Shown piece by piece: positions 1 through 64,000 of a stretch of DNA of 64,000 nucleotides; within the stretch, counting starts at the first letter, position 1, and each line of letters begins with the position of its first letter. Source of the stretch: Vitrella brassicaformis CCMP3155 (Eukaryota > Protista > Chromerida); NCBI GenBank assembly GCA_001179505.1, contig CDMY01000198.1, positions 107,371-171,370 of the forward strand, read 5' to 3'. The notes below the pieces were generated by a model that had not been told where the DNA came from, ran no database searches, and was given only the letters and a program-made list of their open reading frames with translations. The position numbers were made by a program, and so were the translations under genes.

Positions 1-81
1 GCCACGGTATGAGAGACAACGTTATCAGTTGATCTCCAAATACATGACTCCCTCTCTGCTTTGCCTCTCATTCCAATGCAG

Positions 82-529
82 CCGACAGAGGAGGCCATTC
101 GTCAGGCCCTGTATCCATTCGCCCCCTCCACCGAAGTGGTCGACTTCATCGCCAAACTTCTCAAGGGCATGAGCGCTCAGGAGGTCAGTTAGCCAGGGAA
201 AAACAAGGACACTTCTCCCATGTCAGATTCGTGGACGTCTTGTGTGCTGTGTGTCGCCTGTCTCTCCCCCGCTCCTTCGGTCGTGCAGGCCCTCCACCAC
301 CCGTGGCTTGCTAATTCCCCACCACAGCCACCAGCTGCTGCCGCTACTGTTGATGTCTATGCACCTCCTGCTGCCACCGGTGAGTGGGGGAGAGACACAA
401 CTGACATCCATTGCAATCAGAGCGCCTCATCTCTGACATTGTATTGGATTGTTCGTCTCTTGACAGAACGACCGTATGTGCCGCCTGTGTATCGGCTGCC
501 GCCACCACCGCCCCGACGAGTCCCTGCCG
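82..529 (+). CDS. 3' exons of a divergent protein kinase paralogue (kinase 1; 5' part lies outside the window)
   Basis: GT-AG exons 82-183 and 289-379 read ...VVDFIAKLLKGMSAQE|ALHHPWL, a kinase subdomain XI-like end. A Pro-rich exon follows at ~466-529. Intron positions and intron sequence resemble those of kinase 3 (ccggtgagtg...agagacacaac; tcgtctcttgacag). Confidence 0.6.
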
Positions 530-589
530 GTGAGTGGACAAGAGACACAATTTATTCAGTTCATTGCCATTGATTCTCTCCTGACGCAC

Positions 590-810
590 CTGCCCAAGCA
601 CTACTTCCATTCAGCATTGGAGGGCCCTTTTGCTGCTATGCTGTGTCCCTGCCAGCCAGCAATGCGCCACGAGGAGAGGCGGTGCGGAAGGCACCTATCG
701 TTGTCTACATTTTATATTTCCAAGGCACTTTTCATTCGTCAAAACTGTGCATCGTTGGACTGTCAACGTCATGGAGCTGCTCAAGGGTACACACGTCACG
801 CCACTCCATG
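590..810 (+). pseudogene. Isolated kinase fragment interrupted by a ~130-nt insert
   Basis: HLPKHYFHSALEG (~594-632) and TVNVMELLKG (~760-790) match HLPKHYFSFTVEG-RTVYVMEFLRG of kinase 2 (~2343-2414), but are separated by unrelated sequence. Confidence 0.55.
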
Positions 811-1648
811 CCAGGGCACACACATTGCCTTTGTCGCCCGTCTGTGTCTCGTATGTGTATCTGTCTGGGTAGGGCGAATCGTGCGGCGGACCCCGCCTCT
901 CTCTCTGGAAGCGTAATCCACGAAACGCTGAAGGCAAGTGCCTTCAGCGTTTAACTCGAGTGCCTTCAGCGTTTACTCCACTTTGCAGGAGGGATGGCGC
1001 GCTGTCTGCCTGACAGCAAGGGCACAGTTTAGATAGTCAACGACATCCTTTGGTCAGAATCGCAGCCGGCGCCACTGCGGTTCACAAACACAGGTGAGAG
1101 CCAGCCGCTCATCCATCGACGTATACGCACACAATCTCCTGTGCTGACGTTCGGGATGGCTGAGCAAATTCGATATCGTAGACGTGTGGGTCGTCGTCAG
1201 ATTTCGGCGCGGCTCTCGGGAAGCAAGCAATCGTGAGGCCCGGCGTGTCATAGAAAAGCTGATGCGAGATCAGGTGAGCAGAGAGAAGAGGCAGTCAGGA
1301 AGCCGGAAGACCATCCACGCACCTTGGTTGCGTTGTTCTCTTGTTTTCCGGTCGTCGGGCAGCGTCCCAAGGCGGTGCGTCTGAAGGTGCACGACCACCC
1401 GTCGGCGTGGCGCTGTGGATGGGTGGATTGGACAGAGGCGGGGCTGCCTGCAACGGTATTCCGTGTAGGTATTGACAACAACACACTGACACAGCTCTGC
1501 AGCGAGTACGGAGGGATGCATGAGGACATCATACACATCAGGGTGGTCGAGCAGGTCGGTCGGTTGACACATGCACATGACACTCGTCAGCCTGTGCCAC
1601 CGCCGCACACACACACAGAATTCCCATGTCTGTTCTTTCAGGAGCACG

Positions 1649-3069
1649 ATGAGCAGCGCAATGGAGAAGGTTCTTGTTTATGCGCCAATAAGCAAAGATC
1701 CCGATGCCTTTGAGCCCCTGCCCTCCCTCGAGGAGGCGGCCCGTCGGCGCAGGTGGCAGCACCACCCAGAAAGGGCGGAGAAGATAATCGCCAGGAGGAG
1801 GAAGTACAAGGAGAAGATAATCGCCAGGAGGAGGAAGTACAAGGAGACGGAGCGGGTGAGCTGGGCTGCACTGCGTGACATGGCTGCATGGGATAAATCA
1901 GGCACACACGCGGTCTCCGTTTGTGTCAATCACATCATTCCCTGTCTGTCTGTCTGTCTGCACCGCAGAAGTGGCAGAACGACGTGGGCGAGAGGGCAGT
2001 GGCCGTAAGCAAGACAGATCACAGCGACAAGACCTGCAATCGGCTCACCAGCTGCTGCTGTGTCGTTTGTGTGCAGGAGTACCTATATTACCGGTACGGC
2101 ATCAAGGCCGACAAGAAGCTCGGCTTCGGCGGCCAGGGGTCTGTGTGGCGGGCGGGGCAGTATGCGGTCAAAGTCCTCGACCCGAACATGTCTGCCGGCG
2201 GGGTACGTGTGTGAGACGCATAGACAGAGAACACACAGGTCTGTCATCAACGGCTTGTCTCTGTCTCTCTGTCTGTCTATGTGCGTGTTGTGTGTAGGAG
2301 AATGAGGGTCTATGTACGTCAAGAGGGGGCTGTCCGACTGTCCGCACCTGCCGAAGCACTACTTCTCATTTACCGTCGAAGGGCGGACAGTCTACGTCAT
2401 GGAGTTCTTAAGGGGTACTTCTCGTAATTAGACGAACGACTTCATGAGACAGACACTTCATGAGACCTCAAGGGTACGCGCACCACGCCCTTCAGGAGTT
2501 GCGCATGTCTCACCTCCCCGGCTGTGATTGTCTCTCTGTGCAGGCCGAACCGTGTGGGCAAGGAACGTCATTCGAGACACTCTCTCAAGGCCCTGCGCTT
2601 CCTCCACAGCAGGCGGCTCTCACACGAAGACGTCAAGGCCAACAATGTCATGGCCTCGTGCTGTCTGACTACGTGCTGTTCTGATTGACCTGGACCACAT
2701 GTTCGTCGACGACTTGTCGGTAAGGAGGGAGGGAGGGAGGGAGAGGGATATGAGACACACATGGAATGGTATGTCTGTGTCTTACTGCATTTTGATGCCG
2801 GCAGGGCTCAGGGGTGGCCGACGACAGACAAAAGACAGGTATGCACAAACACACAGGCACAAGCCGAGATGGTCGGCATTGGGTGCGGATGGAGATGGAG
2901 GATAGAGGGGAAACGAGGCGTCAAGATGGAAGACGTGTGCCTGTCTATCTGTCTCTCCCTCGCTCCCTCGGCCATGCAGGCGCTTCAGCACTCATGGCTG
3001 ACACCGTCGGCACTGCCGTCTCGACCGGCTGGTGCTCAGTCGCTGCTGTCCATTCGTCGCGTGTGTTGA
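1649..3069 (+). pseudogene. Divergent protein kinase pseudogene (kinase 2)
   Basis: Exons give LGFGGQGSVW..YAVK, VYVMEFL, LKALRFLH..HEDVKANN (2623-2646), LIDLD (2687) and ALQHSWL. HED and DLD are in different frames, and an extra tc in a ctctctc run near 2580 shifts the frame again. Confidence 0.7.
1778..1843 (+). repeat. Perfect 2x33-nt tandem repeat (EKIIARRRKYK x2) in the kinase 2 N-terminus
   Basis: gagaagataatcgccaggaggaggaagtacaag at 1778-1810 and 1811-1843. Confidence 0.95.
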
Positions 3070-4205
3070 ATGAAACGCTTGCGGGTACTCATTGCTGCTT
3101 ACATTTTATATTTGACTGTCACATTCATTCATTGGACATGCCATGTGGTCCGTGACACGAGAGTGGGATGAGAGCATTGTTTCCATGCGACGAGTAGTCT
3201 TTCCACACGAACAGTGTTAACAAGCCGTCCACACACCGTCAGCAACTCCGACGTACCCAGCGACTTGGACTGCCGCAGAGTGGCCGAGTGGAGGGAAAGG
3301 CCAGGCCGGTCGGAAATGGGTGTGGGAGTCTTTGGCCGGGTCATGTTTTCGATCTCATTGACGAGGCAGCGTGTCTGCTCGAGGACGGTCGTGGTGGGCA
3401 TGATGTCCACAGGCAGGGGAGGGGGGCAGGGGAGGCGGGAGGGTGACTGCCAGTGGGATCGGCGCCTGGGACGCCTGTGACTCCACCTGCTGTGCCTGTG
3501 TCTCTTCCGGCGGCTGTTGCTCTTTGAGACTCTCTGCTGTCGGCTGGTCTCTAATCGCCAGCACAGCGGCACCACCAGCTGTAGCGGCAGCGTCCTTGCC
3601 TTTGCTCCTCACACCAACGCCACTCTTGGCCTTGCCCAGCACCCCCAGGCCCTTGTGCTCCCTCTCCCTCTTGGCGTCAACACGCTTCAGCCCCTTCCTC
3701 ACACCCACACCGCCCCAGCCACTCCCCTTCACATAGCTGTCCGTCAGCAACGGGTCCGGCGGCCAATACGTTCACATTCACGTCCATCTCTCCACTCTGC
3801 TGCCCGTGCCGATGCTTCTTCGGCTGCACAGCCGCCATGACTTTCCCCCTCTTCCCCCCCCTCCCTCCCCTGACCCCGTCAGCCTGCCTGTGTCCGCAGC
3901 GGTCCGTCGCGCCTTCCCTTCTCGTCTCGGAAGCGGGACTGACGAGGGACCGACACGGCTCAGACAGGCCTCAGCGGGCCAGGATGGGCGGTGGGTGGTA
4001 AGGCGGTGGGGGCTGCAGCATGACGGGCAGCATCCTGGGCACCATAAGGGGGGCGGGTGGCAGCAGTGGTGGTGGCATCAGTGGTCGGTGTGGCGGTGGG
4101 GGCAGCACAAAATGTGCTCCTGTCAAGAGACGAAAGCCCATGACACCGTCAGAGATCAGCCCGCGTCATTGCGATGGATCTTGGTTGTGTCTCTGCTTCA
4201 CTCAC

Positions 4206-5831
4206 CGGCAGCGGTTGGATGAGGCGCATGCATGCCAGCAGCGGCAGCAGGGGCAGCTAGGAAGGGTGCCGATGGGGCCAGCCAGGGGAGTTTGAGAGCC
4301 TGCATGACCGACCGACACACAACATGTGATTGACATTGTGCCGCTTTTCGCCTGTGTGCTGACTGGCTGACCTCCTCTGCTGATGCGCCCTCGAAGATTG
4401 CAACCAAAAGGCTGACGAGGTCCCTCGATGGCGGCTCGGGCAGCTCCCTCGATAGAGCAGCGCGGAGGCCGGTCTCGGTGTCCTGCATTTCGAAAAAAAG
4501 GGCAAGTAAAGTGAATGTCTCTCAGACAAGTGTCTGGTTAATGCTCTCCTACATAATTGGCGACGATGTCCGCGGCCTTGTCGGCGTCGACGCCCATCAA
4601 ACGCAGTATAGCGACCCATGGCAGACAGACACGTGAAGCGTCCACTGTGCGTGGTTTAGTGAGCAGACGTACCTGCCCACATCATGTCCTCGGCGGCCCC
4701 CTCGCCCGTCTGCACACACATCAATAGCACCAAAGAGGGACAATGGTGAGCCAGGCAGCCATCCAGGCGGCTATCCATCAATCGATGTCGTCGGTGTGTC
4801 TCACCAGGTCCTCCTTCATAAGATCCAGGTCGATCAACACCGTAGAGCCGTCGGCCCGTCGCATGAGGTTTTCGGGTTTGACGTCGTGGTGGGCAAGGTG
4901 GCGGCGGTGGAGGTACGCGAGGGCTTTGAGTAGGTCTTTTGTGATCGTCCTCGCCTCGCCCTCCCCCACGCAGCCACCAAGCTCCCACACACCCTGACCT
5001 GCACACACACATGGACACATACATGGACACATACATGGACACACACAGAGAGAGAGAGATGGATAAACGAGTTGGTCAACAAGTCTTCTTGCCTTCCTCT
5101 TCAGTTACCCTCTATATATTCCACCAATATACACGTCCGACCGGCGCTCGCCACATCAAAACTCTCGAGGAGCCGCACGATGTTGGGGCAGCTGGCCAGG
5201 CCCTTCTCCGCGTAAAGGCGGTAGGTCGGCTGGAAGTGTCGCTGTTCAACACAGAGACACACAGATAGTGTCGTGTGTGTGCTGTGGTCTGCATGTTGCT
5301 TACCCCGCCTCTCGAGTAGTTCTCCTCGAGGACCTTGACCGCTTTTCCGCCCGACAATTTCCATATCTCGGCCTGGCCGCCCCTCGTCAGCTTCCCCTCC
5401 ACCTCCAACCCATGAATATCATGTAACACCCCCTGCACACGTCAGCCAGCGGACAGCACACAATGAGGTATACATCTCAGTGAGCCACGGTGAGTCTGCT
5501 GACCTGGATGTCCCTCTCTGCCCTGGTCTCCCTCCAGTCCTGCAGCCACGCACACAACCGGAGACCCGGAGACGGCAGGTGAGACAGCGAGGTGGCTTGT
5601 GACAGCACTCACTGATGGCTGGCTCACCTCCTCGACTGTGCCGCTCTCCCGCATGATTTCCACCCTCTCCCTCGCCGCCGCCTCGCCCACTCTGGCTTTG
5701 GTGCCCTCGTAGGCGGCCGCCTCTTGAAGCCGCCTGTACTCGGCGGGCGGGTGGAGGGGCAGGGGCGGGTACTTGAGGCGGTGCAGGGGCACAGGTGAGT
5801 GCACACGTGTGTGCTGTGTCCTGGCGCTCAT
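4206..5831 (-). CDS. Divergent multi-exon protein kinase (kinase 3); Pro-rich 3' exons probably continue toward ~3.2 kb
   Basis: Spliced reading: KLTRGGQAEIW..KAVK, CPNIVRLL, ILVEYIEG, LLKALAYLH..HHDVKPEN (4869-4892), LIDLD (4823-4831), EDMMWAG, ALKLPWL. Introns are GT-AG except one acceptor (CAT near 4620). Confidence 0.75.
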
Positions 5832-5920
5832 TAGCGAAAAAAGAAAAATATCGCGCCCAACGGTCTCATGCATTCAGTGAGACTGGGGGCATCTCGCAGA
5901 GAGAGACCATCGTAAGAACC

Positions 5921-6316
5921 ATGATGAGCGCCACGATGACACAGCACACACGTGTGCACCCACCTGTGCCCCTGCACCGCCTCAAGTACCCGCCCCTGCC
6001 CCTCCACCTGCCAGCCGAGTACAGGCGGCAACAGGAGGCCGCCACCTACCAGGAGGACCTCGCGGCACTGGGCGAGGAGGCGGCGAGGGAGAGCGTGGAG
6101 ATCCTTCGGGCGAGCGGCGTGATCGATAGGGTGAGCCAGCCATCAGTGAGTGCTGTCGCCAGCCACCTTGTCTCACCTGCCGTCTCCGGTTGTCTGCGTG
6201 GCTGCAGGACTGGAAGGGGATGAGGGTGCAGAGGGACATCCAGGTCGGCAGACTCACCGCAGCTCACTGAGATGTATATCTCATTGTGTGCTGTCCGCTG
6301 GCTGACGTGTGCAGGG
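5921..6316 (+). pseudogene. 5' two exons of a kinase 3 paralogue (kinase 4), head-to-head with kinase 3 and truncated by the retroelement
   Basis: Inverted homologue of ~5436-5831 (TQHTRVHPPVPLHRLKYPPLPLH..., DW..R..RDIQ exon and both introns). Homology stops 2 nt after the acceptor at 6312-6314. Confidence 0.8.
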
Positions 6317-6864
6317 TCTGATGCTCGTAAGGCCAATCTGTTGTATGGTCATCTGCTGCGTGTGATTGATTTTACAATGCACGAATGCCAGGAGTCTCTT
6401 GTGTTTGGTCTGTCTCGGTGTGTCGATGAGTTGACTCGATTTGGTTTTTCACGACCATTCATCCATCGCCAACTGACTCGTGTTGCCCGTTACTTCCCCT
6501 CACTGCTGCGTGCCCTGCGTGAGTGAAGCACACTATGATCTGCCTGCCCGTTGTTGTTGTATCACCGCATCCCGCGAGACGAACACCGCTGCGGTTTTTG
6601 CTGCCCCGAACTCTTTACATGCGAATGGCCAGTAGGCGTGCGCGCTTCATGTAAGTGGCAGTGACTTGATACATCAATCGACGTGTGAGCGGTTAGAAGC
6701 ACGTCCACACACAGATCTACGTCTGTAAGGAGGAGATCCAGCCATTGGTGTTCCTTCTGAAACGTCCCTCGCTCCGTCTCCGTCTTCTCACAGCTAATCT
6801 CCTGCCCCCTTGCTGAATCCCCTCCGTGACCCACGCGCGCACTAGCGCACCTTGCGCGTATCCG

Positions 6865-8178
6865 ATGTCGTCCCACCGTAACACTGATTCCTTGGCAGAT
6901 CTCAGGAGATCTACCAATCTCGGCAGCACGGCTACTCGCTTTGGATTCCCGCCCTTCGGCAGCACCAACCGCGACCCACCCACCCCTCCCACCGTCCCGG
7001 GATGCGGGACGTGTCAGCATATCCGATTCATCAACAACCCGCTCAACCCCTTCCGCGTCGGATACAAGAAGGACGGCCGTTTCATAGGATGCGTCGCCAT
7101 GACACCCGGCATCGAGAGTGCTATCACCAGCGGCACCAAGCAATTCAAGCTCGTCGACAACGACTACGTCCCGCTCGTTGACGAACTCACCAAGCCAGGC
7201 ATGCTCATCGGCCTCCAACACCATGAGGCCGGCGTTCGCGGTCTCAGCAGCGACATACTCCTCCTCAGCGCCATCATGGTCAAGAAACTCTGCAACAAGC
7301 ACGGCTACGACACCCCCCTCTCCCGTGGCGCCGGCGACGCTGCTGCCGCCGATCGGTACATCCACAACCCGATGAATCGAGCGGATGTCCGCAATCCACT
7401 CGCCAACGACCTGACAGCCGCCACCCACTGCCTCGCGAAGATCAGCGACTTCATATGCGACCACGACGGCAACACGCCGATTGAGCTCATGAACGCCCTC
7501 CCTCGCCTTCTTCAGGATTTCGCCACTCAGCCCGGCCCTTCTTCGAGTCGCCGCCGCAAGACATCATCCAACGCAGCTGCCGCGGCCGCCTCTCCGGCAG
7601 ACGACGAAGACTCAATCCATGCTGAGCAAGACGACTTCTTCAACGCCAACGACATGGAGCAAGACAACAAGGACGACGACTTCGACATGTACGACGATGA
7701 CGCTGCCATTGCCCGTCGAGACGTCATTCCCATGGTCCGATTCAAGACACTCATCGGCCTCCAAACTCACCTCTCGGACATCCCCGACGACATCCAGCAG
7801 TTCATGGGCGCTGTCGTCACACCCACGGCCGCCATCGTCCAACTTGGTGGCCTGCTCAACAGCGACGACTGCGTGATCGACGCCCCCAACGTCATCGACG
7901 ACTTCACCCTGCAGCAAGCCGCATTCTTCGCCAACCACATCGCCTCCATGCTTCCCCCGGCCAAGGCATCCCGCGCCAAGACCGCTCAGGAGCTCCTCAG
8001 TTGGGGCAAGCGCATCGACGCCAACGTCCACCTGTCGGTCAAGCAAGTCATCAACTATGTCGCCATCAAATACGCCATCAGCCTACGCGCCAAAGGTCCC
8101 AGCAATGCGTCACAGGGATCGTCACAGGGATCGTCAGTCAACACCCGCGGTCGTGCATCCACAAAAAAGACTGACTGA
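6865..8178 (+). CDS. ORF1 of the retroelement, unknown function
   Basis: Intronless open frame from ATG 6865 to TGA 8176-8178. Codons are strongly C-ending; the centre is acidic and the tail is Ser/basic. No domain recognised. Confidence 0.75.
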   Translation: MSSHRNTDSLADLRRSTNLGSTATRFGFPPFGSTNRDPPTPPTVPGCGTCQHIRFINNPLNPFRVGYKKDGRFIGCVAMTPGIESAITSGTKQFKLVDNDYVPLVDELTKPGMLIGLQHHEAGVRGLSSDILLLSAIMVKKLCNKHGYDTPLSRGAGDAAAADRYIHNPMNRADVRNPLANDLTAATHCLAKISDFICDHDGNTPIELMNALPRLLQDFATQPGPSSSRRRKTSSNAAAAAASPADDEDSIHAEQDDFFNANDMEQDNKDDDFDMYDDDAAIARRDVIPMVRFKTLIGLQTHLSDIPDDIQQFMGAVVTPTAAIVQLGGLLNSDDCVIDAPNVIDDFTLQQAAFFANHIASMLPPAKASRAKTAQELLSWGKRIDANVHLSVKQVINYVAIKYAISLRAKGPSNASQGSSQGSSVNTRGRASTKKTD

Positions 8179-10090
8179 TGTAAGGCGCCACTGGAGCTTC
8201 GCCCCCAGTGGCAACACCGAAATCGACCGGTGCTTCCTGCCAATCCGTTTTCCTCGTCTGTTATGTCTGTCCCTTATAGATCAGACTCTGTACGGTCAGT
8301 GGTTGGATCTCCAGACGCGTCATCGCCCTCCTTTTCCAGCTGCGCGTGCTGTACTACTGGGCAACACTCACTCACTCACGTACCCGAACAAGGCGCTGCA
8401 ATTCATCCATCTGAGCATGCTATCTCGTTGCTTTTGACTGCGTGTAAGAATGAATCTGTGAAGCTCTCGAGTACTCGTCAGGTGTTTCGTTTTCTTCGCT
8501 TTTTGTCACGGGTGCGCCATCTACTCCACCACCTTCGTACACACACCCGCTGTTCCCACTGTAGATGCACGTGGCGTATGTGCCGTTGTGAGTGGCTTTT
8601 CATTTTGCAACCCACACACCGTGAGCCGTTTCGCGCCGTCCGTCTGGATGGTCTACGTGATTTTGCCTCACCATGTGTCCAACATCGCCTGACACCCTCG
8701 TCAATTAAGACTCTCTGTACGCGTCTCTTTTCTATCCAGTCTCGCGCGATGTGTGCCCTTGTGTCACGTACCCCTACCCCTTTCCTGCGTAAGATCCATG
8801 CATTGAGAGAGCGACTGGGTGCTCTTTTTGCGCCTGGTGTACACGACATGAAGCATGGCCTCTATCTGCTGTGTTCCCCTTGGTCCACTCAGTCTTATCT
8901 CGGTTTCACGACACGTGGTTATGTTGTGCGTTGGGATGAGCATGTCAGTCACGCTTTTCGTCATGGCACTCGCTCCCACTCCCCACAGCAGCACTTATAC
9001 GGCTCTCTGTCGCGAAATGATGTATGTGCGTATGCATGCGTCCCTCTGTGTTCATTTGACGCGTTGGGTCTCACTATACATCAAATGAAGTCGATTGAAG
9101 TACAGGCCATTGACGCTTTTCAACCCTCACTCAACACACATTCGTCCTCTCGTCATGATTTGCATGCACTGCATCGCCNNNNNNNNNNNNNNNNNNNNNN
9201 NNNNNNNNNNNNNNNNNNNNNNNNNNNNNNNNNNNNNNNNNNNNNNNNNNNNNNNNNNNNNNNNNNNNNNNNNNNNNNNNNNNNNNNNNNNNNNNNNNNN
9301 NNNNNNNNNNNNNNNNNNNNNNNNNNNNNNNNNNNNNNNNNNNNNNNNNNNNNNNNNNNNNNNNNNNNNNNNNNNNNNNNNNNNNNNNNNNNNNNNNNNN
9401 NNNNNNNNNNNNNNNNNNNNNNNNNNNNNNNNNNNNNNNNNNNNNNNNNNNNNNNNNNNNNNNNNNNNNNNNNNNNNNACTCACCTGCTTTGCCTTTTCG
9501 TGCCTTTTCCCCCATCCATCCATCTGCTGACTCGCTCCCGTCTGCATTGATCAACCCATCTGTGCCCCCACCCACCCTTTGTGCCACTGCTGCGCTGCTT
9601 GCTCGTCGTCCGTCACCCAGCCAGGCCACCCTTGCTGCGATTCGTGGATTGTCTGACACTGACAAGTGCCGTCTGTATGTATGCGGTCTGCGTGTGTTGT
9701 CCGGTGTGCATTGGGAATGGTTCGAATCTGCCTTTCGTCGTGCTATTCGTGTTCGGGACCAATTTCGACTATGGCGGCCACGGCTACTTGTCCGTTTGCA
9801 TGTTCCTCTTATGTTGAATGATGTGTCGTGTTTCCGCCAGGCCGCGATTCATACCATACGTCACCTCCTGTCCGGTGTTGCGTCATCGTCACTGTTCCAT
9901 GTGCAGGCAGCGTTCATTCCATCTGCGTGTCCATCCCTGACCACCTTGTACTATAATGCTAAGCGAATGGCGTCACAGACCCTCTCACAAGTGGTCTGTC
10001 CATGCCACCTGCCTCATTTTACGCAATGGCCACGCATCGATGGGCATGTCTGTGTGCGCCTGAGTGATCCATTCATGCGCGATGTCTTGC
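8179..10090 (+). CDS. ORF2: GIY-YIG endonuclease plus CxC..H linker (truncated pol-like ORF)
   Basis: Same frame as ORF1 and open from 8179. Cys cluster CSHCRC..CRC, then GIY-YIG motifs. A 300-N placeholder lies at 9179-9478. The last ~115 nt of the listed ORF (to 10206) come from an unrelated repeat. Confidence 0.75.
8187..8212 (+). promoter_or_regulatory. Hairpin 8 nt downstream of the ORF1 UGA (candidate recoding signal)
   Basis: gccactgg (8187-8194) pairs perfectly with ccagtggc (8205-8212) around a 10-nt loop. The hairpin is seen directly; its function is inferred. Confidence 0.45.
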
Positions 10091-10448
10091 GCGTCCGCCT
10101 TTATGCCATGTTTTGGGCAGTGCATGCTGCGTTCGGATGCCGCTGTATCAACCAATCACTATGGGCGTACACTGCGCGTACATCACAGTCGCGATTTGCA
10201 GTGTGACTGACAAATCTGTGCGGACTGTGCGGACCAGGCACCATCCAGACAAAAAGACGTTAACAAAGTGATGGATGGATGGATGGATGGACAGGCAGAC
10301 AGACAGACGGGCCAGCCGATACAGACAGCCACACACAGACGAGTATCAAGACTGGTGCACGTGATGGTGAGTGCGGCTGGCTGCCCAATGAATGGCGTGA
10401 TCAATCAATGACAGACACTTCAGTCGTCGGTCGATTCATGTACAAGTG
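10090..10448 (+). repeat. Dispersed ~350-nt repeat, copy 1
   Basis: Homologous to ~15331-15680 and includes a 65-nt identical core (10152-10216 = 15382-15446). Confidence 0.9.
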
Positions 10449-10883
10449 GAGGCTCTTTTGGCATGTCCACTTTGTCCTTAGCGCCGTGAGTCGTGTATGC
10501 ATGTATGATATGCATCCATAGGTAGGGAGTATGTTGGATGGATATCGTCGCTTTGGTTGATGCATCGCATGCAGAGGTGCATTGCATGCGCGTGTTGTGC
10601 GCGCGGTGACGTGAAGTGACGTGATGTGGTGTGATGTGGTACACATACAGACAGACGGTCAGCTACAGACACACGTACAATACTACCCACCCTCACGCAC
10701 TAACAGACCTCACATGCCATGACATCTGCCTGTCTCTATCTTCCTTCCTGTGCTTACCACGTGTGTTCGTTCGCTGACATGCCTGTGCACGTGCACGCGC
10801 TCTGTTTTTCGGTGGGGTGGCCCTCCTTGGCTGTGTGCCCACAGGGCTCACTCACTCACTGCATGTTAATTGAGTCCGATGCA

Positions 10884-13191
10884 TCATATGATGAGGGGTA
10901 GGTAAATGACTTGGCTTTCAACCGACATACGTACGTGTCCCGCGTGCAACCTGTACAAGTCAGTCACCACCACTACCGTCCGTCTAAGCATTCGCATCAC
11001 TCTCGCTACCGATCGATGATAGCCGCAGAACAGCCGCCAGCCAGCCAGATCACTCGCTGGCCCCGTGCTGTCTGTGTCCGACTCTCCTCCCTGGCCGTCT
11101 GCGGTCTTCTTGTCATGCGCGTCGCCCTCGGTGGCGTCTGCCTGGCGCTTGCTGTGCTCGTAGCAGGCCTGTGGTGCCAGCACAGGTCCATAAGCGGCCT
11201 CCTTCTTGAGCTGGGCAAGTGTTGGGCGGCTTTGGACGCGCCTTTTGGTGAGGGGGCGAGCGGCAGGGAGCTGGCCGTTGTTGTAGGCCTCGACGTCCAC
11301 GTTCGGTGGCACGCCGAGGCCGAGCACCTGTGAGTGCTTTGTGAGCCGCTCCCAGAACTCCTCGCCCAGCACCTCCTTGACGAACCGCTCGTCGATGGGC
11401 AGCAGCGGCTTGATGAAATTCTTGCCCGCAGACACCGGTGTGAACAGAAGTGCGAGCACTTCGTCCAGAAGCAGCAAGTAGTAGTCCACCGGTAGGTGTC
11501 TGCCTTTCTCGGCCTCTGCTCCGCTGCGACTGCCTCAGCCACCTGCAGTCACACACAACACAACACGCATGTGTATGGACATTCATGAGGAAGTGTGTAC
11601 CACCCACTGACTGACTGACCGACTGACCTTTTTTGGATCCTGGTCGCATTTAAGGACCAGCTTGATGGCTGCGTCCCACGAATATTTGACTGCTGGGGCA
11701 TTGGCGAGTCCTTGGAGGATGGCGGCGAGGAGAAAGCCCACTGCGCACACGACACGACACGCACACACGACACGAGTCACCCATCTCATGGCACACCGAT
11801 AGGTGTGTGTGTGTGTATGTTACTTACGTGGCTTGAGGTCAGGGTATGTGTCGCGGATGTATCTAAACACCAGGTAGGGGTCTGTCATGTCCACCTTGCC
11901 GCTGTTGGCGGGCTGGGTGGCGAGCTGCAAAGCATCCACACGCACGTACACATATGTGAATGACGTCATGTAGGTGGTGGGTGAGGTGTGGCGGTCATGT
12001 CTCACTCACTCACTCACCCTGATGTACTGGGCCACTTCATATCCGGGGAGGTAGCCCATCTCGTTGGCCATCAGGATGAATACGATGATGATGATGATTA
12101 TGACCCCGTTGCAGCACCAAATTATCTGCACGATACACAACCAACACGCATCACAACACAACACACACCCATCCACAATCCACATGCGTGTCCACCTGAC
12201 TCACTATGGTTCTTGATCTTCTTCTTGAGCTTCAGGTAGGCCTCGCTCGTGAGGTCCTGCAGGGCCTGGGACAGCATCTCGAACTCAGCGTACCCTCCCG
12301 CAAAGGCACACTTGATGCTGCCCCAAAGCCCTGCCAACCCGACCGTCTGACACACATACACACACATACACACACACGCACAGGCAGACCGTCATGGGTG
12401 TATACGTCCGTCTTCAGGTCAGTTGAGTGCAGCTTTTGGCGTACCAGCTGCAGATTGAAGAATTTGCTGTATTTGAATGGCCTCCGCAGCCATATGTACA
12501 GCCTCTCTCCCGTGGTGTACAGGCGGTCCTTCAGGGCCTTGGCGCCCCTGTCGCAGAACACGTACTGCACACACACACACACACACACACATGCAAACAT
12601 CAGGTCGTCTGTATCCGTTGTGTTTTCTCTCCTTCGGGCGCTTACCAACGAGTTGGAGGTCCCCGTGACGAAGGAACCGAACAACGCCAAGAAGAAAGAA
12701 CCGAACCATGTGTTGGTCTCGGAGTTCTTCCAATGCTTGGCGTGTTCGTCCTTCTTGAACCCAAACGAGTCGACCTGGAATACACGTACAGCAACACACA
12801 CACATCCATTCACTCATTCATTCGCCCATCCATCCCCCCAGCCACTACCCCTAGAGCCACTGACCTCTGCGTAGGCCTTTGGGAAGACGGCGCACGAGCA
12901 GCCAGCGGCGTACTCCTGCACCGTAGCCCAGTGGGTCTTAGCCTTGGCAACCTCGAAGAGGTCATGGCGGACCACGCCGCCCTTCTTGTGCTTGTGGTCG
13001 CTTTTGATCTTCTCGGCCTCCAGCTGGGCTTCGGTCCTGGCCAGCTCGGCCTCAAGGTCAGCGACCCTCTTGGACAGCTCGTTTAACTCGGCCTGGTGGT
13101 CCGCCTTCTCTCGCTCAAGCCTTGCAAGGCACCGCTTGAGGTAGCGGTTCTCGCGTTAGAGGCCGTCGAGACTGGGATACGGCTGCGGCAT
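10884..13191 (-). pseudogene. Multi-exon gene of unknown function (N-terminal coiled coil, hydrophobic segments) with an early in-frame stop
   Basis: ATG 13191 reads MPQPYPSLDGL*RENRYLKRCLARLEREK...; the TAA is at 13156-13158. At least seven downstream GT-AG-bounded coding-like exons. A possible second frameshift lies near 11490-11510. The 3' end is approximate. Confidence 0.5.
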
Positions 13192-15330
13192 GCCGGCCGT
13201 GATGTCCTTATTCACAATAGCAAGCAATGGAGGGAGGGGATGCGGGAATAGGGATAAGCGGGATGGCCTCAGTGCCGAGCAAAAGACCCTCAATGGGTCA
13301 AATCAGAAGCTCCAGGAGCCAGCTGGTCCTCACTGGGCGAATGCGTTGGATTGATGGAGTGCCGATTAATGCTGGCTGGCGCACGGCACTCGGGCACACA
13401 CAAACCGTCGTCTGCACGATGGCGTTGTTGTGTGTACGTGTTGTTCGTCGTTTCGCGATTGCGAGCTTAAACGCTCAGGAACTGACAAACAACAAACAAA
13501 CAGCAATTTTGAAACGAGTGAAGCGATCGGCTGTTTCACTTATCTTTCCTTCACGTGCTCGACTCATCTGAGTGTGCATTCATGTGCTGCTGCCTCTCCC
13601 CGCCCCTCCCTCCTTTGTGGCGCATGAGCAGTCACTCGAGAGCGTCGATGACACTCACTCACTTCAGTCAGTCACCCATCGCAGAGCGTAGGCAAAGCAG
13701 TGCAGGGCAGGCAGCAAGGCAGTGAGTGAGATGGCCAGGCAAGCAGACACCGCACCCAAGCAGCCGAGCAGTCAGCCAGGAAAACGACGAGAAAAACCAT
13801 TGCAAACGGACACGGGTCAGGCAGGGTGGGTCAGACACGATGGGTCATGCCGAGAGGAAGAGGAAACTCCGCCAGAGAGGTCTTCCATGCTTCATTCGCT
13901 TCGTCGAACTTGCCTCGAGTGGGTCCATCATTGTTCTCTGCTTTCCTGGATGCAGGTGGCACGAGAACGCCGATGGCATCAGCATGAGGGCAGCCGCACC
14001 ACAAGCCGACCAGCAAGAGTGCTGCGGCATGATGCCGAGGGAAATGGCGAAGATCTTTGCTGCCGAGAGGAAAGGGTGCTGAGGAAGCAAGATCTGATGA
14101 GCAACATGCCTCTCAGGACCTTCAGGGCCTCTTCGCGGCTGCGCGTTGACAAAGTGATGGGGATGATCTTGCAGATGATCTTGGTCTTGGGGGTTCGGGG
14201 ATGCATCCGTGTTTTCATGCCTATGTGTGTGCCATCAGGTGAGATACATCCATCGTCTGGGCGTTTGCTCGAGCGCGAGGCATGGGGGCTTATGCCGCGG
14301 CATTGGTTCATCGTTGTGCCCATCATCATGAGCTATCTTCCGTTGGCCGCATCCGGCAAGGAGGGTTTCATCGTGATGGAGGAAGGCGAAGCGACTGGAC
14401 GGCATCCTCATTCGACCACCCGCGTCCTTGGCAAAGTGCCGCAGCGGCTTATTCGATGGCGTGAAAACGCGACCGTCATCTGGACGTGAAATCGCGAGGG
14501 ATGAAGTCACGTCCACAATCAGGTACACGCACAGACACTCAGGCTATACATTTGCGCGCATCTATGTTGTTGTTTCCTGTGGGTCATGCATTCACCTTCA
14601 TCGTGTAGGGCGGTTTATCCACGACTGCGATGAAGGTGCCAACCCCGCTGCAGCGGGGCGTGCTGAGAAGGCCACTTTGGACGAAACAAAACGTTTGAAA
14701 CAACGTGTGTGCGATTGTGTGTAGGTGAAGCGTGATGTGCTGCTGAAGGGTCTCTTGTCTGTGGGAGCAAGGTGTGCCCACACATAGACTAACATGTGTG
14801 GGCACATGTGTGAATGTGTCGTATGGTGTGTGAATGTGTCTTTATGTGAAGGTATCGAGGTGAAACACGTGGGGGTCGCATGCGTACCAGGTGAGTATGT
14901 GGGCGTGGGATGCGTGTGTGTGCATGGTCATCTGTGTGTGTAGGCGACAGTTTCTACGGCGTGCCGGTGGAGGGATGCGGGGATGCGTAAAAGGCGGAAA
15001 AGGCGGATCGATGTGTATGTCCAGCTATTGTATGTATGTGTGAGTGAGTGTGTCGTTAGGCCTTTCTAAGTTAACGGGGGGTGGCCTTGATAAGTAATCT
15101 CTCACGGTTTTGCTGGCGTGAACGGGGGAAGGGTCAGAAAGCAGGCCCATGGCCGTCTGCCTGCCTGCCGGTCTATGTGTCTGTGTGTCTGTGTGTCTGT
15201 CTGTGTGTCTGTCTGTCTGTCTGTCTGGCGACAGACAACCAGCTAAACCGACCAGTGGTTCATTTCGCCGTCTGCATATCTGTGGAAGTGTGTCTTCCTT
15301 GTTGCTTTTCCCGCTTTGTTCACGTGAGTA

Positions 15331-15680
15331 TGCGTCCGCTTTTATGCCATGTACGTGCAGTGTACGCCATGTTTTGTATGTCCAATCACTATGGGCGTAC
15401 ACTGCGCGTACATCACAGTCGCGATTTGCAGTGTGACTGACAAATCACTTGACTGATCATCTCATGACGTGTCTGTGCAGAAAGACGTTTACAAAGTGAT
15501 GGATGGATGGATGGGCAAGGCAGACAAGGAGGAAGACAGGCGGGCCAGCCGATACAGACAGCCACACACAGACGAGTATCAAGACTGGTGCACGTGATGG
15601 TGAGTGCGGCTGGCTGCCCAATGAGTGGTGTGATCAATCAATGCAGACACTTCAGTCGTCGGTCGGTTCATGTACAAGTG
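15331..15680 (+). repeat. Dispersed ~350-nt repeat, copy 2
   Basis: See copy 1. Confidence 0.9.
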
Positions 15681-15826
15681 TGTTGTGTTCAACACGAGTC
15701 AGTCATGGGCAAAACCGGATGGACACAACGAATATACAGACGTACAGCTGCAAAGCGCTACTATACAACGCACTCACACTCACACACACACACACACACA
15801 TACACACATACACACGCAACAGCGTC

Positions 15827-16082
15827 TCACTTGCTGCTCTTCCTCTGCTGCAGCATGTAGAACCGACCTATGCTGACAGGCTCCAGCGAACCAGTCATGA
15901 TCCAGCCCTCAATCTGCCAGGTCACACCGCCCGGCCCCCCTCCCTCTCCAGCCCCTCCGTCGCTGTCGTCAGCTGCTGATGACATCGGTGCGGCGCTCAC
16001 TTTGCCGAAATAGTACTGGTCGGCGTTCATATTGGTGCCCTGGCTCTTCATCCTCGATACCTGACAGACAGACCACCCATAT

Positions 16083-16135
<53 letters not shown>

Positions 16136-17211
16136 CCGGTCGACCTCAGTCCCTGTGCGTGTCCATCTCCCTGGTACTCACCTTCAGCCAGACTTTGCGG
16201 TCGTCATCGGTGCCGAGTATCCTCTCATGTGACGTCAGGTGGGGCCAGCCCAACACCCAGGAGCCTCGCAGCACTTTCCTCAGGGGCGGCCTCGACCCAT
16301 CAGGCGGCACATCGGTGGCCATGGGATCTGCGAGTGGGACAGCCTCGAAGGTGCCGTTGGAATGGAGCTGCATCGTGTAGAGGGCGGCGGAGGATTCCCT
16401 CGACAGCCGCTCGTCTGACCGCCTCGTTAGCGTCCACAAACCTGAAGGACAGACACACACATACTCAATGCATGCATCGCATCAATCAGTGAGTCGGTGA
16501 GTTGGTTATACCTGCCAGGCTGTCCCGGCTGATCGCGGGCCTCATTTGTTTCTCCAGCCGCCTCTTCATCCATTTCAGCCCCTCAGCTCCGCCAAATTGC
16601 TGCGACGAGAGGATCTTCTGCATCGAGAAGTCACCCACGTAAGTCGGGTCCATCGATCCCGCCGACACGTAGCCGTCCACGCGACTCGTCTTCTCCGCCC
16701 CGTCGGGGATGGGCCCCTCAAGAAGGTCAAAACCGATCTGGTTGCTCAGAGATCGGTCCACCCAGACGGACAGACGCTGACCGTCTGTGTCCCACTGCCC
16801 CGATAGCTGAGCGGCCTCGCGGCGCCGCCTTGACAGATAGCTCACGCTCTCCTCGTCTTCGCTCTCCGCCGTGGCCGCTGCGGGCCCAATAGCCGCCGAC
16901 CTCAGGCCGCCGAACTGATTGAGGACCACATAAAACTCTCTGCAATCTCCCTCCACGAGTGTCCTGAGCCGCCAGGTGCCGCTCAGCAACCAATGGTCCT
17001 CTGTCGGCACGAACTGGGTGCGGGAATAAAGAGGTGGTGTCCTCATCCACCGTCTTGGAAGGGCTGGCTGGATAAAAGCTGAAAGAGCTGATGCGCGTCC
17101 ATCAGGGTCTCTCAGAGCCCTCCAGCGATGCATGGTGCCGCCTGCTTCGCAGCAAATGGAGCAAACGAGGCTCGCTACGAGAGGCGCCGAAGATGACAAT
17201 GACAACAACAT
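15827..17211 (-). CDS. Three-exon protein of unknown function with a possible signal peptide and two internal beta-rich repeats
   Basis: ATG 17211, GT-AG introns at ~16445-16512 and ~16062-16180, TGA at 15827. Repeated motifs are YVSAGSMDPTYVGDFSMQ and WIMTGSLEPVSIGRFYML. Confidence 0.75.
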
Positions 17212-17419
17212 GATCACAGATCTTGACAGATGCTGATCTTCACTGCATGGCGCTCGCTGCATGGAGCTTCCCCTGCGACGGCCGAACTGCGAGCTCAGCC
17301 AGCGGATCGGCGTGCGAAGATCTTGCCGCTTGTGCTTGGCGTCTTGTGTTGCGACGGCATCACTGCCCTGAAGGATCCGTCCATCGTTTGTTTGATCATC
17401 CCCCGACGTTGCCGTCATC

Positions 17420-18293
17420 ATGTCGAGTGTGGAGGGCGAGGAGCGTTTTGACAGCTTCTTCATGAAGGTGGCGGAGGAGGCCCGCGGCATCGACAACCTG
17501 ATGGACTACTTCTTCAGCTTCCTGGAGCGCAAGACCGACTTCTTCACCGGCGTGCAGGACAGCAAGATGGCGGAGCAGACCGTCATGAAGGCCTTCCACA
17601 AGCACCAGAAAAGGGCCATCAAGCGCAGGGAGGACGAGAAGCGTCGGCATGCCGCCGAGGACGAGGAGAGACGCAAGAAGCTCGCTGCGCAGCGCGAGAA
17701 GGACAAGGCCGAGTACGAGAAGCTGCAGGCCGAGCGCCGCAAGCAGCAGGAGGACCTGTCCAAGCGACCCAAGATCGAGGAGATCACCGAGGAAGAAGAC
17801 CACCAGCAGGACCACCCGATGAAAGACCGGCAGCCGACCACCAACGGCGCCCACGCTGCCGCAGGCAAGGACCAGCCGTCGTCGTCATCTTCTGCCAGCC
17901 AGGCGGCCAACGGCACTACTGAGGACAAGGAGATCAAGGACAAGGCCGAGGAGGTGGTCATCGGCGAGGATGACGACGAGGCCGACGACGGCGCCCCCAA
18001 CCCCGCCAAGTACGGCAACGGCGGCAAGACGGACCGCTACACCTGGACACAGACACTGGGCACCGTGGAGGTGCTCATCCCAGTGCCGCCCGGCACCAAG
18101 TCGTCGCAGCTGAGTGTGGTGATGACTGCCGACCGGCTCAAGGTGGGGCTCAAGGGCCAGACGCCCATCGTCGACGGCAAGCTGCACCAGAAGATCAAGC
18201 CCGACGACTGCATGTGGACCTTGGTGGACAACAAGCTGGTGCAGATCAACATCGACAAGTACGACGCCATGCGGTGGTGGAGCTGTGTGCTGG
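17420..18293 (+). CDS. NUDC: Nuclear migration protein NudC (3' end hidden by the gap)
   Basis: N-terminal RFDSFFM..A....GI..LMD.FFSFL.RKTDFF motif and CS/p23 domain GNGG....Y.WTQTL..VEV..PVP.G....W. Runs into the N gap at 18294-18593. Confidence 0.95.
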
Positions 18294-19171
18294 NNNNNNN
18301 NNNNNNNNNNNNNNNNNNNNNNNNNNNNNNNNNNNNNNNNNNNNNNNNNNNNNNNNNNNNNNNNNNNNNNNNNNNNNNNNNNNNNNNNNNNNNNNNNNNN
18401 NNNNNNNNNNNNNNNNNNNNNNNNNNNNNNNNNNNNNNNNNNNNNNNNNNNNNNNNNNNNNNNNNNNNNNNNNNNNNNNNNNNNNNNNNNNNNNNNNNNN
18501 NNNNNNNNNNNNNNNNNNNNNNNNNNNNNNNNNNNNNNNNNNNNNNNNNNNNNNNNNNNNNNNNNNNNNNNNNNNNNNNNNNNNNNNNNNNNNGCGGGTG
18601 TCTTTTTGGTCGGGTCTGGCTGGGAGGGAGGGAGGGAGGGAGGGGGGGAGGGAGGGAGGGGTGGATTCATTCATTCATTTATTCGATCTTGTGTACATAC
18701 ATACATACTTACATATGAGCTCGAGTGCCTTGTGAGTGAGCGGCTGGTTTAAGCGGGACAATGACAGACAGCCACGGTCCGTGCACGTGTGTGTGCGTCG
18801 GCCCATCTTGCTAGGTACTGGTGCGTGAACAAATGCGAGACTCCTAATTACACTCGTGCAATGAATGGTTCGTTCATTCGTTGATCCATCCATCACTCAC
18901 TCTCACCCACACAAGCTGATACCATGCAGTCGTGTCAGTGTTGGTGTCCTCACATGTTGTTTTCCACGCACATGGTGGTATTTTCTCTGAGTGATTCTCT
19001 CTCACTGTGTGCCGTCGCCGGCCATTCGCTGCAAGTCGCGGACGGCTCGGGATAGGCGGAAGTCACCTTGCACACGACACCTCTGCAAAAATGGATCGTA
19101 GTACCTACACAGACAGAAACAGACAGACATTTCTCCATTCATGTGTTATCTATCGTTCTTGGCGTGGCTGC

Positions 19172-20303
19172 TCACGCCATGACCCCTCTGATGAGTTTGC
19201 ATCTCTCTGTGAAGGGCATGTCTTCATCCGCGATGTATGAACGTCTCATTTCTGCGTAGTGGGCGTCGCGTCTTGGCGTCTCTTCTGGCCCTTCCTCGAC
19301 GTTCTCGATTGCCTTGACCCGCGATGCAATGTACGCCAGGGCCATGTCCTTGAGGTAACTGCGGCTAAGTGCGAATTGTGTGTGTCGTGTCTCGCTGTCG
19401 GTCTGGCTGTCTCCCGTTTGGCCTCACTTGTGTTCCTTCCGTTTGATCTTTTGCGTCTTGTCACCGAACAGCCCTCCAGCGCTCGCCACCTTCTGTCGCT
19501 TCATCGAGACACACCTGTCCTCATGTGAGCCCCTGTCCACATGTCAGACACACGCACAAAGGCAGCCACCAATGAGCGGAGAGGGGAATGTGTCCGTCTT
19601 GTGTGCGTGTCTGTGCGTCTGTCTGACGTGAGCGTTGGGTCGTATGCCACGCGCCCAATGATGCGTGAGTTGCGACAGATCTCCTCACAGCGTCCTTCAA
19701 ACAACTCTGAAGGCAACAAGGCATCGGTAGTCATTCTGTCTGTGTGTCTCCCTCTCTGTCTCTCTTTCTGTGTCTCTCTATCTGCTTATGCCCACCCACC
19801 CATGTGGGGTGGGCAGAGAGACTCGAGGCCCGTGATCATGAACTCATCCGCCAGCTTTGACATCGGCACCTGAACGAACGAACGAATAAACCAATCAATC
19901 ACTGAATCAATGATGTTTCCATGTTGGCTGGCCTCTTTCAGAACGGCGAGTCCATTGTTGTTGAAAGCCTTGACAGTCACTTCACCGGGAGAAGCGATTG
20001 GCTCCAGCTGTGCGTCTGTGTGCGTGGCGGCCGGCCGGTCCTGCAGCCGCACTGGGCGCGACAGAGACAAGTCCCACTGAGGCGGTACCTGCAGCCAACA
20101 CAAACACAGGGGGATGGAGGCAAAGTGATCACGTGCCCGTCTTGTGGCAGTGTGTGTGTTTGGCTTGCCTCGTAAGGCGGCAGCATGCCTTTGGCGCGGC
20201 GGACTTTCCTGACGGCGGGCCCGAAGTGAAGCTGCGCATCGGTGAGTGAGAGCAGACCGGCCGCCACCACCAGCAGCAAGCAAAGGAAAGACGAACGATT
20301 CAT
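19172..20303 (-). CDS. Multi-exon protein with signal peptide, function unknown
   Basis: Starts MNRSSFLCLLLVVAAGLLSLTDA-QLHF. About seven short exons; the last reads ...YLKDMALAYIASRVKAIE...KLIRGVMA* with the stop at 19172-19174. Confidence 0.6.
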
Positions 20304-20675
20304 GGTCGGTGGTGCTTGCTCTTATGCAGACACACAGGCGAGGGTGGGTCAATTGCTTCAAGTGTATGTGTGTACATATGCATCGACCTGTTTACGTTCA
20401 CAGCAGTTCACTCGGTGTGTGTGGTTGAGCACCTAGGTAACATTCTTGCTTGTGACGGATGCGGATGCGATGCGAGCACACGTGTGTGTGTGTGTGTGTG
20501 TGTGTGCACCCCAGACAGACCAGAGCATGTGTGTGCAATGAGACAGATACAGCAAGGCAAGGACGATTTGTGGATGTCTGGAGTTGCAGAAGTACATTCA
20601 GGCACACTTGTCTCCCGTGTCATGTGTGTAAGCATGAGACAACCAAATATAAAATGTGGGCACCGATTGCCGTCC

Positions 20676-21770
20676 TCATGAACATGCTTGATGGCCGACA
20701 GCCGTAAACTGCCTCGGCCTGCCTGTTGGCTCCGCACGGTTGGCGTCCATACCCACCAGCGAGAATGTGGACAGGATGGGTACCTGTTTGCACATGTCCC
20801 CCGCCTGCAGCCGTCGCCTTCCCGCCTCCCCATCCTGGTACACCTTGAAGTTCCGGCTGTCATGCGGTGGCACCGGCATAAACTTCCTCAGTTTGCCTGT
20901 GCGCTCGATGTCGTTGACGTCGATACTCAGGTGTGATAAGGTGGAAAGGATGGTGAAGTGGAGCTGCAGACGCAGGTGAGGAAGCTCGAACACCTCGCGC
21001 AGCATGCCCAGGATTGTCTTGACATCATCATCATTAAAGCTGACCTCCCGCACGTGCTTCAGCGTGGCGCACACCATGGGCAGCACCGTGGTCAGCCGGC
21101 CAGTCCTGCACCCCAACTCCAGCATCGCGGGCAGCGATATCGAGAAGAAAGGGGCGGCCGCCTTGTTGTTGTTGGTCTGGTCGAGCTTGACCAGCAAGCA
21201 ACCCAGAAGGCCGCCCAGGTTCGCGACGGTCTTCCGATAAGGACCGTCTTGGGCTGCAGGGTTGCTGGTGGCGTACATGAGGAGGTGCTCGATGGCGAAC
21301 AACACGAGCCGAATTGTTGAGCGAATCACGAAGGGGATGGGCTGCGCAGCGTCGACTCCTGACAGGAATGCGCCAGTGTCTCGCGATCTTCTGGTCCTCT
21401 CGATGACCATGAACGAAAGATGAAGACTGTTCTGCTTGGTGAGTCGGTGCCGCCTTGAGCCCCTACATACATTCACAACAACACGGACACACAGCATGAA
21501 TCAGTGGCGTCTTCCTCTCCTTCGTTACTTCCTTCCTCCTCGCTACACACGCCCAAAAACCTTGCAGTACGCGCATCCGCACTCCTTCCCGTCCTTCGGC
21601 TGCTGGAGCTTGCTGTTGTCGAGAGAGAAAATGATGCTGCTGAACCGCTCGAGAGGCGGTTTCTCATGAGCAGCAGAATGGCGGGGCTCGTGCTTTGCCG
21701 CAGATGTGCTGGTCGTGGAACTCTTTCAGCAGGTCGTGTGCTTTTTCACGATGCTGTTCGTCGACCCCAT
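20676..21770 (-). CDS. Stand-alone NOT1 (CNOT1) CAF1-binding MIF4G-like domain protein; 5' end uncertain
   Basis: FMVIERT, TVANLGGLLG, LTTVLPMVCATL and ILGMLREVFELPHLRLQLHFTI..L.IDVNDI parallel CNOT1 YLVMKRV, LLKNLGHWLG, LLYVVPFVAKVL and IMNVLAELH...LKLNLKFEI..L.LDINEL (from memory). In-frame intron at 21463-21570. Confidence 0.65.
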
Positions 21771-22157
21771 ACTGAGGGCGTGTGAGTAGTGAAGAGTGTG
21801 TGGAGAATTGAGGGAACACGCCTTCTCTCGGTGATCACGACTTCTGCCCCTACACACATGACAAAACGACACATGATGTGCACAGCATGAGTGGTTGACG
21901 TCTGCCCAGCATGCTGCCCAGCAAACTTAGAACGACTTGCCTCCCAATGTGCGCAGCTGCACTCCTTCTCATTGAAAATATGACAGACGCGGATTGCTCG
22001 TAATTTGCTGAGCATAGTGGTCCGTGTAATGGACATGATCGCCAAAGGGAAGACGTAAATTAGGGTTTGCGGGGTCAGCTTGTCTCAAATCTCGCCGAAA
22101 TTCAGCCGAATGCATTAATTGGATGATGTATGCACCAGACTGATATCACTGGTCATA

Positions 22158-22245
22158 CATCACGTGCACCAGTCTTGACACTCGTCCGTGTGTGGCTGTC
22201 TGTATCGGCTGGCCCGCCTGTCTGTCTGCCTGTCCATCCGTCCAT
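22158..22245 (-). repeat. Dispersed repeat, partial inverted copy 3
   Basis: Reverse complement of ~10286-10366 (gggccagccgatacagacagccacacac..caagactggtgcacgtgatg). Confidence 0.85.
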
Positions 22246-22274
22246 GTCCACGTGTGTTCAGTGAGTGAGTGAGT

Positions 22275-22650
22275 CTATGCCGCCATCTGCTGCTCCTTTT
22301 GGTCTTGTGTGACGGTGTCGATTGCCTTGGCCAGCGTCTCGTTGAGCAGCTGCACCGGCTCGCCGTCGTTGACGACGAACTTGGGCTGGCCGCCCTCACT
22401 CAGAGATGAGACGCCCTCAACCACAACCTAACACACAGAAAGACACACACAGACAAGAGTGTGCCTGCCTCTCTCTCTCTCTCTCTCTGCCTGTGTGTGT
22501 GTGCTCAGTGTGGTCACTTCTGTCACAGCTTTCTTTCTCTCTGGCGGGACGGCCAAGTGGGCGTCGTGGGCGTCTTCCTGCTCGGACTGACGACACTTCA
22601 GCGCATTGTACCTGTCCTCACACACACACTCGTCTGTCTCTCTGTCTTTG

Positions 22651-22685
<35 letters not shown>

Positions 22686-23845
22686 GTTTGTGTGTGTTGT
22701 CCCACATTATATGGACTGACCTTTGTTCCTTTGTGCTGGTGGGCGGCAGCGCCTCGTCCAGTCCTGACGGCGGCAGGTGGTGGATGGCTCCCGGCCCAGA
22801 GTTGAAGCAGAAGACGGCCTCGATCAACGAAGACATCCACTCATCCCTTAATCGTTGTTGGTGTGGAGAGGTTTCCATACACACACAGACACAGAAGACA
22901 CAAGGGCATTCCATCCACTGTGTGCCGTTTGTCAAGTGTGTGTGTGTGTCGTGTTGGTGTGTGCCTTTGTGTGGTGTTGAAGCCGCAGACCACGTGCCCG
23001 ACACTCTCGTAGTACAAACGGAAACTGACACACAGACAGAAATCCACCAGGTGGGAGTGTGTTGGTGAATTTGTGTCTCTGTGTGTGGGCTGTGAGTGAC
23101 CATTCCCGTGATCGTGCGAGTGTTTCGATTGGCATCTGAATGGCCGGCAGACTGAAACGCTTGAACAGCACGCCACCTTCAACACAGACACACAAAGACA
23201 GAGGAGTGTGGGCATTGTGTTGTGCTCTGTGTGTGTGTGGCAATTGTGTGCGTACGTTCCTTTGTGAGTCTGAAGTCCTGGTCAGTGATCGCCGCTGGAA
23301 AGGGCAGACACTCAGTGATCTCAGTCGGGTCCGGACAATAATCCAACACGCCCTCCTGTCATCACACAATCACACAGACAGAGATGGGCGTGTGTGTCTC
23401 TCCCTCCTTGGCTCGCCGACTCACTCGTGCGACTGAGCAGCCCGGTGCGGTCGCTCTCGCCGCCCCGCCGACCTGCTCGTCCTCAATTGACGAACGCACA
23501 GCCACAGCCTTCAACTCCTGCGCACACCAACTCACATGACCATCGTCATCTCGTGTGTCTCCCTCTGTCTGTCTGTCTGTCTGTCAGTGTCATGGTACGT
23601 GCCTGTCTGAGCTCTTGGGCCTGCTCGAGCAGCCGGGTGGCCGCCTGTGCGGCGCTCTTCGCATCAGCCAATTCGGCGGTCTGGTTGTAGGGCGCTGGCT
23701 CGTAGAGGTTGTGCAGCTGGTGCAGGCCCTCTTGCATGAAGCGGACTGCGGATTTTGACAGGCTGCGGAGCGATGGGAATGCATCGGTGAGGAGGGGCAG
23801 GCACAGACACAGGGCAAGCAGAAGGCAGCCGATGCGACGATGCAT
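22275..23845 (-). CDS. Multi-exon protein with signal peptide followed by Phe (possible plastid targeting), function unknown
   Basis: Starts MHRRIGCLLLALCLCLPLLTDA-FPSLRSLSKSAVRF. Several GT-AG exons; the last reads ...LLNETLAKAIDTVTQDQKEQQMAA*. Confidence 0.6.
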
Positions 23846-24041
23846 CGTCAACTTTGCCTATTTGATTGTGTGTGTGTGTGTGTGTGACTGGGTGGTTGAT
23901 TGATTGATTGCTTCTCGATCGACAGATATCTGTACACGCGTACGTATGGACACACACATACGTACATGCACTTACATGTATGTGCATGTCTCTCATCATG
24001 GTCAATGACAGAGTCCAGCCACCCACTATGCCACCCACTAG

Positions 24042-27000
24042 TTATCGGTAGTCTTCTTTGAGTATCCATCTGCCCGGCACCGTCGGTCCGGTGCTCTTGT
24101 GGAAGGTGCAGAGACCCTTCAGCAGCTGCTTGAACACTGCCTTCTGGAACGACGGCACACGGGCACCGAACTCCTCCAGCACCTGAGAAGAGAGGGAGGA
24201 GACACACAATGGTGGACAAAACCGTCACGCGACATCCTCCCAACCGCACCCACCCGCACCCACCTCTCCTGTTGTGGCCGTGTAGTTCTTGTCTGCGCCG
24301 AGTCCATGAAAGAACTCCAGCAGCTCCCGGCCCTTCTCCATCTCGAAGGAGTGGGTCTTGACCTCTTCCGCCTCCTCCCCCCTGCTCTCTTCAGACGTGT
24401 TGCTCGTCTGCCGCTGGCTGGGTGGCGGCTCGCTCGGCGCCGCCACTGTCCCGGTGGCACCGAGTGTCTGCGACAGCTTCTTGAGCCCTGCCAGCAGGGA
24501 TGCGGTCGCCGGCGACTCCTTGGGCGCCTTGCCGGGCAGCCGACTCGCCGCAGATGAGGCAGCCGAGCCCGGAGGAGCACCAGCACGGCCGTGGCGGCCA
24601 GTCCATGTCGGCACCTGGTGGACACCCATACAGGTGTATGAGATGCGCTGTCCGTTGTGTGGTCTGTGTGTGGCTCACATTGATGCCGTAGGACTGTCGC
24701 TCTCGCTGTGCCTTCTTTAACGCGGCTAGAGCCCTCGACGCTGCACACGCACGCAATCCATATGGATGGACGGGCAGGTGGTGAGCGGTGGACGGCCGAG
24801 CACTTTCCCATTTTGTGCAGCCAGGCAGCCGACCTGTCTTCTTGCTGTCATCGTTGACCAGGGCCGAGTCGAGATGGGACGTCTCGAGCCTATCGTGCGA
24901 CATGGCCGTCTGCACGCCCTGCTTGCTGAACAGCGTCTCGAGCAGCTGGTTGTGCTGCTCCGTGGCACCCTGGCTCAGCTGGTGGTTCTCGCCGAGCGGC
25001 TGCGACGCCGCTGATGTGAAGGCGTCCGTCGTGGTGGTGCCGGTTGCCGTCACAGGACCCGACTTGGCGACGCGCTTGAACAACTCACGGTACCTGCAGC
25101 ATACAGACGCGAGAAGCATGCAGCGATGAAGACAAAGCGGACGTGTGTGTGTTGCGTGCGTCTGACCGGTCGGGCAGCTCCTCGATGGTCTCAGGGTCGA
25201 AGCCCGGGGGCGGCGGAGGCATATCGAACAACTCCTGAGAGAGAGAGGAGAGAGGATTGGATGTTTGCCACATGGGTCTGAGGTTTCTCTCTTTGTCTGT
25301 TCGCTGACCTGCAGGTCGTTCCACTTGAAGAACCGTCGCTGCTTGGGGTCGTCGAGGACCTTCTGGCTGAGGAAGTGCTTGAAGATCTGCCGGTGGTAGA
25401 TCTTCTCCTCCAGGGTGCCCGTCGACAGCAGCCGATAAACCGTCACCTCCCGCGTCTGACCGATCCGCCACGCACGCTCGCGCGCCTGACAACACACACC
25501 ACAAGACACTTGACGATGGCCAACAAGAGTTCCGTGGGTGTTATGTTCTTCCCACCTGCACGTCGGTCATGGGGTTCCAGTCTGGGTCGAAGATGACCAC
25601 TCGGTCGGCACCGATGAGGTTCAGCCCAACACCGCCCACACGTGTCGTCAAGACCATCGCAAAGATGCTCTGACAAGTGAGGCAGATGGTTGCTGCCTCG
25701 CTTGTGCGTGTGTTCTCTTTGCTCACGGTGTCGCTGTTGAATGAGTCGATGAGAACGGCCCGCTCCTTGATGGCCGTCTGGCCGTCCATCCGGATGAATG
25801 TGTAGTCGGCGGCCGTCATGAAGGAGCAGATCATCTTGAGCATCTGGACCGTCTGGCAGAAGACCAGCACCCGGTGGCCGTCTCGGTGCCACGTGGCGAA
25901 GATCTCTTTCAGCACCTGCATCTTCCCTGACCTGATGGATGGATGGATGCATCACGACCACACACAGCACACCATGAGCCATACCACTAAAGTGTCGTGT
26001 GTGTACCTGGCGGGGTTGCCGAAGTCCTCCGGGCGGCCATCCTCTGGCTCATCCAGGAGCAGGAGGTCGGGATGGTTGCAGATCTTTCGGAGGACCGACA
26101 AGACGAAGAAAGCTCGAGCACGTGACCTGAACCCACGCACATACGACCATACGCAGTACGGCAGCACCGTCAGTGCAGTGGCACTTGGCTGTGTGTCTGT
26201 GTCTTACTGCATAAGCTCGCCCATTCGATGTCCGGTGAGGAAGTCGACGTACACCTGATACTGCGCGACGCTGAGGTTGCAAAACAGCACCTGGTCGACA
26301 TAGAAAGGTGATACATCCTTTGTTGGTTTGTTCGCTCATCCCTCCACCCAGCTTCGTAAGGATCGTGTTGTGCTCTGCTCACTTGTTCGGATTTGGCGGG
26401 CAGCTGCAGGATTTCCTGCACCTCCTTCTTGCTCCGTCGCAGCAAGTAGGGCTGCGTCAACTCCCTGACAGGTCAGCAGCACAAGAAGCAAGATGGTCCA
26501 TTGCCGTGTGTTTGTCATCAGATGCCTGCCTGCCTTCATTTTCACCTCAGCAGCACCGCGCAGCGATAGCCCGCCTGGACCCTTGCCTGTGACGCATTCA
26601 GGTAACCGCCCTGCAACACACATGCGCACGTGGCGCGTGTCGATCCCTGTAGTCTTCTGCGGCGTGTGTTGTGTGTGTATGCGCCGATGTAGATACCAGT
26701 CTGATGGGCTCGGCGAACTCTTCGATGAACACAGGCAGCGTGCCCAGGCGGCCGGGGAAGCAGAAGTCGAACAGCGACCACAGCTCACGCAGGTTGTTCT
26801 GGATGGGCGACCCGGACATGATCAGCCGGTGCGACGTGTCAAACTGATAGATATATACATGGATAAGCAGACAGTGGTGATATCCTCCCTCTGTGTGCGT
26901 GTGTATGTGTGTGTGTGAAGGTACCCTTTTGACGGCTTGTGTGATGGCTGCGTCGGGGTTGCGGATCCTCTGCCCCTCATCCAGGATTACATAGTGCCAT

Positions 27001-29390
27001 CGCTTGTCTAGCAGCAGGTCCTGCACACGCGCACACGCCACACACCGACATGGACCCCATGAGATCCACTTCTCGGCGCTCTCGCGTGCAGCCCGCCTGC
27101 CCACCAGATATGGCCGCAGCGATTCGTATGACGTCAGCAGCACACCGCACTGGCTGCTCGCTATCTCAGCCGCCTGCACCCGGCCCTTCGGACCCTTCAC
27201 ACAACACACATATACGCACGCACACATACACATACCCGGCCGTGAATGAGTGCACTGCACTATCTATCATCGGGCTCCTCACCTTCTGATGGAAGATGCA
27301 CACCCGCAGCGGCGGGAACCATGTGTGCAGCTCGTTCTCCCACTGCTTGACCATCGTGGCTGGACACGCTATCAGCACCCCACCGCCCTTGCTGTGCGTC
27401 GCATCCTCACTGCTCGACGAAGGGACGGGAGACCGCCGCTCGGGGCCGGCAAACTCATCGTCGTGAGAAAGGCCCTCCTGATGGCACCACACACGCACGG
27501 ACAGTGACGTTGGTGCACTGTTCCGCCCATCCATCCGTCCGTCCCACTTGGAGGATGCTGGAGTGATGCAGGGCGGCGATGAAGGCAGCCGTCTGGACGG
27601 TCTTGCCTGCACACACATCCACCAGACGACACATGAGGGCCACAGAATCATAGAGAATGGATGGCCGGGATGGATGTGCTGTGTGACGTACCCAGTCCCA
27701 TCTCATCGCCGAGCAGCCCGCCCACCCCCTGCACATGCAGCCCCCACAGCCACCGCACGCCGTCCTGCTGATACGAGTACAGCGACTCCCACAGCCAACG
27801 GGGCATCCGCAGACGCCTCCCTCCCTGCTGCTGCTGCTGGTGGTGGTTGTAGACCGACTCCGGGATAACCGCCCCATGCACACTCTCGCGCGACGGCAGC
27901 TCCACCTCCACCTCGCTGTTCATGTCCCCCTGCCGCGCCTCGAGCCACTCCTTCATGCGGGCCTCGTACACCTTGTCGGAGGTGTCGTCGTGGGTCTGCG
28001 GCTCGTCACTGCCCTGCTCCAGCCTGCGACGCTTCGCTCGCCGATTGGGCCGCTCGTCCGACAGGTCGCTCAAGCCCTCACTGCTCTCGCTGTCGCCACT
28101 CAGGATGCGGTCACGTATCCGCCTCGGCGCCACGCCGCCGCCCTTGCCGTCGCCATCGGGCCGCCACTCGCCATCGGATGACTGGTCGTCATTCTCGAGG
28201 CTCAGTGGGGAGGGGGTGGGGGAGCGCCTCTTCTTGGGGGCGGTCTTGCTGGCTGGTGGTGGTTTGGCCTGGGGCGGTGCTGGGGCGGGACTGCCGCTGG
28301 CCCGCAGTCTCTTGAGCTTCCTACGTTTCTCCACCTCCTGCTGACTCTTGGGCACCAGCAGACGGCCGTCGACGTAGCGGAAGAACGATGACTTGTGCTC
28401 ACCGTTGCGACCTCCGCTGGCCCCGGCGGGCTCGCTCCTCCCTGACGGCTCACGATCGATGCCATCGTTGGTGTGGGCACGTTTGGCCTTCTGCCGCTCG
28501 GCTGGCTGGGCAGCGGCTCTCTTGGGACCACTTTTGTCACCAGAAGCGGGAGGGGGAGGGGGGGCGGGGCCATGGCGTCGATTCTTGCGCGCGATGCGCC
28601 CAACCGACACGTGGTGTGGGGCGGCGGAGGCAGCAGCACTGCTTGACGGCTCGGCTCCGCTGTGACTGTTGCGGATGTCGTCGTGCTGCTTCTGCCGCTG
28701 GGACTTGAGAGATGCGACTTTGTCACTGAGGGACTGCCGCTGCTGCTGGAGCTGACCCAGCTGCTCCGTGCACCGGTTGAACAGCCGGTGGTCCTCTACT
28801 TCATGCTGCGGCCGGCCCGGCACTGACAGACAGACAGACCGACAGGCAGGCAGAGATCACAGCATGGTCGATGTCCATCTGTCGTGCACAATGTCAGCTT
28901 ACCATTCTCTGTCTTGGTGCCGTCCACGCCCCGCTGTGCCAGCTGCTGCAGTTTGGCAGAAACAGCCTGTATGTCCTTGGCGTGCTTCTGCATCTGCTGC
29001 CGGTACGACTGCTCCTCGTACACCAAATCCAGCTGGTTGAGCACACCCTGACACCACACACCACAAAACGACAGAACAGAGAGCACATCGATAGATGAGT
29101 TATCTTCACACGATGGACAAGACAGGTTGGTTTGCCTTTTCTGATGACCTTTTCGACCCGACGGCTGTCGACTGCTTGCACGCCAAGCTGTTGAAGGCGC
29201 TCCATCGAGCCATCGCTGAAGCACATCGACACACAGCAACCATGGAACACAAACACAGGATCATCCGCGTGTTTGGCTAGTCTGCTGACCTGAGGCCAGG
29301 GAGGTCGGTATGGTCGTGCTTCTCGTCCTCATGGTTGGCTGCTGCCGGCTCCCCGTCCACCGGGAACCCTCTCGACGACGATGAAGTCAT
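24042..29390 (-). CDS. ERCC6: ERCC6/CSB (Rad26) SNF2-family ATPase, multi-exon
   Basis: [21 protein letters not shown]|[78 protein letters not shown]-terminal LGV.A.D..R.E motif and C-terminal W.LK winged-helix end. Confidence 0.95.
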
Positions 29391-29479
29391 GTTCTTGTCG
29401 TCGATATTGCTACAAACGCAGAAACCTCCATCTGCTTCGCCTGTGAGTCGCCTGCTACAACGCACAAGTTTCTCCCCCT

Positions 29480-32400
29480 TTTCAAAGCTCGCAAACAGGA
29501 AGCGACGGAGGAGGAAAGCGCAAAGACGGCCCCTCGAGCGCGTGGCAAGGTTCTGCCGTCATAGCGCACCCTCAGGTCTTGACAAACCATGAGTGGTGAA
29601 ACGACGGAGCGCCCGGCATGAGCGGGCACGCAAGAAGACACTCACCGGGTCATGATCCATGCCTTGATCCATGCATCCATCGCACAAACCGTAAGTGGGT
29701 CGGGAGAAACAGCACGCCAGACGCTATGGCATCTTCCTGTGTTTGCATGTGTGTGGACCTGCAGGAAGCCGTAGCAGCGTAGCTGAGCTGATCTCTGGTG
29801 TGTGTTGAGCGATGGATGGCCCGCCAGCCAAAGCCCCGCGCACAGCCGCTCCGGCCCAGAGTGACGACTCATCCAACCGCACCTCGTCGACAGGAGACCT
29901 CACGAGCCTTCTGGATGGGCTCATCTGGCTCAATGTGTCATCGTATCAGTCCGTCAAGGAGCGCCTGGCGATGAGCTGTGTCTGCCGGGCCTTCTACTGG
30001 GCCATCTACTCGCTGATCCGCGTCATCAACTGGCACCGCCCCAACCACGGCCTCAGCTGCAAGGGACCTGGCGGCAGCCTGGTGACGTTCGAGCAGCAGC
30101 AGCACGCCATCGTCCTGCTGCCCAGAGAGGAGGAGGTCGAGGAGATCGGCCGGGCGCGGCTCTTCGCCTTTGTGTCGCTGCAGCTGGTCTGCCACACCGA
30201 CACGCTCAAGGCCATCCAGACGATACAGGCCAAGCAGCAGCGAGACAAAGATGGCGATGCAGGTGACGGCGGCGATGCCGATGAAGAGGCGAGCGGCCTG
30301 CCGGTGGCGCAGGTCAAGGGGCCCGATGCGGTGTTTGACTCGGTCAGGTCGGTTGAGGTGGACAGCCTCGACGGACTCCATCTCTTCCAGCAGCAGAAGC
30401 TCGTCTGCCCGGCACTCGACCGGCTCACCGGCAAGGTCCTCTCTGAGGACGAGACAAACCACATCACGAGAAACTGGCCCCCGTCCGCTGTGGCCAAACG
30501 AGCATCCCTGCGCAGTGCGTTTGATGGCAGTCTGGCGTTCATCCTCGGCTCGTCCCCTTCCCTCAGCCACCTGGACATCTTCCCACTGCTGTGCTGCAGC
30601 ACGACCCTCACGCAGCCCCTCACGGCCGCTGCCCTCTCATCGCTCAAGAACCTGCGCCACGTCGGCCACCTCAAGCTGTGGGGCACCACGGCACGTGAGA
30701 GAACCAAGATGGTGACATTGCTGCAGCAGCTCGCGCCAGGCAGCAGCGGCGGTATCGCGGCGGGCTCGTCCAGCAGCGCAAGTGCGGCCCCCTTCCCCTC
30801 TCCCTCCCCCTCCCCGTTGGGAGCCGCCACGAAGCGCCAGCTCAAGGTCCACTGCCCCCTTCGCATCGTCCCTGACTTGACCGATCCGACTGTCTGGCCC
30901 TATGACTCAGTGGAGACGATTCAGGCGGCAGAGGAGATGGGATGGGAGGTGACGAAAGAGGGAGGCGTGACACGCATCTATTACTACGGGGAGAGGGTGG
31001 AGGGCCCGCCGACCGCCGAGACCCTCGCGCTCGTGGATACCATCAAACGGCATGCGGGAGGGGGCGACAGCGTGTCATTGGCCGATTGCGATTTCCGGTC
31101 CGGCGATCCTATCAGCCCCCACTTCAGCGGCATCCTGTTTGACAACGCTAGTACACTGCATGTGCAGCTCCGCATTCGCGGCCCTGACGTCGCTGCCGAG
31201 TCCTTCAACAGCATCCCCCAGTGGCTGACCGAGGAGACCACGCTCAAATCACTCAGGTGAGGCAAACAACACCATAACGGAGGGGCCATTTGTCATCTTT
31301 TGGGGTGTGTGTGTGTGTGTCGATTCAGTAACGTGACGGAGCTCTGGCTGACGAACATTGGTTACGTGCGTAATGTGCCAACTTGCGACCCCGAGTACCT
31401 GATCCCCCCCGCCACGCCCAACCGACTCTCGAGGCTCCTCTCATGCCTCCCCGCACTCACACACGTGCACTTCGACTGTCCGGAGGTGAACGGCATCCTG
31501 GTCACAGAGGTGCTGGCATACATTCAGCAAAGCGTCGGAACAAAGCCACTCAAGGTACAAACACACACACATGGCACGGTCACACCCCTCCCTCATGAGT
31601 GAATCCTTCTCACTTGGGTCGCAGAAGTTGGAGATAGTGTACGACGTGCCGCTCTTCGACCGGCCCCGCACCAAAGCGGCCGCCCCTGTCGCCTTCCCCT
31701 CACCCCACACCACCCGCCAGTACCCCACAGTGGAAGAGCTCAGCATCGAGATCGGTATGGATGACGAGGACGTCCAGAGAACCAACAACCCGAGAGCCGA
31801 GAGCGTCCCCGAGCGGCTGCGGGACCCCTTCCGCCTCGTCCACGAGGTGCGGCCGACGCACGCCACCTTCAAACTCACCGAGCGGGCAGACATCTTCGCC
31901 GTACCTGGCGACGCTGACCAAGTCGAGAACGAGCTCAGCTTGCTGTTCCGCGAGGGCCGTGTGCGCGACGACATGGCCGAGTACGGGATGGAGGTGCGTC
32001 GGCCCAACACCTATACTCGGTATGATGGTGAGCAGTCGTCGGCTGACGAGCTGGCAGTCCGGCCGCACGAGCACGAGTTGGCCGTCACGATGGTGATGTG
32101 GCCGGTGGACGACAGTGACGGTGTAGAGGAGGAGAGGGAGGGAATCGACGATGAGGAGGGCTGGACGGACTGAGGAGAGCAGGGGGGAGATGGTTAGTTG
32201 CCGGTGTGAATAGCTACTTAGTGTACAGACAGACGAGAGAGCAGGCCGACCGAATGCTCGGCTGCGGCTCTGAGACGAACACTGCTGTGCGGTGGCTCGC
32301 CATCTGCGCGACGCCGTGCCCACTGATTGAGAGACCCCTGAGTAGGTAGCGGGGGATGGGTGGTGCAGACTGCTCGAGTGCCACAGATACGCATCCATGT
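29480..32400 (+). repeat. Direct segmental duplication, copy 1 (F-box gene with promoter and 5'UTR intron)
   Basis: Colinear with ~38073-41105, from ttcaa(a)gctcgcaaa to ctcgagtgcca. Confidence 0.9.
29812..32173 (+). CDS. F-box-like protein A (3 exons)
   Basis: LLDGLIWLNVSSYQSVKERLAMSCVCRAFYWAI fits the F-box pattern. Introns at ~31257-31328 and ~31554-31624. Confidence 0.7.
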
Positions 32401-32879
32401 CATTGACTCATTGTTATGAATGCATCCACATGTTGTCCACTCTGCCTCCCTCTTGGATTCGCGAATGTGTCGGGGAAGGCCACACGAGCAGCCACTCGTG
32501 TGTGTGCAGGCTGGCATTCGTTCTCATCTACCGGGTTGCCACACGCTCGCGCTTCCAAAATCTGGGCCTCACAGCCAACAAAGTGACCCTCCCTCCCCCG
32601 CCCAGGCTGTGGCCCTCCCAACGTGAGGCCCTCATGGAAAGTAAGACAGACAGGGGCGGCTGTGGCCGCCTGCACGTTGGTTGATGCTTTCTCCCTATGT
32701 CTCCTCTAAAGACTTCTGCGTCTCGTGCGACGAATGCACGATTGCAGGTGTGTTGGCAGCCGGTGTTGAGACAGACTCACGTCGATGAGATGTGTGTGTC
32801 TCTGGCGCGTCTGAGGACAAGAATAAAGACCATCGTAACAATCCTGACGAGCCATAGCGTCACCCACTGAAAACCTCTT

Positions 32880-35800
32880 CCACACATCCAACCGCCCGGC
32901 TATTATACATCCCCCCCCATCCATCCATCCAGCCATGTCTCCCTGTCTCTCTCAGTCCATGATGATGTGCGCCCCCCCTGCCCAGCCACTCCGCCAGGCT
33001 CTCCCGGTCATCGTCAGCACCGCCAGCGGCACCCGCACCCTCGTCGATGTCCATCGGCTCATAGTCACCGCCGCCCTCCGAGGGGTCCTCCTCTGCGGCC
33101 AGGCGGCACCGCGCCAGATCCAGCCGGCACTGCCAATCAGATGCACGGCTGATGGCCTCCATCTTCTTGTGCAGGCGGCCCAGCACTCGGGGGTCGTTCC
33201 ACTTGAGCGTCTGGCGGCTCTTCCCCTTGCCGCGCGGCGCCCTCTTCATCTTGGGGAAGGCGTCATGGCCGCCCGCCGCCTCTGTTGTCTTGACGATCTC
33301 GCCCTCCCGGCCCTTGTTCCACGGCCCCCACAGCACCTCCTCCCCCAGGCCACCGAAGACGGGCGGCGTCTCGTCCTTCTCATGAGACTTGGGGCGGCGG
33401 ACGGCGGCTCGCTTGGCCTTTGGGAGGGGCTGGTGGTCGCTGTCTGTGGGGCTGGGTGACGGGAGGGGGCTGCGGGTGCGCTTCTTGCGGTTCTGTCGCA
33501 GCACCATGCCGTGAGCATTGGGGCCGCTGGCGAAGGGGTCGGGCTCCTGCGGTGGGTCAGGGGGCGAGGAGAGCCGATAGCGGTGGTGCTGGGAGACGGT
33601 GGGCGACGGCAGGAGGGCTGAGGGTACCGGGCTGGATGAAGGTGGGGAGACACAGAGAACAAGTTGACGTCTGATGGATGGATGGTGTTGCCCCTTTGAT
33701 CCCTTTGCCCACCTGTGGTCGATGGTCATTTTGGCGGGGGGCGATGCGGTGGCGATGGCTGTGTGGACGGGGTGCGTCGACAGCACCTTGCGATTGCGAC
33801 GTAGCTCGGCCGCCAGCGATTTCCTCACAGACCTGACAGACAGACAGACAGACAGACAGGAAGGACACACACATGTCGTCGTGCGTCGGTGTGGCTTCCG
33901 TCCTCGGCTGCCATGACTGACTGTCTGTCAGCGTACCCTTGAGCGGTGCGACTGTACTCGTTGTGCTCCTCTGGCACCTGTCTCTTGTCCTCCTTTGGCG
34001 GCGTGCTGTTGTCCCCCTGGCTGTCGTCCGCCGGGAAAGACGGCGTCTTGGATATCGTCTTGGATGGCAGCAGGGGCGAGGGGTCGGTGCCATTAGCCTC
34101 GGCCGACGACAGTGTGCCCGGCCGGCGGCTGATGGGAGGGCGACTGACAAACACACAGAGACAGACAGAGACAGACAGACAGGGAGGGAGGGAGGTGAGC
34201 TGTGGTGGCTCGTGTCTGCTGGCTGCAGGGGCACAGACATACCTGTCCAGCGGGAGCGGGGGGGCTGGCGCCTTGACCTTCAACACACGCAGCTGGTCCG
34301 CCAAAGAAGCCCTGAACCAACACACACATGAATTCAGCGATGGCCGGCGATGCAGCTGGGTCTTCCCTTCGGTGCCTACTTGGCGCCGGGCCCATTGCCC
34401 GGGTTATCCTTGATGGTGTGGCCGTGCACAGGGATGCCCGCAGGCAGGCGATCCTTCTTCAACTCAAACGGCGAGACACTGAACAAGGACCACGGCATTG
34501 ACTCAGTCTCTCTCGTGTGTGTCTCTTTGTGTCTGTATGTCTCTGTCTGACCTGGTGGCCTTCGCCGCTGCAGTGTCTTTCAGCAATGTGCCCTCGACGA
34601 GGCCGCTAACCATCCCCGGCCCCATGTCACACACGTGCATGCCCTCACCCTCACCGAACCCCATCTGCTGTCCATAGCCTCCCAGCCCCATCTCGACACA
34701 CAGCGTGTGGCTGTTCGTCGCGCGCCTCTCTTTGCGCACGCGGTGCGCCTCGCCCTTGCCCTGCGTCTGTGCCTTGGACGACTTGCCGCCGGCCCGTCTG
34801 GCGGGGCGCGGCTCGTACAGGTCATCGTCGTCATCCTCACCATCCGCCAAGAAACGGTCGTCGAGCGCCGTGACATTTGGCGCGAGGATGCTGGAAGACG
34901 CCTTGGTGGCCCTGGTACGGGTCGTCTTCTTGGGGTGGCGGTGGGTGGGGGCGGGGGGGAGTGCCATGTCAGCGAAACGGAGGACCTGGTACTTGGGGGA
35001 ACCTGCAGGCAGACAGAGAGACACATACAAACGTGCTTTGCCAAGTAAGGGTCAGCAGTAGCTTGCGCACCGTGTGAGCTTCCGAGCGTCATGGCTCCAC
35101 TGGTATGGTCCGACACAGTCTGCAGACCTGCAAAGGCACATCAAGGGAAGGGCAGACGAGATGCACCAATAGGCTCTGGTTGCTGATCGGCGTGGTGGCG
35201 TGTGTGTTTGTGTGCGGCTGCGGCTCAATGGCCACCGACGTACCTATGATGGCCAGCTTAGACCGGTAGTCGGTGGTCAGTCTCTCCAGCAGCGACAGCG
35301 GCAAGTTGGCGAGCAACATGTCCCACTGGGTCACCAACACATACCTGCACACAACACATCACACCAGAGGACCATACAGCATCCCGCCATCCGCCCACCA
35401 TTGTGACCCTCACCGAATGGTCTTCTTGCACTTGAGCCTGTCGAGCATCGCCTCGACCAGCACTCCCAGGTGAACGGGATAGCCCCCGCCATGAGGGTCG
35501 GGCCGCCGGCTCTTCTCAATCATGTCGGCCACCTCCCGCTGAATGGCCGTGTTGCCTCCCTTGGTGCGGCCCCACGCGGCCACCGAGATGTCCCGCAGCA
35601 CCGTCACGGCATCGTATGTGCCGCCTCCACTGCTGGACGGCGAGAGGCGCAGGAACGCGTTCTGCGTGGTGGTCTTCTTCGTCTTGGTGTGGCTAGCCAG
35701 CTGCGAGCTGAGGGTGCCTTGGACGAGATTTTCCACCTCGAGAGCGTCGAATATCGTCGAACGGACCACAATCATATCGCCAGAACCCTCACTGTTGCAC

Positions 35801-37475
35801 CTGCACCACACACACGATGACACAACCAAAAGCTTTGGGGCCCATTGGAATGCGCATCTATCTAACGCACTGAGTGTCACAGATGGCCATGCATGTGTCA
35901 GGACAGCCCAACAGAGCCTCACGACACGTCACACCATTGCAGTGCACCACTGAGTCCACCGAATCGGTGATCTCACCTTGAGATGAAGGCCTCGAGTGCC
36001 TTCATCTTGCTATGGGTCACAGATTCCAGCTCCTGAGCCATCGCGGGCGACAGCCCCGCCCCTGGGAGGGCTGGCAATGACGTCATGATGGCGCCACGAG
36101 CCCCTTGGTGCGGACGGTGAGCGAGACAAAGGATAATGAGGCTTTCGGTGCTCCTTCGCACTGCTGGTCGAACCAGATGGACACCTTTGGGAGACAGAAG
36201 CCCTATAGCAGTCTGAAAAGCAGATTTGATGTCGTGGCGGCTGGGATCAGGGCTCGCAGATCCCCGCCAGGACGGCCAGGAGCCCTCCATTTTGTGGCAG
36301 TGATGGCGCCGCCTTTGATGCAGATGACAGCCCACTCCTATCCATCGCGTCCACCGCCCTCACACAACACACGCAGCTATTGCTCTCACTCTCTATATCG
36401 ACAACATATCTACAGCTTCCCATCTGGTCAAATGGGGAGCTTGAACCCAATCCGACACAAAGCCCCCCCTCGGCCCTCGGCGCCTGTTGACAGTGCCCTT
36501 GTGGCCGCTCTCGGACAGGCCTTGCCCTCTCAGTGAGGCTCTCACATATCGCCTGCTGTCAAGCGCCACTCCGCGACGACACCTTAGTCAAGCCGCGCAA
36601 GTTCCAGCGCTCGCGAGTCGATGGCGACCTATACTGTATCGCTGGGGATGAATGACACGGTATTGGAAGTCCGTCTGAAGAGGTCCGTGTTGGTGTGGAC
36701 GCTTCCTGGCTGCTGCAGATTGAGCCGTCTGGCGTTGGATGGCGGCGGCTGGAAGCGTTGAAGGGGAGGGCAGAGAGGGAGTGGCGGGAGGCGGCATAGT
36801 GGGTGTGGAAGTCTTGCACGCTGCCGGCACTGCACACACCTCGTCAGACCTGACGACCTGACAAACAGAAACACACACAGACACAGACAGAGAGAGAGTA
36901 CAGCGCATCTCTGTTGTGTGTCCGGTGCTCTGTCTGCCTGTCTGTCTGTCTGTCTGTGTGGGTCAGTTGGTGATGCATGATATGGATCAGCACGCCCTCT
37001 CGGAGAGGCTCAGCCGACACAATGGTGGTTATACTAGTGTTGTCATCATCGCGTCCACACCACACACGCCGCTCTCTGACGTCCCTCACCCACACACATG
37101 CGGCTCCCTCTTACCCCCTCTGAGCATCTCGGGGACGACTCGAGAAGACCCGTACCTCGGCAACTCTGAAACCACAGCCACACACACACACACACACACA
37201 CACACGTATCACCCGACAGTTTGAGAATCCCGTCAGCTTTGTGCTGCCAATAGAGGCGGGTGACCATGTCGGCGCTCGCTCGGCCGTTCGTCGGTCTCCG
37301 GCGTGTGCGAATGAAGACGGATGTCCTGGAGCAGACAAACAGGCCAATCAATGGACAAATCTGCTGCTGTGCCGCTCATCATCTTCGATGTTGCCAAATG
37401 GATGTTGCCAAGACGGACAGCATCGGACAGGAATCCATAAGTAGCCTTCCCGACTTCGCTTCTGTGCGATGATAG
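32880..37475 (-). repeat. Inverted segmental duplication, copy 1
   Basis: Reverse complement is colinear with ~44108-48795 across exons and introns. Confidence 0.92.
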
Positions 37476-38053
37476 TAAGAGCTGGTTTTGATGCTGCCTG
37501 GTCCTGGTTCTGCTGCTGGTGCTGCTGCTGCTCTTCATTGCTGCCGCTCTCGGATGGTTCCGTGGATATGCAGACGGCAGGCTGCACTGGTGGTGCTGGT
37601 GGTGGCGATGGTGATGGTGGTGGCTCCTCCTCCGAAGGTGGTGGGTCTTCATTCGTGTCCTCCGCGTTCGTCTCCTCCTGGCGGCTGCACAGAGGCGGAA
37701 ACACACCACACACATGAGGGAGTGTACAGCCAAGAGCCGCATTCTCGCTGACCTCCCGTCGTCGTCGGTCCTCAGGGAGGCCTCCAAGCGCTCGATGAGC
37801 TGCATCATACAACAACAGCCATCCACCGACTTTGTTTAGTGCTCTTGGAGCGTTTGTCGGGTTGGATACCTCTCTGTTGTCATCCAGCAGCTGCTCGAGC
37901 CTGTCGACGTCTTTGGATCTGCAGAAAGAGAGCCGGCCGGTTTGTGCGTCGGGTCGTCTGGCGAGATGAATGAGTGATCTTTCTTACTTGACGCATTCTG
38001 ATATCGCCACGAGCAGCGCACCCCTGGCGGCTGTCCGCAGGCGCCTCCGCCAT
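32952..38053 (-). pseudogene. Degenerate MutL-family (MLH1-like) gene, copy B, with several lesions
   Basis: Same MLH1-like exons as copy B'. Lesions: donor GT->AT at 37378-37379, a 4-nt indel versus B' near 37300, an extra G near 32985, and ATG 38053 out of frame with the next exons. Confidence 0.5.
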
Positions 38054-38072
38054 TTCCCTCTCCTTGTTTAGG

Positions 38073-41000
38073 CTTCAAGCTCGCAAAAGTGAGAAAGGGA
38101 AAAAGGAGGCGGGGAGGAGGACGGTGCGGTCGCATGAGCGCTCGGTGAGGTCTTGGCTGTCCTAGCGCACCCTCAAGTCCGAGCAACCCATCGGCTGCCC
38201 GCCGTTCGACGGGCTCACAAGAAGACATGCATCCATCGCACAAACCGTAAGCGGGTCGGGCGCAACGGCGCCAGACGCTATGGCATCTTCCTGTGTTTGC
38301 ATGTGTGTGGACCTACAGGAAGCTGTAGCAGCGTAGCTAAGGTCTTTTGTGTGTGTTGAGCGATGGACGGCCCGCCAGCCAAAGCCCCGCGCACAGCCGC
38401 TCCGGCCCAGAGTGACGACTCATCCAACCGCACCGCCTCGAAGAGCCTGACGAGCCTTCTGGATGGGCTCATCTGGCTCAACGTGTCATCGTATCAGTCC
38501 GTCAAGGAGCGCCTGGCGATGAGCTGTGTCTGCCGGGCCTTCTACTGGGCCATCTACTCGCTGATCCGCGTCATCAACCGGCACCGCCACAACCACGGCC
38601 TCAGCTGCAAGGGACCTGGCGGCAGCCTGGTGACGTTCGAGCAGCAGCAGCACGCCATCATCCTGCTGCCCAGAAAGGAGGAGGTCGAGGAGATCGGCCG
38701 GGCGCGGCTGTTTGCCTTCGTCTCGCTGCAGCTGGTCAGCCACACCGACACGCTCAAGGGCATCCAGACGACACAAGCCAAGCAGCAGCGAGACGGGAAT
38801 GATGATGCCGATGAAGAGGGGAGTGACCTGCCGGTGGCGCAGGTCAAGGGGCCCGATGCGGTGTTTCCCTCGGTGACGTCACTTGAGGTGGACAGCCTCG
38901 ACGGACTGCATCTCTTCCAGCAGCAGAAGCTCGTCTGCCCGGCACTCGACCGGCTCACCGGCAAGGTCCTCTCTGAAGACGAAGTTGGTCGCCTCGAACT
39001 GCCGGCCGTGTTCGATGGCAGTCTGGCGTTCATCCTCGGCTCGTCCCCTTCCCTCACTCACCTGGACATCTTCCCACTACTGTGCTGCAGCACGACCCTC
39101 ACGCAGCCCCTCACGGCCGCTGCCCTCCCATCGCTCAAGAACCTGCGCCACATCGGCCACCTCAAGCTGCGGGGCACCGGCACACTGGCGACGAGCAACA
39201 CTGAGACAACCAGGGTTGTGACATTGCTGCGGCAGCTCGCGCCAGGCAGCGGCGGTATCGCGGCGGGCTCGTCAAGCAGCGCAAGTGCGGCCCCCTCCCG
39301 CTCCCCCTCGTCCTCCCCGTTGGGAGCCGCCACGAAGCGCCACCTCAAGGTCCACTGCCCCCTTCGCATCGTCCCTGACTTCACCGATCCGCCTGCCTGG
39401 CCCTATGACTCAGTGGAGACGATTCAGGCGGCAGAGAAGATGGGGTGGGAGGTGGTGAGAGAGGGAGGCAAGACAGCCATCCATTACTACGGAGAGAGGG
39501 TGGAGGGCCCGCCGACCGCCGAGACCCTCGAGCTCGTGGATACCATCAAACGGCATGCGGGAGGGGGCGACAGCGTGTCATTGGCCGATTACGATTTCCG
39601 GTCCGGTGATCCCATCAGCCCCCACTTCAGCGGCATCCGGTTCGACAACGCTAGCACACTGCATGTGCTCCTCCGCATTCGCGGCCCTGACGTCGCTGCC
39701 GAGTCCTTCAACAGCATCCCCCAGTGGCTGACCGAGGAGACCACGCTCAAATCACTCTGGTGAGGCAAACAACACCATAAGGGNNNNNNNNNNNNNNNNN
39801 NNNNNNNNNNNNNNNNNNNNNNNNNNNNNNNNNNNNNNNNNNNNNNNNNNNNNNNNNNNNNNNNNNNNNNNNNNNNNNNNNNNNNNNNNNNNNNNNNNNN
39901 NNNNNNNNNNNNNNNNNNNNNNNNNNNNNNNNNNNNNNNNNNNNNNNNNNNNNNNNNNNNNNNNNNNNNNNNNNNNNNNNNNNNNNNNNNNNNNNNNNNN
40001 NNNNNNNNNNNNNNNNNNNNNNNNNNNNNNNNNNNNNNNNNNNNNNNNNNNNNNNNNNNNNNNNNNNNNNNNNNNNNNNNNNNCCGCCCGCCACGCCCAA
40101 CCGACTCTCGCGCCTTCTCTCGTCCCTCCCCGCACTCACGCACGTGGACTTCGACTCTCCGGCGGGCTGTGGCATCCTGGTCACAGAGGTGCTGGCATAC
40201 ATTCAGCAAAGCGTCGGAACAAAGCCACTCAAGGTACTCAGGCGCGCACACGTAGCACGGGCACGTCCGTCCCTAATGAACGGACCCTTCTCACTTGGGT
40301 CGCAGAAGTTGGAGATAGTGCATCACTGGCCGCTTTTCCTCCGGCCCCGCACCAAAGCGGCCGCCCCTGTCGCCTTCCCCTCACCCCACACCGCCCGCCA
40401 GTACCCCACAGTGGAAGAGCTCAGCATCGAGATCCAGCCCATCGACATGGACCTGGTGGGCAGCGCCCAGGACCTCATCGCGAGAGCAGAGAGCGTCCCC
40501 GAGCGGCTGCGGGACCTCTTCCGCCTCGTCCACGAGCTGCGGCCGACGCACGCCACCTTCGAACTCAGCGAGCGGGCAGACATCTTCGTCGCACCCGGCG
40601 ACGCTGAGCAAGTCGACAGCGAGCTCGACTTGCTGTTCCGCGAGGGCCGTGTACGCGACGACATGGCCGAGTATGGGATGGAGCTGCGTCTGCCGATGAC
40701 ATATAAGCGGTTCGACGGTGAGGACTCGTCGGTTGAGGACATGGCTGCCCGGCCGGCCGAGCACCAGTTGACCGTCGAGATGGACATATGGCTGCTGAAT
40801 GACAGTGACGGTGTAGAGGGGAATAGTGAGGGATTTGATGATGCGGCGGGCTGGACGGACTGGGGAGGGCAGGGGGGAGATGGTTAGCTGCCGGTGTGAA
40901 TAGCTACTTAGTGTGCAGACAGACAGGCCTGAGAGCAGCCTGGCCGAATGCTCGGCTGCCGCGTTTCTGGAGAGACAATCACTGTGTGTGGGTGGGTGGG

Positions 41001-41105
41001 TAGCTCGCCATCCGGGCGCTCACTGAGAGACAGACCAATGAGTAGGTAGGGTGAGGGGGTGGACGGCTGGTGCAGATGACTCGAGTGCCATGAATATGCG
41101 TCCGT
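38073..41105 (+). repeat. Direct segmental duplication, copy 2
   Basis: See copy 1. Confidence 0.9.
38363..40887 (+). CDS. F-box-like protein A' (paralogue of A; gap at 39784-40083)
   Basis: F-box region near-identical to A, same intron positions, ends at TAG 40885-40887. Confidence 0.7.
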
Positions 41106-41799
41106 GCATCAAGGAGCGGCGCTGTGTTCCCTAACGCACGATCCGTGAAACAAACACCTTTGAGAACAGGAGAAAAGGCGGAAAACGCCCCTACCCTTCA
41201 CTCCCCCCCGTTGTTTTGTGATTGTTCGTTCCCTGCTACATACCTGATACTTCTGTGTGTCTATCGCACCGTCTTCGGCATCGTATCGCACCAGCCAGAT
41301 CTGGACGATGGACGACCCTGACTTGCCGAGTCCCGTTTCACACTCAGGTACGCCACCATACCGACGCGCATATGCATGGCGAGCGGAGCGACCAGAAACC
41401 TCTCCCCTGTCGACACACACATGTGCGTGAACGTGTGTGTTCAGATGGGGATCTCTCTGATGATGTGACGTTTTTGTTCCCTCGCCGTGTTCCGGTAGGC
41501 ACAACACACACGACGCGACGACAAGAGGGTCGACCACACTGACCGGAACACGTGTGTGTGATTGTGTGACTTGGGTGGTTTGTTTCGTGTGGTTCAGTCT
41601 CCTATCGCAAGGCCGGATGGCCGTCGTGGGGTGGAGGTTTTGTCAGAGATCCGGACCGATGATCGTACGACCGAGGAATCACCCGTGAGGGTTGTGTGAT
41701 CTCCTTCACAAAACACAACACATGTGCACAACCTCATCTCATGTGGTTCTCTCTCCCTCTCGCTCCGCATGTCATGTCCAACAGAAGCCGGGCACCCGG

Positions 41800-42996
41800 A
41801 TGCCTCGCCTGCCCCTCCACCCACACCCACCCCCTCTCTCTCCTTCTCTTTTTCCGCCACCCAAGTGCCCCACCAGCCCTCCGTCAACCAGACGGACCAC
41901 CCGCAACCGCAACTTGCCCACACATCCCGCCCTCTTGCTGCTGCCGCGAGAGCTCACTCTCCTGGTGTTCGCCCTCCTGCCGACGGAGACAGTGGTGGTG
42001 CTGTCACGGGCGTGCAGAAGCCTCTCCACTTTGTGTCGACTGCCCGGATCACACGCACACCTGAACTTCGACCGCTCGAGAAAACTTGAGAGGCTGGTGC
42101 TGCTGCATGACGCCACCCCGTGGCGGGACATCTTCATGGCGGGCGCCATCCGGCAGGCGACCATCGACATGGGCGGCGGCATCAGCGTGCCGGCGCTGCT
42201 GATGGTCCTGTCCTTGATCGAGGCCTCCGCCCCCGTCCTCACGGACCTCTCTCTCCACCTCTGGCTGCCACACACCGGCGGAGCCCTCGCCATGCACAGC
42301 GGCCTGCAGCGCCCGGCCGAGGTGAGGCGCGACCATGGCGACGGGCACTCCCCCATCACATTCCCCCAGCTCAGGAGCGTCACGCTTCGCGAGTCATTTC
42401 CAGGCATCGACGACCTCTCCCTCGCCCTCGCATCGCTCCGTCAGTGGCGCCTTCCCGCCCTGGAGCACATGAGCGTGACAAGGAACACTCAGGGGTGGCT
42501 AGCGAGTGTCGCTGACGCCAAGACGCGGGCATGCGTCGGCGTGTGGGCCGCACATACGAGCCATCTCAAGACGGTGCGGGTGGCGAGCGGACGGCTGGAG
42601 GGTCCCCAAGTGGAGGTGGCCGTCATGGGGGCGGTCTGGGACGTCATCGACAGGGCGCCCCGGCTCGATTGGCTGGAGGAGATCGAACTGGGCCACGGCG
42701 CCAGGCTGGTCGACTACGACGTGATCGCGCTCATCCACAAGAAATCATCGGATGACCGACCTCCCCTCGCCCTCCGGTTCGCATCTCTCCAGCTGACTGA
42801 GGACGTCATCACGGCCATCGACCGGCTGCTGACGGCGTCACCGCTCCCACTCCACATCGATGCCCAATCCCTGGACCTCACCCGATTGGTCGACCACCCC
42901 CTTCGCCCCTCCTTGCTGCCCTCAATTCGACGCGTGCTGCGCCGCCTCGCCTGTGATGCCCCATGTGTGAGCACTCTCATCCACAGCAAGCAGTGA
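41800..42996 (+). CDS. Intronless F-box protein with possible LRR-like C-terminal repeats
   Basis: LLLLPRELTLLVFALLPTETVVVLSRACRSLSTLC is a good F-box motif, followed by FPQLRSVTL and LPALEHMSV segments. Start codon uncertain. Confidence 0.7.
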   Translation: MPRLPLHPHPPPLSPSLFPPPKCPTSPPSTRRTTRNRNLPTHPALLLLPRELTLLVFALLPTETVVVLSRACRSLSTLCRLPGSHAHLNFDRSRKLERLVLLHDATPWRDIFMAGAIRQATIDMGGGISVPALLMVLSLIEASAPVLTDLSLHLWLPHTGGALAMHSGLQRPAEVRRDHGDGHSPITFPQLRSVTLRESFPGIDDLSLALASLRQWRLPALEHMSVTRNTQGWLASVADAKTRACVGVWAAHTSHLKTVRVASGRLEGPQVEVAVMGAVWDVIDRAPRLDWLEEIELGHGARLVDYDVIALIHKKSSDDRPPLALRFASLQLTEDVITAIDRLLTASPLPLHIDAQSLDLTRLVDHPLRPSLLPSIRRVLRRLACDAPCVSTLIHSKQ

Positions 42997-43794
42997 CGAG
43001 AGAGAGTGCGGCGTGGAGTGATGCGGGCGAGTGCCCACTTACTGGTGTTGTGTTGATTTCAGTGGGTGTGTGGTGGCGGGTTCTCGTGTGGGGAGGGAGG
43101 GGTGGGTGCGGATCATTTGAGTGTTTTGATTGATCAGATAGCTTATTGTCGGAAAGACAGTGAGTGAGTGGCTGGATGGATGGCGAGAGGAGGGGAGGGG
43201 CGTCCCTATCTATGTTGCATAGATAGTGTGTATGTGTCAGTGAGTGAATGTCTGTATGTCTGTCTGTCTGTCTGTGTGTATTTCTGTGGATATATGGCTC
43301 ACTCTCTTGGTGTCATCCACTCGTGTGATGGATGGGTCTGGTTATGGTCGCGTGTGTCACTCACACGCCTCCTTACTCCTGTCCTCTCCGTGTTGGCGGC
43401 TTGAGTCGCCTTCATCATATCATGGGCACAAGCGGTGGTGAGCGAGGCACGCTCGTCTCCACAGGGCACATGATGGATGCGATGCAGTGGACGCAAGCAG
43501 TCACAGAGAGAGGACGGGGATCGTGGCAGCCAGCGAGGACTGTTGTGTCGCTTGTTTGTAACTTTGCCGGGGCTGGGTGTATCGGGTCGACGGGTGTCCG
43601 CCTGTGTGTATATCTGTGAGTGAGTGGTTTCCTTTATCGATCCGGACACCTATGGGTGGGCGGGTGGGTGGGTGGGCGGGATGTCTGTCCGTCTGTGTGT
43701 GTCTTTTCTTTGGCCAACGGGTCAAGCCCTGCTCTAGCTGCCCCTGCCTGCCTGCCTGCCTGCCTGCCTGCATCCGTCGCCCTCTGTCAGAGTC

Positions 43795-43825
<31 letters not shown>

Positions 43826-44107
43826 CCATATCTGGCTCTATCTGTGTGTGTGTACGTCACTCTGCTGCACTGCACTCACTACTTCATTGCATGTGTGTCA
43901 TACCTACCTACCTACGTGGCGTGGGCGAGTGAAGAACCCTTATATCCATGAAACAACTTTATCAGTCACGGTTGAAACCACATAGCATACCCGCCCAGGC
44001 CAGGCCGCGATTGCGTTCAGACACTCTGACTCTCACTCAAATCGTGACTGCTGTTTCCTTCTTCTCCTCTTCTCTTCATGCGACTCTGCTTAGTATCAGG
44101 CTGCAGG

Positions 44108-47100
44108 CTTCGCATCGAAGCGAAATCAGGAAGGCGACTGATGCATGGACTGGATGGACACTGTCGATGCTGCCGCCCTGGCAATTGGTGAGCGGCACAG
44201 CAGGACACAAGGACGCCTGCCATACACAAGGATGACTATCATGAATTCACTCTGTCCCTTGATTCCCCTGTTTGTCTGCTCCAGGACATCCGTCTTCACT
44301 CGCCTCCCACGCGCCGCCACCGACGAACGGCCGAGCGGGCGCCGACTTGGTCACCCGCCTCTGTAGGTGTGACACACTGCGTGTCTGTTGGCGGCACAAG
44401 CCTTATGGCGTTCTCAGCCGGTCGGGTGGTGTGTGTGTGTGGCTTTTTGGTTTCAGACTTACAGAGGTGCGGGTCTTCTCGAGTCGTCCCCGAGATGCCC
44501 AGAGGAGGTAAGAGGAAGCCGTATGTGTGTGTGTGAGGGACGTCAGAGAGCGGCGTGTGTGGTGTGGACGCGATGATGACAACACTAGTATAACCACCAT
44601 TGTGTCGGCTGAGCCTCTCCGAGAGGGCGTGCTGATCCATATCATGCNNNNNNNNNNNNNNNNNNNNNNNNNNNNNNNNNNNNNNNNNNNNNNNNNNNNN
44701 NNNNNNNNNNNNNNNNNNNNNNNNNNNNNNNNNNNNNNNNNNNNNNNNNNNNNNNNNNNNNNNNNNNNNNNNNNNNNNNNNNNNNNNNNNNNNNNNNNNN
44801 NNNNNNNNNNNNNNNNNNNNNNNNNNNNNNNNNNNNNNNNNNNNNNNNNNNNNNNNNNNNNNNNNNNNNNNNNNNNNNNNNNNNNNNNNNNNNNNNNNNN
44901 NNNNNNNNNNNNNNNNNNNNNNNNNNNNNNNNNNNNNNNNNNNNNNNCAGCCGCCGCCATCCAACGCCAGACGGCTCAATCTGCAGCAGCCAGGAAGCGT
45001 CCACACCAACACGGACCTCTTCAGACGGACTTCCAATACCGTGTCATTCATCCCCAGCGATACAGTCTAGGAGAACCTCAGCATCGCCATCGACTCGCGA
45101 GCGCTGGAACTTGCGCGGCTTGACTAAGGTGTCGTCGCGGAGTGGCGCTTGACAGCAGGCGATATGTGAGAGCCTCACTGAGAGGGCAAGGCCTGTCCGA
45201 GAGCGGCCACAAGGGCACTGTCAACAGGCGCCGAGGGCCGAGGGGGGGCTTTGTGTCGGATTGGGTTCAAGCTCCCCATTTGACCAGATGGGAAGCTGTA
45301 GATATGTTGTCGATATAGAGAGTGAGAGCAATAGCTGCGTGTGTTGTGTGAGGGCGGTGGACGCGATGGATAGGAGTGGGCTGTCATCTGCACCAAAGGC
45401 GGCGCCATCACTGCCACAAAATGGAGGGCTCCTGGCCGTCCTGGCGGGGATCTGCGAGCCCCTGATCCCGGCCGCCACGATATCAAATCTGCTTTTCAGA
45501 CTGCTACAGGGCTTCTGTCTCCCAAAGGTGTCCATCTGGTTCGACCAGCAGTGCGAAGGAGCACCGAAAGCCTCATTATCTTTTGTCTCGCTCACCGTCC
45601 GCACCAAGGGGCTCGTGGCGCCATCATGACGTCATTGCCAGCCCTCCCAGGGGCGGGGCTGTCATCCGCGATGGCTCAGGAGCTGGAATCTGCCACCCAT
45701 AGCAAGATGAAGGCACTCGAGGCCTTCATCTCAAGGTCAGATCACCGATTCGGTGGACTCAGTGGTGCACTGCAATGGTGTGACGTGTCATGAGGCTCTG
45801 TTGGGCTGTCCTGGCGCATGCATGGCCATCTGTGACATCACATAGATGCGCATTCCAATGGGCCCCAAAGCATTTGGCCGTGTGTCATCTCTGTGTGTGG
45901 TGCAGGTGCAACAGTGAGGGTTCTGGCGATCTCATGGTGGTCCGTTCGGCGATATTCGAAGCTCTCGAGGTGGAAAATCTCGTCCAAGGCACCCTCAGCT
46001 CGCAGCTGGCCCATCCCAAGGCCAAGAAGACCACCACGCAGACCCCGTTCCTGCGCCTCTCGCCGTCCAGCAGTGGAGGCGGCACATACGATGCCGTGAC
46101 GGTGCTGCGGGACATCTCGGTGGCCGCGTGGGGCCGCACCAAGGGAGGCAACACGGCCATTCAGCGGGAGGTGGCCGACATGATTGAGAAGAGCCGGCGG
46201 CCCGACCCTCATGGCGGGGGCTATCCCGTTCACCTGGGAGTGCTGGTCGAGGCGATGCTCGACAGGCTCAAGTGCAAGAAGACCATTCGGTGAGGGTCAC
46301 AATGGTGGGCGGATGGCGGGATGCTGTATGGTCCTCTGGTGTGATGTGTTGTGTGCAGGTATGTGTTGGTGACCCAGTGGGACATGTTGCTCGCCAACTT
46401 GCCGCTGTCGCTGCTGGAGAGACTGACCACCGACTACCGGTCTAAGCTGGCCATCATAGGTACGGCGGTGGCCATTGAGCCGCAGCCGCACACACACACA
46501 CACACGCCACCACGCCGATCAGCAATCAGAGCCCATACGTGCATCTCGTCTGCCCGTCCCTTGATGTGCCTTTGCAGGTCTGCAGACTGTGTCGGACCAT
46601 AGCAGTGGAGCCATGACGCTCGGAAGCTCACACGGTACGCAAGCTACTGCTGGCCCTTACTTGGCAAAGCACGTTTGTATGTGTCTCCCTGCCTGTCTGC
46701 AGGTTCCCCCAAGTACCAGGTCCTCCCCTTCGCTGACATCGCACTCCCCCCCGCCCCCACCCACCGCCACCCCAAGAAGACCCGCACCAGGGCCACCAAA
46801 GCGTCTTCCAGCACCCTCGCACCCAACGTCACGGCGCTCGACGACCGTTCCGCGGCGGATGGTGAGGATGACGACGATGACCTGTACGAGCCGCGCCCCG
46901 CCAGACGGGCCGGCGGCAAGTCGTCCAAGGCACAGACGCAGGGCAAGGGCGAGGCGCCCCGACTGCGCATGGAGAGGGGGGCGACGAATAGCCACACGCT
47001 GTGTGTCGAGATGGAGCTGGGAGGCTATGGGCAGCAGATGGGGTTCGGTGAGGGTGAGGGCATGGACTTGTGTGACATGGGGCAAGGGATGCTTAGCGGC

Positions 47101-48795
47101 CTCGTCGAGGGCACATTGCTGAAAGACACTGCAGCGGCGAAGGCCACCAGGTCAGACAGAGGCGCACACACACAAAGAGACACACACGAGAATGGGCGCC
47201 TGCCTTGGTCCTTGTTCAGTGTCTCGCTGTTTGAGTTGAAGAAGGATCACCTCCCTCCGGGCATCCCTGTGCACGGCCACAGCACCATCAAGGATAACAC
47301 GGGCAATGGGCCCGGCACCAAGTAGGCACCGAAGGGAAGGCCCAGCTGCATCGCCGGCCATCGCTGAATACATGTGTGTGTTGATTCAGGGCTTGTCTGG
47401 CGCACCGGCTGCGTATGTCGAAGGTCAAGGCGCCAGCCCCCCCGCCCCCGCTGGACAGGTATATGTGTGCACCTGCAGCCAGCAGACACACGAGACACCA
47501 CAGCTAACCTCCCTCCCTGTCTGTCTCTGTTTGTCAGTCGCCGGCCGGGCACACTTTCGTCGGCCGAGGCTCATGGCACCGACCCTTCGCCCCTGCTGCT
47601 ATCCAAGACGATATCCAAGACGCCGTCCTTCCCGGCGGACGACAGCCAGGGGGACAACAGCACGCCGCCAAAGGAGGACAGCAAACAGGTGCCAGAGGAG
47701 CACAACGAGTACAGTCGCACCGCTCAAGGGTACGCTGACAGGCAGTCAGTCATGGCAGCCGAGGACGGAAGCCACAGCGACGCCCGGCCATGTATGTGTC
47801 TCCTTCCTGTCTGCCTGTCTGTCTGTCAGGTCTGTGAGGAAATCGTTGGCGGCGGAGCTGCGGCGCTCGCGCAAGGTGCTGTCGACGCATCCCGTCCACA
47901 CAGCCATCGCCACCGCATCGCCCCCCGCCATGATGACCATCGAGCACAGGTGGGCAAAGGGATGAAAGGGGCAACACTATCGATCCATCAGACGTCAACT
48001 TGTTCTCTGTGTCTCCCCACCTTCATGCAGCCCGGTACCTTCACCCCTCCTGCCGTCGCCCACCGTCTCCCAGCACCACCGCTATCGGCTCTCCTCGCCC
48101 CCCAACCCACCGCAGGAGCCGGACCCCTTCGCCAGCGGCCCCAATACCCACGGCATGGTGCTGCGACAGAACCGCAAGAAGCGCACCCGCAGCCCCCTCC
48201 CGTCACCCAGCCCCACAGACAGCGACCACCAGCCCCTCCCAAAGGCCAAGCGTGCCGCCGCCCTCCGCCCCAAGTCTCATGAGAAGGACGAGACGCCGCC
48301 CGTCTTCGGTGGCCTGGGGGAGGAGGTGCTGTGGGGGCCGTGGAACAAGGGCCGGGAGGGCGAGATCGTCAAGACAACAGAGGCGGCGGGCGGCCATGAC
48401 GCGTTTCCCAAGAGGAAGAGGGCGCCGCGCGGCAAGGGGAAGAGCCGCCAGACGCTCAAGTGGAACGACCCCCCAGTGCTGGGCCGCCTGCAGAAGAAGA
48501 TGGAGGCCATCAGCCGTGCATCTGATTGGCAGTGCCGGCTGGACCTGGCGCGGTGCCGCCTGGCCGCAGAGGAGGACCCCTCGGAGGGCGGCGGCGATGG
48601 TTGTGAGCCGATGGACATCGACGAGGGGGCGGGTGCCGCTGGGGGTGCTGACGATGACCGGGAAAGCCTGGCGGAGTGGCTGGGCAGGGGGGCGCACATC
48701 ATCATGGACTGAGAGAGACAGAGAGACATGGATGGATGGATCTGTGTGCTGATGGGGGAAGGGGATGTATAGCAGCCGGGTGGTTGGATGACGTG
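44108..48795 (+). repeat. Inverted segmental duplication, copy 2
   Basis: See copy 1. N gap at 44648-44947. Confidence 0.92.
44145..48712 (+). CDS. Degenerate MutL-family (MLH1-like) gene, copy B'; 5' structure uncertain
   Basis: Exons from 45626 splice in frame to TGA 48712. MTSLP..SSAMAQEL..KALEAFISRCN, TPFLRLS, VLVEAML and MLLANLPLSLLERL resemble MLH1 VRTLP..GNAVSREL..KMNGYISNAN, HPFLYLS, VLREML and LYLLNTTKLSEEL in the same order. Confidence 0.55.
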
Positions 48796-49447
48796 TGAGG
48801 ATGAGACGGTGGTGGCGGGAGTTGGATCCTGTGGCCACTGGAGAGCAGCTGCTCCCTGCTTGTACACTTTGATTCGACCTGCGGGACAGCAGACACCAAC
48901 GTGTGGCGGACCGACCGATACGTGCCAGGCCATGCCCACACGTGAACGAGACAACTCAACCAAATCTGTAACAGCGCAAGTGAACCAACGGACCACACAC
49001 ATTCTTTTATTCATCGACACGCACTCATTCTCTGTCCATGCCGTGTATGTGTGCAAATGGCCAGCCAATGAGTGAGTCAGACACACACAAAGAGCGAATT
49101 ACGGCATGGAATGGAAGCATCTGTGGGGAGGGAGGGACCACCAAAAACGCGGCATGACATGGAAGCTGCCTGCCTGATGCACAAAATGTAGCTCTTGTCA
49201 GCTCACACCCCTCCTCACACACACACACATACACACACACACACACAGGTAGACACCACAGACAGACAGCCAGACAGACAGACAGGCGCTGCATGCATCA
49301 AACTCCAGCCACAAATGCGATGCTTGCCGGTGCCAACCAACGGGGCGAAAAGGGCCATCCTTAAAACACACAAGGGAGGGAGGGAGGGAGGGAGGGAGAG
49401 AGGCGGGACAGCGGGGGGAGGGTAGAGGGTAGGTGCCACAAACTGCG

Positions 49448-51295
49448 TCACTTGCCCTTCTTCTTCTCGGGCTTGCTCGCCGTCTTGGTGTCAGCCTGAT
49501 CGATGCGCGCACAAAACGACAGACGCGACACAAGCCATATGTGCAGACCACACGCATGGCGGGCATCAGATAGATGTTGGCTGACCATGACGGTCACGAC
49601 ATAGAGGAGGCCGCCGGCGATGACGAGTAGCGCCACGAGGAACATGCCCGCCTGGCTGAAGATGAGGGAAAAGATCCCGCTCGACCTCTCACCCTCCTGC
49701 ACACCACACCAATCGTCATGTCTGTGTGTCTGTCCATCCATCCATCCATCCATCTATCCATGTTGGCCACGTACGAGCAGCTGCGATGAAGCCAGCTCGT
49801 CCAGCCCCTGTTGGACGACATCCTGGTGGTCGTCCAGGTCGATGTCATCGAGGCTGCCGCCATCATCGTCCTCCTCCTCTTCCTCGTCATCCTCGTACGT
49901 GTCCTCCTCGTAACGACCTAACCCGACCCACAGCCATTCCATTCCACAGCCAGTGTAGTGTGTGGGCGACTTGACTTGAATTGTCTGTTGGTTGGTGTGT
50001 CTTGTGGTTGTGCTCACTTTTGGCTGCCGCTTTCCGGTCGTAAGGGGGCAGGGTGGGGATATCTGCGTCAGTCAATGCATCAGGCGTTGACTCTCACTCA
50101 GCACATGCATGGACTTACTGAGTGGGCGGATGGTCTGTCTGTCTATCTGCCTCACCATCGAGTGTGCCATCATAGACCACAATGGCGTTGATCTGAAGGC
50201 ATGACATCACACACAATCACAGCCGTGCAAACATACAAGCATGCCTGTGGCTTGCCGACCTTGGGATTGTCCTTCCCAGGGATCTGGAGGAAGTCGATTC
50301 TCAGTCCGCCTGTTGAGGGGTTCCACGCCTCAGGTGTGGCCTTGGTGCCCTCGACAGTGAGCTCGTCGCCCTTGCGGCTGACCTCGACATACTCGTCGTG
50401 CGGCACGCCCCTGCCCACCTTGCCGAAGATGTCCAGCGACTTGACCTCCCTGCTGCCGCCCACCTCCACGTGAAACACCTTCTCGCCCGGCGACTGGAAC
50501 CACACCTGGTTGGTAGAGAAGGAGAGAAGGAGAGAGAGAAATGGAGATCAGATCTCACCCCTCTCGGCTTCATTATATTCACGGCTGTCGGGCTGGCTGT
50601 CTGGCTGTCGCGTACCTCAGAGAATTTGAGTACGATGACATATTCCCCGTCTGTTTTGATGGGCACGGTGTATGAGAAGGATCCCGTGTCATACCGCTCG
50701 GTGCGGTACACAAAGTCATCCTGCACTCGGGGGAACGGCGCTGATGAGATGAACCAACAGACGGATGGCAGAGGGACAGGCAGGGAAGGAAGGGCATGCG
50801 CAGCACAGCACAGCACAGCACACAGATGCCATCCATGCCATCCTGATTGTCTGTCTGTGTGGTGTGTCTGGCTGGCTGGCTTACAGAACGTGTTGCCGTG
50901 GTCGCTTGCAATGCCACTGCAACGTCACACCACATCAGTGTCAGTGTGATCGGTTTGGCTTGGCATCGGTCGGTTGCACTCTCACTCACCTTGAGTATCC
51001 CTTATCCTGCTGATAAGTGATCTTCTCAAGCTCAGAATAGTACTTGCTGCTCGCGCCTGCACACACACACACACACACACTCAAACACACACAGCGCACT
51101 CCAAACACATGACCACAGATGCACATCTTGATCTGCATCAGATCGCCCACCGCAGTTGACAGCATAGACGACTTTGCCCTCCGCCACATGCGCCCTCCAT
51201 AGCAGAAACAGCGGCACAGCCGCCAACACTGTCAGCAGCTTTGCTGACGTCCTTTGTGTTCGCCACCGCTCGAAATGCCGTAATTCAACTCGCAT
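49448..51295 (-). CDS. MLEC: Malectin (ER lectin), multi-exon
   Basis: Signal peptide, VVYAVNCG, YRTERY..SF.Y..P....G.Y...LKFSEV.F...G.KVF.V, LDIF..VG....HDEY. Acidic linker, C-terminal TM segment and KKKGK* tail. Confidence 0.92.
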
Positions 51296-51550
51296 CTCTG
51301 ACAGAGAGCCGCAGAGCCGTTATGCCCACACGTGCACCACCACGGGAGGGTGAGATCTTTGGGAATGAGATTTCTAAGCGCGCAAACTCCGGAGCTTTGG
51401 ATCGCAAGACGCAATTTCGCGTGCATTCGGGAGAAATTCGACGTGAGCAGTAGCGCAGGGCAGCAGGGATGTGCCCGTGGTTCAACGAAGCCCCACAAGA
51501 AACCCCACAATGAGGTTTTGAGGCTTGGTGAGTTGCGGTAGCCGGTGGGT

Positions 51551-54500
51551 GCGATGGCGGAGGGCCAGGCATCCCCGGCGCTTCAAAGCCTGCAGGAGCT
51601 GGTCTACAAGCTTGGTGAGCAAGCCAAGCAGCCAGAAAGAACAGCTCAAACATGGGGCCAGATCTCACAGAAAACACTGGTGCATGTTTGTTTGCACGTT
51701 TCGTGTTTCACTCAGGCCATCCATCTCCCTCAACGCGCGACGCGGCGCTGTGCAACCTGCAGCAGAAGCTGTCGGACGGCCTTGTGACGGTGGCCGACCT
51801 GGAGCACACCATTGGGCTGGGCCCGCTGGTGCTCCACTGGATCAACGACAGGCAGCTGGAGGCGGCAGCCGCTCTGCCACTCGCACTCGACCTGCTCAAT
51901 CGGATTGCAAAGGTCAGTCAAGGCGTCAGACAGATCACAAACACTGGTGGGTTGCAGTGTGTGTATTGCGGATGTCTTGTGTGTTTGGGTTTAGGGGAGT
52001 ATGGTCCTTCGTCGGTCGCTTGACGATGCGGGTGCGGTGCCGTTCCTGCAGGCCTTTGCACACCACCCCGTGGCCGGCCTCCACCACTCCCCCATCACAC
52101 AGATCCTCGCCACACTCATCAAGGCGCCCCCACCCACTGCCACTCAACCCTCCGCCTCCTCTGCCCAGCTGCCCTTTAACGTGGAGGCGCTGACCCCCCC
52201 GAGTGCCAATCCCCCTGTGGGCGCATCGCCGGCCTTCCCGGTGCGGCCCGCCACCTGGAACCCCACCCCACACATTCGACGGCCAGCGCCAAGACCGTTC
52301 CCGTCGTCTCATGCACATCTGCATCATGCTGGCCATCATGTAGCTGACCCTGAAAGTGACAGGAGGGTGGCGGCGTCCCTCTCCCCGTCCGTCCGCCGGT
52401 GGGTGGTGCCCACCAAGGGTGATGCGGCTCCAGCGGCTGTTGTCGAGTGCCCCCCGGTGCCACCGAGGATGGCGGCAATGGTAGCTGACCCACAGCAGCA
52501 CCATCAGCAGCACCAGCAGCACCAGCAGCAGCCGCGTGATGCGTTCACCGACATGAGGGCGGAAGCGCATGAAGCGTGGGGCGGTGCGAGCGACTGGAGG
52601 GAGAGGGGGGAGGGTGACGGACACAACGACGGCCATAGCAGGGGCAGGGAGAGGAGACGGAGAGGCCGCCACGGCCACGGCCATGGCCAGGGCTACGGCG
52701 GCAGTGGTGGGGTGGAGAGTGTGCAGGAGGAGGAAATGAAGGCCTGGTGGGACACCAAGGCGCTCACCAAGGACGGTAGGCACGCAGACAGATAGGGAAA
52801 GCCTTCTAAACACATGTCTATCTATCTGTTCGTATGTATCTGTTGGTCTGGTCTGGTTGTTAGGCGCGACGCTGTGTCGGTTGAGCCTCCCTGATGAGCA
52901 GCATGTTAGCAACATCGGGTAGGGTACCATAGATAGAGACCACAGAGAGACCACACTGACAGCGTAGAGTCCTCAATTCATGTGTGTGTGTGTGTGTGTG
53001 TGTCGTCATGCCTGCCTGGATGCCTGGATGGACGGATGGACGGATGGATGGATGGATGCATGCAGCGGTGACTTGATCTACGGCACTTTGGACCAGACGC
53101 TCAACGCTTGTCGGTGTCTGCCTGAGACCATACTCATTGACTTCCCCCCCATGTTCCTCATCTATAGAGACCAAATCTGGCAGGTAAGGAAGGTACTGTG
53201 CACACAACGACTCGTGGATGGGATGGCTGCACGAGTGCATTGTATGTGTATCTGTCGGTGTGATCGTTCGTTCAGGCGTTGTGTGGCATCACCAAGTTCG
53301 GCGGCCCTGCAGAGATGGCCATTCTGCTGCCTGCTCTCAAGGCGCTCGAAACCGCCATTGGCAACATCAAAAAGGTCAAGAAAGACCGCATAGATGACGC
53401 ACATACGAAGGCGTAGTCACCAAACACCCCCCCTCCCCTCCCGGCTGTATGCTTGTGCCGTCCAGAGCGCCCTGTCATCGTACCACCCCTCTGTGCGGGA
53501 CAGCGACCCCCCCTCTGCCCTCGTCCGCCGCATCGACAGAAGCGGCCTCATCTGGCCGCTCCCCCCTCCCCTGTTTCTGCACCCCCTGCTGACCATCCTC
53601 TTCGCCACGCCCCTCAAGACACCCCTCTCGGCGCCACACGCGTGCCGCATCATTCTCGACGCCCTCACTCTCATGAGCGTCCTCACACACGCCAGGAGGG
53701 CCGAGAGGCGGGGCGATGCCGGATGGACAGGGGACCACCGGTGTGCGGCCATCACGTACCCGCCAGGAGGTCTGCTGCACTACGCCCGGCTGCTGGGGGA
53801 GGCCGTCGAGCAGCACTTCCCCAATCCGCAGCATATTGCCGACGCCATCCCCTCCCTCCGGCCCCTCATGAGGATCACAGCAGCCATCCTGCGAGAGGCT
53901 GAGCCCGCCCTCAACACAGACGACAGCCTCGCGCCGCTCAAGACCTTCCCGTGGACATCCCTCCAGCGCCGATTGCTGGAGCTGGCGATCGGATTTCTGG
54001 ACCGGCTGACCGATGAGGATTGCGTGAAGGCCATGTGTCTGGAGAGCGGGCGGCTGGCGGGGTGGCTGAGGGTGGTGCTGTGGGACGCCAGGCTGCAGTG
54101 GAGGGAGGGGGGGAGGGGGGTGGAGAGGCTGGTGGCACTGGTAGCACCGGAGGACATCGAGGCGCACAGGTGAATCAAACGCACTGGCGCGTTTGCCCAC
54201 GAGGCGGAGTCTGGCCAATCTCTCTCTGCGTCTCCCCGAACAGGCATGTGGTGGCCCTCCGGCAGGCGGCCGAGCGTGTGCACGACCCAACATCAGAACC
54301 GTCCTCCCCCCTGCCAGGCGGCCACCCTACCCTCTCCCTACTGCTGCTCACACACCCGCCCCCGCCCCCGCCATCCAGCGACATGGACCAAGACGACCAA
54401 TTCGCCACAGCCGACCCCACAGAGCGCACCGTGCACGCGGCCATCCACCGCGTCTGCTTCGAGACCGTTGACGCTTTCCGGACACTGCAGGAGGGGGCGG

Positions 54501-57500
54501 AGGACGACACCGACTACAGAGTGTGCCTGTCGTATTTGCTGCGGGTGGTCACGTGCCCGCAGGCATCGGTGCGGCGGGCGTGCTTCGAGTGGGTGAGGGG
54601 GCGGCTGGAGCGGGAGAGCGATGTGGCCACGGAAAGGGCGCTGAAGGGCCTGCTGGCGAGCCAGGACTTCCTGTACGAGGCCGCGGTCCACGGCGGCACA
54701 GAGGGCGCGCAGATGGCCCACTGGCTGTGGGGCGCACTCGACGCCACCGCCCTTGATGGCGACAGTGACACCGAGGGCATCAGCCACTTCTGCCGCACCT
54801 TCCTGGAGACCTGGGACCCCCTGCACGACCAGCACCTGCCGATAATCCCCCCCGACCCACTGCATCCTTCCCTCCCTCACGACGAGCACCGCTGCCTCAT
54901 CCAGCAGCTGTTCGCCAAGCAGGACGACGCGAGACGCAAGGCCGCCATGGTGCTGTGGAGCACCGAGGGGGGGCAGGAGGGAATCGGCGGTGTGAGTGGT
55001 AGTGGTAGTGGCGGCGCTAAGAGGTCGCCTTTCGCCTTTGTGAGCGACCCATGGGGCAGTGTGCAGGAGTACTGGGGTGCGAGGGGGATGGGCGAGATGG
55101 AGCACTACCGGACGGCTGGGCTGGAGTGGCGCGACAAGGATGTCAGGGAGCAGGTCAACGCCTTCGCCAAAGACACGTAAGTCACCAGCAACACACACAC
55201 GCACACACACACACAGAGCTGCCATGTGTGTCAATCAATCAGGTTTGATTCGGGCATGCTTGCCAAGGCCCTGACGAACGTGACGATGACCCTGGTGTCC
55301 TGCCCCACCCCCGCAGCCTCCCTCCTGCTCCATCCCTCTCCCCCAGACATGCCCCCACTGCTGCCCCTAGTCCTGCACACCCTCGAGAAGACCGTCAACC
55401 ACATACAGCAGCGACACAGGAACGGCCCCCCATCACCCACTGGCATCGCGCCCCCGGCGCTGTTCATCCGGCTGCCGGCAGACGAGGAGGCGACCAACGA
55501 CCAGAAGCTGGTGCTGCAGGCGTGCCGCTTCTACACGCTGCTGCTGCTGACCTTCCGGCCGCTCTCGGCGGTGGGGCAGGCAGTCCTGGACCAGACGAGG
55601 AGTTTGATGGTGGTGCTGCCGCTGTTCGCCTTCCACCAGCAGCCGGAGGTGCGGTGCGCGGCGCTGCAGCTGCTGGCGGCACTGGTGTTCCACCCCGATG
55701 CCGTATGGGCCCTCGATGGGCGCATGTGCCCTGAGAGAGGGCTGGAGAGCTACCTCTGTGGCAAGACGTCCGTGCGGCCGCCCATCTCCCCCCCGCCCCG
55801 GCACGTGACGCCGTTCAGCCCATTCAGCGCCTCACCGTCTCAAGCGTCATCCCATGAGGCGGAGGAGGACCGGTCCCTCCCGCCGCTGGAGTTCTACGTG
55901 CCGCCATGGTTCGAGACTGCCTACAGCGTCCCCCTCCCCACCCAGGTCCCGCCATGCCCCAGCCCATCTGCCCACTTCTGGAAGAACAGAAGGGCGACTG
56001 GCATCACCGACCAGGCCCTGTTCCTCGCCCGGGCGCTCATCCACTTCGACAAGACCGCCGAGTTTGGCGATGAGGCGCTGGGTTCGTCGTCGGGCGATGC
56101 GCCGCTGAGCGAGATGAAGGGCGGCGAGCGGCTGCTGACGCCGCATGAGGCCCAGCGGATGGTCGACGGGAGCCCCGAGAGCGCGTCGCTCATCGACCAA
56201 ATGGCCACTGCATTCCACACGCCCCCATCCGTCCCCAACACGCAGCCTCGCCTCAAGACGGCTGACAAGGGAGAGCCCCCGCTGCACCCGACCGTCATCC
56301 GCTTCACAGAGGCCATGCGCAAGACCGTCAGCCTTCTTGAAGCCCTTCCACCCGTCCCCCCTCCCCACAGTGAGGCATTGTCGGGACTGGAGGGTCTGCA
56401 GGAGGCGTGTGCGGCCAAGGGCGGCCTGGCGGGGTTTGTGTGGGGGTGTGCTTCCTTCCTGGCCGACGAGATGCAGATGGAGGAAGTGGTGAAAGAGGGA
56501 GAGGGAGGAGAGGGGGAGGGGGAGGGTGGTGGCGACGGCAGCTACTGGCACGTGTGTTGGCGTGTGCCGCGGCAGCAGCGGCTGCCGGTGCCATCTCGGT
56601 ATGGCCATGGCCGGAAGAGAGGCGTGTGGAGTGACTATGGCCGTGACCTAGAGCTGCTGATCGGTGCACTGGATGTGGTGGTGCACTTCCTGAGGCGGCC
56701 GGAGCTGGACAAGGCCGTCTGGGGGTCAGAAGGTGAGATTAAGAAACACACGTGGTCCTGAAGTCGTGCAATTTTGGTCTAGTCTGCATTTTGCATTATA
56801 TTCCACTGTGTGTGATCCCCCGGTCAGAGTGGCTGGAGTGTTTGGTGCGTTTGCTGGATGTCACGGAGCGGCGACCTGACCTCCGGCAGCTCAGGTGACA
56901 GACACACCAACCAACCACACCAAGCCATTCCCGTCTTCCTCCGCAATCTCACCGTATGTTTGTGTTGCGTCTCTGGCTGCAAACAGACATCTGGTCTTCT
57001 CGGCCACATCCCTGCTGCCCCTCTCAGACATAGCCGACATAGAAGTCAGCCGCCTGGAGCAGGAAGCCATCGCAGCGGCAACATGTCCGGAGAACCGCGA
57101 CGACGACAAGAATGGCACCGACCCCCCTCCCCCGACTCTCCCATCCCCCAGCCCTCCCCCCGCCCACCGTCCGAGGCTTCTGCTCATCCTCTCCCACTTC
57201 CTACGGTCGCAGCACGGCCGCAAGGACAGCCGCATCGGATCTTCCGCCGTGCTCGCGGCCCTTCTCGCGGTGGAGCAGGTGGTGGTCAAGGGGCCGCTAG
57301 AGACGGCGAGTGAGGCGCTCGTGAGTGCGGTGGAGCCGCTGACGGAGCACGTCAGTGGCGCGATCCGTGCACAGGCGTGGCGGACGCTGAGGGCGACGCT
57401 GATGGCTGTGGAGATCACGCAGGACACGCACACTCTTGCCTATGCCCTGCGGTTCCAGCTGGAGGGGCCGACACTCCACGCCGTGGACATTCTCGTGGAT

Positions 57501-60500
57501 GAGGGACCGATGCTCGAGCTGACCGAACGCAATGACGACCACACCGATGGCCATCACCACCATGACGAGCAGGGGGACGACACCCACAGCATAGCTGACG
57601 GCGAGGCGCCACGTGCTCCATCTCACGAGAGCAAGATGGGCGTGAAGGTGTGCCACGACTCCGGTGACAAGTGGCTGGAGGTCACGGAGGCGGCGTCGTT
57701 TCTCGCTGATGTGTGGGTGCGGTATGCCCGGCAACAGGAGACCCTCTCCCTGCCGACACACACACACGACAGCAACGGGCAGCAGCCAACGGACCCGAGC
57801 GAAGGAACAGAGGGAGATGCAGACACCCCCCTCGTCACCACAAACACACACACCGGCCCCATCGAGCAGATCGTCCACCGGCTCTCGTCGACCCCCTTCC
57901 TCTGTCGCCGTGTGCCGTACCTCCTCATGAGCCCCGCAGCGTCCCTCCGGCTCAAGACGGTGACGGTTCGGCTGCTGCGTATGACGCTGAGGGAGGCAGA
58001 CGTGACCGTCATGGCCTGTCTGGAGAGCGCACTGCCCTTCAGAGCAGCGGCAGCAGACGATACTCATGGTGGTGGAGGTGGTGGTGATCCGTGCAGTCCG
58101 TTTCGGTTTTTGTCGGTGTGGGAGCTGATGGCCATGACACTGAGGGAGGTCGCCAGGGATGGCGGGGATGGGGGCGATATCGACAAGACCAACCTCGGTA
58201 CCCAAACACACATACACACACAGGAGAGTCGAGTGCCGTCCTGCCCGCCTTCCCTGTTCCGGTGTTAGGCCTGGAGATAGTGTGGTTCGCATCAGAGGTG
58301 GTGCTGCGTCAGCCCGACCAGCTGTCCCTCATCGCATACACCAGCAGCCGCACCACACACACCAACACCGATACCGTCACCAACACCACCACTGACAGAG
58401 GGAGGGGCCCTGCGGTCGACGGCCAGCCAGACGAGCCCCTCGCCGTCGCCTTTGGCACCTTTCTCACCGCGTCATCACACAGGCTGGAGCGTCATCTCGC
58501 CCTCACACAAGACAGTCCCCCCGCCCTGCGCGCGATCGAGGCGCAGCTGCGGGCCCTCATCACGGCTCTCACCAACCTTCTCGAGGCCACCGAGCACGCC
58601 GCCGACGGCAACGGGGAGCAGCAGGCCTGGGCGCACACCCTCACGGCGTGGCTGTGGAACACACACGCCCTCGCATCCTTCATTTTACTGTGTCTGGGGG
58701 GTGTCGACGACATGAAGGCCACCAAGGCTGGAGGAGGTGGTGGGGTGAGGCTGGGTGAGGGGGTGCTCAAGGGCGCCATGGGGCTGCTCACTCGGGTGCT
58801 GGAGCTGTGCGCCTGTCTGGACGTGCCGGTCGCCTTGGACAAGGCCACACAAGACGCCCTCTGCCGGCGTCTCTGCCTGCACGTCCGCGAGTGGCTTCAC
58901 GAGACCTGGACCTCACTCTTCCTCCTCCACCACTCCCACCACCCACCCCACCAGCAGGCAGACCCCCACCCCCTGCTGCTTACCGCCGGCCAGGCCCTCA
59001 CACACGTCATCCACACCCTCCCCGCCACAGCGTCAGTCGTCATTCAGATGGACCTGCCGGCGACACTGGAGCGGCAGGTGGACAAGATCACCCGCAGCAA
59101 GGGACTGCTCGAGGCGGGGCTCCTCGAGACGGCCACAGAGCTGCGGCCGCTTGACGGCCATCCATATGGCAAGAGGGGCGGTGTGAAGGGCAGCAGGGAG
59201 GGGCAGGAGGGTGCTGGTGGTGGTGGTGGTGGTGGCAAGGAGAGGGAGAGAGAGGTGGCGGGGCCCACGGCTGCTTACCTGAACCTGTTGGTACTGTTCA
59301 TCAGGTGGGTGCCGATGCAGGATTGCGCCGGTTGTCTTGTATGTGTGTGTGTGTGTGTTGTCAGGTTATTTGGTGCGGTGTTGACGTCCTCCCCGGCGGC
59401 CATGCGTCACGCCTTGGTAGTGTCGTCCGTGTCGCAGAGCCTGCTGGTGCGGGTGGTGTGGGCCTGCTGGAAGATAGCTCTCCTTCACGAAGACGTCATG
59501 ACGGAGGTAGGCATTGCACTGCACACATCCCCCCTCGCCATGTCTGTCTCCATATCCATCCATCCATGCGTGCAGATATTAGACCTCCTTCTCGGCTGCC
59601 TCGCCACCAAGTTCTCCCTCGACGACCATCCCCCGCCCCCTCCCACAGACCAGCCCGACACAGACGACAGAGAGGAGCAGGGCCAGGGCCCCCCCAGCCC
59701 CACACGCGACCCCGAGCAGAGCTCTCTCGACGACCGCCTGCGCTCCCAGACGGCCAGGCAGCTGTACAAGAGCCAGTTCCTGTCGACCCTCATGGCGTTC
59801 GTGTCGCGGCAGCTGCAGCTGCAGATGGTGGTGTCGTCATCTTCACCGCCGTCATCGAGTGTGGGCGGGAGCGTCAAGGGGGCCGGCGGCAAAGCACCTG
59901 GGGAGAGGGAGAGGGACAATGGCGTTCGTGTGGGCGGTGTGGCCATGACTGTTGGGTGGCCGTCACTCAAGGAGGGCGGAGGTGGGGGTGCTGGTAGTGG
60001 TGGTGCTGGTGGAAATGAGGTGTCCACGGCAACACTTTGCAAGCAGCTGCAGGTGGACGAGTGGGCGGATGGGCAGAGAGAGGCACAAACGCGCCAAGAA
60101 CCACACACGGACTGGATTATCCATGTGTGGTGTGTTATGCCTCCCCCCTCCCTCTCTCTCTCTCTCTCTCTGTCGTGCAGGTGCTGAGTGTGTGTGTGGA
60201 CGACTCTTTCGACAGCCGGCCAGAGCTGCTGCGCTTCATCGCCACCCTCGTGGACTCCCTCCGCCAGATGCTCTCACGGCGGGCATACACATCGGCGTCT
60301 TTCATCCCCACGGGCCAGGCGCAGCGCATGCTCGCCATCATGCAGTTCCTCTCGTGCGGCGCCCTCTCCAGCCAGGCCGACGGGCGCATGGCCGCGCTCA
60401 TACTCGGCCTATCACGGCCAGCAGGTCAGTGAAGTGAGGCGGAAAGAGACACCAGCACGGTGTGTGGTCTGTCTGTCGGTCAGGGAGTGGTCATGTGTTC

Positions 60501-61340
60501 ATCACGGACGCCTCCCCGTCTGCTGCTACCGGCCAGGCGACGGCCGTCGTGCCCACCGCCAGCAGCACCAAATCGACAGAGGGGCTGGAGATCTGGCTGG
60601 ATCTCATCAACGACACCACAAACCTCCCCGACGCCATACGCACAGCAGCCAGACAGCAGCAACAGCAACAGCAACAGGCCAACACCAGTAGCAGCGGCGC
60701 TGCAATCATTCTGGACCCCCAGGCGCCCACAGGCACCACCCACACCAGCAGCATCTTGCGAATGCTGCCCAGGAGCCGCACACAGCCGAGGGATAAGGAG
60801 AGGGAGAGGCCATCGCCACCATCCGGCGGCCAGGCAGCCGACAGGAGGCGGCGTCACAACACAGTGCGGCAGGTGTGCTGCATCGCGCGTGCCAAGGCGG
60901 CGGCGCTGCGGGTGATGGTCAGCCTGATGCTCTCCCCCTCCTGCCGCGAGCTGAGGCGCAACACCCTCCTGCTTCTCAAGAGCCACCGACACACCCTCCC
61001 GTCGCTCACAGGCTGCGTCGCACTCTCTGTCGGCGTGGGCGTCGGGGTGGGCAGCGGCAGCAGCAGCAGTCGGGATGGTGGCCGTCACAGTGGGTTCTAC
61101 ATGGACGTCCTGTGCAACGCCCTGCAGCTGCTGGTGGTGATCCTGCAGGAGGACTCGCGAGCGGTCACGTCGGCGAGGAAGGAGAGGGACTTCGTGGAGG
61201 CCCTGGGCAGCACCAGGGCCCGACTGCTGGAGGGGGATGTGGATGTGGCGCGTTGGTGTGAGGTGGTGTGGGAGATGGTGGGCGGGGGGGAGGAGAGAGA
61301 GAGGGAGGAGCAGGAAGCGCTGCAGGAGTGCACACACTGA
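51551..61340 (+). CDS. RTTN: Rotatin (RTTN/Ana3) homologue, large multi-exon HEAT/ARM-type protein
   Basis: LVYKLGHPSPSTRDAALCNLQQKLSDGLVTVADL..LLNRIAK..LDDAGAVPFL parallels RTTN [67 protein letters not shown] parallels IMQDFPAEIFLQRPKI (from memory). Internal exon boundaries are not fully resolved. Confidence 0.8.
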
Positions 61341-61830
61341 CCGATGGCTTGGTACTGTCGATAGAGAGAGAGGAGATAGCATAGCATAGCTAGGATGGCA
61401 GTTAACACAACAAACTGTCACCGAGTGTACAGGCATACAAATGGAATGGATGAGTTAGTTGGATGCATTGAGGTGATTGGTGTCTCTGTCTGTTCTGCCA
61501 TGTTCGATTCATCTGTCGGAAGATGGTGCCATTCTTGGGGGCGAGGCATCTTCTGCAGTCGCATCCCCGGCTTTAGAAGAACCCTCGCCCACAGGGATGA
61601 TCACCACGACCGACAGATGATCAACAAGAGCGCACAGCACCATAAGAGGGAGAGTAGAGACAAACGATGTGTGTGGATGTCTCAAACCGTGCACCGCACC
61701 AAGTCTCTGCTCAGAACAATGAACGGCCAAGAGTGCAGGGTTTGCGGGTCTAGGGTAAGCTTACCCTGCAGATCTCTGACTCCGAGTGATCCATCGCGAC
61801 GGCAGCGGGCGAGACGAACGAAGCAAGGAA

Positions 61831-62976
61831 ATGCATCTTTTCTGTTTGCCTTCATTATCTGGGCTGGCAGTGCTGCTGTTCCTCCTCTTGGCCCCTGATG
61901 GAGGCCGTGCTTTCTCCCCGCGGAGCCTGCGGATGTCAGCAAATCTAAGGGTGAGCCAGCCGCAAACACACACTCCAAGAGTGGCTGCATTGATTCATCA
62001 ACGTGGCTCGCAATCCCTCTGGTCGCCGCGCTGCGCTCGGGGGACAAGGCCAACACAATCGTCGTTTCTCCCTCGGTGAGAGAAACAAAGCACACAACCA
62101 GGGATGCCATGCCGTTGGCAAGGACACTCATGGACACTCATGTATGTCGTTTGATTGCAGGTGGCCAAAGCCAACTTCTGGTCCTTGGGAGAGGACCTCT
62201 CCGCCGCAGTGGCTGGAGGCGCCCCGTGGCTGCATTTCTCTGTCCAGGACGGCAGAATGGTGCCCAAGATCTCGTTCGGCTCGCCCGTCATCAAGAGCCT
62301 CCGCAAGCGGCTCCCCAACACGGTGTTTGACGTCAAGCTCGGCGTGATAGAGCCGGAGCACCGGGTGGCCGAGTTCATTGACGCCGGGGCGGACATCTTG
62401 TCTGTCCACCCTGAGGCGACTCTGCAGCTGCCCGCCGTGCTGAATGCGATTGAGGAGGCGGGATGCGCTCCGGTGCGTGTGCACACGGCATTGCATCGAT
62501 GGCCGCGCAACTTCCTTGCACACCTGCCTTGGTACCTGGTTGGTCTTCAGGGTGTGGTGGTAAACCCGGGAACACAGCTTTCCTCGATAGAACACGTGCT
62601 CGAGCATGTGGACGTCGTGGTCATCATGCTTGTCAACCCGGGATGGGGCGGGCCCAAGTAAACCCTGCGACACACACCGAAACACACGCGGCGCCGAGAG
62701 ACAAAGAGACAGAGAGAGCGGTCCTTCCCTTTCTTGTGTGCCACGTGCAGGTACATGAGGGGCGCCCTTGAGAAGATCCGCAGGCTGCGGCTGATGTGTG
62801 CGGAGCGGGGGGTGAGCCCATGGATAGAGGTCGATGGTGGCGTGAGCCCTAAGAATGCCGGGGAGCTGATTGCGGCTGGTGCGAATGCGCTTGTGGCGGG
62901 TGGCTCGGTGTTTTCGGCGGCCGACAAGCGGCAGGCGATTCAGGAGCTGATGCAGAGGCCGGGCGTGTGGGTGTGA
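61831..62976 (+). CDS. RPE: Plastid-targeted ribulose-phosphate 3-epimerase-like protein with an altered active site
   Basis: Signal peptide ending GRA-FSP. IVVSPS|VAKANF, AGAD..SVH.E, GVVVNPGT, M.VNPG.GG, WIEVDGGV and AGANALVAG are all present. HxDxMDG reads HFSVQDG and DVHLM reads DVKLG. Confidence 0.85.
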
Positions 62977-63708
62977 TGGCTCCATGACTTCGCGATTGAT
63001 CGGCTGGCTGTGTGGGCGTCTTGAGATGAGTTTTTCTGTCTGTGTTTTTCTGTGTTGGTTCGGTGTTGTCGAGTGATGTATGTGAGAGTTGAGAGTTTTC
63101 TACGTAGCGAGTGGTGTTCTGTGTGCGTTGTGTTTCATGAAGCTCGTTTCCTGACCGTGTGTGTGCATGTGGCTCGTCCGCCAGGTCCTCTGCTCACCGA
63201 CTGCACACACATCGTCGGAGGGTGTTGGCTCTGGTGGTGCGGTCGCGTGCTCTCATGCTCAGAGTGGGAAAGACCAAGGGAGTGGCGGACGGATGACGAC
63301 ATCTCAGTTGTGCATATACGAAAGCCGGAAGAATCAGTTCGTTCATGCATAGGCGTCCGTACTCGTCACAATCAACATAAACATTTTAATGCATTTCTCG
63401 TCTCATCGTTTCTGGCCAAGGCCACCGAGAGCACACAGTCACCACACGACCGTCGATCGCCATGGGTGAGTGTATACCTCCGGATGCGTCGGGCAGCAAC
63501 GCGACGAGACGGAGATCAAGCGTGAAGCAACACACGGGACAAAAACAATCAAGACGTCAGCACACTCTCGTCGACTGCACAGAGAGAAACCCACTTGAGC
63601 CAAAGAGAGAGAGGGAAACCCACACAATCACATCACTGGCGGGTCTTCTACACATACAGCCCGACCATGTGCCCCAGGTGGCTGGCTGGTGCTGTGGGCT
63701 GCTCTGCT

Positions 63709-64000
63709 TCACCAGCCCGGCGTCCCGAATAGCTGTGTCAGATACCATGTGCCATCGCTTGAGCACGCCACCCCGATGCCGCACACAATGAATGGCCCGA
63801 CGAGATTGCGACGGTGCCCCTCAGAATGGATCCACCCGTCCACTGCCGCCTTGGCCACCTGCACAAAGCAAATCCCCGCATCCACCCCTCCATCCATCCA
63901 CTCAGACGGCCGGTCCCTCCCTCCCGCCTCACCCACCTCATAGATGCCCTTGTTGTGCGCCACGTTCTCAGCTGACCGCGACGACCGATATGGGTAAGAC
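63709..64000 (-). CDS. 3' end of a CAP/SCP-domain protein (5' part outside the window)
   Basis: SAENVAHN|VAKAAVDGWIHSEGHRRNL....CGIGV.....YLTQLF, with an intron at 63859-63936. Confidence 0.9.
   Translation of the reverse strand, partial: SYPYRSSRSAENVAHNKGIYEVGEAGGRDRPSEWMDGGVDAGICFVQVAKAAVDGWIHSEGHRRNLVGPFIVCGIGVACSSDGTWYLTQLFGTPGW

Follow-up and report, generated by a model that had tools for sequence, protein, structure and literature searches.

In a 64,000-nt window of the Vitrella brassicaformis genome (contig CDMY01000198.1; all coordinates are those of the window and all features, apart from one assembly gap, lie on the + strand), an element that is, judged by its motifs, a two-ORF Chlamys-like Penelope retrotransposon carries its two open reading frames in one frame, one UGA codon apart (TGA 8176-8178), and the predicted readthrough signal downstream of this stop lies within an intron. 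The original prediction had reported the shared frame and a perfect 8-bp stem (8187-8194/8205-8212) after an 8-nt spacer, both of which were confirmed; the 100-nt intron within the ORF junction (8180-8279) had been missed and is new here. Somewhat in preference to all other explanations taken together, we favor one in which low-level readthrough of the UGA on unspliced RNA, where ORF2 stays in frame, would yield a fusion of ORF1, endonuclease, and reverse transcriptase, with the hairpin 8 nt downstream predicted to act as stimulator, and spliced RNA would produce ORF1 alone, probably as a gag-like excess product. Should the reverse transcriptase (RT) act in cis, copying the transcript from which it was translated, only RNA that still contains the intron would serve as template, and genomic copies would therefore keep the intron. 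A more specific proposal, plausible but short of probable, is a two-key lock in which the readthrough signal itself is the intron, the enzyme arises only from unspliced RNA through UGA readthrough, and cis-preference favors intron-containing RNA.

ORF1 (6865-8178) encodes 437 aa (47 kDa) and belongs to no known family: no Pfam family was matched, an Atlas search gave no usable match, a single homologue was found among proteins of 240-765 aa, and an AlphaFold model from two alignment rows was unusable (pLDDT 30). Its end point is identical in the paralogue P0002, and in the unspliced sequence ORF2 runs on from 8179 in the same frame. Third-position C falls from 0.59 in ORF1 to 0.25 in ORF2 and third-position T rises from 0.13 to 0.37, in agreement with the predicted change from C-ending to T-rich codons; the shift starts ~35 codons 5′ of the stop, and this contrast in codon usage is as would be expected if the two ORFs were expressed unequally. 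The stop is followed by the 8-nt spacer (8179-8186), which contains the splice donor and separates it from a predicted hairpin (8187-8212) with a 10-nt loop and stem pairing probabilities of 0.93-1.0 in three folding windows. A perfect 8-bp stem with a loop of 3-20 nt occurs only here among 2,266 positions of ORF1 and ORF2, and such a stem lies 6-10 nt downstream at 25 of 9,129 sampled positions of the window; folding z-scores of the whole region are modest (-1.7 to -2.7). Of the properties of structure-stimulated readthrough, the site has an in-frame stop, an open downstream frame (in the unspliced form only), conservation at silent sites, and a predicted structure within the 7-9 nt range downstream of the stop, and its 8-nt spacer and structure agree with the readthrough sites of MuLV, tobravirus, and kelch as described in the accessible part of PMC3159437. 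It has neither the leaky UGA-C context, the stop being followed by U, nor a conserved pseudoknot. A -1 frameshift at the A-run 8163-8169 was considered and rejected, because UGA 8172-8174 closes that frame upstream and a slip there terminates.

Copies of the junction were compared via contigs of sequencing runs, covering 8 of 20 listed runs (X1-X7 and X12); two of the eight were uninformative, since run X12 contributed a single 154-nt piece that does not reach the junction, and run X7 has no cover at 8136-8235. The DNA evidence at the junction comes from two families, A (that of the window) and B, a diverged family found in the same runs, with ORF1 proteins 62% identical and 169 of 972 nt differing in ORF2. 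Across this divergence, a block of 46 nt (8171-8216) comprising the end of ORF1, the UGA, the donor, the spacer, the stem, and the loop is identical at 46/46 positions, supporting the earlier view of a real module boundary. In run X5, the 46-nt contig has a summed depth of 41, compared with 24.2 for A and 21.7 for B. Contigs break at 8187, 8200, and 8216. The block is the sole identical A/B run of at least 31 nt within 6770-9168; identity over 46 nt at a named place has a chance of 1.5e-4 to 5e-4, and in 4-6% of simulations a run as long turned up at some place within 2.3 kb. Constraints on donor, hairpin, and coding sequence can share in this identity. Conservation of both the UGA and the stem, which had been proposed as a check, therefore holds in B, but covariation is absent because neither arm changes. 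A loop-CGAA pseudoknot had also been suggested: CGAA is present at 8218-8221, but the pairing is not kept, with B altering 8217, 8220, and 8222. A second hairpin at 8215-8232 was rejected, as family B alters 8217, 8220, 8222, and 8229.

Further blocks identical between A and B extend from the end of the pseudo-LTR to 6769 and from ~9169 into the assembly gap, and gene conversion between the families is possible because these other blocks exist. Such conversion is part of a highly improbable explanation that treats the stop as an ancient nonsense mutation carried by dead or non-autonomous copies and the intron as a cryptic host splice; the low copy numbers and the missing RT core of the window copy are also in line with it. 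Against it, ORF1 and ORF2 are open in A as well as in B, ORF2 differences between A and B are biased to third positions (20/33 among the differences listed, P 0.001), catalytic residues are intact, codon usage changes at the boundary, and the splice acceptor is retained in B despite differences at 4 of the 8 bases of 8272-8279. Scans of metagenome, viral, and prokaryote-genome data found no related loci.

The GT-AG intron (8180-8279) begins one base past the UGA, with donor GTAAG, a pyrimidine/TG-rich tract, and acceptor TAG, and contains the stem and all but the first base of the spacer. In family A, the joint 8179 to 8280, skipping 100 nt, was seen directly in run X3, where it has a depth of 23.8 beside an unspliced path at 42, indicating partial splicing. 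Letter counts in X3 (188) and X2 (175 and 43), representing two studies, suggest that family B is spliced at the same sites, and B looks mostly spliced; in the DNA-like runs X1, X4, X5, and X6, both families are unbroken across the acceptor. X2 and X3, with library type and strand not on record, are presumably RNA. Splicing retains the stop and leaves ORF2 offset by 2 nt, out of frame, the next ATG in the ORF2 frame past the splice being 8578, inside a conserved Cys cluster; since the stop is kept and the frame is lost, splicing is a second layer and no route across the stop.

A different intron, from GT 8150 to AG 8284, had been put forward to fuse the ORFs: the GT and the AG (8283-8284) are present, but the joint is found in 0 of 8 runs compared and B lacks the AG. 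Fusion without recoding by another rare splice, from a donor in ORF1 (e.g., GTCAGT 8133, which matches the phase of the 8279 acceptor) and removing the stop, is likewise very unlikely. Two ORF1 donors, at 7689 and 8133, resemble the consensus and share the phase of the acceptor in use, and contigs lose rare isoforms; nevertheless, no such joint appears in any of the 8 runs compared, the family A contig of X3 is unbroken to 8179, and this splice would bypass the conserved intron peptide described below and leave the invariant hairpin unexplained.

It is also conceivable, though quite unlikely, that ORF2 is translated from the spliced RNA, either by stop-start overlap (CUG or a junction-spanning AUA, in the ORF2 frame and overlapping the UGA) or by a Penelope-type 5′ UTR intron with an internal promoter, the hairpin then tuning the adjacent donor. 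Splicing is kept in both families and appears to predominate in B, the offset after splicing is the same as in UGAUG-type coupling, Penelope protein expression needs its intron (accessible part of PMC2377424), and the Tca2 element has a promoter at its junction (accessible part of PMC2194720). However, there is no in-frame AUG before 8578, the frame is closed upstream by UGA 8172-8174, and the open frame of the intron, its silent changes, and its conserved peptide would be left unexplained.

The retained intron is probably translated, as suggested by the peptide it encodes in the ORF frame (8191-8250), which is conserved in a third family, P0003. Fourteen of aa 1-24 are identical to P0003, including 8 of the 12 residues that follow the invariant block, and the ORF frame scores 78 in this comparison versus 16 in other frames; shuffling gave as good a score for aa 13-33 in 2 of 5,000 cases, and aa 25-33 are not conserved (1/9). 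The intron has neither an indel nor an in-frame stop in A and B. Of the seven A/B differences at 8217-8262, five are at third positions and four are silent, a marginal bias (P 0.045 for 8217-8262; 6/12, P 0.18, for the whole intron).

Production of a separate ORF2 protein from unspliced RNA, by hairpin-aided termination-reinitiation at a non-AUG codon (e.g., CUG 8191) with spliced RNA making only ORF1, is the main rival to readthrough, although we regard it as unlikely. AUG-independent reinitiation is the means by which L1 ORF2 is translated. The protein conserved with P0003 begins at the Leu of CTG 8191, and the predicted start codon of P0003 is the codon right after the ORF1 stop position, which fits a separately initiated ORF2. 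In the bicistronic retrotransposon RNA of SART1, according to the accessible part of PMC10275272, stop-start coupling depends on an RNA structure lying 3′ to the ORF1 stop, and near-cognate codons are usable. In SART1, an overlapping AUG is used; here, the sole AUG at the stop (8178, in another frame) runs straight into UAA, and ORF2 is in the ORF1 frame, a relation that reinitiation does not require and that is nonetheless present in both A and B. In addition, CTG 8191 lies within the stem, and the upstream GGGA words (8115, 8127) are located where B failed to align at 80%. Reinitiation at ATG 8263, raised earlier, has its ATG in the window, but B has GTG there. UGA readthrough remains, on this analysis, the best single mechanism for the candidate site.

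Several systems share parts of this arrangement. Gammaretroviral gag-UAG-pol and the UGA sites of alphaviruses, tobraviruses, and kelch combine an in-frame stop, an 8-nt spacer, a downstream structure, and silent-site conservation, whereas the Vitrella junction has UGA-U, a small local predicted hairpin, no conserved pseudoknot, and a signal that splicing can remove (compared with the accessible part of PMC3159437). The Candida element Tca2 likewise has retrotransposon ORFs one UGA apart (gag-UGA-pol) with a predicted structure after the stop, a pseudoknot; it differs in being an LTR element with a minor promoter in its junction, the accessible part of PMC2194720 mentions no intron, and the junction alone gave no readthrough there. 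Ty1/copia EVD (PMC5580714) is similar in using spliced RNA for the first product only and unspliced RNA for the enzyme, but copia has one long ORF with splicing coupled to premature termination, whereas here the stop precedes the intron and ORF1 is encoded by both isoforms. Spliceosomal introns retained by genomic copies are described for the 5′ UTRs of Penelope and Chlamys-3_cRei in the accessible parts of PMC2377424 and PMC8557442; those introns lie upstream of a single ORF, and that of Penelope aids expression, whereas the present one lies between two ORFs, is apparently coding when retained, and breaks the frame when removed.

One form of recoding between ORF1 and RT has already been described in Penelope-like elements, namely a frameshift with a pseudoknot (legend to a figure in PMC8557442). 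If true, the two-key lock would be the first stop-codon readthrough among Penelope-like elements as far as our searches found, and it would add splicing plus readthrough at one site as a way of setting the ORF1:enzyme ratio. The frameshifting elements of that legend, which we take to be Athena, lack an endonuclease and have a frameshift instead of an in-frame stop. No description of the present junction was found in the open literature, to which the search was confined; a chromerid family or readthrough is not mentioned in the accessible text and supplement of PMC8557442. The 2021 paper on the clade calls the reason for intron keeping during Penelope-like retrotransposition unknown; antisense and unspliced templates are both candidates. 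For at least one Penelope-like family, the lock would provide a concrete mechanism by which introns are retained. At this junction, the question could be put to the test with a cassette of 110 nt, retention being predicted to be required for RT production.

Upstream of ORF1, the window contains a pseudo-LTR (6316-6735, right end approximate at 6719-6740), a partial-tandem copy of the 3′ end of the element comprising the last ~70 RT codons, the stop (6524-6526), and then the 3′ UTR. Positions 6317-6523 are matched in tblastn by P0003 aa 1064-1126 and by P0006, and the pseudo-LTR contigs (6316-6719/6739) have loose ends at each border. The copy had been placed at 6527-6860; it actually begins at 6316, takes in the C-terminus of RT, and extends to about 6720-6740. 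These ~70 codons are the only RT sequence of the window copy. Its ORF2 fragment (8179-10090), the EN-CxC part, is broken off 5′ of the RT core by an unrelated repeat (10091-10448; 83% identical to 15332-15680), and similarity to P0003 and P0004 is gone by 10104. Within the fragment lies a 300-N assembly gap (9179-9478) with a real size of ~26 codons, as estimated by alignment to the P0003 and P0004 sequences; the frame across the gap was dropped as evidence, its length being nominal.

The GIY-YIG endonuclease domain (8851-9144) retains catalytic residues (ORF2 Y229, Y240, G242, R251, H255, E307, N319) conserved in a 34-row alignment, 11 rows of which match Pfam GIY-YIG, the window protein itself not being matched. 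A model of aa 225-322 superimposes on I-TevI (Z 9.7, rmsd 2.3, 89 aligned); the best Foldseek matches of the model are GIY-YIG proteins, yet with E > 0.001, and a PDB sequence search gave nothing below E 0.04. A Cys cluster (8551-8589) ~90 aa upstream of GIY, holding the second in-frame ATG (8578), is conserved in distant relatives, although no CCHH motif is visible by eye at the endonuclease; Chlamys is told apart from Naiad by lacking both this motif and a Cys-rich linker there. Downstream, a CPC...GHV motif (9997-10050) aligned in relatives corresponds to the CxC motif diagnostic of Naiad/Chlamys elements (accessible part of PMC8557442). In P0003, RT motifs lie 3′ of GIY-YIG, with a DK motif (also found in P0004), the catalytic DD, and a long segment separating motifs A and B, a candidate insertion-in-fingers domain; Pfam RVT_1 has E 0.15, below the cut-off.

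The element thus resembles Chlamys/Naiad, as described in the accessible part of PMC8557442, in its N-terminal GIY-YIG, CxC, DK motif, C-terminal RT (in P0003/P0004), and pseudo-LTR formed by partial tandem insertion. Two ORFs are present instead of the single ORF typical of Chlamys, with precedent in the upstream ORF1 of two Chara families, Chlamys-2/5_cBra (same source). Compared with that source, the Vitrella ORF1 lacks a zinc knuckle and belongs to no known family, the endonuclease is preceded by a Cys cluster, and no hammerhead was found, the absence of a canonical one being typical of Chlamys: the core CTGANGA..GAAA is absent from 6200-10200 on either strand, the inner RT region lying outside the window. 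A hammerhead-like CTGATG...GAAA was rejected, its core being imperfect and its GAAA altered in family B. Rfam gave no match within 6200-9178.

Naiad selenoproteins are known in the clade (accessible part of PMC8557442) and the codon after the UGA is Cys, but the earlier suggestion that the UGA is read as selenocysteine found no support and has only the slightest probability: Naiad UGAs stand for conserved Cys, whereas here the UGA ends ORF1 at a module boundary and relatives have no Cys at that place, none of the 3 RTGA cores in 6527-6740 showed a SECIS-like fold in a crude scan, and Rfam found no SECIS within 6200-9178.

In favor of the proposed fusion, a zinc knuckle at the N-terminus and an endonuclease occur within one predicted protein in 6 of 37 relatives examined. 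The assignment would add chromerid algae to the range of Chlamys-like elements, and the junction would show how annotation overlooks such ORF2s, the database entry for ORF1 being a separate protein.

The junction between ORF1 and ORF2 of the Chlamys-like Penelope-like element (PLE) is a real and conserved switch, combining an observed splice with a putative recoding signal. ORF1 extends from the ATG at 6865 to the TGA at 8176-8178 (437 aa), and its frame stays open past the stop, from 8179 up to the N gap at 9179. The original prediction of a UGA in a shared frame, followed by an 8-nt spacer and a perfect stem (8187-8194/8205-8212) and accompanied by a change in codon usage at the ORF1/ORF2 border, was borne out by the sequence, by folding (pairing probabilities of 0.93-1.0), and by codon counts (C at third codon positions: 0.59 in ORF1 versus 0.25 in ORF2). 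Both ORFs together (2,266 positions) contain no other perfect 8-bp stem; such a stem at a similar distance downstream was found for 25 of 9,129 sampled window positions, and folding z-scores for four windows were −1.7 to −2.7. Near the end of ORF1, a 12-nt tandem duplication (8112-8135) gives SQGS twice and contains two GGGA words, 50-60 nt upstream of the stop, which loosely resemble a TURBS motif. The duplication is missing from P0002. No other homologue of ORF1 turned up, and because the source of P0002 attributes it to Vitrella brassicaformis, this chromerid is the likely host.

Judged from its sequence, the element has the Naiad/Chlamys arrangement (partial text of PMC8557442), an assignment based on its layout. 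ORF2 itself had no match in Pfam; it is 53% identical to P0003, an unnamed metagenome protein of 1,136 aa that extends into the RT motifs. GIY-YIG residues R251 and E307 are invariant in a 34-row alignment, with Y229, Y240, G242, H255, and N319 almost invariant, and a structural model covering ORF2 residues 225-322 resembles I-TevI, with 89 residues aligned (Z 9.7, rmsd 2.3). A CxC...GHV motif lies at 9997-10050. Since positions 6316-6526 code for the RT C-terminus, 6316 to ~6735 was identified as the pseudo-LTR. The window copy lacks the RT core, its ORF2 ending near 10090 in another repeat, and the assembly gap adjoining this break may conceal a misjoin. The dispersed non-coding repeat that interrupts ORF2 at 10091-10448 carries GGAT/GACA microsatellites and recurs at 15332-15680 and, in part, at 22158-22245. 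Upstream of GIY-YIG, a CxxC...CxC cluster (8551-8589) is common to distant relatives P0005, P0007, P0008, P0010, P0014, and P0019. Together, these relatives may represent a Chlamys-like subgroup that has yet to be described.

The window's element family (A) and a diverged second family (B) were both present in all four sequencing runs of the first contig comparison. Family B is the gene of P0002, with which its indels and loose end agree, and P0002 and ORF1 end at the identical residue. Within 6770-9168, A and B contigs merge only at 8171-8216; thus, no base of the stop, spacer, stem, or loop differs between families that elsewhere share 62% identity in the ORF1 protein and differ at 169 of 972 nt in ORF2. 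In run X5, this block forms a 46-nt contig with a depth of 41, close to the combined depth of A (24.2) and B (21.7). The chance of such an identical run is 1.5e-4 to 5e-4 at a named place and 4-6% anywhere in 2.3 kb, and the block's meaning calls for caution, as A and B also match exactly where the pseudo-LTR ends (up to 6769) and again beyond ~9169 into the gap. There, both contigs stop at one common point, 20 letters beyond 9178, in X2, X4, and X5, indicating another shared block that starts near 9169 and spans no fewer than 31 nt, perhaps 87 nt (to ~77 nt past 9178). This second block, which may account for the assembly gap, could represent either a further cis-element or a tract of gene conversion; as an account of the junction itself, decay with gene conversion is very unlikely. 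The complete set of B differences in 8187-8325 (23 rows, or 80 minus 57) includes 8220, in the CGAA partner of the pseudoknot first proposed for the loop, and 8283, in the acceptor AG (8283-8284) of a suggested intron from 8150, which removes both in B. A rare in-frame splice from a donor at 8133 or 7689 appears quite unlikely.

A different intron was found. In X2, B's ORF1 contig has 175 letters past 8019, not 166, and its ORF2 contig starts at 8280, from which a splice from 8179 to 8280 was predicted before its direct sighting. In X3, family A shows this junction directly, a skip of 100 nt with GT..AG, at a depth (a rough measure for contigs) of 23.8, alongside an unspliced path at 42 and flanks at 60.7 and 74.3; family B is there a single contig with 188 letters from 8019 to 8326, exactly 136+9+43. 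The junction was shown for A in one of eight runs examined, and we infer splicing of B from letter counts in two of the eight, these runs belonging to two studies. Family A is continuous through the intron in X2, where B leaves just a low-depth intron piece (6.4). Both families are unbroken across the acceptor in X1, X4, X5, and X6, and therefore no spliced DNA copy was seen in those runs. X2 and X3 are presumed to be RNA, given the GT-AG skip and assemblies of 48.9 and 51.5 million letters, smaller than the 72.7-Mb genome (partial text of PMC4501334). Rare isoforms are lost in the contigs.

The intron (8180-8279) begins 1 base past the UGA and contains the spacer and stem, and its removal leaves the stop in place and moves ORF2 by 2 nt. 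In-frame ATGs lie at 8263, within the intron, where a GTG in B removes the codon originally suggested for reinitiation, and next at 8578, within the Cys cluster kept in distant relatives. With the stop kept, a 2-nt offset, and no usable earlier ATG, an intact ORF2 cannot be reached by ordinary means from spliced RNA, whose service as the ORF2 message is considered unlikely. We cautiously favor a mechanism in which unspliced RNA would yield mostly ORF1 and, through UGA readthrough, a small share of an ORF1-EN-RT fusion, with spliced RNA yielding ORF1 alone. If the RT acts in cis, as that of L1 does, copying would be limited to intron-containing RNA.

Consistent with readthrough, the 8-nt spacer geometry matches the stop-structure spacing at the MuLV, tobravirus, and kelch readthrough sites (partial text of PMC3159437). 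A zinc knuckle and an endonuclease share one predicted protein in 6 of 37 relatives (gene models), a loose precedent for a joined upstream module. However, Tca2, with a UGA and a predicted downstream structure, shows that such a signal may not suffice for readthrough (partial text of PMC2194720). Reinitiation on the unspliced RNA, a minor possibility, would accord with the start codon of P0003, which sits just after the position of the window's UGA, and with the downstream structure required in SART1 (partial text of PMC10275272). Decoding of the UGA as selenocysteine is scarcely credible.

When retained, the intron looks coding. Neither A nor B has an indel in it, and both keep the ORF frame open (probability 0.31 for openness alone); of the seven A/B differences in 8217-8262, five fall at third positions (P 0.045) and four are silent; over the whole intron, 6 of 12 are at third positions (P 0.18), and five non-silent changes cluster near the acceptor (8263-8276). 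Matches to P0003 number 6/12, 8/12, and 1/9 over intron aa 1-12, 13-24, and 25-33, followed after the acceptor by 10/33 in the linker and 154/267 in the remainder; the ORF frame scores 78 in this comparison and other frames 16. This similarity in the intron may also reflect conservation at the RNA level. DNA encoding P0003 was not found in scans of metagenome, viral, and prokaryote genomes.

An upstream ORF1 is already known from Chlamys-2/5_cBra, and in other PLEs ORF1 is followed by a frameshift with a pseudoknot; the available portions of that text and supplement (PMC8557442) make no mention of either readthrough or Vitrella. Copia elements likewise make a GAG-only RNA through splicing (partial text of PMC5580714), whereas the Penelope intron is located in the 5′ UTR and aids expression (partial text of PMC2377424). 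The cause of intron retention in PLEs is still open (partial texts of PMC8557442 and PMC3846280). No description of a readthrough-type signal inside a spliceable retroelement intron was found in the literature searched, a body without subscription papers, Repbase, or Dfam.

Other copies and duplications were also observed. The runs contain a second pseudo-LTR type, ~85% identical to 6316-6526 (31 differences in 211 nt), and a 5′-truncated family A copy, typical for PLEs, with foreign sequence joined at 8686 (8686-8709) and doubled depth downstream. Directly upstream of the pseudo-LTR, the initial part of a kinase-like gene is present as an inverted duplication (5431-6316; arms of ~390 nt, 85-92% identical) that is possibly tied to element insertion. 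Farther along the window are a large inverted duplication (32923-37357/44253-48741; arms of ~4.4 kb, mostly 91-100% identical) and a direct duplication of ~2.6 kb (29670-32268/38226-40962; 84-96% identical, 8.5 kb apart).
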